DNA of 64,000 nt from the NCBI RefSeq assembly GCF_016026235.1, contig NZ_CP065613.1; one strand, given 5' to 3'. Below, piece after piece: positions 1 through 64,000 of this stretch. This stretch comes from Escherichia coli. Lineage in GTDB: Bacteria; Pseudomonadota; Gammaproteobacteria; Enterobacterales; Enterobacteriaceae. A program made the translations under genes and the position numbers. How positions within the stretch are numbered: position 1 is the stretch's first letter; every line of letters begins with the position of its first letter. Below the pieces are notes generated by a model. It ran no database searches and was not told the origin of the DNA. It was given only the letters and a program-made list of their open reading frames with translations.

Positions 1-1580
1 TGATCGCGGTAATCGCCGTAGGCGAGGGTGGCATCGCGTACCGGGTTGAGTAACGGCAGTTGCAGATTGCCGAATTCATCCTTTCCCTGCGGTGGTGGTA
101 CGTCCATAAAGGCTTTAGCCTGTGCCAGTACGTTAACGCCGGACTGCCAGTTCTGGTTGTAATAATGGTGCCAGCTTCCGACCAGCAATGCCGCCAGTGC
201 CGCGCCACAGGCGGAAAAGGCGGTCAGCCTGCGCCGGGAGCTGTTCAGCCAGACGCTGTTTTCACCTGCAAGGTTTGGCTCGGCCAGCAGGACTTCCGGG
301 AAGAGGCGGCGGGTGAAATACGGCGTTGTTTCCACCAGGGGCCAGGTCGCCAGCGAGCTGTTGCCCAGCCCGTACTGGCGGGCGGCGGACTGCGTGAAAA
401 TATCATCCACCTGGCCGCGCTGTAGCGAGGATGTGAGCCAGACGCCGCGCAGCATCACATCCATATTCTCGCCGTCCAGCAATGCGGCGAGCAGTGAAGT
501 GACGATTTCTCCCGTTCCCTGCATCTGACGGGAGAAACTGAACACGGCGCTGCGTAGCGCAGCACCGGTCTGCACGAGCATCAGGTCTGACAGCGCCAGG
601 TTCATCTGTTGCCCCCACGTCTGCCAGAACGCACTCAGCTCACTGCGCCAGTCATCGTTTTCATGGGCGCGGCGGGTAAATGTGACGCCGAGGATCGCAT
701 CGCGGCCTTTTTTATCCAGCGAATGGAAAAGTGCGGCAAAGCCAGTCAGCAGATCCAGCCGGGTCAGCACCACATAAACGGGCAACCGGCAGTGCAGGCA
801 CTGGCGGATCTCCTGGAGTTGCTGACGCAGATTTTGTACCAGTGCTTCGCGGCGGGGTTTATCCGCCGTCAGCAGATCGGGAAGATCGAGCGTCAGGATC
901 AGACCGTTGAGCGGCTGGCGTGCGCGTGTTTGCATTAGCCAGCCCAGCCAGTGTTCGCGCAGGCGGCGGTGGAGCAGATCATCCCCGCCGGGGGAGGTCA
1001 GTACACCGTCAACATCGAAAATCACCGCCTGGTTGCCCACTCGTGGTGTGATCAGCGGATGGTATTCCACACCCCGGATGCTTTCCGGCGTGTAAATAAT
1101 GTCAGATGGAAAGCTCTCACGCAACAGCGTGCTTTTACCGCTACCGGCAGGTCCAATGACCATATACCACGGCAGTTGCCACAGATAGCGGTGGTTATCC
1201 AGATGGCGGCGCAGGCGCAGCAGCCAGTGATCCAGATATTGCTGCTGGCGGTGGAGTTGCACGGTCAGCGGATCTTTTTCTTCCTCCCGCTGCTGTTTCT
1301 GCTGTTTTTCCAGCTTTTGCAGACGCTTCATTACCCGCCAGGTGAGCCAGATCAGAGCGGTAAGTCCCCAGACGGCAGTCGCAAGCCAGCGGTTTGCCAG
1401 GGGAGCCAGCCAGTGCTGCTCATAGAGCGTCCATTTCGGACCCTGCCACCAGATCCATACCAGCAGAAAAAACCATGCCAGCATCAGTAGCCAGGTGGCG
1501 GAAACTTTAAACCGCGGCATCGCTGGCCTGAGCGCAGATTTCAACGTGCTGAACAGTCGGGATGTGGGAAATTTGAACAC
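1..1580 (-). CDS. tssM: TssM (IcmF-like) T6SS inner-membrane protein, N-terminal part; gene continues past window start
   Basis: Minus-strand frame open from window edge to GTG at 1580 (AGGAG 5 nt upstream; alternative ATG at 1520). Own translation gives a hydrophobic N-terminus and Walker A GPAGSGKS. Not in ORF track because it is truncated by the window edge. Confidence 0.7.
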   Translation of the reverse strand, partial: MFKFPTSRLFSTLKSALRPAMPRFKVSATWLLMLAWFFLLVWIWWQGPKWTLYEQHWLAPLANRWLATAVWGLTALIWLTWRVMKRLQKLEKQQKQQREEEKDPLTVQLHRQQQYLDHWLLRLRRHLDNHRYLWQLPWYMVIGPAGSGKSTLLRESFPSDIIYTPESIRGVEYHPLITPRVGNQAVIFDVDGVLTSPGGDDLLHRRLREHWLGWLMQTRARQPLNGLILTLDLPDLLTADKPRREALVQNLRQQLQEIRQCLHCRLPVYVVLTRLDLLTGFAALFHSLDKKGRDAILGVTFTRRAHENDDWRSELSAFWQTWGQQMNLALSDLMLVQTGAALRSAVFSFSRQMQGTGEIVTSLLAALLDGENMDVMLRGVWLTSSLQRGQVDDIFTQSAARQYGLGNSSLATWPLVETTPYFTRRLFPEVLLAEPNLAGENSVWLNSSRRRLTAFSACGAALAALLVGSWHHYYNQNWQSGVNVLAQAKAFMDVPPPQGKDEFGNLQLPLLNPVRDATLAYGDYRD

Positions 1581-1599
1581 AGTAACTCCTTGTTATCTT

Positions 1600-3042
1600 T
1601 TACTGTTCTGCCGTGAGTTTTTGTTCCAGTGCTTTCAGCAGGGAAGGCTCCCATTCGGGTAGCATCATGTGTAAGCCTGTTTTGAAGAGCATCCGGTACT
1701 GCTGTTGTGCAAGCTGAACCATACCGGCTTCTTCCAGTAACTGCGCGCCGAAAAATTGGCGATGAAACTGGTTACGGGGATCACCTTCGGGCAGGTTTTC
1801 CAGATACCGCAGCGCGGTTTCCAGCCCGTTCTCATCGAAGCACGCCCTGGCCGCCTGTAATTCTTCATCGGTCTGTACAGCTGCTGCGGTTTGGTTGCCT
1901 GAGCCCGATGGTGCCAGCCACTGTTTCGTCTGTTCGGACACAAACGGAGTGCGGTCGTTAAACAACAGGTTGATCAGTGCGGGCAGGCGGGCCAGAAACC
2001 CGGTAACTTCATCACGAATAGCATCCGCCACCTGTTTATAACCGAGGCGCAACGCGGTCTGTGCTGAGAGGTAATGGCCGTCCAGCCAGTACGGGGCCAG
2101 CAGCAGGCTTTTTTCCACCTGCTGCCATAGCGCCATGTCGGCATTGTTCAGCCGCGCCAGGTAATCATCCATCATATCGACAGGGAAGGCTGCCAGTGGG
2201 GTCCGTCCATCGCTTTCTGCCTGCGGAGTACTGGTGATGGTCTGCCACAGCGCATGGCGGCGCAGTCGGTAACCCTGCGGTGACTCCGGCTGGCGCTCAC
2301 AGAGAATGGCTGCCACCTTCAGCAGGGTGTCGCGCCATGCTTTATCGTCGTGGCTGTCAACAGTGACTTGCGGGATTGGAGTGGCTGCAGCAGGAGGCTG
2401 AGCGGCAACCGTGTGCGGTGACATATCCGGTACAGATCCGGTCGTGGCCTGCGGCGCACTGGCGGCGGTTCGTGCCGATGATGGCATTTCAGGCGCGACA
2501 TCACGAAACGCGCGCTGAAACAGGGCAAATAAATCGTCTGTCGCCTTAGCCAGCTCAGGCGCGTTGTGCGCCTGCCAGCACTGTGCCAGTTTTGCCAGCT
2601 CTCCCAGCAAAGCATCGCGCTGTGTTGTCGCAGCATTCCCGGCAAAGTCCTGAACGGCAGACTCAAAGCGTTTTATCACCTGGGCGGCAAAGCGTTTTTT
2701 GTGGGCCATGTTCTGCGGTGCGGCGCATGTCCAGTAGTGCTCTGTATATTGTGCCAGCATCCTGGAGGCCAGCAGAATATCACCGGCATGTTGCAGGGTA
2801 CGCAGCAGGTGGGCCAGCAGGCGAAAATCTTTGGTTTCTGAGGCCAGAAGCATCAGGCCCCGGCGCTGAAGTTCGGGGATATCAAGCTGGCTGTGCGCCA
2901 GTGAGCCTAGCTTGACGATTTCGCTGTCGATAAACTCCCAGTCTGCATTACCATCATCAAGCGCGGCGGACAGCTTATCTTCCGGCAGGTTTTCCAGCAG
3001 GTGTGCAAGCCATACATCAGGATTACGTAAGTCCATTGCCAT
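1600..3042 (-). CDS. tssA: TssA (ImpA-family) T6SS protein
   Basis: Track ORF 1600..3108; start trimmed to ATG 3042 (GGGAG upstream, immediately after stop of upstream gene). N-terminal region resembles ImpA_N; position between tssM and clpV. Confidence 0.75.
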   Translation of the reverse strand: MAMDLRNPDVWLAHLLENLPEDKLSAALDDGNADWEFIDSEIVKLGSLAHSQLDIPELQRRGLMLLASETKDFRLLAHLLRTLQHAGDILLASRMLAQYTEHYWTCAAPQNMAHKKRFAAQVIKRFESAVQDFAGNAATTQRDALLGELAKLAQCWQAHNAPELAKATDDLFALFQRAFRDVAPEMPSSARTAASAPQATTGSVPDMSPHTVAAQPPAAATPIPQVTVDSHDDKAWRDTLLKVAAILCERQPESPQGYRLRRHALWQTITSTPQAESDGRTPLAAFPVDMMDDYLARLNNADMALWQQVEKSLLLAPYWLDGHYLSAQTALRLGYKQVADAIRDEVTGFLARLPALINLLFNDRTPFVSEQTKQWLAPSGSGNQTAAAVQTDEELQAARACFDENGLETALRYLENLPEGDPRNQFHRQFFGAQLLEEAGMVQLAQQQYRMLFKTGLHMMLPEWEPSLLKALEQKLTAEQ

Positions 3043-3046
3043 ATTC

Positions 3047-3790
3047 TTATTCTCCCGCCCAGTGGCAGGCGTCGCGTAGCGGCGCAATAACCCGTGCCAG
3101 CCCGTCAATGTTAAAGGTCAGCTTTCCGGCGGCGTTGTCTGCGCCGGTATCCACCGTCAGCGTTTTTGCGCCGAACAGTTGCTTAATTTCATCAATCCCG
3201 GATAACCCCCTGCTGGACTCCAGCAGGGTGCCGTTCTCGCGCACAAACCAGTGGCTGCGCAGTGCCCGTGTGTCGGCATTCAGGGTGACGGCGATATCGT
3301 GGACATCCAGAGGGTGCATCAGCGCCACCTGCATCCGGGTAATATTGTCCACGCAACTGAACATCAGCACCGGGCGTGGCGGAACATGGCCGATAGCCGG
3401 GGTGGTTATCACCACCGTCGGGCGTTCCCCCGGCACCTGCGTCACCAGCAGCTCCGTGGTGTTGCCCTGGCGGCGTTTTTCCTGCTCTGTGGCGCGGGTC
3501 CAGGCTTCGCCCACAAAGCTGGCTTTGACCAGTGCGGCGTTGCCGAAGCCGGGCTGTTCCGGCGCAAGAATGCGGTCATAACAGTCAAGCCGCTCCAGCG
3601 CCGCAGACTCCCGCCGACAGGACTGCATGGCCTGTAACGTAGCTGTCGCATCCGGCGGGGTCGTGGTGGCGACGGCGACCGCCACACCGGCCATTGACGA
3701 TGTTTCTGCGGGCGCGGCACTGGCCGGTAAGCCCGCCATCAGGCCCGCGATAAACCATCCTGTCTGCCGGAAAACGCGCAACCTGCTCAT
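3047..3790 (-). CDS. T6SS-associated secreted protein (VasI/DUF2094-like), signal peptide
   Basis: 247 aa ORF with N-terminal signal-like segment ending in AAPA; sits between clpV and tssA as in other T6SS clusters. Confidence 0.45.
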   Translation of the reverse strand: MSRLRVFRQTGWFIAGLMAGLPASAAPAETSSMAGVAVAVATTTPPDATATLQAMQSCRRESAALERLDCYDRILAPEQPGFGNAALVKASFVGEAWTRATEQEKRRQGNTTELLVTQVPGERPTVVITTPAIGHVPPRPVLMFSCVDNITRMQVALMHPLDVHDIAVTLNADTRALRSHWFVRENGTLLESSRGLSGIDEIKQLFGAKTLTVDTGADNAAGKLTFNIDGLARVIAPLRDACHWAGE

Positions 3791-6519
3791 AAAACCATTT
3801 CATCCTCTGTGACGGACTCGTCGTCCTGAGCATCTTCCACGTCTGCCGTGAATGCACCGTCTGCCGCCGACAGGCGGATGCGGGCAATCGCCGTGTTAGC
3901 CGCCATTTTCTGCAACAGCAGCAGCGAGAGCGGCGGCAGCATGTCGCCGTCGATGACCGATTCGAGCATCCTCGCGCCGTTTTCCGCGCGGGTGACGCGG
4001 CTCATGATTTCGTCCGTCACTTCCGGCTCAATAACCACCTCCGCGCCAAAGCGGCTGCGCAGCACGTTATCCAGGCGGGCCAGTTTCCCGGCGATGATGG
4101 TGGCGAGCGTCTCTTTCGACAGCGGCAGGTAAGGCACCACCTCCATTCGCGCAAGCAGGGCAGGTTTAAAGAAGTCAGCCAGCACCGGATAGAGGGCTTC
4201 CTGCATGGTCTCCGGGTCATCCGCGTGTTCGACAATCATCTGGTAACCGAGGTTGGAGGTGAGGAAGAAGACGATATTCTTACAGTCAATCAGGCGGCCT
4301 TCGCCGTCTGCCATCTCGCCCTTGTCGAACGCCTGGTAGAACAGGTTGAGCACATCCGGGTGCGCTTTTTCCACTTCATCGAGCAGTACCACCGAGTAGG
4401 GTTTCTGGCGGATGGCTTCAGTCAGTACGCCGCCTTCGCCATAGCCGACATAGCCCGGAGGGGAGCCAATCAGCCGCGAGACGGTGTGCTTCTCCTGGAA
4501 CTCGGACATATTGATGGTGGTGAGGTACTGGCGACCGCCGTAGAGCAGCTCTGCCAGTTGCAGGACGGTTTCGGTTTTACCCACGCCGCTGGGGCCAGCC
4601 AGCAGGAACGCGCCGAGCGGGCGTCCCGGACGGCGCAGGTCGGCGCGTGCGGTCAGCAGGTGTTTATGCAGGCTGGCAATTGCCAGGTCCTGGCCTTTGA
4701 TGGTGTCACCAAGCCACTTCGGCAGGTCGGTGATGACCGACATTTCATTCTGCGACAGGCGGTTAAGCGGTACGCCGGTCCATTCGGCAATCACCGCCGC
4801 AATCTGTTTTTTATCGACGTGCGGGGAAACCAGCAACCGGTCGTTATGCAGGGCGTCCAGTTCGGCAGTGAGTTGTACTAGCTGCTGCACCGGGGAAACT
4901 GTTTCAGCGGTCTCTTCCGGCTGTGTACTGCCCGCATCATCAGCCGGTGCGGTACCGGTATTATCCTGTTCTGACTCTGGCGGCGTATCCACTACGGCAT
5001 CTGTGTCCTCTGTCACACCCAGCAATAGCTGGCGCAGCGCGATAATTTCCCGTACCAGCGTCTGCTGCTGGTGCCAGGCCGCTTCCAGTTCATCCAGCGC
5101 CGTCAGCGTTTCATCGTACTGCACCAGCACCTCAGTCATCCGTGAAGTGTCGGTACGCAGCCCGATGCGAAGCTCGCGCTCAAGCTGGCGAATTTCCGCC
5201 TCCTGCTGGTGGCTCAGGGTGGTCAGCGCCGAGATTTGCTTCGGTGGCGATGACAGGTTGATTGCCACACGTGCGCAGGCCGTATCCAGCACATCAATGG
5301 CTTTGTCTGGCAACTGACGCCCGGAGAGATAACGCTCACTTAATGTCGCAGCGGCCTGCAAGGCGTCATCATCAATCAGCACACCGTGAGACTGTTCATA
5401 GACCGAAGAGAGGCCGCGCAGAATAATGGTGGCTTCGGCAGCACTGGGTTCACTGACCTTCACCAACTGGAAGCGACGCGACAGGGCGGCGTCTTTCTCG
5501 AAGTATTTTTTGTACTCGCTCCAGGTGGTGGCGGCGATGGTTTTCAGCTCGCCACGCGCCAGTGCCGGTTTGAGCAGGTTGGAGATATCCAGCCCGCCCT
5601 GCTGGTTGCCCGCGCCAATCAGGGTATGCGCTTCGTCGATAAACAGAATGACCGGCACCGGAGAGGAAATGACCTCCGCCATCAGCCCCTTGAAACGTTT
5701 TTCAAACTCACCTTTCACCGATGCTCCGGCCTGCAATGCGCCCAGGTCAAGAGTCATGATATCGGTGTTTTTCAGCTTATCCGGCACCTGCCCTGCCACG
5801 ATGCGCAGCGCCAGCCCTTCAATCAGCGCGCTTTTGCCCACGCCGGCTTCGCCCACCACCACCGGATTGTTTTTACGGCGGCGGCAGAGAATGTCGATCA
5901 TCAGGTCGATTTCGTGGTCGCGGCACAGTACCGGGTCAAGTTTTCCGTTACGGGCGTCTGCGGTCATGTTTTTGGCGTAGCGGGCCAGCAGGGTGTCGCT
6001 GGTTTCCGTTGCGCGGGGCGTTTGCCCGCCAGCCAGATCCACGGATTCGGCGGATTCTTTTGTCCATGCGGCGAAATCCTGCTGTAACTGGTCGCGGTTT
6101 ATGGCCGTCAGCAGACGGGCAGCAGCGGGTGGAATATAGCGCAGCGGTGAATGCAACAGAGTAAGCAGCAGGACGCCGCTGCGCAGTTCGCTGTGCTGCA
6201 TCTGGGCCGAGGCCAGCAGCCATGACTCCTTGAGCCATTCGACCAGCATCGGGGAGAAGCTGGGATAGCCATCGGCGGAACGTCCGCCGGGATAACTCTC
6301 CACGGTCAGCGCCTGGCGTAAATCCTCCGCACTGATGCCTGTGCGTTCGGCAATCACCCTTACGTCGTTGCGCGGGATTGCCAGCATCTGTAACAGCACA
6401 TGGGCAACGGTGATCTCACTGGCCTGCTGGCTCATACACTCCGAGGCAGCCATTTCCAGCGCCTGTTTTGCAAAGGGGTTAAGCCGCTTTACCAGCGTGG
6501 CTAAATCAATCTGGATCAT
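3787..6519 (-). CDS. clpV: ClpV (TssH) AAA+ ATPase
   Basis: 910 aa; two AAA+ modules with Walker A GEAGVGKS and GPSGVGKT; Clp N-domain-like start. Confidence 0.9.
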   Translation of the reverse strand: MIQIDLATLVKRLNPFAKQALEMAASECMSQQASEITVAHVLLQMLAIPRNDVRVIAERTGISAEDLRQALTVESYPGGRSADGYPSFSPMLVEWLKESWLLASAQMQHSELRSGVLLLTLLHSPLRYIPPAAARLLTAINRDQLQQDFAAWTKESAESVDLAGGQTPRATETSDTLLARYAKNMTADARNGKLDPVLCRDHEIDLMIDILCRRRKNNPVVVGEAGVGKSALIEGLALRIVAGQVPDKLKNTDIMTLDLGALQAGASVKGEFEKRFKGLMAEVISSPVPVILFIDEAHTLIGAGNQQGGLDISNLLKPALARGELKTIAATTWSEYKKYFEKDAALSRRFQLVKVSEPSAAEATIILRGLSSVYEQSHGVLIDDDALQAAATLSERYLSGRQLPDKAIDVLDTACARVAINLSSPPKQISALTTLSHQQEAEIRQLERELRIGLRTDTSRMTEVLVQYDETLTALDELEAAWHQQQTLVREIIALRQLLLGVTEDTDAVVDTPPESEQDNTGTAPADDAGSTQPEETAETVSPVQQLVQLTAELDALHNDRLLVSPHVDKKQIAAVIAEWTGVPLNRLSQNEMSVITDLPKWLGDTIKGQDLAIASLHKHLLTARADLRRPGRPLGAFLLAGPSGVGKTETVLQLAELLYGGRQYLTTINMSEFQEKHTVSRLIGSPPGYVGYGEGGVLTEAIRQKPYSVVLLDEVEKAHPDVLNLFYQAFDKGEMADGEGRLIDCKNIVFFLTSNLGYQMIVEHADDPETMQEALYPVLADFFKPALLARMEVVPYLPLSKETLATIIAGKLARLDNVLRSRFGAEVVIEPEVTDEIMSRVTRAENGARMLESVIDGDMLPPLSLLLLQKMAANTAIARIRLSAADGAFTADVEDAQDDESVTEDEMVL

Positions 6520-6528
6520 AAGATGTCC

Positions 6529-7302
6529 TTATCGGAGTAATTTATTGAGCTGATGCAGAATATCCTGTGTCTGGCTGTCCAGACGCAGCAGATAAAACAG
6601 ATAAAATACGGCCAGCACAACAAGACCTCCGCACATTACATGCCTGATGGTCAGCCGCCGGATTAACTGATAACGCCCACCCTGTATGTTGTTCTTCTGG
6701 TGAAGCAGCGGAAATGGCGCATCGCCGCGCAGTTTGTGCAGGGCATGGTGCAGGCGCTGGTAGATCCGCTCAAATTCATCCTGTTGCTGAATGGCAACCT
6801 TGTAGCGCCCGCGAAAGCCGAGCGAAAAACAAAGGTATAAAAATTCCAGCAGATCCTGGTAACGTATCGGCTCCCGGATAAGGCGTTCGAGCAGGATAAA
6901 CACTTTCTCGCCGCCCCAGGCTTCGTTATGAAAATGAACCAGCAGCGACTGTTTGATCCATTCGTTTTTGTTGGACCAGCCGTTGCCCAGCGCCGCTTCG
7001 TCAATAAACGTGCAGAGAATGTAGCGGAACGAAACAATGACGCCCGGTTCGTATCCCTGTTCCTGGAGTAGTTGTTCTACGGCCTGGACATCGGTTACCA
7101 CCTGGGCAAACAGATGTTCTGGCATGGCCTGGCTGTTCATGGTGGACAGACGCATCACCATGCCGAGCAACGGCGTGGCGGCGTCAATCATTGGGTTCAG
7201 GCTGTTGCCGCGAAGGGCGAGACGGTACTGACGTCCTGATGTTCCGCTCTCCGGCTCCATGGGAAAAACCGACGGTTCACCCATATCGCTGATATCGCTC
7301 AT
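6529..7302 (-). CDS. tssL: TssL (DotU-like) T6SS membrane protein
   Basis: 257 aa with C-terminal TM helix (GGLVVLAVFYLFYLL); position between tssK and clpV. Confidence 0.7.
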   Translation of the reverse strand: MSDISDMGEPSVFPMEPESGTSGRQYRLALRGNSLNPMIDAATPLLGMVMRLSTMNSQAMPEHLFAQVVTDVQAVEQLLQEQGYEPGVIVSFRYILCTFIDEAALGNGWSNKNEWIKQSLLVHFHNEAWGGEKVFILLERLIREPIRYQDLLEFLYLCFSLGFRGRYKVAIQQQDEFERIYQRLHHALHKLRGDAPFPLLHQKNNIQGGRYQLIRRLTIRHVMCGGLVVLAVFYLFYLLRLDSQTQDILHQLNKLLR

Positions 7303-7306
7303 TCAC

Positions 7307-8653
7307 TTATCCCCTTATCGCCCAGAGCTGAAGGTTCAGATCGGGGAAGGTGCCGGAGATATGCAGCGCCAGCGCGCCCGCTTTTATCACGTCCTGCCAG
7401 GCTGGGGTGCCTTTTTCCAGTTCGAAGTAAACATAACCTTCATGCCAGGGCAACTGACGCGGCGCAGCGGTAAGCGTGTGCAGCGGAATACCCGGCACCT
7501 GCACGCTGACCACGCTGCGGATTTTGTCGGTAGCGGCCACTTTCGACTGCTGGATGAACTGGCGTTGTACCTGGTCGTAGGGCATCCTGGCGCGCACTGC
7601 CAGTACCAGCTTGCAGGACTGCAACAGTGTGGGATCGTTGATGGTGGCGATCCAGGTCCCCTCTGAAAAGAACAGCGGCAGATTCTGCGCACGCGGCACC
7701 AGTACGGTATTGAGCGCGCGCCGCAGTTCCGGGATCACGGTTCTGGTGAAGGTCGCGGTAAGATCCCTGTGATTATATGGCTCCACGGTGCAGGGCAGGC
7801 GATTACCTTCGGTAAAGGTCATCAGTTCTCCCAGCAGCCCCACCAGATTCCGGTAGAAGGCTTCCGGATGCAGCGTGTGCAGTTGGGAACGATGCGTGAA
7901 CTGCATTTGATGGCGGTTAAGCATCTGCAACATCATAAATTCGGCTACATCGGCGATCCCGCTCTGTTCAGGCGAACCAATGCGCCCGGCCAGGTCAGCG
8001 GCGCGGGTGGCAAGTAGTCCCTGCACCTCGCCGGAGAATGCCCCGAGCAACCCGCTGACACGGACGGCCTGAATGGTGGGAATAAAGGTGTTGTCCAGCA
8101 CCAGCGCGCCGGTGGCATTTTTATTGAGGATACGGCACAGGGGGAGAGTCACCATCGCGCTGAGATCATCTGCGCCGCTGACTATCCTGGGGATCAACTG
8201 TCCCAGACCGACTGGCTGTTCGTCGCCTTCGTCAGTGTGAAAATCACGGACGCGGGTATGGGTGAGGCGGTAACGCTCCGTACCCTGACCGGCGCTGTGC
8301 AACCCCTGGATTTCATTGATCACGTCGCTTATCACCGGCAGCGCCAGATAAATACTGTGGCTCTCTTTCGATGAAAGGGTTCCCGGCTGGAAAGGTTCCG
8401 GCAGCAGATCCTGGTCGGGAATACTGAATACGGTGCCGTCAGGCATGCAGCCCGCCGCACGGTCAATCATAATTTTGCCCTGAGCAAGCAGTTCGGTATT
8501 GATGGAGAGTTCCGTAAAGCCCCAGAAAAAATCACCCAGTGCATCCAGACGACGGGTCAGCAGGTACTCGCAGTGACGCTGCTGTTGCTGAAAATGCTGC
8601 GGCAGGGCAAACAGCCCTTCCTGCCAGATCACCTTGTTTTTCATTGTTGCCAT
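7307..8653 (-). CDS. tssK: TssK baseplate protein
   Basis: 448 aa; N-terminus MATMKNKVIWQEGLFALPQHFQQ typical of TssK; gene order. Confidence 0.8.
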   Translation of the reverse strand: MATMKNKVIWQEGLFALPQHFQQQQRHCEYLLTRRLDALGDFFWGFTELSINTELLAQGKIMIDRAAGCMPDGTVFSIPDQDLLPEPFQPGTLSSKESHSIYLALPVISDVINEIQGLHSAGQGTERYRLTHTRVRDFHTDEGDEQPVGLGQLIPRIVSGADDLSAMVTLPLCRILNKNATGALVLDNTFIPTIQAVRVSGLLGAFSGEVQGLLATRAADLAGRIGSPEQSGIADVAEFMMLQMLNRHQMQFTHRSQLHTLHPEAFYRNLVGLLGELMTFTEGNRLPCTVEPYNHRDLTATFTRTVIPELRRALNTVLVPRAQNLPLFFSEGTWIATINDPTLLQSCKLVLAVRARMPYDQVQRQFIQQSKVAATDKIRSVVSVQVPGIPLHTLTAAPRQLPWHEGYVYFELEKGTPAWQDVIKAGALALHISGTFPDLNLQLWAIRG

Positions 8654-8655
8654 CG

Positions 8656-9180
8656 TCAGTTTTCCTCTTTTTTCATCTCAATCGCACTGGCGCGGATGTG
8701 CACCAGCAGGCGATAGTGGTGGCCGATACTTTCTACCGGCTCAATTTGTTTCCATTCTGTGGCCTGGTCGTCTGAAAAATAGGCAATGACACCGATATAA
8801 CTGGTTTTCTCATCCAGCTTGATCGGCGGCCGTGTTTTTACGGTGTCCGGCAACAGGTTGAAGTCCTGATGATCGATATAGTTTTTCCCCAGCACGTCGG
8901 GCAGCGCGGTGGTGGCAACCTGGTCGTAGTCGGCGGCCTGGAATTTGGAGTCGTCGCTCAGGTAAACCAGTTGGACATCCACCGGCGCAGCTTCGCCGTC
9001 CGCCGTCAGGTTGCTGTCCGGCTCGGTCAGCAGCGTGACGGTTAGCTCGGTTGACTGATCCATCAGCTTTCCGACCTGAATATCCGGATTGCGGATCACC
9101 TGGCTGATTTTTTTCGCTGTTTCACAGCCAGTTAATACGACGCTCATCAGAACGCAGGCCAGAAACGCTTTGCCGTTCAT
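8656..9180 (-). CDS. tssJ: TssJ outer-membrane lipoprotein
   Basis: 174 aa, lipobox LTGC after signal peptide; upstream of tssK. Confidence 0.7.
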   Translation of the reverse strand: MNGKAFLACVLMSVVLTGCETAKKISQVIRNPDIQVGKLMDQSTELTVTLLTEPDSNLTADGEAAPVDVQLVYLSDDSKFQAADYDQVATTALPDVLGKNYIDHQDFNLLPDTVKTRPPIKLDEKTSYIGVIAYFSDDQATEWKQIEPVESIGHHYRLLVHIRASAIEMKKEEN

Positions 9181-10469
9181 GCTTCCGGCTCCCGCTGTTT
9201 TTCTCGCAGCACCCGGTCATAGACCTGGGCATAAACTTCATTGAACAGCATTTCAAATCCTTGCTGTCGGCTGGAGGCCAGCTCATCGTAATAGTTGCTG
9301 TACATCTGCCATGCCCAGGCGTCGTCCATTTTCTGGCGCAGTTCATGGCTGCGGCGGTATTGCGCAAAGCGGCGCATCAGGTTGCCCGGCGAGAAGGCCT
9401 CCAGCATGACACGCAACGCTTCCACAATCGCCGCCCGGTTAGCCTCTTCATGATGCCGGATGTTGCGCAGGCTTTCGCCGATGGCCGCGGGTGCTGCGAG
9501 ATGTACCGGACTTTTACCCTCAGCGAACATGACGTTCAGCGCAGTGGCGTAGTCCATATCAAGGCGAAGCGGGTTGTCTTCCAGTGGACGCAGGTGTTTA
9601 TCCGACAGGCTGTTCTGTTGTTGTTGCAGGCTCAGCAATCCCTTAATGGCAGCCTGCAACGCCCGTCCGGCCTCTTCGAGAAACTCATCCGCATCCTGAG
9701 AATCGTGCAGCGTCAGCGGGCACTCCATACCGCGCAGCAGCGGGGTCACGGCCAGGTGGTACTGCGCCATGGCAGAAAATTCATCGTCGTCCTCATAACG
9801 GGCATTGCCGGGCGGCAGATCCATAAACGGCGTATTGATCCCGTTTGCACCTGTCAGTTCGGAGGCGGGGGCGACGGGCCGGGAAACGCGTGGTGCGATC
9901 GGATCATCTGCCACCATCAGGCTTTCCGTCTGGAGTGCCTGGAGCGGATCGCTGGAAAAACCGTGCGCCACCGTGGGGGCAAGCTGATGCTGGAACGGCA
10001 TTCCCGGATAGGACGGTTGTCCCTCGGTGGTCAGCAGGGTGTCCGCCAGACTGTCGCGGTTCATCACAATCGTTTCCGGGGTTGCCATCCGCTCGTCGTA
10101 GGTGACAGCCGCGCCGTCATGCAGAAACGCTTTCAACGCCAGTGCACCGAGCTGGATCTCATCCCCTTGGCGCAGGCGGATGAGCGCATCGGAAGAAACC
10201 GGGGCCAGATTAATCATCAGTCCCGGCGTCAGGCACCGCAGGCAATAGGCTCCGTCGTGCCGGATAACGGTACAGGCACGCGCAGCAATGCTTCCCGCCC
10301 GATCCTGTACCTGCCAGTGACATTCCGGCGTATGACCAATATCACCGCCGTTTTCGCTGAACAGGCATTTTGCGGCGCGTCCGCTTTCCAGTTCGTTGCC
10401 ATTCATCACCTGTAAAGTCAGTGAGGCCTGGCGGGATTGCTGTTTTTCCTCAGCCATAAGTGGTTCCAT
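9177..10469 (-). CDS. tagH: FHA-domain protein TagH (Fha)
   Basis: Track ORF 9177..10619; start trimmed to ATG 10469 just after tssG stop. FHA-like N-terminal region (TLQVMNGNELESGRAAKCLFSENGGDIGHTPECHWQV). Confidence 0.65.
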   Translation of the reverse strand: MEPLMAEEKQQSRQASLTLQVMNGNELESGRAAKCLFSENGGDIGHTPECHWQVQDRAGSIAARACTVIRHDGAYCLRCLTPGLMINLAPVSSDALIRLRQGDEIQLGALALKAFLHDGAAVTYDERMATPETIVMNRDSLADTLLTTEGQPSYPGMPFQHQLAPTVAHGFSSDPLQALQTESLMVADDPIAPRVSRPVAPASELTGANGINTPFMDLPPGNARYEDDDEFSAMAQYHLAVTPLLRGMECPLTLHDSQDADEFLEEAGRALQAAIKGLLSLQQQQNSLSDKHLRPLEDNPLRLDMDYATALNVMFAEGKSPVHLAAPAAIGESLRNIRHHEEANRAAIVEALRVMLEAFSPGNLMRRFAQYRRSHELRQKMDDAWAWQMYSNYYDELASSRQQGFEMLFNEVYAQVYDRVLREKQREPEA

Positions 10470-10473
10470 AGAA

Positions 10474-11523
10474 TTATTCCCTGATTCGGATGGTGATGGC
10501 GGGCGGTACTTTCGGCTGACCAATAAAGCTGGTTCTACCGAGGCGGGAGCTGGCCGGATCGCCAAGGCGCATCCCTTTAGCCTGCTGTGGTGCCAGGCAC
10601 AGCCGTAAATCCCAAGCAAACTGGTCGCGCAGAATAAAGGAAAGGAACATGGTCAGAGGCAGGTGATTTTCGCCATCGGGTAAAAATGAGAGATAACGCT
10701 CCCGCGACAGGTTGCCAATCTGCAACAGAAATTTTCCGCTGCGATCCGGCACCCGTGCGCCGAGGGTAAAATTAACGCCAAGTATGGAGCGTCCCGGAAT
10801 ATGTCCAGCCGTTTTTCCTTTCGGATTACGTACACCAAGCCGGTTCTGGTGTGCCGGATCAATGGCGACTTTACGCAGTTGCCAGCGTTCAATGGTGACA
10901 TCCGGCAAATCAAAACAGTGCGACACCAGATTACAGATAACCTCCGGCGCGCGGCCTGGTGTTGCCAGAATTCCGGCGTAAGCCAGCATTTTGCTGTGGT
11001 TAATGGCAAGCCTGTCGCGCACGCTCTGATTACCCAGCCCGACCAGCGCGTACATGCGCTGTGAAAAGGTGTCAGTGCCGCCATTACGAAAGCAGATGTA
11101 GTAGCGGTATTTGCGCCAGGCATGATAGGCAAACTGTGTCCAGCGGTGGCTGAACAGATCGAGAAATTCTTTAAGGCCGTCTTCGTTCTGTGCGGACTCC
11201 TGCGCCATCTGATCCAGATAATAGCCCGGTAGCGGCGACTGGCTGCCGGAAAAACCAAGGAACCGGGTTTGCAGTACATACTGTCCGTTCTGGCTACGGG
11301 AAAGCGCACTCAGGTCCGTACCCGGAAAACCGATACTGGCGTCAGAGCTGAAACGCACGATCTCCCGGGCAGGCTCGGTACGCAGGGAAATATCCTGGCC
11401 CGGAGCGCCATACCGACGGTACAGCGCCTCCATCAGCACATAGAAATTGCAGTTGCGCACATCCGCCGATAACGGCGGTTTTACCGCTATATAAGGGCGT
11501 GCTGACCCATTTTCTCCTGCCAT
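10474..11523 (-). CDS. tssG: TssG baseplate protein
   Basis: 349 aa; follows tssF in conserved tssE-tssF-tssG order. Confidence 0.7.
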   Translation of the reverse strand: MAGENGSARPYIAVKPPLSADVRNCNFYVLMEALYRRYGAPGQDISLRTEPAREIVRFSSDASIGFPGTDLSALSRSQNGQYVLQTRFLGFSGSQSPLPGYYLDQMAQESAQNEDGLKEFLDLFSHRWTQFAYHAWRKYRYYICFRNGGTDTFSQRMYALVGLGNQSVRDRLAINHSKMLAYAGILATPGRAPEVICNLVSHCFDLPDVTIERWQLRKVAIDPAHQNRLGVRNPKGKTAGHIPGRSILGVNFTLGARVPDRSGKFLLQIGNLSRERYLSFLPDGENHLPLTMFLSFILRDQFAWDLRLCLAPQQAKGMRLGDPASSRLGRTSFIGQPKVPPAITIRIRE

Positions 11524-13347
11524 TCCCAGGCCTCCTGACTTTCCGTGTTGATAATTTTCAGACAGTGGTACGAATTGATGCTGGCGTAGAGAGCAAAAAA
11601 GTGCGAGAGCACTGTACCAAGAAGATAAATTTCACCTTCGCAGATAAATGGATCGGGACGTATCCACAGCGTGGTCGCCAGCCCGCGAACCGGCACGCCT
11701 TTAAACAACCTGTCAACAGGTTTGGTTTCGAGTTTTTCTATGGCATCCAGTTTCTGGCGCGACAGTCTGGCCCGCTGCGGATGGTGAGCGCCTGGCAGGT
11801 CGAAGGTCCGCAGGATCTGGATCAGTGTCTCCCTGTCCAGCAGGGAGAGGTAGTTCAGGTTCATCGCGGAAATCAGCGACCAGTGCATGTCAGCCGTCCG
11901 TGACTGGCCAGAGCGGCTGCGTTGGGCGTGTGACATTATGAAATGAGGCCACCGCCGGGTTTTTGTTGACGGCCACGCAGATATCGCCGATATGCAGCCG
12001 AGCAGGGATCATACGGTTGGTACAGATTAATGACGTGGTGATCACATCATCATTAAACCGTGAGCTGTCCGGAATGCTGCCGTCCGCATGGACAAAGGCG
12101 ATACTATGTTCAAGCCCGCGGTGAAACAGGGATGTTTTAGTCCGGTGATGCCAGTAGACGACTTCCCGCTGGCGGCTGTACTCCATCTGGTGCTGGAAAC
12201 TTTCAAATTCGGGCCAGACACGCGCCTGGCTGCCAGGGTTGGATTCAGTACCTGAAACTTTGACTTTGCTGGTGACTGTGCTTATCTGAAAAATGTCATA
12301 AGCGTCGGGATGCCGGTGGCTGGCGCGCAGCGGGTATTCCGCTATCCGTCCATCAGGCCTGACGGGTTCCGCATAATGCGTAAACAGGTTAATGGCTGGC
12401 GTACAGTGCAGACGCAGTGAGTCCTGGCGTAGCTTGATGTCGGCAGGTAACGGGCGGTTAAAGTGCAGGCGCAGCGTAAACGCGCTGACCGAGAAATCGT
12501 CCGGTAGTGGCGCAACATCGCGCAGATGGAAAAAAAAGAAGGCTTCGGGATAGCAGAAATACTCCTGGAGTACCCGATAGCCGCTGTGGACATTTTTCGG
12601 CCACGGTAGCAGGGCGTCCTGGTTTTCAAATCCGGCGGCCTCCAGCCACAGATCCGGCAGCGGCAGGCGGTACTCTCCGGCAATCAGTTCCGCATCCATC
12701 AGGCATTCGCAAAACCACAGATAAAGCTGGTGTCGGGTATAATCGTCTTCATTACCCAGCCAGAACGTTATTTTGTTCAGGTCAAGCATGGCGGGGGAGA
12801 CATTGTTATCTGCGGTAAAACTGATATCTATGATGCCTTCTTTCAGGCTGCTGGCGTTGCGGGTGTCGAGAATGCGCAGTGGTTGCAGCCAGATATCGCG
12901 CGCCAGCGTGAAATGACAGGCTACGGAAGAAACGATTTTATCATGATTGTCAGACAGCACCTTCTGAGCAGCCAGGGCGGACTTTTCTGAGCGGCTTCTG
13001 ATCAGTTCATTACGGCAGACTTGAACAGGGACTTTTAACTGATCGGTTTTGGGTTCATAGGCAATAACCGTCATGGCCGGAACTGGGCGTAAATAGTTTG
13101 CCCACAGCATACGGATTAGCCCATGGGTGAATTCGGGGAATTCGTCCTCAAGTTTCTGACGCAGGCTACCGGACATAAAGGCAAAGGCTTCCATCAGGCG
13201 CTCCACGTCCGGATCACCCTCTTTCTCGGCCAGAAAGTGGGCCAGATGTGGTTTTTCCTGCGCCAGCAGTTTGCCAAGCTGGCGAAGATAATCCAGCTCT
13301 TCGCGGTAGTAACGTTCTTCAAAAGCCACAGAGATCACTCCACACAA
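11487..13347 (-). CDS. tssF: TssF baseplate protein, apparently frameshifted (two overlapping ORFs 11890..13347 and 11487..11936)
   Basis: The 485 aa and 149 aa ORFs together give about 620 aa, the normal TssF size; the C-terminal piece carries the conserved TssF C-terminus (NLNYLSLLDRETL...). Frames differ by one nucleotide within 11890-11950. Confidence 0.6.
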
Positions 13348-13760
13348 TAGCGTTGATGATTGTCCAGCAAAATGTCAAATTCAAACACTCCCCAGGTTTC
13401 GCTGACATCGACCGTAGCCACAATATGAAAACGTAGTTCCACAGGGGCGTATTCATCCGGTGCCGCAGCCGTAACAACAACATCGGTAATACGAGGTTCG
13501 TAATGTAAAATGCACTGGCTAATGGACTTACGGATTTCTCGTCTGAAATCGCTGGAGGCCAGCGATTCATCATTTAAATCAGTAATCCCCAGCTCTGGTG
13601 AGCCATAACAACTGCCGGAGCGGGTATTCAGGACCTGTTGCAGGTTACGTCTGATGGAACGTATCAGTGCTTCTTTTGGATTCTGGTATGAAGGCGGGTT
13701 GGCCGCCTCACGGATACGTTCAAAAAGACTGCTGGTTGGCCCTGAATCCCGTCTTTGCAT
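13335..13760 (-). CDS. tssE: TssE (gp25-like) baseplate protein
   Basis: 141 aa; gp25/lysozyme-like family size and position after tssC. Confidence 0.75.
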   Translation of the reverse strand: MQRRDSGPTSSLFERIREAANPPSYQNPKEALIRSIRRNLQQVLNTRSGSCYGSPELGITDLNDESLASSDFRREIRKSISQCILHYEPRITDVVVTAAAPDEYAPVELRFHIVATVDVSETWGVFEFDILLDNHQRYCVE

Positions 13761-13764
13761 CTGA

Positions 13765-15249
13765 TTATTCCTTATCCAGTCGTCCGACCAGACTCAGGTC
13801 GAAACTGGCACCCATGTATTTAAAATGCGGTCTGACAGAAATCGCGACCTGGTACCAGCCTGGCTCACCATCCACATCAAGTACCTCGATCTTCGCCTGA
13901 CGTAATGGCCGGTGGCTGCGGACTTCGGCAGGCGGATTCTCCTGGTCGGCCACATACTGGCGAATCCAGGTGTTCAGCTCGCGCTCCAGGTCACTGCGTT
14001 CTTTCCATGAGCCAAGCTGTTCGCGCTGAATTACCTTGATGTAATGCGCTAACCTACTGATAACAAATAAGTATGGCAGCTGGGTGCCGAGTTTATAGTT
14101 GGTCTCCGCAGCCTTGCCTTCGGGGGTTTTGGGGAATGTTTTGGGTTTCTGCACCGAGTTGGCCGAGAAAAAGCACGCATTATCAGACCCTTTACGCATG
14201 GTCAGTGTGATAAAGCCTTCTTCCGCCAGCTCATACTCTCTCCGGTCAGTGATCAACACTTCAGTCGGAATTTTTGCCTGCATTTGCCCCATGGATTCAT
14301 ACAGATGCACCGGGAGGTCTTTGACTGCGCCGCCGCTGGAAGGGCCAATGATATTGGGACACCAGCGATATTTAGCAAAACTTTCAGCCAGGTTCGCAGC
14401 TAGTAAAAACGAGGTGTTCCCCCACAAATAAGACTCGTGACTCTGGCTGACGTCTTCATGGTAACGGAAGGTCCTGGCTGGGTTCTCATCCGGCGAGTAA
14501 GGGTGACGCAGCAGGAACCGGGGGGCGGTCAGCCCCAGGTAGCGTGAATCTTCTGATTCACGCAAGGCACGCCAGCGGGAATAGGCCGGGCCTTCAAAGA
14601 TGGCTCCTGGTTCTTTAATCCCCGGTAACTCTGTCCATGAGTCCAGACCGAAAAATTCGGATGATACTGATGAGAGGAACGGGCTGTGCGCCATCGCACT
14701 GACCTGGCTGATATATTTCAGCAACTTCATATCCGGCGTGGTGTTCTTAAAGGCAAAGTTGCCGATTACCGCCGCCACTGGCTCACCGCCAAATTGTCCG
14801 TAACCGCTTGAATATACATGTTTGTAATATGCAGACTGCGTGATTTCAGGTGCAAATTCGAAATCATCCAGCAGTTCTTCCTGAGTGACATTCAGGAAAT
14901 GGACCTTGATGTTTTCCCGTGTATCCGCGCGTTCAACCAGCAGCTTCAGCGAGCGCAGCAGGGATTCCAGTTCCTGAAACTCCGGGGCGTGAATAATGGC
15001 ATCCATCTGCCTGCTGGTTCGGGCATCAATATCAGCAATCATGGCGTCAACGGCCAGGATATTGATAGGTTCAGCGCTACTGTCACCCTGTAACATGGCG
15101 GCAATAAAGGCGCTCACGCCCTGGCGGGTGATATCGTAGCTTTCTGATTTAGGCTGGACGCGTGTTTGCGCCATGATTTCATCAAGCAGAGATGGGGGCG
15201 CGGCGGTTTGCGACGCGCTGACGGGAGCAATATCTTCCTTTACTGACAT
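13765..15249 (-). CDS. tssC: TssC (VipB) sheath large subunit
   Basis: 494 aa, highly conserved sheath protein sequence. Confidence 0.9.
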   Translation of the reverse strand: MSVKEDIAPVSASQTAAPPSLLDEIMAQTRVQPKSESYDITRQGVSAFIAAMLQGDSSAEPINILAVDAMIADIDARTSRQMDAIIHAPEFQELESLLRSLKLLVERADTRENIKVHFLNVTQEELLDDFEFAPEITQSAYYKHVYSSGYGQFGGEPVAAVIGNFAFKNTTPDMKLLKYISQVSAMAHSPFLSSVSSEFFGLDSWTELPGIKEPGAIFEGPAYSRWRALRESEDSRYLGLTAPRFLLRHPYSPDENPARTFRYHEDVSQSHESYLWGNTSFLLAANLAESFAKYRWCPNIIGPSSGGAVKDLPVHLYESMGQMQAKIPTEVLITDRREYELAEEGFITLTMRKGSDNACFFSANSVQKPKTFPKTPEGKAAETNYKLGTQLPYLFVISRLAHYIKVIQREQLGSWKERSDLERELNTWIRQYVADQENPPAEVRSHRPLRQAKIEVLDVDGEPGWYQVAISVRPHFKYMGASFDLSLVGRLDKE

Positions 15250-15271
15250 ACTGAAAATCCTTCTGTGAAAA

Positions 15272-15775
15272 TTATTTCTGAACGGCGATACCCAGTTCTT
15301 GGATCAGCTGCTCGCGGCTGTCTTCGTTTTCCAGTAGCGCCTGAAGTTGTGCGCGGAAGGCCGGAATATTGCCTAGTGGAGACTTAAGTGCGACCAGAGC
15401 TTCACGCAATTCGAGAAGACGTTTTATTTCTGGTACCTGGCTGGCAATATGGTCCGGAGAAAGGTCATCCATAGATTTGACTTTCAGGTTGACGTACATT
15501 TGCTCATTGGGAGCGTCACTGAGTTCAGCCGGAACAACAAACTCCCGTTCAATGTCAGCTTCTGAAATGACTGCGTTGAGGTTATAGCGGTTGATAGCAA
15601 TGGCAGTTCGCTCGTCCAACGGCGTGTTATCTGGTTTCCCTTTCAGATTGCCGGTGATCAATAAATTCAGCGGCAATTCGATATCAGCAGCCACCCCATC
15701 AACTTTTGGTGTATACCGAACGCTGATTCTTTCTTTCGGCGCGACACTGCCGCCATTGTTGTTCATTTTGCTCAT
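15272..15775 (-). CDS. tssB: TssB (VipA) sheath small subunit
   Basis: 167 aa; conserved TssB sequence, immediately upstream of tssC. Confidence 0.85.
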   Translation of the reverse strand: MSKMNNNGGSVAPKERISVRYTPKVDGVAADIELPLNLLITGNLKGKPDNTPLDERTAIAINRYNLNAVISEADIEREFVVPAELSDAPNEQMYVNLKVKSMDDLSPDHIASQVPEIKRLLELREALVALKSPLGNIPAFRAQLQALLENEDSREQLIQELGIAVQK

Positions 15776-16476
15776 AAAAATGTTCCCGTTCAGGCCATGA
15801 GCACAGCATTTTCGTACTGCATAAAAATACCGAAGATACCGTTTCAGTGGCAGTTAGATAATGTAACCTTCCTTCTGTTGTGATCAGTATTCTACTCATG
15901 AAATAAAATATTAAAAGAACTATTTATATTTTAGAAAGAGATGTATTCTTCCTTGCTAATATATTATAGTGAAATAAATTTTGGTATTTATAGACTTGGT
16001 GAATATGATTTTACGGTCAATAAAATACCATAATATATTGATTTATATGCATTTATTAAATTGATTAATAAGTTTTATGTATGGTTTTATCAATTAATTA
16101 ATTGCTAGCAATACATCATAAGGAATTCCTTTAAGGAATGTCTTAATTGCGTGCTGGAACGATGGCGGAGTAAGTGTCGTAATAATTTGTTTTTGACGCG
16201 GCTGTGGATTTTTATGGGGGGGAGATACGTTATGGATAATTGTGCTGTTGAAGTTGATATATTTTTAGCTTATGTGACCGTGTTCTGAAATTGACTAAAA
16301 ATATATTTAAACACCATAAAAGAGTTTTTCAGTAGGTGCTAATTACGTGTGCCTGTAACTCGAATAAAGAAAAGGGTGTGGTTCCTGATGTGAGCCGCAT
16401 CACACTCTAACCCGTCGGGGATTAACGACGGGTTGTTCGTAAAACAGCAGTTGATAATTTCACAAGGAGTTCATAA
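15776..16476. promoter_or_regulatory. AT-rich divergent intergenic region between tssB and hcp (candidate promoters / nucleoid-protein silencing region)
   Basis: About 700 bp, extremely AT-rich with phased A/T tracts, no ORF of 60 aa or more; flanked by divergent tssB operon and hcp. Confidence 0.4.
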
Positions 16477-16995
16477 ATGCCAACCCCATGTTACATTTCA
16501 ATTACAGGTCAGACCCAGGGGAACATCACTGCCGGTGCTTTCACCGCAGATTCTGTCGGCAATATCTACGTGCAGGGACACGAAGATGAAATGCTGGTGC
16601 AGGAGTTTCTGCATAACGTTACTGTTCCAACCGATCCACAGTCTGGTCAACCTTCCGGGCAGCGCGCGCACAAACCGTTCATTTTCACCGTGGCGCTGAA
16701 CAAAGCCGTTCCGCTGCTGTACAACGCGCTGGCCTCCGGTGAAATGCTGCCGAAAGTGGAGCTGCACTGGTGGCGTACTTCAGTTGAAGGCAAGCAGGAG
16801 CACTACTTCACCACACGTCTTACTGACGCGACGATTGTGGACATGAACCTGCACATGCCGCACTGCCAGGACCCTGCACAGCGTGAGTTTACGCAATTGC
16901 TCGCAGTATCACTGGCATACCGTAAGGTTGAGTGGGAGCACATCAAATCCGGTACTTCTGGTGCCGATGACTGGCGTGCACCGCTGGAAGCATAA
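16477..16995 (+). CDS. hcp: Hcp (TssD) T6SS tube protein
   Basis: 172 aa; MPTPCYISITGQTQGNITAGAFTADSVGNIYVQGHEDEMLVQEF typical Hcp. Confidence 0.9.
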   Translation: MPTPCYISITGQTQGNITAGAFTADSVGNIYVQGHEDEMLVQEFLHNVTVPTDPQSGQPSGQRAHKPFIFTVALNKAVPLLYNALASGEMLPKVELHWWRTSVEGKQEHYFTTRLTDATIVDMNLHMPHCQDPAQREFTQLLAVSLAYRKVEWEHIKSGTSGADDWRAPLEA

Positions 16996-17003
16996 ATCTG
17001 AGT

Positions 17004-17041
17004 CAACAACATCCTGCCTTCGTGCAGGATGTTGTTTTTGT
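17004..17041 (+). terminator. Rho-independent terminator after hcp
   Basis: Inverted repeat CAACAACATCCTGC / GCAGGATGTTGTT followed by TTTTTG, 9 nt after hcp stop. Confidence 0.6.
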
Positions 17042-17215
17042 ACGTGTAAAAAATGAGTGTCAGTAAGGAGTTACGCTTTCATGAGGGAGATGGCGGATGC
17101 CGGAAACCCGGGCGGTAGCGTACCTGAAAATGTAAAGATGAGTGTAACGCTGCACTGGCACCCTTTGCTGCATGGTGAGAATCATTTGGTCCGTGAATAA
17201 ATCAGGGAGGTCATT

Positions 17216-19615
17216 ATGTCCTTAAAAGGTCTGCGCTTTACGCTGGAGGCTGACGGCCAGGAGCCGGACACCTTTGCAGTGGTGAATTTCAGGTTAATCC
17301 AGAACCAGTCTTATCCGTTTGTGATGAGTGTGGATGTTGCCAGCGACTCTTTTATGCAGACGGCGGAGATGCTGCTGGAGAAGAAGGCGACGCTGACCAT
17401 CTGGCAGGGCGTCATCCCGCTGCGTTATGTTACCGGCGTGGTGGCGGGCTTTGGCATGCAGGAGAACAATGGCTGGCAGATGCGTTACCACCTGCGTATT
17501 GAGCCGCCGTTATGGCGGTGCGGGCTGCGGCAGAATTTCCGTATCTTCCAGCAGCAGGATATCCGGACGATATCGGCCACGTTACTGAACGAGAACGGCG
17601 TCACGGAGTGGACGCCGCTGTTTTATGAGGACCATCCGGCGCGGGAGTTCTGTGTGCAGTACGGGGAGTCGGACCTGGCGTTTCTGTCCCGGCTGTGGGC
17701 GGAGGAGGGAATTTTCTTCTTTGAGCGGTTTGCGGCGGACAGTCCGGAGCAGAAGCTGACGCTGTGCGACGATGTGGCGGGGCTGTCACAGGCGGGAGAG
17801 CTTCCGTTTAACCCGGACACATCGGCAGGAGCGGAGACAGAGTGTGTCAGTATGTTCCGTTATGAGGCGTATGTCCGCCCGTCGTCGGTGCAGAGCCAGG
17901 ATTACACGTTTAAGGTGCCGGACTGGCCGGGGATGTATGAGCAGCAGGGTGAGAACCTGAACGGACAGCTGGCGCAGTACGAGATATTTGATTATCCGGG
18001 AAGGTTCAAGGATGAGCAGCACGGCAAGGATTTCACGCTGTACCAGATGGAGAGCCTGCGCAGTGATGCGGAAAAGGCCACAGGGCAGAGTAATTCGCCG
18101 AGGCTGTGGCCGGGAACGCGGTTTACGCTGACGGGGCATCCGCAGAAGATGCTGAACCGTGAATGGCAGGTGGTACAGAGCATTCTGTCAGGAAACCAGC
18201 CGCAGGCGCTGCACGGCAGCCAGGGAAAGGGAACCACACTGGGAAATCAGTTAGAGGTGATACCGGCGGACCGGACGTGGCGTCCACGGCTGCAAAGCAA
18301 ACCGAAGGTGGACGGGCCACAGAGCGCCATTGTCACCGGGCCTGCGGGAGAGGAAATCTTCTGCGATGAACATGGCCGGGTACGGGTGAAGTTCCACTGG
18401 GACCGTTATCACGGGATGACGGAGGCGAGTTCATGCTGGGTGCGGGTATCGCAGGCGTGGGCGGGGCCGGGGTTTGGTAACCTGGCGATACCGCGGGTGG
18501 GCCAGGAGGTGATTGTTGATTTTCTGAACGGAGACCCGGACCAGCCGCTGGTCATGGGCCGGACGCACCATGAGGACAACCGTTCGCCGGGCGACCTGCC
18601 GGGAACGAAGACGCAGATGACCATCCGGTCGAAGACCTATAAAGGAAGCGGATTTAACGAACTGCGCTTCGAGGACGCCACCAGTAATGAGCAGGTGTAT
18701 ATCCATGCGCAGAAGAACATGGATACGGAGGTGCTCAACGACCGGACAACGGATGTGAAACATGACCATACGGAAACCATCGGTAACGACCAGAAGATAA
18801 CGGTGGTGAAGGGTCAGACGGTTCAGGTCGGTACAAAAAAAGAGGGGGGCCACGACCAGAGTATCACGGTGGCGAACGACCGGCGTATCACGGTACGTAA
18901 TGACCAGACTCTGAAGGTGACGAATGACCGGACGGTGAGCGTGAGTCACGATGACGGTCTGTACGTCAGAAACGACCGTAAAGTGACGGTGGAAGGGAAG
19001 CAGGAGCATAAGACGACGGGGAACCATATCAGTCTGGTGGAGGGGAAACACAGCCTGGTGGTGAAGGGGGACCTGGCGGAGAAGGTGAGTGGCGCGCTGG
19101 GGATAAAAGTGGACGGGGATATCGTGCTGGAGAGCAGCAGCCGGATAAGCCTGAAGGTGGGTGGCTCGTTTATCGTCATTCAGCCGGGCGGAGTGGATAT
19201 TGCCGGGCCGAAGATAAACCTGAACGGTGGGGGCAGTGCGGGGACACCGGTGGGGACGATGCAGCCGGCGGTGCTGGAGGCTCCGGAGGATGAGAGCAGT
19301 GATGATGGCAGTGATGACTCCGGAGAGGATAGTGGCAATCCCGCAGGGAGTGACGGAGGAGGTGATGGCGGTGACGATGAAGATGATCCTGAAAAATATA
19401 CCCTCCAGTTCCATTTTACGGACGATGACGGGATACCGTATTCAGAGACGCAGTATATTGCCTTTTTTGAGGATGGCACACAGACGCGTGGTGAAACAGA
19501 CAGAGAGGGATATACAGAAATATTTTATACAGATACAGCACAGGAAATTAAAGTCCAATTGTTATTTTCGGATGCTTTTTATATTGAGCCGGAGGGGCAT
19601 TATGGCAGGGAATAA
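17216..19615 (+). CDS. vgrG: VgrG (TssI) spike protein with acidic C-terminal extension
   Basis: 799 aa; gp27/gp5-like body, repeated RNDxT/V-type beta-helix motifs, C-terminal acidic linker (DDGSDDSGED...GGDDEDD) plus about 70 aa tail. Confidence 0.9.
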   Translation: MSLKGLRFTLEADGQEPDTFAVVNFRLIQNQSYPFVMSVDVASDSFMQTAEMLLEKKATLTIWQGVIPLRYVTGVVAGFGMQENNGWQMRYHLRIEPPLWRCGLRQNFRIFQQQDIRTISATLLNENGVTEWTPLFYEDHPAREFCVQYGESDLAFLSRLWAEEGIFFFERFAADSPEQKLTLCDDVAGLSQAGELPFNPDTSAGAETECVSMFRYEAYVRPSSVQSQDYTFKVPDWPGMYEQQGENLNGQLAQYEIFDYPGRFKDEQHGKDFTLYQMESLRSDAEKATGQSNSPRLWPGTRFTLTGHPQKMLNREWQVVQSILSGNQPQALHGSQGKGTTLGNQLEVIPADRTWRPRLQSKPKVDGPQSAIVTGPAGEEIFCDEHGRVRVKFHWDRYHGMTEASSCWVRVSQAWAGPGFGNLAIPRVGQEVIVDFLNGDPDQPLVMGRTHHEDNRSPGDLPGTKTQMTIRSKTYKGSGFNELRFEDATSNEQVYIHAQKNMDTEVLNDRTTDVKHDHTETIGNDQKITVVKGQTVQVGTKKEGGHDQSITVANDRRITVRNDQTLKVTNDRTVSVSHDDGLYVRNDRKVTVEGKQEHKTTGNHISLVEGKHSLVVKGDLAEKVSGALGIKVDGDIVLESSSRISLKVGGSFIVIQPGGVDIAGPKINLNGGGSAGTPVGTMQPAVLEAPEDESSDDGSDDSGEDSGNPAGSDGGGDGGDDEDDPEKYTLQFHFTDDDGIPYSETQYIAFFEDGTQTRGETDREGYTEIFYTDTAQEIKVQLLFSDAFYIEPEGHYGRE

Positions 19616-20405
19616 TAATACTAGTGGGACTTCACAACCCGAGTCGCAAGTATGTGTAGTACCGCAAAAAATTACAAATAAATTTAAAATAATGATGAGT
19701 AAGGCTTGTAAAGCACAGAAAATGGTTTTATTGAAAAGAGCAGATGATATTATGTCATGGGAGGGGGAACAACAACGAGATTTTATTAAAGTTTTTGGCC
19801 TTAAAGGCGAGGACATTATAAAAATCAGAAAGGTTGGGGAAGATACTGGGAAACGAATGCAAGCGAGACTATTCATAATGGATGGCATCAGACGAATAAT
19901 GACGATTGCAAATGGTTTGACGATCGAAAGCTATAAAGATTATACGAACTGCAATGAATTTGCTGCTTTTATTAGTCCACATCTTGATCCTCCTTACATT
20001 GTAAATATCGGAGCGCATTTTGAATACAGACATGGTATAAAACAGTCGGTTACAGGTAGAGACTCTCATGTAAGTACACTTTGCCATGAAATGTCCCATA
20101 TATTTTGGTATTGGGGTGACAATCAAAAAGGTGGTATGTGGACTCAGGATTATACGGGTATTAATAAGTTCGCAACAAGTAATAAGGATGAAGTTAGCTA
20201 TGAGAAACATGTTTCAGTGGCTAATGATCTGGTTACATTGCGTAAAGATCAGTTATTTGAGAATGCATATAATGTTGAAAGATATTTTTATATAAAATTA
20301 AATGATGAAGATATTGAAGCTCAAGATGAGAATATGTTAGCAAAAAAAGTAGAGGATAAAATAAAAGAGATAGAAAAATGTTTTGATGAGTTGATGGGGA
20401 AATAA
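19602..20405 (+). CDS. Putative VgrG-associated effector, zincin-like metallopeptidase candidate (HExxH)
   Basis: ATG at 19602 overlaps vgrG stop by 14 nt (track ORF 19227..20405 begins inside vgrG). AT-rich; motif STLCHEMSHIFWYWGD...WTQDYTG (HExxH plus a downstream Asp). Confidence 0.45.
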   Translation: MAGNNNTSGTSQPESQVCVVPQKITNKFKIMMSKACKAQKMVLLKRADDIMSWEGEQQRDFIKVFGLKGEDIIKIRKVGEDTGKRMQARLFIMDGIRRIMTIANGLTIESYKDYTNCNEFAAFISPHLDPPYIVNIGAHFEYRHGIKQSVTGRDSHVSTLCHEMSHIFWYWGDNQKGGMWTQDYTGINKFATSNKDEVSYEKHVSVANDLVTLRKDQLFENAYNVERYFYIKLNDEDIEAQDENMLAKKVEDKIKEIEKCFDELMGK

Positions 20406-20468
20406 GATGAAGAGGTTGGCTTTCTATAATCTAAATTATGTTGTACTGATGGTTTTTTTCTTTGTTTT

Positions 20469-21155
20469 TTGCCATTATCTATTGCAATTGCAATAGATAA
20501 TGAGAATCTTTTTGTAAAAAAATACAGATTCGGTTTTGAACGAAGAAGTGACAATGGGAAACCAATTATTTATCTTAGCCATAATTTAGCGCCAGAGGAA
20601 AATATAAGTAATGAATTAACAAATGATGTTGTTGTTAAATTGGTGGTTAAGCCACATGCTGAAAATATTTTAGCTACTATAACTTTTTATAACAGTAGTA
20701 CTAAATCGTATTTTCTCCCCAGAATATATTATCCAAAGAACTTCCAAAAAGGAAATGGAGATGTATTTGATGCTTTGTGTGATGACGAATTCTTGATTAC
20801 ATCAGGAAATATTAGCTTAGACTATCTAGGAGGCTTTTGTCCCTTTGAGCTTGATTTGAATTTGAGCCGATGGGTGGAAATTACGGCAGGTAAAAAAATA
20901 TCTTTTGATGTAAAATTGAATGATATGCATTCATTTCTCCCCAGTTTAAATAATTATCATATAAAAACATTAAACTACAAACTTGTTAGGAGAAAATGGT
21001 TTGTATTAAAATCAATTAATGAAACATTCCTCTCTATTTTGATGAAAAGATACTCATGTAATGAATATGATTTTAGAGCTATATCATTTAGTGGAGAGGG
21101 ATGTGATAATTATGAATTTGATAAAAATACGTTTTTTTTGTTAATCAAATATTAG
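20469..21155 (+). CDS. Hypothetical protein, immunity candidate for the upstream effector
   Basis: AT-rich 228 aa ORF directly downstream; begins with TTG in the track; a 29-codon ATG-initiated hydrophobic peptide (20407..20496) lies in another frame just upstream across a T-run. Confidence 0.3.
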   Translation: MPLSIAIAIDNENLFVKKYRFGFERRSDNGKPIIYLSHNLAPEENISNELTNDVVVKLVVKPHAENILATITFYNSSTKSYFLPRIYYPKNFQKGNGDVFDALCDDEFLITSGNISLDYLGGFCPFELDLNLSRWVEITAGKKISFDVKLNDMHSFLPSLNNYHIKTLNYKLVRRKWFVLKSINETFLSILMKRYSCNEYDFRAISFSGEGCDNYEFDKNTFFLLIKY

Positions 21156-21394
21156 ATAAAGATGATGAGCAACATTCTGTTCATATTAGGTCTAATGAAT
21201 TTTCCATCAATATCGATGGAAGCTTGGTAAAGCAACCTTATTGATTAAAATGTATCGCAGGTTTTATTTTCTGTAATGCTGGTGCATGTGCGTAAATATT
21301 TCTTAAGAGCCGGAAACACCTCTTCCGCCTTTATCGACGATAAACCTACCGCCAGAACCGGTGATGCCATTGACTGCGGTGGCGTGGTTAAAGG

Positions 21395-21732
21395 TGGCGG
21401 GCGATGTGGTGCTGGAGAGCAGCAGCCGGATAAGCCTGAAGGTGGGCGGTTCGTTTGTGGTCATCCATTCAGGGGGCGTGGACATCGTCGGGCCGAAAAT
21501 CAATCTCAATAGCGGCGGTAGTCCGGGAACGCCGGTGCCGACGCTGCAACCGGCGGTTCTGAAAGCGCTGGCAGATGATAAAAGTTTAGCGGCTGAGCAA
21601 AATGATAGTAATGCATCGTCCGATCAGAATGATAACAACGATGAGGGTGAGGAAGCGCCAGAAAAATCGGTGTGTAAGGAGTGCCTGAAAAGGGCGCAAG
21701 AAGCCGCCGCCGTTTTTGCGCCTCGTGGATAA
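21395..21732 (+). pseudogene. vgrG 3-prime fragment (orphan VgrG C-terminal region)
   Basis: 21395-21560 is near-identical at DNA and protein level to vgrG 19103-19270 (GDVVLESSSRISLKVGGSFVVI...GPKINLN); upstream sequence is unrelated to vgrG; distinct C-terminal tail. Confidence 0.7.
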
Positions 21733-21738
21733 GGGAGA

Positions 21739-22509
21739 ATGACAATGATAACAGTATCGCCACACGCTACCGATCAAGACAAATATATTATCTGGCTGAA
21801 GCAAGCTGAATCATTCTGTTCTGCCGCTGGTTTGGATTACATAGATGTGCTTGTTGACCAGGCTGGAACCGACCAACCTTTGCAAAATGATATGCTTCAT
21901 CTGTGGCCAGCCATTCACTGGTATGCCCTGTTTGAAGGAACGCCTGAAGCTGAGACGATGGAGTATTCCCCTGTAGTGTTACGCCTGTACTTTGCGCTCA
22001 GTAGCCATCGCAAATTTCTGGCACAACTGATGGCGTCATTTGCTGATACGCCGCGTCTTACTTTGTTGATATCCCCTCTTACATTCGACCTGCTGGGGCG
22101 GCATCTTCAGGTATTGTCACAGGTTCAGTGGGAAGAACAGACCGGATTGCTGCGTTACTATGATAATCGGGTGTTCCCTTTACTGTTCACACATGTTTTG
22201 ACTAACGAGCAGCAGGCGACATTTACTGATATTGCGTTGTTCTGGAGCTGGTTAGACCGTGATGGTGAGATTAACTGGAAATCAGGAAGTTTTTCACCAG
22301 AACGCAGGCTTACTGACAACCCGGAGATGAATCGGGTGGATGATGTACAGGTGGGATTGATGGGCTGTATCTGCGACGCTGAAGTCCTGATGAAGGAGAA
22401 AGCAGTCAGTGAACTCAGTCAGGAAAGCTATTTTGCCCACTGTCTTGATATTGCTTTCAGAGCCAATGACGCGAAATATTTCGGAGCTTTGCGGGACTTC
22501 GAAGGATAA
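21739..22509 (+). CDS. DUF4123-like T6SS effector adaptor (Tap/Tec-type)
   Basis: 256 aa immediately after the vgrG fragment (RBS AAGGGAG); size and position typical of DUF4123 adaptors. Confidence 0.6.
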   Translation: MTMITVSPHATDQDKYIIWLKQAESFCSAAGLDYIDVLVDQAGTDQPLQNDMLHLWPAIHWYALFEGTPEAETMEYSPVVLRLYFALSSHRKFLAQLMASFADTPRLTLLISPLTFDLLGRHLQVLSQVQWEEQTGLLRYYDNRVFPLLFTHVLTNEQQATFTDIALFWSWLDRDGEINWKSGSFSPERRLTDNPEMNRVDDVQVGLMGCICDAEVLMKEKAVSELSQESYFAHCLDIAFRANDAKYFGALRDFEG

Positions 22510-22822
22510 TATTGTGGTGATGTACGGGGAGATTTATCTGTTTAAAAGTCCGTAGCTGTTAATATCAAGAGATAATCGTGAAATAAACGGAAAATCAAGC
22601 TCGACATGTAATGGTAGTATCCATCATGTTGCATTTGTGTTCGATCGTAATGTCAGTTCACTTGGCTGCAATATATTTTGCGTAATATCATCAATGCTCT
22701 GTCGATATTCCAATGTGTGACAATCGAAAGATATGCATTTTATTTGCTTCTTTGTCAAAACTTTATTGTCGTAGAAACAATACCCATCAATTAAAATCTC
22801 TCAAAGTAAAAGAACCAGCAAC

Positions 22823-23377
22823 ATGTCCAGCAAAATAAGGAAAAGTATCAGTATGAGAGCGATTTTCAAATGTTATTCTCTAATGATTTTATTTGCAGTA
22901 TCAGGCTGTTCAATGGCAAAAAATAGCGGTGATTACACTGCTGTGGATATTAATGGGATAAATCATACGGATAAGGATATAAATTATATACACATCAATG
23001 GTTACGGCGGACCAAATATTGGCCCATTCGGAGACGGTGGAAGATATTGTTGCGTTATGCTGCCAGATAAGTGGCATTCTGGATTAAAAGCCCGAGTTGA
23101 GTGGGAGGTTGATCCAAATACAGCTCCTCTGCCTCCAGGCTATAAGGACAGGGAGAAATTTGAAGCATGGAAGAAAGTTGCGCTAAACAGTTTTAGAAAA
23201 TATTCAACAATTGTTGATATCCCGGAATATGATGCTGAGCTTTGTGGCCTGACCGTTCATTTTCTAACGTGTAATCAGATAAAAGTGACAACCGTCTGCC
23301 AGAAATATGGTACACCAAATTATCCTATCAAAGAACCCCGCGAGATGAAGGAACCAGCAACATGTCCAGCAAAATAA
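22823..23377 (+). CDS. DUF3304-like lipoprotein, Tli1-type immunity candidate (copy a)
   Basis: 184 aa, signal peptide with lipobox VSGC; paralogous to the next gene; Cys-rich (RYCCVMLPDKWHSGLKARVEWEVDPN). Confidence 0.5.
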   Translation: MSSKIRKSISMRAIFKCYSLMILFAVSGCSMAKNSGDYTAVDINGINHTDKDINYIHINGYGGPNIGPFGDGGRYCCVMLPDKWHSGLKARVEWEVDPNTAPLPPGYKDREKFEAWKKVALNSFRKYSTIVDIPEYDAELCGLTVHFLTCNQIKVTTVCQKYGTPNYPIKEPREMKEPATCPAK

Positions 23378-23904
23378 GAAATGGAATGAATATAACAAAA
23401 GTAGTTAAAGGCTGTCTGGTATTAATTTTGATGGTGATTTCGGGTTGCTCAGCAGCTAATTACGACGATTATACTGCAGGTGATCTCCGGGCAATAAATC
23501 ATATTAAAGGTATCAGTATTAATTGGTTCACCGTAAATGGTTATCGGGTCCATGGTTTGGGCGGTGGATATTGCTGCATAATGTTACCAGAGAAGTGGCA
23601 TTCTGGATTAAAAGCCCGGATCGAGTGGGAAGTAGACCCGAACCCCCTTGAACCTATTGCAATGAAAAAAGAAGGTTTTGGCTATGAAGAAGATGCTTAT
23701 GCTAAACATGCTGCAAATTATCAAAAATATAAAGTAATTGTTGATATCCCGGAATACGGCGCTGAACGTTGTGGCCTGACCGTTCATTTTCTGCCGTGTA
23801 ATCAGATTAAAGTGACAACCGTCTGCGAGGGCTATGGCACACCGAATTATCCTATCAAAGAACCCCGCGAGATGAAGGAACCTGCAACATGTCCAGCAAA
23901 ATAA
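23362..23904 (+). CDS. DUF3304-like lipoprotein, Tli1-type immunity candidate (copy b)
   Basis: 180 aa paralog of 22823..23377; the 3-prime approx 130 bp are about 90 percent identical between the copies. Confidence 0.5.
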   Translation: MSSKIRNGMNITKVVKGCLVLILMVISGCSAANYDDYTAGDLRAINHIKGISINWFTVNGYRVHGLGGGYCCIMLPEKWHSGLKARIEWEVDPNPLEPIAMKKEGFGYEEDAYAKHAANYQKYKVIVDIPEYGAERCGLTVHFLPCNQIKVTTVCEGYGTPNYPIKEPREMKEPATCPAK

Positions 23905-25982
23905 GTGGTCTGGCTTTTCCGTGTTATGCCCCCCCGGTGTTCCCTGAAGATGGGCGATTAATATTATCTGAAGTGCAGGTAAACGCGAACTACCTAAAAC
24001 AAATCAATAAAACAGAGGAGCACAAAACCAACTGTAGTAAACAGGCTGGATTTAGAATTGGCTTTACGTGTAATCAAAGTCTGCATATTAGTCTGTTTTT
24101 TGATGGTACAAATAATAATGAATATAATGACACAAAAGTCTCTCATCCAACCAATATTGCGAAATTATTCCACACAAGTATCGAAGACCGTAATGCTGGG
24201 TATTTTTCCTATTACATACCTGGTGTAGGCACACCATTTCCCAAGATAGGTGAAATGGATTACAGCAACAGCGGACTGGAATTTGCCACCGGTGGTGAAG
24301 ACAGGATTAATTGGGCATTATTACGCCTCGTGGATGCTCTTAGCTATGCTATTGACCCTACCCAAAATGGGCTGAATGAGAAGGTGGCAAAAGAGCACAT
24401 TCCTGTCATGCGAGCTCACTGGCCGATGACTGGTGAAGTGAATCGTCGCAATGTGATTAACCCCTACCTGGAAAAATTACAGGGGCAGTTAGAACAAGCC
24501 AGTCCGCGCCTGCTAAACGTAAAGCTATTTATCTACGGATTTTCCCGTGGCGCAGCGGAAGCGCGAACCTTTGTTAACTGGTTGACTCAGTTAGCTTGCC
24601 CGCAGAGGCAACAGGTGATGCTGGCCGGTTTAGCTGTCAGTATTGAGTTTTTGGGGCTGCTGGATACCGTAGCTTCTGTGGGGGCGGCGCATGTTTTGCC
24701 GGGCGCTGCCGGTCATATGGGATGGGCCGATAGTACTCAGCAACTCCCTGATGAGCGGCACTTTCCCGGCCTGATTAAATGCTGTCGTCACTTCGTTGCC
24801 GCGCATGAGCAGCGGCTGTGCTTCCCGCTGGATTCAATCCGTCGTCCTGAAGGCAATTATCCTTTATATGCAGAGGAAGTGATCTATCCGGGGATGCACT
24901 CTGATGTCGGTGGTGGCTATCCCGTTTGCGATCAGGGGAAGTCCTGTGGAGGTCCAGATGAAATTCTCTCTCAAATTGCTCTGCATGATATGTATCTTGC
25001 GGCGTTTGATGAGGGCTCTCCATTATCAGTGCATCCTTTATTCATAACCAAAATGATAAAAGATATTTCACCATCAAGAGCTATGTCTGATTCATCAATT
25101 GCTGAATTTGTCATCGCTCCAATGTTGATTAAACGCTTCAACATCTGGCGTCAAGCGCTGCTGAACACCACCTTGCAGGGTACAGAAGAAATGATTGATA
25201 CGAGGGAAGGTTATCACTCCTATCAACTTGCCCAGGTTCTTGAAAGCGCAATTAGCGATCAGATCGGCTGGATCACCGCCTGGCGTATCGGTCGCTATGC
25301 GAATAACAGCCTTCTTGTGCAACCTTTTTATATTAAGGCGCCACAGCTGGATAAAGATGGACTTGATAAAGAGGCTAAAGCGCGTAAAGAACAAATGGAA
25401 AATATTGAAAAAGAACAGGCGAACAAGCAGAAAGGGAATGGCACACTTGATGAAAGTAATCAGGGCATTCCTATCCTTGACCCAACCAATGCTCAGTATC
25501 AGTTGCGAGAGGCAGCCCGAGAATTTCAGAGCGATTATAAAGGATGGACGCGCGATATTAACGGCAGCGTCATGGAGAAAGCCATTCAGATTCTTGTGGA
25601 TGTCATTCCTAAATATCCGGTGTATCTGATTAATGGCGATGATGAAGCAAAAGAATATCAGCAAATTAAGGCTATGGGAGACGGACTCTATCCACAATTT
25701 TTTATTGATTCACTGGGAACGGGAACGCGTACTCAGCCATGCGCTGAATTACTGGCTCTCTATGATGACCAGGTTCACGACTCCCGCGCCTGGTTTATGC
25801 AAAGTTCGCTGGGTGGACGCGAACCCTGGGGCGGTTATTTTCGCTACCGCATGATTTACTTCGGTGATGAGGCTAATAAAGAGCTGAAGCTAATCTCTGC
25901 AGATGGCAAAGTTGTTGGCGATCAGCCCACATCCAACCGGGTCATTTATTGGATGGAATCGAAAACGGTGAGCCGAGGTTAA
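23889..25982 (+). CDS. Tle1-like phospholipase effector (DUF2235 alpha/beta hydrolase)
   Basis: 697 aa; DUF2235 hallmark HISLFFDGTNNN and nucleophile elbow GFSRG; follows adaptor and lipoprotein genes. Confidence 0.7.
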   Translation: MSSKISGLAFPCYAPPVFPEDGRLILSEVQVNANYLKQINKTEEHKTNCSKQAGFRIGFTCNQSLHISLFFDGTNNNEYNDTKVSHPTNIAKLFHTSIEDRNAGYFSYYIPGVGTPFPKIGEMDYSNSGLEFATGGEDRINWALLRLVDALSYAIDPTQNGLNEKVAKEHIPVMRAHWPMTGEVNRRNVINPYLEKLQGQLEQASPRLLNVKLFIYGFSRGAAEARTFVNWLTQLACPQRQQVMLAGLAVSIEFLGLLDTVASVGAAHVLPGAAGHMGWADSTQQLPDERHFPGLIKCCRHFVAAHEQRLCFPLDSIRRPEGNYPLYAEEVIYPGMHSDVGGGYPVCDQGKSCGGPDEILSQIALHDMYLAAFDEGSPLSVHPLFITKMIKDISPSRAMSDSSIAEFVIAPMLIKRFNIWRQALLNTTLQGTEEMIDTREGYHSYQLAQVLESAISDQIGWITAWRIGRYANNSLLVQPFYIKAPQLDKDGLDKEAKARKEQMENIEKEQANKQKGNGTLDESNQGIPILDPTNAQYQLREAAREFQSDYKGWTRDINGSVMEKAIQILVDVIPKYPVYLINGDDEAKEYQQIKAMGDGLYPQFFIDSLGTGTRTQPCAELLALYDDQVHDSRAWFMQSSLGGREPWGGYFRYRMIYFGDEANKELKLISADGKVVGDQPTSNRVIYWMESKTVSRG

Positions 25983-26039
25983 GTTCATAAGATTGAGGGG
26001 TTGGTGACCGGGAAAATGTAGACATGTAGTGCCTAATCA

Positions 26040-26100
26040 CCCCAGTTCAAACCCATCCGCATCCCGCCATGCCGGAAACTTCACACTGTACTCCCAGGGA
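26040..26100 (-). pseudogene. Diverged duplicate of the yafV 3-prime end
   Basis: 26053-26092 matches 29895-29928 (catccgcatccYgccatgccggaaactt); reverse translation reads ...KFPAWRDADGFELG*, like the yafV C-terminus ...[14 protein letters not shown]. Confidence 0.45.
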
Positions 26101-26238
26101 AAAATCACGTAATGCTGCTTTTTTTGTACTAAATAATTCGCATTTTATGTTCAATAATTGAGGTGTTCCTTATTACCTAAAGCTGTTTTTCATTGCTTAT
26201 ACATGATCAAATACTCATTGCATAATTAAGGGGGCAAA

Positions 26239-27055
26239 ATGGAACTTAAAAAATTGATGGAACATATTTCTATTATCCCCGATTACAGGCAAGCCTGGAA
26301 AGTGGAACATAAATTGCAGATATTCTATCTGTTAACTATTTGCGCCGTTATTTCTGGTGCATAATGCTGGGAAGATATAGAGGATTTGGGGAAACACAAC
26401 CCGATTTTTTGAAGTGATATGGTGATTTTGAAAATGGTATTCCTGTTCACGATATCATTGCCAGAGTTGTATCCTGTATCAGTCCTGAAAAATTTCATGA
26501 GTGCTTTATTAACTGGATGCGTGACTGTCATTCTTCAGATGATAAAGACGTCATTACAATTGATGGAAAAACGCTCCGGCACTCTTATGATAAAAGTCGT
26601 CACAAGGGAGCAATTTATGTCATTAAAATCCGTCTTCATATTGTTTGCATGTCTCTGATGAATTTATTGATTTTACGTTTGAATGGAAAGGGCTGAAGAA
26701 ATTATGCATGGCAGTCTCATTTCGCTCAATAATAGCAGAACAAAAGAAAAATCCCGAAATGACGGTCAGATATTATAGCATTTCTGCTGATTTAACCGCA
26801 GAGAAGTTCGCCACAGCGAACCGAAATCACTGGCAAGTGGAGAATAAATTGCACTGGCATCTGGACGTGGTAATGAATAAAGACGACTTTATAATAAGAA
26901 GATGAAATGCAACAGAATTATTTTCAGGGATACGGAACATCGCTATTAATATTTCAAAGAAAGATAAGATACTCAAGGCCGGGGCAAGATGTAAGATGTG
27001 AAAGCAGCTGCGGACAGAGACTACCTCGCGTCAGTCCTTTCGGGGGCGGGCTTTC
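26239..27055 (+). pseudogene. H-repeat associated protein (ISAs1-family transposase) pseudogene with internal deletion and frameshifts
   Basis: Starts [26 protein letters not shown]..., then stop/frame changes; contains [28 protein letters not shown] and C-terminal [23 protein letters not shown]...[20 protein letters not shown]; about 320 bp of the middle are missing relative to the full-length family. Confidence 0.7.
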
Positions 27056-27228
27056 GTAATCTTGCTCTGCAAGGGATGATAAAAAGTGCAACTTTATTCC
27101 ACGCAGCTATTTAGACAGCGTACAGTAAACAAACGAAAGTTGTTATTTCAATGGTCAGGGCAAGAGCATGAAGTGTTTACTACACACTATGCTCTTGTAC
27201 TGGAGTCAGGTCTTGTTTGGAGGGATAA

Positions 27229-27732
27229 ATGGTAGATATTGTCGAGGCCGATAAAACGGATATTTATTTCATTCAGGAGAGTGTTTATGGCAAAATCGGG
27301 TTGCCAGCTTTTGGTAATACAATAGGACCATCCGCACAGCAAGTTGTTAAAAAGGTATTCGCTGTCGTTAAAGAACGAGATAAGACACATGCAAAACAGA
27401 GATTATTGTTGGAATATAATGGTAACAAACTCTGGATGAATGCTATTGATGGCAGTGAAGCTATCCTACCAACAGAATTTTCTAAGCGATACGAACTTTC
27501 ATTATTCAATACTACTAATTTTGGAGAAGATCCTTTTCCTGATGTTAATTTATATAATAATATGAAATCAAGTTTTTTTGTAAGGTTTGGTGGAACATCC
27601 CATCCCGAGGCTTGGGCTATTTATAATGCAAGTACGAAAGAGGTTAAATATATAGAAACTGCAAGAGAAATTGATAAAATATTCAGTGATTTTAACTTGA
27701 GTGGTACATTGCCAATTCACATTGGTCAATGA
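27229..27732 (+). CDS. Hypothetical protein (AT-rich orphan ORF)
   Basis: 167 aa ORF in a very AT-rich segment between H-repeat fragments; no recognisable motif. Confidence 0.3.
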   Translation: MVDIVEADKTDIYFIQESVYGKIGLPAFGNTIGPSAQQVVKKVFAVVKERDKTHAKQRLLLEYNGNKLWMNAIDGSEAILPTEFSKRYELSLFNTTNFGEDPFPDVNLYNNMKSSFFVRFGGTSHPEAWAIYNASTKEVKYIETAREIDKIFSDFNLSGTLPIHIGQ

Positions 27733-28005
27733 TTTTTCAAATTGTGTGATTAAATAATTGAACATTAATGATGATTTATAGCATCATTATTCTATAACAT
27801 GAATAAACGGATTGAATGTGTTATGTTAAAAATGAGTTTATACGTAATAATATTGTTATTTCCCTTTCAGATTAGTGCAGCCATTACTAGCAAGGAAAGT
27901 GAGGTTGTTTCACCATTATTAATGGATGTTAATTCTTCACTAACAATGGAAAATATTTCTGAATTATCCACATCATCGGAACCATCGCAACAGGGGGTAT
28001 TTCCC

Positions 28006-29297
28006 TGAGGGATCCCCAGAAAATTTAGTAAACCATTATCATATTGGTATACCGTTGCTGTAGAACTTTCAGCCCTGCGTCAAGTGACAGTGTGTTTAGT
28101 ATGAGTGGAGAATGTCGAATCACATTCTCCGCCAGTTTTAATAACGAGATGACTCGCCTGTGCTTCACTGTATTTGCCTGATATTTATGATGTATCCCTT
28201 TGTTTTCCAGGCTGAAACCGCTTAACCACATAATGATACTGGCTAATGTTGCGATCAGACTCAATACCGTGACCCGCCCGGATGAATGACTGGCACCAAA
28301 CCGTAGTCCAAATCCCCAGCGAGGATTTTTTTCATCCCTGAAATTTTGCTCAATTTGCATTCTACGGCTGTATAATTTCATTACCTGTTTTGGCGAGAAC
28401 TCAGTACTGTTTGTGAAAATAAACCATGGTGATTTCCCGGCAGTACGAGCTTTAGCCGTCACCGATGGTCTGGTTGCTCTTTCCTTCGAGCGTTTAAATC
28501 TACGACCTTTAGGCTTACTTTTATAAAGATAAAAATGCCCTTCATGTTGTGCATTTTTATCTCGACCCAGCAGGCCTTCACCTAAATAAATTGCTGTCGT
28601 TGATGCTTTTGTGCCTGAGTCCGACACCTTTTCCCAGCCATTACCAACATTGTAATAATGATTGCCCAGTACCCGGCAAATATAGGTCCAGCCACGGGAG
28701 CGGAGCTGTTGGAACCATCGCCCCTGAAAACCGGCATCTGTAATAACAATGACATCAGTCCCGGGGGAAAAGCACTCAGCAAGCGATTCCAGAAAACGCT
28801 CATGTACATCTGCATTCGCTGTCTGTGATGATGGAACGACACAACTCATCAACGGTAAAGAACGCCCGTCACATGCCAGGCTTGCCCGCAAAAGCTGAAA
28901 ACGAGAGGCATGATAAGCACTCCAGTCAATGAGTATCACAACACGAGACATTCCCCGCGTAATCTTTTGGGTAATTCGCTGAAAAATGGTGGAAACCTCA
29001 TTTTGCAAATGTCGATTCCCCAACAGTCGATCCACCCGCTTTATTTTGTTTTTAACTGATGCCGTACCGGTTAAATGACGCCCGATACTGGTAAGTGTGA
29101 GGGAAGCGCCATTTATTACAGCATTAGTTGCGTCAATCAGTGATTTTTGACGGTAAAGATGCAAAGGGGCCAGTATATTGTTAAGGAAATTTTGGCATAA
29201 TGAACGTGCAGGCATAGTGGTGATCTCCTTGAAATTGTTAGCACAATCAATTAGATCACATCTCACTATGCCTGTCTTGTTTTCTGGGGATTCCTCA
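28006..29297 (-). mobile_element. IS4-family-like insertion sequence, copy 1 (intact), approx 1292 bp
   Basis: Terminal inverted repeats TGAGGGATCCCCAGAAAA / TGAGGAATCCCCAGAAAA; 11-bp direct repeat GGGGTATTTCC at 27994-28004 and 29298-29308; single transposase ORF. Confidence 0.8.
28025..29215 (-). CDS. IS transposase (intact)
   Basis: Track ORF 28025..29266; start placed at ATG 29215 (MPARSLCQNFLNN...) with RBS AAGGAG, matching the start in copy 2. Confidence 0.8.
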   Translation of the reverse strand: MPARSLCQNFLNNILAPLHLYRQKSLIDATNAVINGASLTLTSIGRHLTGTASVKNKIKRVDRLLGNRHLQNEVSTIFQRITQKITRGMSRVVILIDWSAYHASRFQLLRASLACDGRSLPLMSCVVPSSQTANADVHERFLESLAECFSPGTDVIVITDAGFQGRWFQQLRSRGWTYICRVLGNHYYNVGNGWEKVSDSGTKASTTAIYLGEGLLGRDKNAQHEGHFYLYKSKPKGRRFKRSKERATRPSVTAKARTAGKSPWFIFTNSTEFSPKQVMKLYSRRMQIEQNFRDEKNPRWGFGLRFGASHSSGRVTVLSLIATLASIIMWLSGFSLENKGIHHKYQANTVKHRRVISLLKLAENVIRHSPLILNTLSLDAGLKVLQQRYTNMIMVY

Positions 29298-29635
29298 GGG
29301 GTATTTCCTGTAATATGTACTCGACTTCATCCTGGCTCTGTAATGAAACGCCAGTTATTAACCGGCTGGGGGCCTGTTTTTATAATTGGGGATGATCCTT
29401 TTTCTCTGCGCTGGATGAGTGAACATCTGGAGATCCTTAAATCGCTAAATGCCCTTGGTTTGGTTGTTAATGTTGAATCAGTAGAACGAATGGAGGTATT
29501 ACAGCAGCGGGCTGATGGGTTATTGTTATTGCCAGTTATCTGCGATAATTTCGTGCAAACTCTGCAATTAAATGCTTATCCGGTATTAATCACAGAGATG
29601 GAAATATCACAATGATTAATAACATAATTACTGCA

Positions 29636-29835
29636 AATAATATCGTAATTTTGAAAATGGTAATCCTGTTCACGACACCATAATTAGAGTTATGTCTTGT
29701 ATCCGTTCAGTATAATTTCACGAATGCTTTATTAACTGGATGCGTGACTGCCATTCATCAAATGATAAAGACGTCATCGCAATTGATGGAAAAGCGCTTC
29801 CACACTCCTATGATAAAAGTGGTCGCAGGAGAGCG
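29636..29835 (+). pseudogene. H-repeat associated protein fragment (second, diverged copy of the 5-prime region)
   Basis: Encodes ...[35 protein letters not shown]...; about 85 percent DNA identity to 26420-26590, same orientation. Confidence 0.55.
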
Positions 29836-29886
29836 GGCTTTCGTAGTAATACCCCGACTCTCCCCGTCCTTAAACACAACCCCCAC

Positions 29887-30666
29887 TCACCACAACCTAA
29901 ACTCATCCGCATCCTGCCATGCCGGAAACTTTTCTCTATATTCCCGCAATGCCATCATCGACAGCTCCGCATCAATGCGCGTTGCCTGATGCGCGTCGGC
30001 AGTAGCGATAATCTCGCCTTGTGGATTAATCACCCGGCTGTCACCGCGATAATGGCAGCCGTTGCCATCGCTGCCGACGCGATTGCATCCCGCCACATAC
30101 GCCTGATTCTCAATCGCGCGGGCCGTCAGCAATGCCTGCCAGTGCAGAGAGCGCGGAGCAGGCCAGTTGGCAACGTAGATGGCGAGGTCATAATCGTTGA
30201 GATTGCGCGACCACACCGGAAAACGTAAGTCGTAGCACACCAACGGCAAAATACGCCAGCCGCGCCATTCCACAATCACTCGCGCATTGCCCGCTTTATA
30301 ATGTAGATGCTCATCTGCCATGCGGAACAGATGACGCTTATCATAAAAATGTACCGTGCCGCCCGGCTCAACCAGCAAAAAGCGGTTAACCGAACCAGAC
30401 TCCGTTTGTAATGCAACACTGCCTGCAATCAGCGCATTGCACTGCTGCGCCTTAGCTGTCATCCAGTTCACTACGTCATCTTGTGCTAGCGACGAAGCTG
30501 CCGCTTCCATGGCAAAGCCGCTGGTAAACATCTCCGGTAGAACGATCACATCGCGCCCGGTAATACCTTCCAGTTGACGATCAAAATGACGCAGGTTGGC
30601 AGGGCCATCCATCCACACCAGTGGTTGCTGCAAAAGCGTAATCTTCAAACCAGGCACGGTGTACAA
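29887..30666 (-). CDS. yafV: YafV-like carbon-nitrogen hydrolase (omega-amidase)
   Basis: 259 aa nitrilase-superfamily protein; true start may be a GTG three codons downstream ([11 protein letters not shown]...). Confidence 0.85.
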
Positions 30667-30810
30667 CTCCTTTATGCGAAGGGTTTTATAACTTTAACAC
30701 CTTATCAGGCAGTTGCCTTAGCGCAGAATAAATTGATAACAAATGCTGATATTGGAAATATCTGATTTGCAAATTATCGTGTTATCGCCAGGCTTTAGAA
30801 GGTTAATAAC

Positions 30811-31284
30811 ATGGGCAGGATAAGCTCGGGAGGAATGATGTTTAAGGCAATAACGACAGTCGCCGCTCTGGTCATCGCCACCAGTGCAATGGCGCAGGAT
30901 GATTTAACCATTAGCAGCCTTGCAAAGGGCGAAACCACCAAAGCTGCATTTAATCAGATGGTACAAGGGCATAAGCTGCCTGCCTGGGTGATGAAAGGCG
31001 GTACTTATACTCCCGCACAAACCGTAACGTTGGGAGATGAGACGTATCAGGTGATGAGCGCGTGCAAACCGCATGACTGTGGCTCGCAACGTATCGCTGT
31101 GATGTGGTCCGAGAAATCTAATCAGATGACGGGGCTGTTCTCGACTATTGATGAGAAAACGTCGCAAGAGAAACTCACCTGGCTGAATGTGAACGATGCG
31201 CTTTCGATTGATGGTAAAACGGTGCTGTTCGCGGCGTTGACCGGCAGCCTGGAAAACCATCCGGATGGCTTTAATTTTAAATAA
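30811..31284 (+). CDS. ivy: Ivy, inhibitor of vertebrate lysozyme
   Basis: 157 aa periplasmic protein with signal peptide and CKPHDCG motif. Confidence 0.85.
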   Translation: MGRISSGGMMFKAITTVAALVIATSAMAQDDLTISSLAKGETTKAAFNQMVQGHKLPAWVMKGGTYTPAQTVTLGDETYQVMSACKPHDCGSQRIAVMWSEKSNQMTGLFSTIDEKTSQEKLTWLNVNDALSIDGKTVLFAALTGSLENHPDGFNFK

Positions 31285-31294
31285 TTGGCGGATA

Positions 31295-31325
31295 AAGAAA
31301 CGGAGCCTTTCGGCTCCGTTATTCA
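31295..31325. terminator. Bidirectional stem-loop terminator between ivy and fadE
   Basis: CGGAGCC-TTTC-GGCTCCG hairpin flanked by A-run upstream and T-run downstream, between convergent genes. Confidence 0.5.
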
Positions 31326-31326
31326 A

Positions 31327-33771
31327 TTACGCGGCTTCAACTTTCCGCACTTTCTCCGGCAACTTTACCGGCTTCGTCGCCAGCTCTTCCGGATCAAAGT
31401 CATCAACGTTAATACTGCGCAGACGGCTTTCTTCAGCTTTCACCAGAATAGCGGCTTCATCTTTATCAATCAGCCCCTTCGCCAGCGCGTTGTGCGCCAG
31501 TTCATCCAGACGGGTAAACGGCAGGTTTTTACCCAGCTCTTTACAGATCCGCTGATGAATTGGGTCGGCGGCAATCACATCCACCAGCGCCTCTTCCAGC
31601 AAGCCAACCGGATTATGCTCGCTCGGCGTCAGGTACTGACCGCGACCAATGCGGGAACGGGTGGCGTTCGGCACTTGTAAAATCTTCGCCACTTTATGAT
31701 TCAGCTTGTCAGAAGGTGCCAGATAATGACGTCCGGTCGGGAAGATCACCACATTCAGCAGCCCGGCAACCACGCGGTTCGGGAAGTTTTGCAGTAAATC
31801 ATCCATCGCCTGTTCAGCCTGATACAGCGCATCTTGTACGCCCCAGTGCACCAGCGGCAGGTCGGCTTCATTACGGCCTTCGTCGTCATAACGCTTCAGC
31901 ACGGCAGAGGCGAGGTAGAGCTGGCTTAAAATATCCCCCAGACGGGCCGAGATGCGCTCGCGACGTTTCAGGCTGCCGCCCAGCACCGCCATAGACACAT
32001 CAGAAAGCAGGGCGAGGTTGGCGCTCAGGCGGTTCAGGTGCTGATAGTAGCGTTTAGTGGCATCGCCGGTTGGCGTGCTGCTGGTTAAACCGCGCGTCAG
32101 GCCCAGCCAGAAGCTGCGAACTTTGTTGCTACCGACGTGACCGATATGTTTGAACAACAGTTTATCGAACGCGTTGACGTCATTGTTCTTCGCCGCTTCC
32201 ATCTCTTCCAGCACGTACGGATGGCAACGAATCGCTCCTTGTCCGAAGATCATCATGCTGCGGGTCAGAATGTTAGCCCCTTCAACGGTGATGGCAATCG
32301 GTGCGCCCTGGTAAGCACGCGCCAGGAAGTTGCTTTGCCCGAGCATAATGCCTTTGCCACCAGTGATATCCATCGCATCAATAATCGACTGCTGCCCGCG
32401 GTGGGTACAGTGATACTTAACGATAGCCGACAGCACGGCAGGTTTTTCGCCGAGCATAATGCCGTAGGTAATCAGCGATGCCGCAGCATCCATCACGTAG
32501 GCATTACCGGCAATACGCGCCAGCGGCTCTTCAATCCCTTCCATCTTACCGATAGAGATTTTGAACTGACGGCGAATGTGAGCATACGCGCCCGTTGCCA
32601 GCGCTACCGATTTCACGCCGCCGGTTGAGTTGGAAGGCAGGGTGATGCCGCGGCCTACCGAGAGGCACTCCACCAGCATCCGCCAGCCTTGCCCGGCCAT
32701 TTTCGGCCCACCGATGATGTAATCGATCGGTACGAAGACATCTTTACCGCGCGTCGGTCCGTTCTGGAACGGTACGTTCAGCGGGAAGTGGCGACGACCA
32801 ATTTCCACGCCCGGCGTGGTGGTCGGGATCAGCGCACAGGTAATACCTAAATCTTCTGCGCCACCCAGCAGCTTTTCCGGGTCGGAGAGTTTAAACGCCA
32901 GCCCAAGCACAGTCGCAATCGGTGCCAGCGTAATATAGCGTTTGTTCCAGGTCAGACGCATCCCCAGCACCTGCTGGCCCTGCCATTCGCCCATGCAGAC
33001 AATCCCGGTGTCCGGAATCGCGCCCGCATCGGAACCCGCTTCCGGGCTTGTCAGTGCAAAGCAAGGGATCTCCTGACCACGCGCCAGACGCGGCAGATAG
33101 TGATCTTTCTGCTCGTCAGTGCCGTAATGTTGCAGCAGCTCGCCCGGGCCTAATGAGTTCGGCACGCCGACGGTAATCGCCAGGATCCCGCTCACGCCGG
33201 AGAGTTTTTGCAGCACGCGAGACTGGGCATAAGCTGAGAACTCCAGTCCGCCGTACTCTTTTTTGATAATCATCGCGAAGAAGCGATGCTCTTTAAGGTA
33301 CGCCCACAACTCCGGCGGCAGATCCGCCAGCTCATGAGTAATCTGGAAATCATTCGCCATCCGGCAGGCTTCTTCTACCGGGCCGTCGAGAAACGCTTGC
33401 TCTTCGGCGGTCAGGCGCGGCTGCGGATAGTTATGCAGCTTTTTCCAGTCCGGCTTGCCCTGGAACAAGTCGCCCTCCCACCAGGTGGTGCCCGCATCAA
33501 TCGCTTCTTTCTCAGTGCGCGACATCGGCGGCATCACCTTACGGAAACCGCGAAATACCGGCGCGGAAATCATCGACTTACGCATAGGCGCAAAGTTAAA
33601 TGGCACGAGGATAATGGCCAGAGGCACCAGTACCCACGCCGACCACAGACCAGCAACGCCGAGGGCGGCTGTCCAGGCGAGCAAAATCAGACTGCTGATA
33701 AATAAGCTCACGCGGTGATAGAACAACGCGCCGAGCAGGACAACCGTAGCGAGAATACTCAAAATCATCAT
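31327..33771 (-). CDS. fadE: FadE acyl-CoA dehydrogenase
   Basis: Track ORF 31327..33849; start trimmed to the [13 protein letters not shown]... methionine (814 aa). Confidence 0.9.
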
Positions 33772-34010
33772 AACGAAAAGCCCCTTACTTGTAGGAGGTC
33801 TGACCACTTGTGATGATATGGTTGTAGTGGATGTAAAAACATTTAGCAATGTGTTTACAATATAATTACAACAAAGCTCACATTGTTGCTGTTTTTATCC
33901 GCACTTCAGGTCAAAAAGTCCTGGTCATAGCACCTGCCCGTACTTCTCGCTTTTGGCGGTATCCGGTACACTGCATTTTGTCTATTACATTTATGCTGAA
34001 GGATATCCTC

Positions 34011-34589
34011 ATGTACCAGGATCTTATTCGTAACGAACTGAACGAAGCGGCGGAAACGCTGGCTAACTTTTTAAAAGATGACGCCAATATTCACGCCATT
34101 CAGCGCGCGGCGGTCCTGTTAGCAGACAGCTTTAAAGCCGGTGGCAAAGTGCTTTCCTGCGGCAACGGCGGTTCCCATTGCGACGCTATGCACTTTGCCG
34201 AAGAGTTGACCGGTCGCTACCGTGAAAACCGTCCGGGCTACCCGGCGATTGCTATTTCTGACGTTAGTCATATTTCCTGCGTCGGTAATGATTTCGGTTT
34301 CAATGATATTTTCTCCCGCTACGTTGAAGCGGTAGGTCGCGAAGGCGATGTACTGCTGGGGATCTCCACCTCCGGTAACTCTGCAAACGTGATCAAAGCG
34401 ATCGCAGCGGCGCGTGAGAAGGGGATGAAAGTGATCACCCTGACCGGTAAAGACGGCGGTAAAATGGCTGGCACGGCGGATATCGAAATTCGCGTTCCGC
34501 ACTTTGGTTATGCCGACCGCATTCAGGAGATTCACATTAAAGTGATCCATATCCTGATCCAGTTAATTGAAAAAGAGATGGTTAAGTAA
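34011..34589 (+). CDS. gmhA: GmhA (LpcA) sedoheptulose-7-phosphate isomerase
   Basis: Track ORF 33849..34589; start trimmed to [15 protein letters not shown]... (192 aa), SIS domain. Confidence 0.9.
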
Positions 34590-34594
34590 GTCTG

Positions 34595-34740
<146 letters not shown>

Positions 34741-34794
34741 CTTAAATCAATCTTCGCCGGGGGCCATGCGCTCCCGCTGTTGTGGAGGTTACCC

Positions 34795-35562
34795 ATGTGC
34801 GAATTGCTCGGGATGAGCGCCAACGTCCCTACCGATATCTGCTTTAGTTTCACCGGTCTGGTGCAGCGTGGTGGTGGAACCGGGCCACATAAAGATGGCT
34901 GGGGCATTACCTTTTACGAAGGTAAAGGCTGTCGCACATTTAAAGATCCACAACCCAGCTTTAATTCCCCCATCGCCAAACTTGTCCAGGACTACCCGAT
35001 AAAATCCTGTTCGGTGGTGGCTCATATTCGCCAGGCCAATCGGGGCGAGGTGGCGCTGGAAAATACTCACCCGTTTACCCGTGAGTTATGGGGGCGTAAC
35101 TGGACTTATGCCCATAACGGACAACTGACGGGCTACAAATCACTGGAAACCGGCAACTTCCGCCCGGTCGGTGAAACCGATAGCGAAAAAGCCTTCTGCT
35201 GGCTCCTGCATAAATTAACGCAGCGTTACCCGCGCACACCGGGCAACATGGCGGCAGTGTTTAAATATATCGCCTCACTGGCGGATGAACTGCGGCAGAA
35301 GGGCGTTTTCAACATGCTGCTTTCTGACGGGCGCTATGTGATGGCGTATTGCTCGACTAATTTACACTGGATCACCCGCCGCGCGCCGTTTGGCGTGGCA
35401 ACGCTGCTGGATCAGGATGTGGAAATCGACTTCAGCTCGCAGACCACACCGAATGATGTGGTCACGGTGATTGCAACACAGCCGCTGACGGGCAATGAAA
35501 CCTGGCAAAAGATTATGCCAGGCGAATGGCGCTTATTTTGCCTCGGGGAGCGTGTAGTTTGA
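34795..35562 (+). CDS. yafJ: YafJ class-II glutamine amidotransferase
   Basis: Starts [10 protein letters not shown] (N-terminal Cys nucleophile after Met); 255 aa. Confidence 0.85.
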
Positions 35563-36273
35563 TGCCAGTTGTGGCTGCACAACTTCGTGGCTTAACGGCT
35601 TGCTGACCACGTAACGACCATTGACCACAGAAACGGTCGGTGGCTTACGGGTTTGCTCAAAGTAGTCGTAACCCAGCTTCAGTTGCTCCCAGAAGTCCTT
35701 AAAGTTGGAATATTTATGGCGCTTCATATTGGCGTCGGTCATGCGGAACGGGTAAATACTCACTTGCACGCTCGGCTGACCAAACACCAGCGCACCAGTA
35801 ACGAACTGGAAGATCTCATCAATACCCTGATTGGTCATTGCGTAGCAGCCGATGGAAACACAATCGCCGTGGATCATCAGGTATTTCCCTTCATAACCAT
35901 GCGCACGGTCATAGGCATTGGGGAAACCAATATTAATCGCTTTGTAGTAACGGCTGTCTGGTTTTAACTGATTACGCTGGACGCTATAAAACCCTTCCGG
36001 GCTTTTGAAATCGCCCTGACGCTGTTTTGGCCCTAAGCCGCCGGAATATTTACAGATTTTATAACTGTCGAGCAGCTGATATTGCTCGCCCATTTTGACG
36101 TAGAGATCGAGCGTACGTTCTTCCTTGAAGATCTGGATGTAGACAGGGGATCCCATCAACTGCTGCTTATACTCTTTGCTCACTGGCGTGGTCGAGCTAC
36201 TGCTGCCCAGCAAACCGGCAAACGAAACGCACGGGATCAACAACATCGCAAGAATTAATGCGATTTTACGCAT
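35533..36273 (-). CDS. yafK: YafK L,D-transpeptidase-fold protein
   Basis: 246 aa with signal peptide and YkuD-like catalytic region ([14 protein letters not shown]). Confidence 0.85.
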
Positions 36274-36428
36274 ACTGCTTATTCCTTGATAAAACGGTTA
36301 CACACGCCAGGACGGCAAAATAGATCCCAAATCGGAATAGTCTGGATTTGGAAGGCTCACATTATCACCAAAAGAGTTTTACGCAAGCCTGTCGGCGCAG
36401 GGTTTACAAATTTCATCGGCAGCGTGCT

Positions 36429-36707
36429 TTACCCAAAGAGCGCCGCGTGAGTTCCAGTTCTCTCAAATCGTAAAAGTTTATCGGTAAGTTTGTAAATCAG
36501 GATCCAGTCCGGTTCGACATGAGCATCGCGATAACCTTTCCATGAACCTTGCAGCGGGTGGTCTTTATAAACAGCTGGAAGCGGTAAAGCATTATTGATA
36601 AGAAGCGTCATAAGATATTTCAATTTATTCATATACTTATGACGCTTTTGTGCAAGTTTTACATCCTTTGAAAATTGTCCCGAGTATTCAATATCCCTTT
36701 GAATCAT
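36429..36707 (-). CDS. yafQ: YafQ toxin (RelE-family mRNA interferase)
   Basis: 92 aa, directly downstream of dinJ with 2-nt gap. Confidence 0.85.
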   Translation of the reverse strand: MIQRDIEYSGQFSKDVKLAQKRHKYMNKLKYLMTLLINNALPLPAVYKDHPLQGSWKGYRDAHVEPDWILIYKLTDKLLRFERTGTHAALFG

Positions 36708-36709
36708 AT

Positions 36710-36970
36710 TTAAATTCCTAATTTATCAAATAAATCATCGGCGTCTTTGGCCTTATGAACATCAACGCCAGCTTCGCTGTTTTTGATTGATTGAATGGTT
36801 AATTGATTAGGCTCGCGTAAATCAAACGGCAATGCCTTTTCACGCGCGACCTTTGTGAGGGTTATGCGAACCAGGTCAGAGATGGTCAGCCCCATCCCGG
36901 CCAGTACGTCCGCCGCCTGATTCTTCAGATCTTCATCGATTCGGGCACGAACAAACGCGTTAGCAGCCAT
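36710..36970 (-). CDS. dinJ: DinJ antitoxin
   Basis: 86 aa RHH antitoxin upstream of yafQ. Confidence 0.85.
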   Translation of the reverse strand: MAANAFVRARIDEDLKNQAADVLAGMGLTISDLVRITLTKVAREKALPFDLREPNQLTIQSIKNSEAGVDVHKAKDADDLFDKLGI

Positions 36971-36985
36971 TGGGGTATCTCCTGT

Positions 36986-37005
36986 GCTGTATATTTATTC
37001 AGCTT
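36986..37005 (-). promoter_or_regulatory. LexA box (SOS operator) upstream of dinJ
   Basis: Minus-strand sequence AGCTGAATAAATATACAGCA: CTG-N10-CAG palindromic half-sites 16-35 nt upstream of dinJ start. Confidence 0.55.
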
Positions 37006-37179
37006 GAATTGTAGCTCAAATGAGCAACAGCGGCAATTCATGAGCAATTCAATAAACTGATGTATTTACATAATTCACTGAAATATATATGTTAATTTTA
37101 TAATAATGGTTTATTAAGTTTGTTCAGAAACGATCTGGGATACACTGCAACATTAAAGCATGACCAGCCATTATTGAGT

Positions 37180-37929
37180 ATGTCCTTGCCGTCGATTCCA
37201 TCCTTTGTATTGTCGGGATTACTGTTGATTTGTTTGCCGTTTTCTTCATTTGCCAGCGCCACCACATCACATATCTCTTTCAGCTACGCCGCCCGCCAGC
37301 GGATGCAAAACCGTGCGCGTTTATTAAAACAGTACCAAACCCATCTGAAAAAGCAGGCCAGCTATATTGTGGAAGGCAATGCCGAAAGCAGAAGGGCGCT
37401 GCGCCAGCACAACCGCGAACAGATAAAACAGCATCCAGAATGGTTTCCTGCGCCGCTCAAGGCGAGTGACAGACGCTGGCAGGCGCTGGCGGAAAACAAC
37501 CACTTTTTAAGCAGCGATCACCTGCATAACATCACCGAAGTGGCGATTCACCGCCTGGAGCAGCAGCTTGGCAAGCCTTACGTCTGGGGCGGCACGCGGC
37601 CTGATAAAGGCTTCGACTGTAGCGGGTTGGTTTTTTATGCCTACAACAAGATCCTCGAGGCGAAGCTCCCGCGCACGGCCAATGAGATGTATCACTACCG
37701 CCGGGCAACGATTGTGGCGAATAACGACCTGCGCCGGGGAGATTTGCTGTTTTTCCATATTCACAGTCGTGAGATTGCCGACCATATGGGGGTGTATCTG
37801 GGCGACGGTCAGTTTATTGAGTCACCGCGCACCGGGGAAACCATTCGGGTAAGTCGGTTAGCTGAACCTTTCTGGCAGGATCACTTTTTAGGCGCGCGGC
37901 GGATTTTGACGGAGGAGACGATTTTGTAG
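37180..37929 (+). CDS. yafL: YafL NlpC/P60-family peptidase lipoprotein
   Basis: Track ORF 37120..37929; start trimmed to MSLPSIPSF...; NlpC/P60 motifs DCSGLVFYAY and HMGVYLGDGQFIES. Confidence 0.8.
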   Translation: MSLPSIPSFVLSGLLLICLPFSSFASATTSHISFSYAARQRMQNRARLLKQYQTHLKKQASYIVEGNAESRRALRQHNREQIKQHPEWFPAPLKASDRRWQALAENNHFLSSDHLHNITEVAIHRLEQQLGKPYVWGGTRPDKGFDCSGLVFYAYNKILEAKLPRTANEMYHYRRATIVANNDLRRGDLLFFHIHSREIADHMGVYLGDGQFIESPRTGETIRVSRLAEPFWQDHFLGARRILTEETIL

Positions 37930-38010
37930 GACGGATAAGGCGTTTACGCCGCATCCGGCAGTTGTGCACGGATGCCTGATGCGACGCTGACGCGTCTTAT
38001 CATGCCTACA
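37930..38010. repeat. REP elements
   Basis: GTAGGACGGATAAGGCGTTTACGCCGCATCCGGCA... palindromes after yafL. Confidence 0.65.
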
Positions 38011-38104
38011 AATTTGTGCGTTTTTGCGAGCCGCTTTCCCGTTATTCCATCACCTCATTGCCGACCTTTCCTTTTCTTCTTACCGTTGAGAAAAAGGAGT
38101 CGCC

Positions 38105-38602
38105 ATGTCTGAATATCGTCGGTATTACATCAAAGGGGGAACCTGGTTTTTCACGGTTAACCTACGAAATCGTCGAAGCCACCTTCTGACCGCTCAGTTC
38201 CAGATGCTCCGTAACGCCATTATTAACGTTAAGCGAGACAGACCTTTTGAAATTAACGCCTGGGTCGTTTTGCCGGAGCATATGCATTGCATATGGACAT
38301 TACCCGAAAGCGATGATGATTTTTCCTCGCGCTGGCGGGAGATTAAAAAGCAGTTCACCCATGCTTGCGGATTGAATAATATCTGGCAACCGCGTTTTTG
38401 GGAGCATGCCATTCGCAATACCACAGATTACCGACATCATGTTGATTATATTTATATAAATCCAGTGAAACATGGCTGGGTAAAGCAGGTGAGAGATTGG
38501 CCATTCTCAACGTTCCATCGCGATGTGGCGCGAGGGTTATATCCCATTGATTGGGCGGGAGACATAACGGATTTAAATGCTGGCGAGCGTATTATTTTAT
38601 AA
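38105..38602 (+). CDS. rayT: RayT (TnpA-REP) REP-associated tyrosine transposase
   Basis: 165 aa with HxH-type motif (LPEHMHCIW) and Y1 transposase-like C-terminus; flanked on both sides by REP clusters. Confidence 0.8.
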   Translation: MSEYRRYYIKGGTWFFTVNLRNRRSHLLTAQFQMLRNAIINVKRDRPFEINAWVVLPEHMHCIWTLPESDDDFSSRWREIKKQFTHACGLNNIWQPRFWEHAIRNTTDYRHHVDYIYINPVKHGWVKQVRDWPFSTFHRDVARGLYPIDWAGDITDLNAGERIIL

Positions 38603-38604
38603 TT

Positions 38605-38785
<181 letters not shown>

Positions 38786-38787
38786 AC

Positions 38788-40864
<2,077 letters not shown>

Positions 40865-40881
<17 letters not shown>

Positions 40882-42004
40882 CCAGTTTAAGCACCTCTTT
40901 GGGAATGGAAATATGTCTGTTCAGGGCCGGGCGCGGCTGTGCGCCCTCGCGCCAGTGTTTCATTTGCAGGACGTAGGTCAGAACGTGGGCGATGGCCCGG
41001 TAAAGCTGAAACGGAATTTGCTGGTTCACCTGGGTGGTGTAGTAAACCGAGCGCGCCAGCCGCGGGAACTCGACCACTTCCACCTGATTCTCAGCGGCGA
41101 CCTGGCGAATATAGAGGGCGATTTCATCGGTGCCCTTCGCCACCACAAACGGCGCGGCGGCGCGCGACTGGTCATACTGCAACGCCACGGCGTAGTGGGT
41201 CGGGTTGGTGATCACCACGTTGGCTTTCGGCACCACTTTGCGAATTTGCCCCATCGCCAGTTGCCGTTGCAGCCGCCGCACGCGCGCCTTCACTTCCGGC
41301 TTGCCTTCCTGATTTTTGTACTCTTCTTTCAGCTCCTGTTTGGTCATCTTCAGCCCTTTGGTGAACAGGGCTTTCGCCAGCGGCACGTCGAGAAGCGCAA
41401 AGAAGATAAACAGGATGACAAAGTTGCGCATCACGCTGGCGTAGAGCGACAAACCCTCATTCATCGCCAGTTTGAAGGGGAGCGCCTGCAGGCCGAGAAA
41501 GGAGGCAAAGTTATTGCGCAGGCTTACCCACAGCATCACCAGCACCACCACCGACTTCACCGTCATCTTTCCCGTTTCCGCCAGATGCTCACTGGAAAAC
41601 AGCCGCCCAATGCCTTTTAACGGACTGATTTTGCTGAAGTCCGGGAGGATTTTTTTCGGTAAAAACAGCCAGCCGCCGGGCACCAGCGAAGAGAGCAGCG
41701 CGGCGGCGGGCATCGGCAGCAAGGTGAGAATAAACTTGCCGAGAATTAACAGGTGATGGCGCAGAAACTGGCCGATCACTTGCGGGTTATTAATCTCCTG
41801 CGCGTACTGATGCACGCTGATAAAACTCTCGCGTACAAAATCGGCATACCACGGGAAGCTGCTGGAGATCACCACAAACGCCGCAAACAGGCTCGCCGCC
41901 AGCCCCATATCCTTCGAGCGCGGCAGTTGCCCCTCTTCACGCGCTTTACGCAGCTTTTGCGCCGAGGGTTTCTCTGTTTTTTCTTCGCTGCTGCTATCCG
42001 CCAT
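40865..42004 (-). CDS. lfhB: Lateral flagellar export protein FlhB homolog
   Basis: 379 aa; N-terminus MADSSSEEKTEKPSAQKLRKAREEGQLPRSKD and NPTH autocleavage motif (VVITNPTHYAVAL). Confidence 0.85.
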
Positions 42005-42776
42005 AGTGACCTTTCAGCGCGTCGAGCTGCTGCAACACAAAATTCGCCAGATGCAGGTAGTGATCCGGCAGGTTGTAGAGCAAGGTGGCGAAGCAAACCA
42101 GCCCCGCCAGCATGTTGATGGGAAAGCCCAGTGAAAAGAGATTCAGCGGCGGCGCAATGCGGTTGAGCAGGCCAAAGCAGCCCTGCACAATCAGCATGAT
42201 AAAGGTGGTCGGCAGCGCCAGCAGCGATGCGGACGCCAGCACCCAGCTAAAGGCCAGCGCGATGGTGCGCAGGGTTTGTGGATGCAGCGCGTTGCCAATC
42301 GGCCAGTAGGTGAAACCTTTGTACAACACGCTTACCAGCAGCAGATGTCCGTCCATGGCAAAAAACAGCAGGATCGCGTAAACGTTAATAAGCTCCGCCA
42401 GCACGGTGGTCGATGCGCCGCTGCTTGGGTCGTTCATCACCGCCATGCTCATCCCCATATTGAACGAGAGAATTTGCCCGGCGAGTTGTAGCGCCAGAAA
42501 CAGAAACTGGAACATCAGCCCGAATAACATGCCCCATAAAATTTGCTCCACCGTCAGGATCAGACTGTTGAGCGATAACAGATCGTGGGGAATGGGATGG
42601 GGGATCAACGGCGTGATGATGATTGCCAGCGCCAGCGACAGAATAATCCGCACGCGCACGGTCAGGGCGCTGTTATCCAGCACCGGCACATAGCGCAGAA
42701 ACGCCATAATGCGCACGAAGGGAAACCACAGCCCCAGCGCCAGATCCGTCAGTTGCGTAACGTCGCTTGTGCGCAT
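41994..42776 (-). CDS. lfiR: Lateral flagellar export protein FliR homolog
   Basis: Track ORF 41994..42827; start trimmed to ATG 42776 adjacent to lfiQ stop; polytopic membrane protein. Confidence 0.75.
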   Translation of the reverse strand: MRTSDVTQLTDLALGLWFPFVRIMAFLRYVPVLDNSALTVRVRIILSLALAIIITPLIPHPIPHDLLSLNSLILTVEQILWGMLFGLMFQFLFLALQLAGQILSFNMGMSMAVMNDPSSGASTTVLAELINVYAILLFFAMDGHLLLVSVLYKGFTYWPIGNALHPQTLRTIALAFSWVLASASLLALPTTFIMLIVQGCFGLLNRIAPPLNLFSLGFPINMLAGLVCFATLLYNLPDHYLHLANFVLQQLDALKGHYGG

Positions 42777-42777
42777 C

Positions 42778-43050
42778 TTAATGAACCAGCAGAGCGGCTT
42801 GGGTAAACAGATGAATGCACAGATCATGCAACTGGATAATCATCCATTTGCCGCACACGCCCAGCACCACCAGCGTGACAATCAGCCTCGGCAAAAAGCT
42901 CAGGGTCTGTTCGTTAATCTGCGTCACCGCCTGGAACACGCTCACCAGCAGGCCAACCAGCAGGCTTGGCACCACCAGTACCGAAACCAGCAAAATCACT
43001 ACTTTTATGCCGCTGGCGACAATGTCGGCGGCAACGTCTACGGTCAACAT
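42778..43050 (-). CDS. lfiQ: Lateral flagellar export protein FliQ homolog
   Basis: 90 aa, two TM helices, FliQ-like. Confidence 0.8.
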   Translation of the reverse strand: MLTVDVAADIVASGIKVVILLVSVLVVPSLLVGLLVSVFQAVTQINEQTLSFLPRLIVTLVVLGVCGKWMIIQLHDLCIHLFTQAALLVH

Positions 43051-43052
43051 AA

Positions 43053-43805
43053 TCAGCCCAGCCCCAGCCCGCGAATGCTGGTGGTGAGCGTGCCGATGGT
43101 CAGCGACCAGCCGTCGATCAGCACAAACAGCATCAGCTTAAAGGGCAGCGAAACAATCAGCGGCGACAGCATCATCATCCCCATCGCCATCAATACGCTT
43201 GCGACAATCAGGTCGATAACCAGAAACGGGATGTAAATCATAAAGCCAATCTGGAAGGCCGTTTTCAGCTCGCTCAACACATAGGCAGGCACCACAATCG
43301 TGAGATCCTGGTCGGCGGCATTGCCCTTCGCGCCTCCGATGGTCATGATTTGCGCCATCGCTTTTTTGTCTGTCTGCGCCAGCATAAAGCGTTTGAGTGG
43401 CGTCGCGGCGGTGCTTAACGCATCGGTCAGGGTAATCTGATCGTTTTCGAACGGTACCACCGCGTGGTCGTAAATATTGAGCCAGATAGGGCGCATCACC
43501 AGCATGGTGAGGGAGAGCGCAATGCCAATCAGAATGCGATTCGGCGGCGTTTGTTGCAGCCCCAGCGCCTGGCGCAGCAGCGACAGCACGATAATAAAGC
43601 GCGTAAAGCAGGTCATCATCAGCACCATCGTCGGCAGCAAACCGACGAGGGTCATCAGAATCAGTACCTGAATTTTGACGCTGTACTCCTGGGTGTTGCC
43701 GTGGGTGACCACGTTAAGTAGCGCAATATCGCCGCCCTGGGCCAACGCCAGCGGGGCGAGCGCCAGCAGCCCAAGGCCCAGCGTCAGTTGAGTGCGGCGT
43801 TTCAT
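43053..43805 (-). CDS. lfiP: Lateral flagellar export protein FliP homolog
   Basis: 250 aa with signal peptide and FliP-conserved membrane blocks. Confidence 0.85.
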   Translation of the reverse strand: MKRRTQLTLGLGLLALAPLALAQGGDIALLNVVTHGNTQEYSVKIQVLILMTLVGLLPTMVLMMTCFTRFIIVLSLLRQALGLQQTPPNRILIGIALSLTMLVMRPIWLNIYDHAVVPFENDQITLTDALSTAATPLKRFMLAQTDKKAMAQIMTIGGAKGNAADQDLTIVVPAYVLSELKTAFQIGFMIYIPFLVIDLIVASVLMAMGMMMLSPLIVSLPFKLMLFVLIDGWSLTIGTLTTSIRGLGLG

Positions 43806-44173
43806 GGCGCCAGGTCGTTGATATCGCGGGTGTTAAACTCCAGCACGCGCAGGCCGTACTTCTCGTTGACCACCACCACTTCCGCTTTGCCCAGCAGGAT
43901 ATTGTTCACTTTAATATCCAGCGGCTCCCCGGCGAGTTTATCCAGCTCAATCACCGTGTCGTCGTCGATATTAAGGAGGTCGGCTAACATGATTTCCACC
44001 GACGACACTTCCAGCGTTAAGGTCACCGGAATGCGTTTCAGCAGCGTCATCGAGTCGGAAAAACGGTCTTCCAGGCGGGTGACCAGCGTTTCAGCGTCGG
44101 CGGATTTTGCGACAGGCGCAACTTCATCGGTGAGGCCAAAATCCCCGGCTAAAATATCTTCTTGCTTACTCAT
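43802..44173 (-). CDS. lfiN: Lateral flagellar switch protein FliN homolog
   Basis: Track ORF 43802..44233; start trimmed to ATG 44173; C-terminal SpoA-like region (LLGKAEVVVVNEKYGLRVLE). Confidence 0.7.
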   Translation of the reverse strand: MSKQEDILAGDFGLTDEVAPVAKSADAETLVTRLEDRFSDSMTLLKRIPVTLTLEVSSVEIMLADLLNIDDDTVIELDKLAGEPLDIKVNNILLGKAEVVVVNEKYGLRVLEFNTRDINDLAP

Positions 44174-45017
44174 GGCTATTCTCATTTTTGCCCGCCAGCT
44201 CCGACAAAAACAGTTTGTCTTTGTCTTCCACAATCAGAGCGCTAAATAATTCAGATTGCCCAATCGCCACCGGGAACGTTTCTCCCAGTGATATGGGTAA
44301 AATATCCCCGGCTTTTATCTGCGTGAGATCCGCGACATTCATCGATAGCTCGGCGATTTTGACGTTCAGGGTCAGCGGCAGGGAGCGGATGATCTCTTTA
44401 ATCAGGGCCGGTTTATTAACGGATTTCGCCACCTGCTGCGGTTTACTGTGCTCGCTGTGGCGGATCAGATTTAAAATAAAATCGGTGTGGGCGTCGTCGA
44501 GCAAAATACGAAAACTGCTCTCTTCATCGCCCGCAAGGGTAAAGGTTAATTGATACGCCCAGTGGGTAATTACCGTGCTGCTGTCCAGCTTTAATTTCAG
44601 CGCAATACCGGATGTTTGCAGATTAAATATCAGCGTGCAGATATCCAGCGCCAGACGGTTTTTTAATCGTGTTTCAGTTTTGGTCGGCAGGACGTTATGC
44701 GCTTTAGCCTCTTCCAGAGACGACTCCAGACCATAAAAATTGCCCAGCAGCATTAACAGCAAGGAGCGATCGATATTAAACGCCAGATGCCCGACCTGGG
44801 AAACCATCAGTTCAGCGTTTTTATTAATAATATCCATTTCGCAGCCAATCTTTTTTAAGGTGATATTGCTGCGATGCTTTTTGAGAAAGTAGCTGCCCAG
44901 ATGCGAATCAATCACGTCAAAATTCCCTGTAAACAGGGTCGGCAGGCGATGGTAGGGGCGTCCGAGCCGATTACCTTCTAATTTAAAGATGCCTGGCGTT
45001 TTACTGTACTTCAGCAT
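44166..45017 (-). CDS. lfiM: Lateral flagellar switch protein FliM-like
   Basis: 283 aa upstream of lfiN in conserved order; assignment mainly positional. Confidence 0.55.
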   Translation of the reverse strand: MLKYSKTPGIFKLEGNRLGRPYHRLPTLFTGNFDVIDSHLGSYFLKKHRSNITLKKIGCEMDIINKNAELMVSQVGHLAFNIDRSLLLMLLGNFYGLESSLEEAKAHNVLPTKTETRLKNRLALDICTLIFNLQTSGIALKLKLDSSTVITHWAYQLTFTLAGDEESSFRILLDDAHTDFILNLIRHSEHSKPQQVAKSVNKPALIKEIIRSLPLTLNVKIAELSMNVADLTQIKAGDILPISLGETFPVAIGQSELFSALIVEDKDKLFLSELAGKNENSHE

Positions 45018-45189
45018 GGCTTACTTTCTCTGCTGTAATGGTATGGGCGATTTTGTGCACGCAAATCCGGCAGTGACACAAGGTGAGGTATTAAATAGAG
45101 AGGGCGTGAAAGGGGCAAATTATTAATAGGGTGAAAAAATAATTAAATTATTAAAGGGTGAGATATCGGGCATCGTCATAACACATTGC

Positions 45190-45285
<96 letters not shown>

Positions 45286-45404
45286 TAACTCATTGTTTAC
45301 CATCAAATAATATTTTTATTATCGTTTAATTCGAACTTGTTAATCCCGCCGGTGATACGCTTCACAATATCCTGTTTTCTGTCGCTACTTATATCGTTCA
45401 CCCT

Positions 45405-46382
45405 ATGTCTGAACTTATTGCAACTGCCGCTTCCAGCATTAACGCTTTTACTCTGGCAAAGCGTGTCGCCGCCTTTAACGTGCCGGTGCTCATTCAGGGC
45501 GAAACCGGCGCGGGCAAAGAGTGCGTGGCAAAATATATTCACACCGTAGCCTTTGGTGAAAATGAAAACGTCCCCTATATCGGCGTGAACTGCGCGGCGA
45601 TCCCGGAAAACATGCTGGAAGCCACGTTATTTGGCTACGACAAAGGCGCATTTACCGGCGCAATTGCCAGCGTGCCAGGAAAAATGGAACTGGCGAATAA
45701 CGGTACCTTATTACTCGATGAAATTGGCGATATGCCGCTGGCATTACAGGCTAAAATATTACGCGTATTGCAGGAACAGCAGGTTGAGCGATTAGGCAGC
45801 AACCGACAAATTAAACTCAATTTTCGCCTGATTGCCTGCACCAATAAAAACCTTGAACAGGAAGTGGCTGCCGGGCGTTTTCGTGAAGATCTCTATTATC
45901 GTCTGGCGGTTATTCCTATTACCATGCCGCCGCTGCGCGAACGTCTGAACGATATTATTCCGCTGGCAGAGTCATTTATTAAAAAATACTCCACGGTGCT
46001 GGTGAAAAATATCACCCTTTCAGAATCTACCCGCCGTGCGCTGCTCAATTACCGCTGGCCCGGCAACGTGCGCCAGTTGGAGAACGCCATTCAGCGGGGA
46101 ATGATTTTAAACCGCGATGGCGTGATTTACCCGGACGCGTTAGGCCTGCCGGAAAATGACGTTGCCGACCGCAGCGAACTGCAATGGCCTGCCGTCAACA
46201 TTGCTGAAACCAGCGATTTAGGCCAGCACGGACGAAGCGCGCAATATCAATATATCGCCGACCTGATGCGTAAATATCAGGGCAACCGCAGCAAAATCGC
46301 CGACCTGTTAGGCATTACCCCGCGCGCACTGCGTTATCGACTGGCCTCCATGCGCAAGCAAGGTATCGAAGTTTTCTCCTGA
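45405..46382 (+). CDS. lafK: Sigma-54-dependent transcriptional activator (LafK-like), no receiver domain
   Basis: 325 aa; Walker A GETGAGKE, GAFTGA motif, C-terminal HTH; protein begins directly with the AAA+ domain. Confidence 0.75.
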   Translation: MSELIATAASSINAFTLAKRVAAFNVPVLIQGETGAGKECVAKYIHTVAFGENENVPYIGVNCAAIPENMLEATLFGYDKGAFTGAIASVPGKMELANNGTLLLDEIGDMPLALQAKILRVLQEQQVERLGSNRQIKLNFRLIACTNKNLEQEVAAGRFREDLYYRLAVIPITMPPLRERLNDIIPLAESFIKKYSTVLVKNITLSESTRRALLNYRWPGNVRQLENAIQRGMILNRDGVIYPDALGLPENDVADRSELQWPAVNIAETSDLGQHGRSAQYQYIADLMRKYQGNRSKIADLLGITPRALRYRLASMRKQGIEVFS

Positions 46383-46396
46383 CCCGGAAGTTAAAA

Positions 46397-46738
46397 ATGA
46401 GCATTACCACAATCAACAGCACCATGCAGGCGCAAATCATGCAGGACGTGCAGCGGATGCAGGCCAACGCCCAGGCGCCGGTGCTGCCCGCCATGACCTT
46501 CAGTTCCACTGACCTGGACGTTTCGTTTAACCGCATTATGCAGGGCGCGCTCGGTCACGTTGACCAGTTCCAGCAGGTGGCGGAGCAGCAGCAAACGGCA
46601 ATCGACCTGGGAAAAAGCGATGACCTGGCCGGCGCGATGATCGCCAGCCAGCAGGCGTCGCTCTCTTTCTCGGCGCTGGTTCAGGTGCGCAATAAAATTG
46701 CCACCGGGTTTAACGACCTGATGAGTATGTCGATCTAA
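46397..46738 (+). CDS. lfiE: Lateral flagellar FliE homolog
   Basis: 113 aa, position before fliF homolog. Confidence 0.6.
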   Translation: MSITTINSTMQAQIMQDVQRMQANAQAPVLPAMTFSSTDLDVSFNRIMQGALGHVDQFQQVAEQQQTAIDLGKSDDLAGAMIASQQASLSFSALVQVRNKIATGFNDLMSMSI

Positions 46739-46742
46739 CCCT

Positions 46743-48398
46743 ATGAATGCACAAATAAAGAAGTTAACCCAGGCGTTTCCGGCGTTTCGACTGCGTCTTG
46801 CAGATAACAAACGCTGGGCGTTGATGGCGGGTGTGGGGATTGCCGTGGCGGCGACGGCGATTATCGTCAGCGTGCTGTGGACCGCTAATCGCGGCTACGT
46901 CTCGCTCTACGGACGCCAGGAAAATCTGCCCGTGTCGCAGATTGTTACCGTGCTGGACGGTGAAAAACTCAGCTACCGCATCGACCCGCAAAGCGGGCAG
47001 ATACTGGTGCCGGAAGATGAACTGTCGAAAACGCGCATGACCCTTGCCGCGAAAGGCGTGCAGGCGATCTTGCCCAGCGGCTACGAGCTGATGGACAAAG
47101 ACGAAGTGCTCGGCAGCAGCCAGTTCGTACAGAATGTGCGCTACAAACGCAGCCTCGAAGGGGAGCTGGCGCAGAGCATCATGTCGCTGGACGCGGTGGA
47201 GAGCGCGCGGGTGCATCTGGCGCTCAACGAAGAAAGCTCGTTTGTGGTCAGCGATGTGCCGCAAAACAGCGCCTCGGTAGTGGTGCGCCTGCACTACGGC
47301 GCGAAGCTGAACATGGACCAGGTGAACGCCATCGTGCATCTGGTTTCCGGCAGTATTCCGGGGCTGCACGCCAGCAAAGTCAGCGTCGTCGATCAGGCGG
47401 GTAACTTGCTGACCGACGGCATTGGCGCGGGCGAGGCGGTTTCTGCCGCTACCCGTAAACGCGATCAGATCCTCAAAGATATTCAGGATAAAACCCGCGC
47501 CAGCGTGGCAAACGTGCTGGATTCGCTGGTCGGCAGCGGGAATTACCGCGTCAGCGTGATGCCGGATCTCGACCTCAGCACCATCGACGAAACCCAGGAA
47601 CACTACGGCGACGCGCCGAAAATCAACCGCGAAGAGAGCGTGCTGGATAGCGACACCAATCAGGTGGCGATGGGCGTGCCCGGTTCGCTCAGCAACCGTC
47701 CGCCCGTTGCGCCTAATCAGGTAACCAACGGCGCGACGCCTGCCGATGAAAATCGCTCGCCGGAAGCGCTTTCGAAACATAGCGAAAGCAAGCGCGATTA
47801 CTCTTACGACCGTAGCGTCCAGCATATTCAGCATCCCGGCTTTGCGGTGAAACGCCTCAACGTGGCGGTGGTGCTCAATCAAAACGCCCCGGCGCTGAAA
47901 AACTGGAAGCCGGAGCAGACCACGCAGCTTACCGCGTTGCTGAACAATGCCGCCGGTATCGACGTCCAGCGCGGTGACAATCTCACTTTATCGCTGCTCA
48001 ACTTTGTCCCGCAGGTGGTCCCGGTCGAGCCTGTCATTCCGCTGTGGAAAGATGACAGCGTGCTGGCCTGGGTGCGGCTGATTGGCTGCGGCCTGCTGGC
48101 GCTGTTGCTGCTGTTCTTCGTGGTGCGACCGCTGATGAAACGGCTGACGGCGGTGCGAGTGCCGGTTATCACACCAGAACCGGAAGCCGTCAGCGAACCG
48201 TGGATCGCCACGCCGGAAGAAGAACGTAAAAACGTCGATCTGCCGTCGCTGCCTGGCGATGACAGCCTGCCTTCGCAGAGTTCCGGCCTCGAAGTAAAAC
48301 TCGAGTTCTTGCAAAAACTGGCCATGAGCGACACCGATCGCGTAGCCGAAGTTCTCAGACAATGGATCACCAGCAATGAGCGAATTGACAACAAATAA
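46743..48398 (+). CDS. lfiF: Lateral flagellar MS-ring protein FliF homolog
   Basis: 551 aa with N-terminal and late TM segments. Confidence 0.85.
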   Translation: MNAQIKKLTQAFPAFRLRLADNKRWALMAGVGIAVAATAIIVSVLWTANRGYVSLYGRQENLPVSQIVTVLDGEKLSYRIDPQSGQILVPEDELSKTRMTLAAKGVQAILPSGYELMDKDEVLGSSQFVQNVRYKRSLEGELAQSIMSLDAVESARVHLALNEESSFVVSDVPQNSASVVVRLHYGAKLNMDQVNAIVHLVSGSIPGLHASKVSVVDQAGNLLTDGIGAGEAVSAATRKRDQILKDIQDKTRASVANVLDSLVGSGNYRVSVMPDLDLSTIDETQEHYGDAPKINREESVLDSDTNQVAMGVPGSLSNRPPVAPNQVTNGATPADENRSPEALSKHSESKRDYSYDRSVQHIQHPGFAVKRLNVAVVLNQNAPALKNWKPEQTTQLTALLNNAAGIDVQRGDNLTLSLLNFVPQVVPVEPVIPLWKDDSVLAWVRLIGCGLLALLLLFFVVRPLMKRLTAVRVPVITPEPEAVSEPWIATPEEERKNVDLPSLPGDDSLPSQSSGLEVKLEFLQKLAMSDTDRVAEVLRQWITSNERIDNK

Positions 48399-49386
48399 GA
48401 GCAACAGCTACCTGGAACAGGCGGCGATCCTGCTGCTGTGTCTGGGCGAAGAAGCGGCGGCGACGGTGATGCAAAAACTCAGCCGCGAAGAAGTGGTGCG
48501 CCTGAGCGAAAACATGGCGCGGCTTTCCGGCGTGAAAACCAGCATGGCGCGCAAAGTGATCAACAACTTCTTTGATGAGTTCCGCGAACAGAGCGGGATC
48601 AACGGTGCATCGCGATCCATGTTGCAGGGCATTCTCAACAAAGCCCTCGGCACCGAGATCGCCAGCAGCGTGATCAACGGCATCTACGGCGATGAGATCC
48701 GCTCGCGGATGGCACGCCTGCAATGGATGGAACCGCGCCAGCTGGCGATGCTGATCTCCGAAGAACATCTGCAATTACAGGCGGTGTTCCTCGCGTTTCT
48801 GACGCCAGAAATCTCGGCGGCGGTGCTCTCGTATCTCAATGAATCGGTGCAAAACGAAATTCTCTACCGGGTGGCGAAACTCAACGACGTTAACCGCGAT
48901 GTGGTGGATGAACTGGACAGGTTGATCGAACGCGGCCTGTCGGTGCTTTCGGAACATGGCTCGAAGGTGAAAGGCATTAAACAGGCGGCGGATATCGTCA
49001 ACCGCTTCCAGGGCAACCAGCAGGTGATCCTCGACCAGATGCGCGAGCGCGACGAGGACGTGCTGGAGCAGCTCCAGGATGAGATGTACGACTTCTTTAT
49101 CCTCAGCCGTCAGAACGAAGAGGTGCGCCGACGCCTGCTTGACGAAGTGCAGATGGAAGACTGGGCGGTGGCGCTGAAAGGCACCGAAGCCCTGCTGCGC
49201 CGTTCGATTTACGCGGTAATGCCAAAACGGCAGGCGCAGCAACTGGAAGCCATCACCGCGCGTCTGGGGCCGGTGCCGGTCAGCCGTATCGAACAGATCC
49301 GCCGCGAAATCATGGGCATCGCCCGTGAACTGGAAGAGGCGGGCGAAATTCAGCTACAGCTCTTTGCGGAACAGACGGCGGAGTAA
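48376..49386 (+). CDS. lfiG: Lateral flagellar motor switch protein FliG homolog
   Basis: 336 aa; FliG-like armadillo repeats. Confidence 0.85.
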   Translation: MSELTTNKSNSYLEQAAILLLCLGEEAAATVMQKLSREEVVRLSENMARLSGVKTSMARKVINNFFDEFREQSGINGASRSMLQGILNKALGTEIASSVINGIYGDEIRSRMARLQWMEPRQLAMLISEEHLQLQAVFLAFLTPEISAAVLSYLNESVQNEILYRVAKLNDVNRDVVDELDRLIERGLSVLSEHGSKVKGIKQAADIVNRFQGNQQVILDQMRERDEDVLEQLQDEMYDFFILSRQNEEVRRRLLDEVQMEDWAVALKGTEALLRRSIYAVMPKRQAQQLEAITARLGPVPVSRIEQIRREIMGIARELEEAGEIQLQLFAEQTAE

Positions 49387-49388
49387 CC

Positions 49389-50099
49389 ATGACCATTGAA
49401 ACACTGCGCGGGCGCTATCGCCTGCACCGTTTCCCGCCCCGCCAGCGTGCGGTGACCGGAGAACCGCTCACCGCCAGCATCAGCGCCGCCGATTACCAGC
49501 GCCAGTTGATGGACGGTTTTCAGGAAGGGCTGCAAAAAGGGTTTGCTCAGGGAATGACCGAAGGTCAGGAGCAGGGCTTTAGCGAAGGTCATCAGCAAGG
49601 TTTTGCCGAAGGGCGACGTCAGGGCTACACCGAAGGCAGCCTCGCCGGGCAGCAGGAAGGGCGCAAACAGTTTGTTGAGGCGGCGCAGCCGCTGGAAGCT
49701 ATCACCGGTAAAGTGAACGATTTCCTCGCCCATATCGAACGTAAACAGCGGGAAGATTTGCTGCAACTGGTGGAAAAAGTCACCCGTCAGGTGATCCGCT
49801 GCGAACTGGCGCTGCAACCGACGCAGTTGCTGGCGCTGGTGGAAGAGGCGCTGGCGGCCTTCCCGGCAATGCCGGAAACATTACAGGTGATGCTGAGTAC
49901 AGAAGAGTTTAACCGCCTGCGCGACGCGGTGCCGGAAAAAGTCAGCGAATGGGGGTTGACGCCTTCGCCGGATCTGCCGCTGGGGGAATGTCGGGTGATC
50001 ACTGACAAATCCGAACTGGATATCGGCTGCGAGCATCGCCTTGAACAATGCATGACCGCGCTGAAAGAAACACTCACGCCGGAGTCGCAGGGTGAGTGA
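49389..50099 (+). CDS. lfiH: Lateral flagellar FliH homolog
   Basis: 236 aa between fliG and fliI homologs; repeated GxxxG-type segment (QEGLQKGFAQGMTEGQEQGFSEG). Confidence 0.6.
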   Translation: MTIETLRGRYRLHRFPPRQRAVTGEPLTASISAADYQRQLMDGFQEGLQKGFAQGMTEGQEQGFSEGHQQGFAEGRRQGYTEGSLAGQQEGRKQFVEAAQPLEAITGKVNDFLAHIERKQREDLLQLVEKVTRQVIRCELALQPTQLLALVEEALAAFPAMPETLQVMLSTEEFNRLRDAVPEKVSEWGLTPSPDLPLGECRVITDKSELDIGCEHRLEQCMTALKETLTPESQGE

Positions 50100-51429
50100 T
50101 TTTTCTGCGTTCGATAACGCCCTGCGCTCGCTGGAGTCGATCCCGCTGGCCCGCGTCGCCGGGCGGCTGGTGCGCCTTAACGGCATCCTGCTGGAGAGTG
50201 TCGGCTGCCCGCTAATGACCGGGCAGCTGTGCCGCATCGAAAGTGCCAATCACACGCTGATCGACGCGCAGGCCGTGGGCTTTAATCGCGACATCACCTA
50301 TTTAATGCCGTTTAAACAGCCGGTCGGCCTGATGGCAGGCGCACGCGTCTTCCCAGAAGAAAAAGCCCACGACATCCTGATAGGCGAAAGCTGGTTAGGC
50401 CGCGTGGTGAATGGCCTCGGCGAACCGCTGGATGGCAAAGGCCGCCTGAACGGCAACGACCTTCTGCCGCCGTTGCCGCCCTCGGTTAATCCCTTAACTC
50501 GTCGTTCGGTAGACGAACCGCTGGACGTGGGCGTGAAAGCGATCAACGGCCTGCTGACCATCGGCAAAGGCCAGCGCGTCGGACTAATGGCGGGCAGCGG
50601 CGTCGGGAAAAGCGTGCTGCTGGGGATGATCACCCGCCAGACCAAAGCCGATATCGTGGTGGTTGGGCTGATTGGGGAACGCGGGCGCGAAGTGAAAGAG
50701 TTTATCGACCACTCGCTGGGCGCGGACGGGCTGGCAAAGTCTATCGTCGTCGTCGCGCCTGCCGATGAATCGCCGCTGATGCGTCTGAAAGCCACCGAAC
50801 TGTGCCACTCCATCGCCGCCTGGTTTCGCGACCGCGGGCATCACGTCTTACTGCTGGTGGATTCCCTGACCCGCTACGCGATGGCGCAGCGGGAAATCGC
50901 CCTTTCGCTCGGCGAACCGCCCGCCACCAAAGGCTATCCGCCGTCGGCATTCGGCATGATCCCCAAACTGGTCGAGAGCGCAGGCAACAGCGAAAGCGCG
51001 GGATCGATGACCGCCATTTACACCGTGCTGGCGGAAGGCGACGACCAGCAAGATCCGATTGTCGACTGCGCCCGCGCGGTGCTGGACGGGCATATCGTGT
51101 TAACCCGCAAACTGGCGGAAGCGGGGCACTATCCGGCCATTGATATCGGCCAGTCGATCAGCCGCTGCATGAATCAGGTCACCAGCCTGGAACATCAGCA
51201 ATCTGCCCGCGCGTTAAAGCAAAACTATGCCGCCTACATGGAGATCAAACCGCTGATCCCGCTCGGCGGCTACGTGGCAGGCGCCGACGCCAGCGTCGAC
51301 AAAGCGGTGAAAATGTTCCCAGCTATCGAGCGGTTTTTGCGCCAGGAGATGCGCGAACCCGCCTCCCTCGAACTGGTGCAAAGCCGCCTGCAAATCCTCT
51401 TTCCTGGTGTCAAAAAGGCAGAACAGTAA
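50092..51429 (+). CDS. lfiI: Lateral flagellar export ATPase FliI homolog
   Basis: 445 aa; Walker A GSGVGKS, F1-ATPase beta-like. Confidence 0.9.
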   Translation: MSDFSAFDNALRSLESIPLARVAGRLVRLNGILLESVGCPLMTGQLCRIESANHTLIDAQAVGFNRDITYLMPFKQPVGLMAGARVFPEEKAHDILIGESWLGRVVNGLGEPLDGKGRLNGNDLLPPLPPSVNPLTRRSVDEPLDVGVKAINGLLTIGKGQRVGLMAGSGVGKSVLLGMITRQTKADIVVVGLIGERGREVKEFIDHSLGADGLAKSIVVVAPADESPLMRLKATELCHSIAAWFRDRGHHVLLLVDSLTRYAMAQREIALSLGEPPATKGYPPSAFGMIPKLVESAGNSESAGSMTAIYTVLAEGDDQQDPIVDCARAVLDGHIVLTRKLAEAGHYPAIDIGQSISRCMNQVTSLEHQQSARALKQNYAAYMEIKPLIPLGGYVAGADASVDKAVKMFPAIERFLRQEMREPASLELVQSRLQILFPGVKKAEQ

Positions 51430-51431
51430 CT

Positions 51432-51866
51432 ATGCGACAAATCATCGACACCCTGGCGCAGTTGCAGCGCCTGCGGGATAAATCGGTCAAAGACAAAACC
51501 GTCGAGCTGGCAAAGCAAAAACAGATTTGCGCGGGCTATGACAACAATATCAAAGCATTAGGCTATCTGGTGGAGAAAACGTCTGCGGGCGCGGCGGCGT
51601 CGGTGGAATCGCTGAAAAACGTCAGCGGCTACAAAGGCACTTTGCGCAAGGTGATCGCCTGGCAGGAGCAGGAAAAAACGCTAGCTAACATCAAAGCCAC
51701 GCGAATGCAGAAAAACCTGACGGCGGCGGCGTGCGAAGAGAAAGTGGTGGCCCTGACGCTGGACGACAAACGCCGCGAGCAACAAGAAAGCGCCACGGCG
51801 AAAGCGCAAAAAGCGGTGGACGACATCGCCGTTCAGTGCTGGCTGCGGCATAAATTAGCGGAGTAG
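51432..51866 (+). CDS. lfiJ: Lateral flagellar FliJ homolog
   Basis: 144 aa coiled-coil protein after fliI homolog. Confidence 0.55.
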   Translation: MRQIIDTLAQLQRLRDKSVKDKTVELAKQKQICAGYDNNIKALGYLVEKTSAGAAASVESLKNVSGYKGTLRKVIAWQEQEKTLANIKATRMQKNLTAAACEEKVVALTLDDKRREQQESATAKAQKAVDDIAVQCWLRHKLAE

Positions 51867-51868
51867 CC

Positions 51869-52264
51869 ATGAAAACGGTCATCACCTTCGGCACCTTCGA
51901 TGTGTTTCATGTCGGTCATCTGCGCCTTTTACAACGCGCCCGCAAGCTGGGCGAACGGCTGCTGGTCGGCGTATTGTCCGACGCCCTGAACATCGCCAAA
52001 AAGGGCAGGGCACCGGTTTACCATCAGGATGACCGCATGGCGATCATCGCCGGGCTGGCGTGCGTGGATGGCGTATTTCTGGAGGAATCGCTGGCGCAGA
52101 AAGCGGAGTATTTGCGGGGGTACAGTGCGGATATTTTAGTGATGGGGGATGACTGGGCAGGGAAGTTTGACGATTTCTCGTGTGTCTGTGAGGTGGTCTA
52201 TTTTCCCCGTACGCCGTCGGTATCGACGACGGGGATCATTGAGGTGATTAGGGGGAATGCATGA
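51869..52264 (+). CDS. Glycerol-3-phosphate cytidylyltransferase (TagD/TarD-like)
   Basis: 131 aa; VITFGTFDVFHVGHLRLL (HxGH motif), VMGDDWAGKFD and EVVYFPRTPSVSTTGI closely parallel Bacillus TagD as I recall it. Confidence 0.8.
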   Translation: MKTVITFGTFDVFHVGHLRLLQRARKLGERLLVGVLSDALNIAKKGRAPVYHQDDRMAIIAGLACVDGVFLEESLAQKAEYLRGYSADILVMGDDWAGKFDDFSCVCEVVYFPRTPSVSTTGIIEVIRGNA

Positions 52265-52275
52265 CAAAATAAAAT

Positions 52276-52839
52276 TTATTTTTGAGCCTCAAAGTAATTG
52301 AAGAAATATGTGTTATATTTATTTGTGTCTTTTTGTTTTATTCCATTTTTGCTAAAATAACTGTTTTTGTTTGTTGATATCTCTATTTCGATAGATTTTT
52401 CTTTTTTCATATATTCAATTTTGCATTTGTAATATCTAATAACGATATTTTCCCCATCCTTTATAACTTCAAAAATATTTGCATCATGCAGTTTGTCTAA
52501 TTTTCTATTCAAAAAGAAAGCGTCTGTTACCAGCGTTTCAACCTTGTTATTATAAGAAAAAAAGAAGCTCGCTGCACCCATATCGTTGCTTTCAAAAACT
52601 TGCTGTATATTCCCTTTAAAAAGGATGGTTTGCACTATAGTTGTTGGGGAAGAGTTTTTCTTACTATGGTTACTATAAGTTTTCATATTAATAACCATAT
52701 CCTTAAGTATGTCATTTTCCCCATATACTTCAAAGGCAGGTAGGTTTTTATTATAATCTGGATACACTATTATCATGAATAATAGAATCAAGCTTCTCAA
52801 TATAATACTAATCATTTGATTTATTCTTCCGGTGATCAT
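52276..52839 (-). CDS. Hypothetical membrane/secreted protein (AT-rich insert, gene 2)
   Basis: 187 aa, N-terminal hydrophobic segment (MISIILRSLILLFMIIVY), Asn/Lys-rich; 32-nt overlap with upstream gene. Confidence 0.4.
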   Translation of the reverse strand: MITGRINQMISIILRSLILLFMIIVYPDYNKNLPAFEVYGENDILKDMVINMKTYSNHSKKNSSPTTIVQTILFKGNIQQVFESNDMGAASFFFSYNNKVETLVTDAFFLNRKLDKLHDANIFEVIKDGENIVIRYYKCKIEYMKKEKSIEIEISTNKNSYFSKNGIKQKDTNKYNTYFFNYFEAQK

Positions 52840-53629
52840 TAAAACTGCTTTGATTGCAGGTTAAAATCAATTTCCCATTATTATAACACTGCATAGGGAG
52901 AGACTTTAGTGGATTTTTATCATCCGGAAATAAGGCATCCCATCCTTGACCTTCAGAACAGGCAACCATGTATGTTGGTGAAAAAGACCAACCTATATTT
53001 ATTGACCTCATAATCGAAGTTGTCCTAATATCTGGGAAATAAGATGGATAAGTACTTTCTGTTTGTCCCCAGACATTAACGTCCTTAAAATTATCTAATA
53101 GGGATAATTTACTGGCAAAACCTTGTCCTGAATCATCACTTGCATAACTAGTGCGACAACCATACATAACAAACATAGCGTTATTTGACCAGTTAAAATC
53201 AATTGAATCCCATCCTCCGATTATGTTCATTTGTTGTGGGTATTTAGGCACGGAAGGTGTATTTACAGAGTCTGAGGTTGTAGGACCATGAATTGGCCCC
53301 CCATGTGAGAATAAACTGACTTCTTTAACTTTTGCTTTGGTTATACCTCCATTCTTGTTTATAAAGGTTTCTAATATTTCTTTGATTTGATTAAATGTGT
53401 TAATTGATAAATGGTAAACTATCTGTGTTTCTTTTTTATACTCGGGGGAGTAAAGGATGTTGAAATAACGCGTCAGACATGCTTCTTCAAAAATAGAACG
53501 TCGGCTATCACCGGACTCATCAACCCAAAATAATAGAAACAATTCCTTTGGGCGAGATATTTTTTGAGTGACAATGTTGTTTTGTTTCTGGCTTGTTGTA
53601 CCGGAAGTTACTTTTTTATCATAAGTCAT
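52808..53629 (-). CDS. Hypothetical protein (AT-rich insert, gene 1)
   Basis: 273 aa; candidate catalytic residues in SLFSHGGPIHG (approx 105-115) and MYGCRTSY (approx 155-162); no family recognised. Confidence 0.4.
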   Translation of the reverse strand: MTYDKKVTSGTTSQKQNNIVTQKISRPKELFLLFWVDESGDSRRSIFEEACLTRYFNILYSPEYKKETQIVYHLSINTFNQIKEILETFINKNGGITKAKVKEVSLFSHGGPIHGPTTSDSVNTPSVPKYPQQMNIIGGWDSIDFNWSNNAMFVMYGCRTSYASDDSGQGFASKLSLLDNFKDVNVWGQTESTYPSYFPDIRTTSIMRSINIGWSFSPTYMVACSEGQGWDALFPDDKNPLKSLPMQCYNNGKLILTCNQSSFNDHRKNKSND

Positions 53630-53844
53630 GTTATCGTTTATGCTCTATCAATTTTAACAAAATGTTAAATTACGCAATAATTGTTATAGTGTGTAACCTA
53701 TATTTATGATAAGCAATATGTTTAGCAAGATTCAGGTTTTTTCAGAATTCATAAAGATCGCTCCCCCACAATCTACGACTTTTACCGATTCACCAGTCAT
53801 AAAGCGATGAGTTTGAAATCAGAGGGTAGTTAAGTGCGTTGTTC

Positions 53845-53945
53845 GTGCCAGATGCGGCGTAAACGCCTTAACCGGCCTACAAATCCTTACAAATTCAATA
53901 CATTGCAAGGTCGCGTAGGCCTGATAAGCGAAGCGCATCAGGCAC
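53845..53945. repeat. REP elements
   Basis: GCCAGATGCGGCGTAAACGCCTTAACCGGCCTAC and GTAGGCCTGATAAGCGAAGCGCATCAGGC palindromes. Confidence 0.6.
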
Positions 53946-53954
53946 TTGCGCGGT

Positions 53955-54767
53955 TTACCCAAACGCCTCTACAATCACCATCGCCGCCCGTTCTCCCGCT
54001 TTGCCATCCATAAACGCATCGCAATAATGATGGCGAATTTCCGCCAGCTTCGTCTGCACCGCCCCCCAGTCAAACGCCTCTGACAGCAAATAACGCAGTT
54101 CCGCGACATTATGAGCCACCGGCAATATTTCGCGAATCCGCTGGTCGGCGCTCTCTGCCGTGGAGTAACTTTTCTCACCGTCGAGCAAATCATTCATGCC
54201 CGGAAAGTCGAGCAGGATCACCCGCTTATCAACGTGGATAGCATCGAAAATAAAACCGCTGTTATCGGTCAGCACGTAATCGGCCTTTGCCAGTAGCGCC
54301 AGCGTGTGGCGGGCGGAGTCGGTGCGCTGTTTTAAGTGCCTGCGCGCCAGGGCCAGCGATGCGGCTTCTTCCGGGCGTGAGCAGGTGCCGTGGTGCAGTT
54401 TGCAAATCAGGTTCACATCACCGCTTAAGCGGCCCAATTTTTCTGCCCAGTGGGGCAGGGAGCTTAGTGCGCCAAACGTTGGGGCGTAGAGCACCGTAGG
54501 TTTACGGTCATCCAGTTCGATATTTCTCGGCAACGCGCGATCAAACGTGCCGTTATGCCAGGCGTCGAAGCGCGGGTTGCCGACCACTTTTGCGCTGCCG
54601 AAATGTTCCAGCGCCTGCTGGCTGTAGTGGCTGTAACACAAAATGCGCTGATAAAAACGGTTCCAGTCGGCGTGGTTCCACGTCTCTTTAGCTAAGCCGT
54701 ACATAGCGCGGACGTTCACCGCTGCCAGGCCATTGAGTATGGCGTGTGGTAGGGGCTGACCAGGCAT
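53955..54767 (-). CDS. CDP-glycerol glycerophosphotransferase (TagF/TagB-like) C-terminal region
   Basis: 270 aa with TagF-family blocks GNPRFD, VLYAPTF, KLHH, YVLTDNSGFIFDAIHVDKRVILLD. Confidence 0.65.
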   Translation of the reverse strand: MPGQPLPHAILNGLAAVNVRAMYGLAKETWNHADWNRFYQRILCYSHYSQQALEHFGSAKVVGNPRFDAWHNGTFDRALPRNIELDDRKPTVLYAPTFGALSSLPHWAEKLGRLSGDVNLICKLHHGTCSRPEEAASLALARRHLKQRTDSARHTLALLAKADYVLTDNSGFIFDAIHVDKRVILLDFPGMNDLLDGEKSYSTAESADQRIREILPVAHNVAELRYLLSEAFDWGAVQTKLAEIRHHYCDAFMDGKAGERAAMVIVEAFG

Positions 54768-56392
54768 TTCACTCGCAGGCCGTGTGCCTGCATTGCCGAT
54801 AAGTGCATTCCTTTAAGCTGCGGGTCGTCGATGCTTTTTAGCGTTGCCAGCATCTCATCAAGAAACGGTTTAAACACGCGGTCGTTGATCACCAGCGTGC
54901 AGCTCTGCCCCTGCGCCTGTAGCGCGGTGATGATTGGGCGGTAGAGCGCGTAGTGGAAGGAGGTTTCCATAAAAAAGCCGATGGTGTCGGCGATGGGTAA
55001 TGCGGATGGCTTTGTGGCTACGGGTAACTTATTGAAATAGTGACCAATGTTGTCAGTCGCTTTTTTCTCTATATCGCTAAAGCCCGGTCGCTGATAACTA
55101 AGGCTCGGATAACAGGCCAGCCATTTGTCGGCGCGTAGCAGCGGCTGCCAGCAGGCTTCCAGCGAGTGCTCATCGTTGCTCATCTGCTGCGCCAGTTGCG
55201 GGTAGTAGCGGCTGTTCACCAGATAAGCGCATACCTTGCGGCAGTCCCGCGCGTGCACCAGCCCCGGCAAACTTTTTAGCATCGTTCCCTGCGAAATTTC
55301 GCCGCCAAGGATCATCACCTGCCAGGGAATTTTCGCCAGGCTCGCCAGCAGCGTGTTCAGCACCTGAATATGTTTCTCCTGCTTGAGAATAACCGCGTCA
55401 TCTTCCAGCAGCAGGTAGTTTTGCCAGCTGTGCTGTTGCGCCAGGCGCAGCGCCTGCAAGTGTGAATGGCGGCGGCCCCGTTGACCGTTTTCATCTTCAT
55501 TGGCGGCAAGGCGGGTGATCTTCTCGGGTGGAATATGCAGCAGTGCCAGTTCTTCACGGATCTGCTGTAAGCGATCCGGGCGTTTATCCAGATTCACGAT
55601 GACCACCTGATCAATCGCCTGATGGTTGATTGCCTGGTGATGAGTGGCGTTATGCAGACTCAGATAAGCGTTGCGTAGCAGCGGATCGCTGACGATGTCG
55701 CTCAGTTCGGCGTTTACAGGCGTGCTGGCCCCGAGAATAAAGTCTTTATCAAAGGTGTTGTGGCTGTGCGAGATACACAGAATCGTGCGCTCGCCGGGCA
55801 ACTGCAGCGGGTTAACGCTGAAATTGTTGGTGAAACTTTTCTCTTCGCTCAGATTGCAATCGTCATCGTAACGGTGCTTTTTCAGGTAGTTACAGTGATA
55901 GCAAAAGGTGCCGTTGAGGATGTTATGCGGGCCAAAGCTGCGGCTTTGAAAGATACGGTTGATATGGCTGTACCAGATGGGGATCTGGTCAGAACCGGAG
56001 ATGAGCGCCCGGTGTTTTTGCATTATGGCGATGGTGTAAGAGATTTTATCTGCCGGGTAGTAGTCGTCGTCATCCATGCAGAGGATATATTCGCCGCGCG
56101 CCAGTTCGTTGAGCATATTGCGTTTTTTGCCCAGCGGCAGTTTTTCCGGGTGATGGATGTAGCGGATGTTGAAGGACTCCGGCGTGCCATTGGTCAGGCG
56201 GTCGATGATGTGTTGATGGCTTTGCGGGGAGTCGTCGAGGATGACCAGTTCGCGGTGATCTGCCGGGTAGTCCTGATAGCGGTACATGTAGAGCAGGTAC
56301 GGCAGGAATGTGGCACGGTTCCAAGTTGGCGTGACGACGCTCACGAAGGGTTTTTCGCGGTGAGTAGCGAGTGTTTTGATGATGGTTTGCAT
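54716..56392 (-). CDS. Multidomain glycosyltransferase (GT2-like N-terminus, GT25-like middle, TagF-like tail)
   Basis: 558 aa; GT2-type start (VSVVTPTWNRATFLP...ILDDSP, DDD), central VVIVNLDKRPDRL block; overlaps the downstream TagF-like ORF by 52 nt in another frame. Confidence 0.6.
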   Translation of the reverse strand: MQTIIKTLATHREKPFVSVVTPTWNRATFLPYLLYMYRYQDYPADHRELVILDDSPQSHQHIIDRLTNGTPESFNIRYIHHPEKLPLGKKRNMLNELARGEYILCMDDDDYYPADKISYTIAIMQKHRALISGSDQIPIWYSHINRIFQSRSFGPHNILNGTFCYHCNYLKKHRYDDDCNLSEEKSFTNNFSVNPLQLPGERTILCISHSHNTFDKDFILGASTPVNAELSDIVSDPLLRNAYLSLHNATHHQAINHQAIDQVVIVNLDKRPDRLQQIREELALLHIPPEKITRLAANEDENGQRGRRHSHLQALRLAQQHSWQNYLLLEDDAVILKQEKHIQVLNTLLASLAKIPWQVMILGGEISQGTMLKSLPGLVHARDCRKVCAYLVNSRYYPQLAQQMSNDEHSLEACWQPLLRADKWLACYPSLSYQRPGFSDIEKKATDNIGHYFNKLPVATKPSALPIADTIGFFMETSFHYALYRPIITALQAQGQSCTLVINDRVFKPFLDEMLATLKSIDDPQLKGMHLSAMQAHGLRVKCLVSPYHTPYSMAWQR

Positions 56393-57092
56393 GATATGTT
56401 TACGAAGTAGATAAGGCCGGGAAAAACCGGCCTGAAAGCGTTAGCAAGGTAGCAGCGAAAACGCATAAAGCAGCGGCTCTGCGCAACATTCAGCCTGAAT
56501 TTGTTGGCGAATCAGCAGCGCATTTTCACTCTCTCGCCAGCGTTCAAACATGGCAAAGAGGGCGAAAATATCCTCCTGCCGCAGCGGAGAACCATCCAGC
56601 GTCCATAAACTGATTAACGTGCGGAGGAGATAAAAATCGCACACCAGCGGGAAATAATCCGCCCCGTCAGTCTGCCCAATCATATCGTGGTAAACGCGGT
56701 AAATCAGCCAGTTACGCATCATCCAGGGCGCGGTGGCAAAATGCTGTTGCCAGGTGGTTTGCCACTGCGTCTGAAGCTGCTGTTGTAACAGGGCTTCGCT
56801 GTTGGCGTCATGCAGCGTCAGTAAAGTAACCTGCAACGGCAGCGAGGCTTTGCGCGGGCTTTCCGGCAAAATCGACCAGTCAAACGCACAACCGCCGAGC
56901 AGCGTCATCAACTGGCGCGCCAGCTGTGGCACGGGTGGGAGCTGGGCGTACTGTGCCTGTAGCGTACCTTTTTTCGCATGATCGGCCAGCGCCTGTGGCA
57001 GCGTCGTCAAACGGGCCAGGATGTCTCCGTCTCTGCCCGGCATTTTGCTGGCGCGGGAGAGCAAAATCCCGACAGCATACAGGGAAAGCTCC

Positions 57093-58383
57093 TGAGGAAT
57101 CCCCAGAAAACAAGACAGGCATAGTGAGATGTGATCTAATTGATTGTGCTAACAATTTCAAGGAGATCACCACTATGCCTGCACGTTCATTATGCCAAAA
57201 TTTCCTTAACAATATACTGGCCCCTTTGCATCTTTACCGTCAAAAATCACTGATTGACGCAACTAATGCTGTAATAAATGGCGCTTCCCTCACACTTACC
57301 AGTATCGGGCGTCATTTAACCGGTACGGCATCAGTTAAAAACAAAATAAAGCGGGTGGATCGACTGTTGGGGAATCGACATTTGCAAAATGAGGTTTCCA
57401 CCATTTTTTAGCGAATTACCCAAAAGATTACGCGGGGAATGTCTCGTGTTGTGATACTCATTGACTGGAGTGCTTATCATGCCTCTCGTTTTCAGCTTTT
57501 GCGGGCAAGCCTGGCATGTGACGGGCGTTCTTTACCGTTGATGAGTTGTGTCGTTCCATCATCACAGACAGCGAATGCAGATGTACATGAGCGTTTTCTG
57601 GAATCGCTTGCTGAGTGCTTTTCCCCCGGGACTGATGTCATTGTTATTACAGATGCCGGTTTTCAGGGGCGATGGTTCCAACAGCTCCGCTCCCGTGGCT
57701 GGACCTATATTTGCCGGGTACTGGGCAATCATTATTACAATGTTGGTAATGGCTGGGAAAAGGTGTCGGACTCAGGCACAAAAGCATCAACGACAGCAAT
57801 TTATTTAGGTGAAGGCCTGCTGGGTCGAGATAAAAATGCACAACATGAAGGGCATTTTTATCTTTATAAAAGTAAGCCTAAAGGTCGTAGATTTAAACGC
57901 TCGAAGGAAAGAGCAACCAGACCATCGGTGACGGCTAAAGCTCGTACTGCCGGGAAATCACCATGGTTTATTTTCACAAACAGTACTGAGTTCTCGCCAA
58001 AACAGGTAATGAAATTATACAGCCGTAGAATGCAAATTGAGCAAAATTTCAGGGATGAAAAAATCCTCGCTGGGGATTTGGACTACGGTTTGGTGCCAGT
58101 CATTCATCCGGGCGGGTCACGGTATTGAGTCTGATCGCAACATTAGCCAGTATCATTATGTGGTTAAGCGGTTTCAGCCTGGAAAACAAAGGGATACATC
58201 ATAAATATCAGGCAAATACAGTGAAGCACAGGCGAGTCATCTCGTTATTAAAACTGGCGGAGAATGTGATTCGACATTCTCCACTCATACTAAACACACT
58301 GTCACTTGACGCAGGGCTGAAAGTTCTACAGCAACGGTATACCAATATGATAATGGTTTACTAAATTTTCTGGGGATCCCTCA
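57093..58383 (+). mobile_element. IS4-family-like insertion sequence, copy 2 (mutated), inverted relative to copy 1
   Basis: Same inverted repeats as copy 1; 11-bp direct repeat GGGAAAGCTCC at 57082-57092 and 58385-58395. Confidence 0.8.
57175..58364 (+). pseudogene. IS transposase pseudogene (nonsense codon plus 1-bp deletion)
   Basis: Relative to copy 1: CAG to TAG at approx 57410 and an A6 run where copy 1 has A7 (approx 58066-58071); track shows three ORF pieces. Confidence 0.75.
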
Positions 58384-58802
58384 GGGGAAAGCTCCGGGGT
58401 TAAATCACGGAGCGTGAGGGTACTCAAAATCACCTGGTTTACTATCGCATCGCGCGCGGAAAGCTCTGCGGAATTATCTTCCACAGGGCGGTAGGTGAGC
58501 TGTAAATCAAAGGCCCTGACATCGTTGAGCACCGCTTCGCAGCTGGCAATATCGGTCAATGACAGGCTCAGGCGAATCTCGTTTTTCCACACCTTGCGGA
58601 CGTATAAAGGCGAACCGGGGTGACGCGCTAAAAATTTGCGCACGTATTCCGGTTCGTAACATTCAATAAAACTCATAGGTGGCTTCCAGTCTTTAATGCT
58701 GTGCAGGATATGCAATAAGCGTGCCGGGGATTTTTGTAATTAAAAACAAGGGATTGGAAATCAGGCGGAAAATCCATTTCCGCTATGGGGAAGGTATTCG
58801 CG

Positions 58803-59231
58803 TTATTCCTGATAGAGAAAATCTGCTTCGCTGCCTAAAAACGACTGAATAAATTCATACTGGCGAATCAACAGCTCGCCGTTTTTATCGTTGTAGGCTT
58901 TGCAGCGTTCCGCTTTTTGCTCAAGGCGTTGCCACAACTGCTGTGCTGCCGCTTTTTGTACCGCAGGAAGCCAGGCAAATACCTGCGCCAGACCGTCACG
59001 ATTTACGCTAACACCGAGCATTTTCAGCAGGCTGTGCCGTTGATGGCTATGTCCATGCAACTGCTCATAGTGATGCATTATCTCCTCGTTTACTGCCAGC
59101 AGCTCCTCGCTGGCGCGGCGAATCATGCAGATCCGCTGGCGCTGGAGACGTTCGCGCAGGGAATCATACAGCGCGTCGTCGTCACGAATTCCCTGCAGCA
59201 ACGCCTTCACCTGTTGTAACCGGATACTCAC
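58803..59231 (-). CDS. lfgN: Lateral flagellar chaperone FlgN-like
   Basis: 142 aa helical protein downstream of flgM homolog; mainly positional. Confidence 0.5.
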   Translation of the reverse strand: MSIRLQQVKALLQGIRDDDALYDSLRERLQRQRICMIRRASEELLAVNEEIMHHYEQLHGHSHQRHSLLKMLGVSVNRDGLAQVFAWLPAVQKAAAQQLWQRLEQKAERCKAYNDKNGELLIRQYEFIQSFLGSEADFLYQE

Positions 59232-59243
59232 TTCATCGGCCTC

Positions 59244-59522
59244 TTAGTTCTGGAAAAAACTCAGCATGTCGCTGGCTAACTGTTCGGTGTTCACTTGCGG
59301 GCTGCCGGAGGCCAGCATCGCCTGCATTTGCGCCACTTTGTCGCTGTCGATATCGCTCTCTTGCTGGTCGTTCAGCGTTTGCTGGGCAGACTGCAATCCC
59401 GCCTGAGTAATGTCGTCGGCGCTCAGCGCCGTGGTGGTGGTCGCCGTGCTTTTGGGCGGCTGGCTGGCGCCTGCCGTCGTGGCTGTCGGGCGATTGCCTG
59501 GCATAGTCGGGGTGATTTTCAT
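59244..59522 (-). CDS. lfgM: Anti-sigma-28 factor FlgM-like
   Basis: 92 aa, Ser/Thr/Gln-rich with FlgM-like C-terminal helix; between flgA and flgN homologs. Confidence 0.55.
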   Translation of the reverse strand: MKITPTMPGNRPTATTAGASQPPKSTATTTTALSADDITQAGLQSAQQTLNDQQESDIDSDKVAQMQAMLASGSPQVNTEQLASDMLSFFQN

Positions 59523-59602
59523 CGCAACCTCGTCTCGGTATTTGGGTGGGTTACACTGGTAAAGCGGTTAACAGGCGGCAAAACTTTAATCGCCTGCGCA
59601 AA

Positions 59603-60361
59603 TTACTCCGCACTTACCGTCGTCACCACGCCGCTTTCTGCCACCATCGCGCTGATGATCCGCTGGCTGCTGGCGTTACGTATTTTCACCATCTCGCCTT
59701 TGCGACCATTTTTCAGCGCCACGCCGGGCATCGAGGCGGTGATCCCTGCGCTCTGGTAAACAATCATCACCGGCTGATCGCGCTCGACCAGCACAGGCGA
59801 AACCAGTTCTTCTTTGGTGATTGGCCTGCCCGGTTGCAGCGCGTGCTTACTGCTTAAACCAATTGCGTCATTGAGATCCATCAACACATCGCGGCGCTGG
59901 GCGCTGACGTTGTAGGGCTTCAACTCCACATCATTCGCCGTGAGCGGCGTATCGCGGGCAACCAGTGACTTTGTCATCACCACCGGCACCAGCACATCCG
60001 GGCGCACCGCCACGTTCATCTGCCAGCTTTGCGGGCAACTGACGGTGAAGTTCATCCGGTTGAGGGCGATTTCCGCAGGCGAAGTGAGCGTAACGCCGGG
60101 TGTTGTCGCACAGGGCGCGGCGGTCGCAATCTGCGAGGGAATGTAGACCTTAAAGGTGTAGCGATAGTCATGCCACTGCCGCTGCTGCGCCAGCGATTCA
60201 ATTTCCTGGCTCGCGGCATTCAGCACCTGGGCGTTGACTTGTTCCCGTGCGCTGTGTTGCACGGGGTGGACGGCGGCGTAGCCCGGTAAGGCCAGCGCCA
60301 GGAGGAAATACAACTTCCGCCTGCAAAATTGAAAACTCATAAACCCTTTCTCATCAGTCAC
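59603..60361 (-). CDS. lfgA: FlgA-like P-ring assembly chaperone
   Basis: 252 aa with signal peptide and C-terminal GEMVKIRNASSQRIISAMV motif; divergent from lfgB. Confidence 0.7.
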   Translation of the reverse strand: MTDEKGFMSFQFCRRKLYFLLALALPGYAAVHPVQHSAREQVNAQVLNAASQEIESLAQQRQWHDYRYTFKVYIPSQIATAAPCATTPGVTLTSPAEIALNRMNFTVSCPQSWQMNVAVRPDVLVPVVMTKSLVARDTPLTANDVELKPYNVSAQRRDVLMDLNDAIGLSSKHALQPGRPITKEELVSPVLVERDQPVMIVYQSAGITASMPGVALKNGRKGEMVKIRNASSQRIISAMVAESGVVTTVSAE

Positions 60362-60374
60362 TTAAAAAATGACA

Positions 60375-60391
60375 CGGCGATTGCTTAGCGT
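60375..60391 (+). promoter_or_regulatory. Candidate sigma-54 promoter upstream of lfgB
   Basis: TGACACGGCGATTGCT matches TGGCAC-N5-TTGC except the first G of the -24 GG; about 30 nt upstream of the lfgB start; sigma-54 activator lafK is in the locus. Confidence 0.25.
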
Positions 60392-60421
60392 ATGCGGATT
60401 GAAGCAGGAGTGACGCAGGAA

Positions 60422-60757
60422 ATGGGGATCAGTTTTCAGCAGGCATTGGGAGTACATCCGCAGGCAGTGAAGTTACGTCTTGAGAGGACCGAGCTACTGA
60501 CTGCGAATCTGGCGAACGTTGATACGCCAAATTTCAAGGCTAAAGATATTGATTTTGCCAGGGAGATGCAACGGGCAAATAACGCGGCGGTGGATGTCCA
60601 GTACCGCGTGCCGATGCAGCCTTCCGAAGATGGCAACACCGTGGAACTGAACAGCGAACAGGCGCGGTTTTCACAAAATAGTATGGATTATCAAAGCAGT
60701 CTGACCTTTCTGAATCTGCAAATCAGCGGCATCAGAGAGGCCATTGAAGGGAAATAA
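60422..60757 (+). CDS. lfgB: Lateral flagellar rod protein FlgB homolog
   Basis: Track ORF 60392..60757; start trimmed to MGISFQQALGVHPQAVKLRLERTELLTANLANVDTPNFKAKDIDF. Confidence 0.8.
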   Translation: MGISFQQALGVHPQAVKLRLERTELLTANLANVDTPNFKAKDIDFAREMQRANNAAVDVQYRVPMQPSEDGNTVELNSEQARFSQNSMDYQSSLTFLNLQISGIREAIEGK

Positions 60758-60759
60758 GC

Positions 60760-61191
60760 ATGTCATTTACTGATATCTATCAGATTTCCGGCTCGGCGAT
60801 GACGGCGCAAACGCTACGTTTGAATACCGTTGCCAGTAACCTGGCGAATGCCAATGCGCCCGCCAGCAGCGAGGCGCAGGCGTATAAAGCGCGCAGCCCA
60901 GTGTTTGCGGCGGTGTATCACCACAGCTTGCTGGCGGGAACGCATCGCCATGCGATCGACGGTGCCAGCGTGCAGGTGCAGGACGTGCTGCAAACCGGCG
61001 GGGCGGTGAAACGCTATGAACCGCATTCGCCGCTCGCCGATGCTAACGGCGACGTCTGGTATCCCGACGTCAACGTGGTGGAACAGATGGCGGACATGAT
61101 GTCGGCCTCGCGCGATTTCGAAACCAATGTCGATGTGCTCAACAACGTGAAAAGTATGCAGCAAAGTTTGCTGAAACTGGGAGAAGCCTGA
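60760..61191 (+). CDS. lfgC: Lateral flagellar rod protein FlgC homolog
   Basis: 143 aa; FlgC-conserved N- and C-terminal blocks. Confidence 0.85.
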   Translation: MSFTDIYQISGSAMTAQTLRLNTVASNLANANAPASSEAQAYKARSPVFAAVYHHSLLAGTHRHAIDGASVQVQDVLQTGGAVKRYEPHSPLADANGDVWYPDVNVVEQMADMMSASRDFETNVDVLNNVKSMQQSLLKLGEA

Positions 61192-61904
61192 TGAATACCC
61201 TGGCGCTGAATGCGCAATCGCCGCAACCCACCGCCACGGCGGAAAGCAATAATGTGGCGGCCAGCGACACGACAAGCAGCAGCGATAGCTCGCCCGTCGA
61301 TACTTTCCTGACGCTGTTTGTCGCCGAGATCCAAAACCAGGACCCGACTGACCCGACCGACGCCACCGAATATATCGACCAGCTTTCGTCGATGGCGCAG
61401 GTGGCGATGATGGAAGAGATGAGTGTGCAGGCCAACACCAACGCGGTGCTGATGAGCAACATCCAGGTGATGGCGCTCGGTAACCTGGTGGGCGACGACA
61501 TTATGGTGCAGACCACCGCCTTGCAGGTGAGCGACCAGACCATAAATGGTCGCGCTACGCTGGACGACGCCTGTACCACCGCCGATCTCCACTTTACCGA
61601 TGCCGCAGGCGATGACTACACCGTCTCGCTGATCCCGGAAGGCAGTTCGTCCGTCGGGCCAGGGCAGGTGGATTTCTCGGTGAACCCTGCCGATTACGGT
61701 ATCCCGCCGGGCGATTACGACGTTTCGGTGGTCACCAATACCGGGGAAGAAGAGGTGCCGATTGAAGTGTCCGGCGAAGTGGAAGATGTGCGCATCCCGC
61801 TCGACGGCAGCTCTCCGGTGCTCAACGTTGCAGGCGTGGGCGAAGTGCCGTTCACCATGATTAGCCAGTTTGGCGTACCCGATGCCGACAGTAATGTAGC
61901 GTGA
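61191..61904 (+). CDS. lfgD: Lateral flagellar hook-cap protein FlgD homolog
   Basis: 237 aa; FLTLFVAEIQNQDPTDP motif typical of FlgD. Confidence 0.75.
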   Translation: MNTLALNAQSPQPTATAESNNVAASDTTSSSDSSPVDTFLTLFVAEIQNQDPTDPTDATEYIDQLSSMAQVAMMEEMSVQANTNAVLMSNIQVMALGNLVGDDIMVQTTALQVSDQTINGRATLDDACTTADLHFTDAAGDDYTVSLIPEGSSSVGPGQVDFSVNPADYGIPPGDYDVSVVTNTGEEEVPIEVSGEVEDVRIPLDGSSPVLNVAGVGEVPFTMISQFGVPDADSNVA

Positions 61905-61919
61905 TGTCCGGTGCCAAAT

Positions 61920-62008
61920 AGCCTGATGCGCTTCGCTTATCAGGCCAACACCAAAGTTATCGCCACCAGCACGCAGCTCGATGACGCGCTGTTCCAGGCA
62001 ATGTAATG
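61920..62008 (+). other. REP-like palindrome plus approx 20-codon coding remnant where lfgE is expected
   Basis: GCCTGATGCGCTTCGCTTATCAGGCC followed by an in-frame ...NTKVIATSTQLDDALFQAM-stop that overlaps the lfgF ATG as TAATG. Confidence 0.45.
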
Positions 62009-62743
62009 GACCGTTTGATTTATACCGCCCTGAGCGGTGCTTCTCAGACCCTGTACGAGCAGCAGATTAGCGCCAACAACCTGGCGAACGTCAACACCAA
62101 CGGTTTTCGCGCCGATATGGCGATGGCGACCAACGACAAGGTGAAAGGCAGCGGCTTCGACACGCGCTATATGGCGCAGGAAGGGGCCAGCGGCGTGAAC
62201 GACAGCACGGGTGTAGCGGAGAAAACCGAACGCCCGCTGGACGTGGCGATTCAGGGCGCGGGTTACATTGCGGTGCAGGATAAAAACGGCAACGAAGTCT
62301 ATACCCGCAACGGCAACATTCAGCAGGACGACCAGGGGCAACTGACTATCGACGGCAATCTGGTGCTGGGGGATAACGGGCCGATCATTCTGCCGCCGAA
62401 CGCCATTGCTTCGTTTGGCAGCGACGGCACGCTGTCGGTGACGCCCGATGACGGCGACGTAACCGCGACGATGGATATCGACCGCCTGAAGCTGGTGGAT
62501 ATCCCGGTCGCTAACCTGGCGAAAAATCCTGAAGGGATGCTGGTGACTAGCGACGGCATTCCGGCCCAGCGCGATGAAAACATCAAAGTCAGCGGCGGTT
62601 TTCTCGAAGGCAGCAACGTCTCGGCGGTGAGCGAGATGATGTCGTCCATCGCCATGAACCGCCAGTTTGAAGCGCAGATCAAAATGATGAAAACCGCCGA
62701 AGATATCAGCGACGCGGGCAACCGCTTATTGCGCGGCTCGTAA
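62006..62743 (+). CDS. lfgF: Lateral flagellar rod protein FlgF homolog
   Basis: 245 aa; MDRLIYTALSGASQTLYEQQISANNLANVNTNGFRAD. Confidence 0.8.
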   Translation: MDRLIYTALSGASQTLYEQQISANNLANVNTNGFRADMAMATNDKVKGSGFDTRYMAQEGASGVNDSTGVAEKTERPLDVAIQGAGYIAVQDKNGNEVYTRNGNIQQDDQGQLTIDGNLVLGDNGPIILPPNAIASFGSDGTLSVTPDDGDVTATMDIDRLKLVDIPVANLAKNPEGMLVTSDGIPAQRDENIKVSGGFLEGSNVSAVSEMMSSIAMNRQFEAQIKMMKTAEDISDAGNRLLRGS

Positions 62744-62749
62744 CCGCAC

Positions 62750-62800
<51 letters not shown>

Positions 62801-62821
62801 AATAACACGGAATTTACCACC

Positions 62822-63607
62822 ATGAACGCAGCATTATGGATCAGCAAAACTGGCCTCTCGGCGCAGGATGCTGAAATGAGCGCGATTGCCAACAACATCG
62901 CCAACGTTAACACCACTGGCTTCAAGCGCGATCGGGTGATGTTTCAGGATCTGTTTTACCAGACCCAGGAAGCGCCGGGGGCGATGCTCGACCAGAACAA
63001 CATCATGCCGACCGGGCTGCAATTCGGTAGCGGCGTGCGCATTGTTGGCACCCAGAAAACCTTCACCGAAGGCAACGTTGAAACCACCGACAACGCGATG
63101 AATGTCGCCATTATGGGGCAGGTTTTTTTGCAGGTGCAAAAGGCCAATGGCGATATTGCCTATACCCGCGATGGCAATTTGCAGGTGAACGCTGACGGCG
63201 TGCTGACCAACTCGCAGGGCTTGCCGTTGCAGCTGGAAATCGACGTTCCGGCAGGGGCGACTAATGTTGCTTTTGGCGAAGACGGCACGGTGACGGCGAT
63301 CTTACCCGGCGACAGCGACGTGACCGAGTTAGGGCAACTGACGCTGGTGAACTTCGCCAACCCGGCGGGGCTTTCCGCCGAGGGCGACAACCTCTATCTG
63401 GAAACCGCCGCCAGCGGTCAGCCGACCGAAGGCGTACCGGGCGAAGATGGGCTTGGCACCTTGCAGGACAACGCCCTGGAAGGCTCAAACGTGGATATTG
63501 TCAACGAAATGGTGGCGATGATTACGGTGCAACGTGCGTACGAGATGAACGCCAAAATGGTGTCGGCGGCGGACGATATGTTGCAGTACATCAGCCAGAC
63601 GCTGTAA
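62822..63607 (+). CDS. lfgG: Lateral flagellar distal rod protein FlgG homolog
   Basis: 261 aa, highly conserved FlgG sequence. Confidence 0.9.
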   Translation: MNAALWISKTGLSAQDAEMSAIANNIANVNTTGFKRDRVMFQDLFYQTQEAPGAMLDQNNIMPTGLQFGSGVRIVGTQKTFTEGNVETTDNAMNVAIMGQVFLQVQKANGDIAYTRDGNLQVNADGVLTNSQGLPLQLEIDVPAGATNVAFGEDGTVTAILPGDSDVTELGQLTLVNFANPAGLSAEGDNLYLETAASGQPTEGVPGEDGLGTLQDNALEGSNVDIVNEMVAMITVQRAYEMNAKMVSAADDMLQYISQTL

Positions 63608-63609
63608 GG

Positions 63610-63660
63610 CGAAATGTCGGATGCGACGCTGACGCGTCTTATCCGACCTACAAAAGCCCA
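63610..63660. repeat. REP element
   Basis: GTCGGATGCGACGCTGACGCGTCTTATCCGACCTAC after lfgG. Confidence 0.6.
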
Positions 63661-63689
63661 TAACTCACTGTATTTAAAACAGGCAGAAC

Positions 63690-64000
63690 GTGAAAAATTA
63701 TCTCTGGCTGGTGGCGCTGCTTCCCCTGCTTAGCGGGTGTGAATCGCAGGCCATTCTGGTCAAAAAAGACGACGCATACTTTGCGCCACCGAAAACCGAA
63801 GCGCCGCCTCCGGCAGACGGGCGTGCCGGGGGCGTATTTGAAACCGGCTACAACTGGTCGCTAACCGCCGATCGGCGGGCTTATCGTGTGGGCGATATCC
63901 TGACGGTGATCCTCGAAGAATCCACCCAGTCGAGCAAACAGGCGAAAACCAACTTCGGCAAAAGCAACACCGTCGATATCGGCGCGCCGACCATTTTTGG
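63690..64000 (+). CDS. lfgH: Lateral flagellar L-ring lipoprotein FlgH homolog, N-terminal part; continues past window end
   Basis: GTG start, signal peptide with lipobox LSGC, then FlgH-like sequence (GVFETGYNWSLTADRRAYRVGDILTVILEE); not in ORF track because truncated. Confidence 0.75.
   Translation, partial: MKNYLWLVALLPLLSGCESQAILVKKDDAYFAPPKTEAPPPADGRAGGVFETGYNWSLTADRRAYRVGDILTVILEESTQSSKQAKTNFGKSNTVDIGAPTIF

What the first reader, a model, noticed from the sequence alone, without database searches (positions are those of the whole stretch)
61905..62008. Hook gene lfgE appears to be missing between lfgD and lfgF
Only about 100 bp separate the flgD homolog from the flgF homolog, whereas a hook gene of approx 1.2 kb is expected there. 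The gap contains a REP-like palindrome GCCTGATGCGCTTCGCTTATCAGGCC followed by an in-frame approx 20-codon remnant ending in TAATG overlap with lfgF, consistent with the 3-prime end of a deleted upstream gene. Without a hook protein the lateral flagellum cannot be built, so the locus is probably non-functional in this strain.
Basis: partly seen in the sequence, partly recalled or inferred. Interest (0 to 1): 0.6.

Follow-up and report, generated by a model that had tools for sequence, protein, structure and literature searches.

The report
Lateral-flagellum hook gene deleted
In this E. coli strain the hook gene (lfgE) of the second, "lateral" flagellar system (Flag-2) has been cleanly deleted between two 9-base direct repeats, which is an ordinary case of an accessory gene cluster decaying.

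Summary
lfgD (61191-61904) and lfgF (62006-62743) are 101 nt apart. Intact E. coli Flag-2 loci carry there a REP-containing spacer plus a 1203-nt hook gene, lfgE. The window matches an intact locus (strain 4FM) minus 1244 nt. The break lies between two copies of TATCAGGCC. One copy is in the 3' arm of the first spacer REP. The other is at codons Y379-A381 of lfgE. One copy remains at 61938-61946. The last 22 codons of lfgE survive, 100% identical, and still overlap the lfgF start (TAATG).

Of 1279 complete RefSeq E. coli genomes that carry this region, only FDAARGOS_943 has the same junction. That genome is a separately assembled sister strain, 99.9% identical but with different IS positions, so an assembly artefact is unlikely. 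Its chromosome has no other lfgE-like DNA, only the primary-system flgE, which is 39% identical at protein level.

The lfgE deletion is the only Flag-2 lesion the two strains share. Each also carries its own IS insertions in the locus. The other structural genes in the window are intact, and their dN/dS against 4FM is about 0.00-0.17 (lfgM 0.57), so the loss is recent.

This is ordinary reductive evolution and of low interest.

The parts
60422..60757 (+). lfgB (Flag-2 proximal rod protein), intact
   Evidence: 111/111 aa aligned to the 4FM protein, 99.1% identity, no stops; annotated in the sister genome
60760..61191 (+). lfgC (rod protein), intact
   Evidence: 143 aa, 96.5% identity to 4FM
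61191..61904 (+). lfgD (hook-capping protein), intact
   Evidence: 237 aa, 98.3% identity to 4FM; stop TGA at 61902-61904
61905..61937 (+). Retained 5' part of the original lfgD-lfgE spacer, up to the breakpoint repeat
   Evidence: matches the first 33 nt of the 4FM and ST131 spacers with one substitution
61921..61946 (+). First REP of the lfgD-lfgE spacer BIME. The hairpin is kept but the conserved ...GGCCTAC tail is replaced by lfgE sequence (...GGCCAAC)
   Evidence: REP tail motif 15 matches against 0.46 expected; this copy carries its one mismatch exactly at the junction; hairpin in the centroid fold
61938..61946 (+). Deletion junction: the single surviving copy of the 9-nt direct repeat TATCAGGCC
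   Evidence: the intact locus has copies at L001 1757-1765 and 3001-3009; sequence to the left follows the REP copy and to the right follows the lfgE copy
61938..62006 (+). lfgE remnant: last 22 codons (aa 379-400) plus the TAA stop, which overlaps the lfgF ATG
   Evidence: (100% identity over 22 aa)
62006..62743 (+). lfgF (rod protein), intact. It has lost the upstream lfgE reading frame to which it was probably translationally coupled
   Evidence: 245 aa, 98.8% identity; the coupling is inferred from the TAATG overlap
62750..62790 (.). REP in the lfgF-lfgG spacer
   Evidence: arms 62757-62770 and 62773-62786; tail motif at 62753-62766
62822..63607 (+). lfgG (distal rod protein), intact
   Evidence: 261 aa, 98.5% identity
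63690..64000 (+). lfgH (L-ring protein), 5' part; runs off the window
   Evidence: in the sister strain this gene is split by ISEc60 just beyond the point corresponding to the window end
57092..58386 (+). ISEc60 (IS4 family) inserted in the Flag-2 lysine-N-methylase gene. Gene fragments lie at 56450-57091 and 58386-58676 on the minus strand. The insertion is absent from the sister strain
53958..56386 (-). Flag-2 glycosyltransferase gene with a 1-nt deletion near 54738-54741 (GGG run) that shifts the frame. This could be a sequencing error

Best explanation
The window carries an E. coli Flag-2 (lateral flagellar) locus. A spontaneous deletion between two 9-nt direct repeats (TATCAGGCC) removed the rest of the lfgD-lfgE spacer, the lfgE ribosome-binding site and start codon, and codons 1-378 of the 400-codon hook gene. 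The loss is 1244 nt if the ancestor had a 4FM-type spacer and about 1372 nt if it had an ST131-type spacer. One repeat lies in the 3' arm of the first spacer REP. The other is the N-Y-Q-A-N coding stretch near the lfgE 3' end. The likely mechanism is RecA-independent short-homology deletion (replication slippage or misalignment). The adjacent REP hairpin may have helped, but that is inferred. With no hook protein, this system cannot complete a hook-basal body. By the Salmonella paradigm it then cannot export the anti-sigma factor (LfgM) or switch on late genes such as lafA. So Flag-2 is dead in this lineage. lfgF may also be under-translated, because it has lost its TAATG-coupled upstream frame. 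The deletion predates the split of the window strain from FDAARGOS_943. Each lineage later acquired its own IS insertions in the locus.
For: The junction was reconstructed base by base against intact loci. Both repeat copies are present in intact loci and one copy is present in the window. The remnant is 100% identical to LfgE aa 379-400. 1278 of 1279 Flag-2-bearing complete genomes split the query where lfgE lies, and one shares the deletion. That genome differs from the window in IS positions and about 15 substitutions, so it is a separate assembly of a sister strain. Its chromosome has no second lfgE-like place, whereas the intact genomes listed have two. PGAP annotates nothing between lfgD and lfgF there. 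The junction 37-mer is absent from GTDB representatives and JGI metagenomes. Other Flag-2 structural genes in the window are full length. Their dN/dS against 4FM is 0.00-0.17, except lfgM at 0.57, at dS of roughly 0.04-0.2 (lfgN about 1.1), so inactivation is recent. The literature reports that gene and en bloc deletions and IS hits are common in enterobacterial flag-2 loci. It attributes the large lfhA-lafU deletion to direct repeats (PMC6993521).
Against: The mechanism is inferred from the junction alone. A longer 11-nt direct repeat (GGCACGCTGTC, L001 1830 and 2917) exists in the same interval and was not used, so repeat length alone does not explain the site. The rest of the window strain's genome could not be searched for a relocated lfgE. 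No expression or motility data exist. E. coli Flag-2 has not been shown to work in the strains examined in the two papers read here, even with lfgE present (PMC3032704; PMC4637896). So the phenotypic cost of the deletion is unknown.
Confidence: 0.9

Rival explanations
1. Assembly artefact: the assembler collapsed the region and lfgE is really present in the strain.
For: No read data could be inspected. The window shows single-base differences of a kind that could be base-calling errors.
Against: A 9-nt repeat is far too short to collapse an assembly. The identical junction occurs in FDAARGOS_943, which has different IS positions and was therefore assembled from a different isolate. Its chromosome has no leftover lfgE DNA.
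Confidence: 0.02
2. The deletion was made by REP-specific machinery: cleavage and rejoining by the REP-associated tyrosine transposase RayT, encoded next to the locus at 38105-38599, or REP-REP recombination. Under this reading it is not passive short-homology slippage.
For: The left breakpoint is inside a REP. rayT is intact beside lfhA. The number of REPs in this spacer varies between strains: none in A2, two in 4FM, four in ST131, so the site is dynamic. A longer non-REP repeat in the interval was not used.
Against: The right breakpoint is not a REP, only a 9-nt (12 of 13) match to a REP tail inside coding sequence. The crossover lies inside the stem arm, not at a flank where RayT is reported to cut (from memory, not tested). 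Retention of one repeat copy is the classic signature of slippage.
Confidence: 0.05
3. The system still functions because the primary-system hook protein FlgE substitutes for LfgE.
For: The sister genome keeps a Flag-1 flgE. The two hook proteins align end to end with conserved termini.
Against: Identity is only 39%. In characterised dual-flagellar bacteria (Vibrio parahaemolyticus, Aeromonas) the two systems do not share structural parts (general knowledge, not tested here). Further lesions have accumulated in both sister lineages, including lfgH and lfgL in FDAARGOS_943. That argues selection on the locus has been lost.
Confidence: 0.03

Closest known systems
E. coli / Enterobacterales Flag-2 locus decay (Ren et al. 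2005, as cited in the papers read; De Maayer et al. 2020, PMC6993521)
   Same: Same locus, gene order and chromosomal site (yafL-rayT ... dinB). Inactivation by deletion and IS insertion is described as frequent. The well-known lfhA-lafU en bloc deletion is also attributed to direct repeats.
   Different: Here a single internal structural gene (lfgE) is excised and the rest of the locus is left in place. The paper read does not describe this allele, and only 1 of 1279 complete genomes with the region shares it.
E. coli 042 Flag-2 with the lfgC frameshift
   Same: An otherwise complete Flag-2 locus disabled by one lesion in an essential axial-structure gene.
   Different: That lesion is a frameshift in a rod gene. 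This one is a 1.2-kb deletion of the hook gene. In this strain lfgC is intact.
Spontaneous deletions between short direct repeats in E. coli (the lacI deletion studies of Albertini et al. 1982; cited from general knowledge)
   Same: Two short direct repeats in the parent, one copy retained, and exact loss of the interval, with a palindrome adjacent to one endpoint.
   Different: Nothing mechanistically different can be seen. This is a natural allele, not a selected laboratory mutation.
REP/BIME elements
   Same: The retained palindrome has the REP stem and belongs to a dispersed family.
   Different: This copy has lost its conserved CTAC/GTAG tail and its inverted partner REP, so it is a truncated REP and no longer part of a BIME.

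Membership tests
Flag-2 (lateral flagellar) locus of Enterobacterales | Syntenic clusters lfhAB-lfiRQPNM-lafK-lfiEFGHIJ and lfgNMABCDEFGHIJKL, placed between yafL/rayT and dinB | tested here: met
   every cluster 1 gene and lfgN to lfgH are found in order in the window. lfgE is the only conserved gene missing from that stretch.
Flag-2 (lateral flagellar) locus of Enterobacterales | A complete set of conserved structural genes, i.e. a potentially functional locus | tested here: not met
   lfgE is reduced to 22 codons. The lysine-N-methylase gene is split by ISEc60. Cluster 3 lies outside the window.
Flagellar hook protein FlgE/LfgE | Full-length protein of about 400 aa with N- and C-terminal D0 helices and central D1/D2 domains | tested here: not met
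   Only residues 379-400, part of the C-terminal helix, remain. There is no start codon context from lfgE and no N-terminal export region.
REP (repetitive extragenic palindrome) / BIME | Imperfect palindrome of about 30-35 nt with a conserved GTAG/CTAC end, present in many dispersed extragenic copies | tested here: met
   tail motif 15 matches against 0.46 expected; the same REP, with a full CTAC tail and an inverted partner, is in the intact spacers of 4FM and ST131; hairpin predicted. In the window the tail is truncated at the junction.
Short-homology (direct-repeat) deletion | Two copies of a short direct repeat flank the lost segment in the intact allele, and exactly one copy remains at the junction with no filler DNA | tested here: met
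   TATCAGGCC at L001 1757 and 3001; a single copy at window 61938-61946; the flanks switch from REP-type to lfgE-type sequence across it.
Short-homology (direct-repeat) deletion | RecA-independent replication slippage as the actual mechanism | not testable with these tools
   This would need genetic assays.

The most novel reading that the evidence does not exclude
The breakpoint inside a REP, next to an intact rayT gene and in a spacer whose REP number varies between strains (0, 2 or 4), could mean that REP/RayT activity can excise neighbouring genes. It would do so by pairing a REP arm with a chance REP-like 9-13-mer inside coding DNA. That would make REPs an active agent of gene loss, not passive bystanders.
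Probability: 0.05. Interest if true: 0.4.

Novelty: new member of a known kind. Interest (0 to 1): 0.12.

Why it matters
The finding has little general importance. It gives a base-exact account of how one essential gene was lost from an accessory flagellar system, and it shows that this deletion came before the IS-driven decay seen in two sister strains. For annotators, it marks the Flag-2 locus of this lineage as non-functional even though about 35 genes still look intact. One by-product is modestly useful. Flag-2 structural genes show strong purifying selection between E. coli lineages (dN/dS mostly below 0.1). That implies the system is used somewhere in nature, although the two laboratory studies read here did not detect its activity.

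Tried and rejected
(1) The first relocation test used a query that included the lfgF-lfgG REP. It hit 5425 genomes with a median of 24 places, so the place count was uninformative. I repeated it with REP-free coding sequence.

(2) Scans for the junction 37-mer in GTDB species representatives and JGI metagenomes found nothing. The allele is rare, and the window's own genome was not identified.

(3) Ren et al. 2005 (PMC545627) and Canals et al. 2006 (PMC1347325) are not held. Statements about them rest on citations in other papers or on my own knowledge.

(4) An RNA fold of 61895-62015 predicts the REP hairpin, but the whole stretch is no more stable than shuffles (z = -0.08). There is no evidence for a structured RNA element beyond the REP.

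(5) I looked for relaxed selection in the 15 window-versus-FDAARGOS substitutions. Nine are synonymous, five non-synonymous and one intergenic, which is not informative.

(6) Strain IH5, which showed lfgD next to an RHS fragment, looks like a scrambled or mis-assembled region and was not pursued.

(7) A literature search for REP-associated deletions returned nothing directly relevant.

Full report
**What is in the sequence**

The ORF list and raw sequence show an lfgB-lfgC-lfgD-lfgF-lfgG-lfgH series on the + strand. lfgD ends with TGA at 61902-61904 and lfgF starts with ATG at 62006-62008. The 101 nt between them contain the palindrome GCCTGATGCGCTTCGCTTATCAGGCC (61921-61946). They also contain an open frame ending ...YQANTKVIATSTQLDDALFQAM-TAA, whose stop overlaps the lfgF ATG as TAATG.

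**Comparison with intact loci**

A megablast of 61400-62500 against 5426 complete RefSeq E. coli genomes found the region in 1279 of them.
- In 1278 genomes the query splits into two places, at query positions about 506 and 539. Every one sampled has an annotated flgE (the lateral hook gene, lfgE) under or between the pieces.
- Only FDAARGOS_943 (NZ_CP065615.1) is collinear, at 100% identity.

Strain 4FM (L001) has a 143-nt lfgD-lfgE spacer. The spacer holds two inverted REPs, forming a BIME:
- GCCTGATGCGCTTCGCTTATCAGGCCTAC
- GTAGGCCGGATAAGGCGTTCACGCCGCATCCGGCA

After the spacer comes a 1203-nt lfgE whose TAA overlaps the lfgF ATG.

**The junction**

The 9-mer TATCAGGCC occurs twice in the intact allele. 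One copy is at L001 1757-1765, in the 3' arm of REP1. The other is at L001 3001-3009, in codons AAC-TAT-CAG-GCC-AAC of lfgE. With one mismatch the similarity extends to 12 of 13 nt.

The window has one copy, at 61938-61946. REP-type sequence lies on its left and lfgE-type sequence on its right. So the window equals the intact allele minus 1244 nt.

The REP tail motif CTTATCMGGCCTAC has 15 matches in the window against 0.46 expected. The copy at 61936-61949 carries its single mismatch (CAAC in place of CTAC) exactly at the junction.

The spacer itself varies among strains:
- 23 nt with no REP in strain A2
- 143 nt with two REPs in 4FM
- 271 nt with four REPs in an ST131 strain

The loop sequence of the retained REP identifies it as REP1 in every case. 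The deleted length is therefore 1244 nt, or about 1372 nt if the ancestor had the longer spacer.

Eight distinct direct-repeat pairs of at least 9 nt exist in the interval. One of them is 11 nt long and was not used. The site choice is therefore not explained by repeat length alone. Proximity to the REP hairpin may have contributed, but that is inference.

**What remains of lfgE**

tblastn with the 400-aa LfgE of 4FM matches only residues 379-400 (61938-62003, 100% identity). Its other hits are the paralogous rod genes lfgG and lfgC, plus noise. The remnant lacks the lfgE ribosome-binding site, start codon and N-terminal export region. An in-frame ATG at 61926 lies inside the REP stem with no evident Shine-Dalgarno sequence.

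**Is the gene elsewhere, or is this an assembly error?**

The window is not FDAARGOS_943 itself.
- The two are about 99.9% identical.
- The window lacks that strain's IS5, IS21, IS600, IS1A and both of its local ISEc60 copies.
- The window has ISEc60 at 28004-29298 and 57092-58386, where FDAARGOS_943 has none.

Two separately assembled sister genomes therefore share the identical junction. That makes an assembly collapse very unlikely, and a 9-nt repeat could not cause one anyway.

A composite query made FDAARGOS_943 the top row. It joined window lfgBCD to the reverse complement of the 4FM lfgE interior. FDAARGOS_943 showed one place, while all listed intact genomes showed two. So there is no lfgE-like DNA elsewhere on that chromosome at megablast sensitivity.

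The same trick with K-12 flgE gave two places. The primary-system hook gene is therefore present, but LfgE and FlgE share only 39% identity.

The junction 37-mer is absent from GTDB species representatives and from JGI metagenome contigs. The rest of the window strain's own genome could not be searched.

**State of the rest of the locus**

Proteins translated from the 4FM Flag-2 locus were searched against the window. Results:
- All cluster 1 genes (lfhA to lfiJ, lafK) and lfgN, M, A, B, C, D, F, G are full length without stops. lfgH is intact as far as the window runs.
- The lysine-N-methylase gene is split by ISEc60.
- The glycosyltransferase gene has a 1-nt deletion in a GGG run, which may be a sequencing error.

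In FDAARGOS_943, PGAP reports ISEc60 in the glycosyltransferase gene and in lfgH, an IS5 insertion, and an internal stop in lfgL. None of these IS insertions is in the window. The lfgH insertion site and lfgL lie beyond its end.

The only Flag-2 lesion seen in both strains is the lfgE deletion. It is therefore older than their split and plausibly the first inactivating event. The IS hits are younger and lineage-specific.

dN/dS between the window and 4FM is 0.00-0.10 for most structural genes. lfgN is 0.14, lfgA 0.17 and lfgM 0.57. dS is mostly about 0.04-0.2 and about 1.1 for lfgN. The locus was under strong purifying selection for nearly all of its history, so the loss is recent.

**Consequences (inferred from established flagellar biology, not tested here)**

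Without hook subunits the Flag-2 basal body cannot proceed past the rod and FlgD-cap stage. The hook-completion checkpoint then keeps the anti-sigma factor (LfgM) in the cell, and late genes such as lafA stay off. lfgF has also lost the upstream reading frame to which its TAATG overlap probably coupled it. It now sits 101 nt and one REP hairpin downstream of the lfgD stop codon.

**Literature context**

De Maayer et al. 2020 (PMC6993521) report the following:
- 22% of enterobacterial flag-2 loci lack at least one conserved gene.
- IS insertions are frequent in these loci.
- The common lfhA-lafU en bloc deletion has direct repeats at its ends.
- 24 of 100 E. coli strains carry the locus, which agrees with 1279 of 5426 here.

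E. coli Flag-2 function was not demonstrated in the W genome paper, which also notes the lfgC frameshift in strain 042 (PMC3032704). It was not demonstrated in ST131 EC958 either (PMC4637896).

**Verdict**

The feature is a real, lineage-specific deletion of the lateral hook gene between short direct repeats. It sits in an IS-rich genome that is losing accessory systems; in the sister strain the neighbouring T6SS cluster is also hit by IS elements. This is a new instance of a well-known kind of event and is of low general interest.

Noticed in passing
window 42799-63234 (15 substitution sites) and 54741: Polarised with strain 4FM as outgroup (52742 could not be polarised), 12 of the 15 substitutions between the window and FDAARGOS_943 are derived in the window: 11 G:C->A:T transitions and one G->T. 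Eight of them hit the methylatable C of CCGG (50355, 51321, 60900, 63234), CCWGG/Dcm (42799, 56324) or GCGC (48160, 48606). The window also has 1-nt deletions. This is either 5-methylcytosine deamination hot spots or systematic base-calling errors at methylated motifs plus homopolymer errors, as in a nanopore-only assembly. Single-base lesions in this window should be treated with caution.
   Followed up: partly
window 57092-58386: An ISEc60 (IS4 family) copy splits the Flag-2 lysine-N-methylase gene. Its own transposase gene carries a CAG->TAG nonsense change and a 1-nt deletion relative to the copies in FDAARGOS_943. A second ISEc60 copy at 28004-29298 has neither defect.
   Followed up: partly
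window 38105-38599 (+): An intact rayT (yafM, REP-associated tyrosine transposase) gene lies directly beside lfhA at the edge of the Flag-2 locus. It is flanked by clusters of REP-like repeats at 37925-38013 and 38631-38781.
   Followed up: no
lfgD-lfgE spacer in other genomes: L005 4014-4036, L001 1724-1866, L006 1096-1366: The number of REPs in this one intergenic spacer varies between E. coli strains: none (23 nt), two (143 nt) and four (271 nt). The site is a hotspot of REP/BIME gain or loss.
   Followed up: partly
window ~2351-28000, compared with L008: A type VI secretion cluster (tss genes, vgrG, hcp, Tle1-like effector) fills the left part of the window. In FDAARGOS_943 it is disrupted by IS21 (in tssC), IS600 (in vgrG) and IS1A, none of which is in the window. 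The two sister strains have therefore undergone independent, recent IS activity.
   Followed up: partly
window 58806-59231 (-), lfgN: lfgN is far more divergent from the 4FM allele (78% aa identity, dS about 1.1) than its neighbours (93-99% aa identity). This suggests a recombination boundary or allele replacement at the 5' end of cluster 2. The cargo gene fic, present in 4FM between the glycosyltransferase and cytidylyltransferase genes, is absent from the window.
   Followed up: no
L007 (E. coli IH5, NZ_CP168949.1 5037606-5045912): In this genome fragments of lfgD and of a hook-basal body gene lie among fragments of T6SS, RHS and conjugation genes, nearly all flagged as partial. It looks like a scrambled or mis-assembled region.
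   Followed up: no
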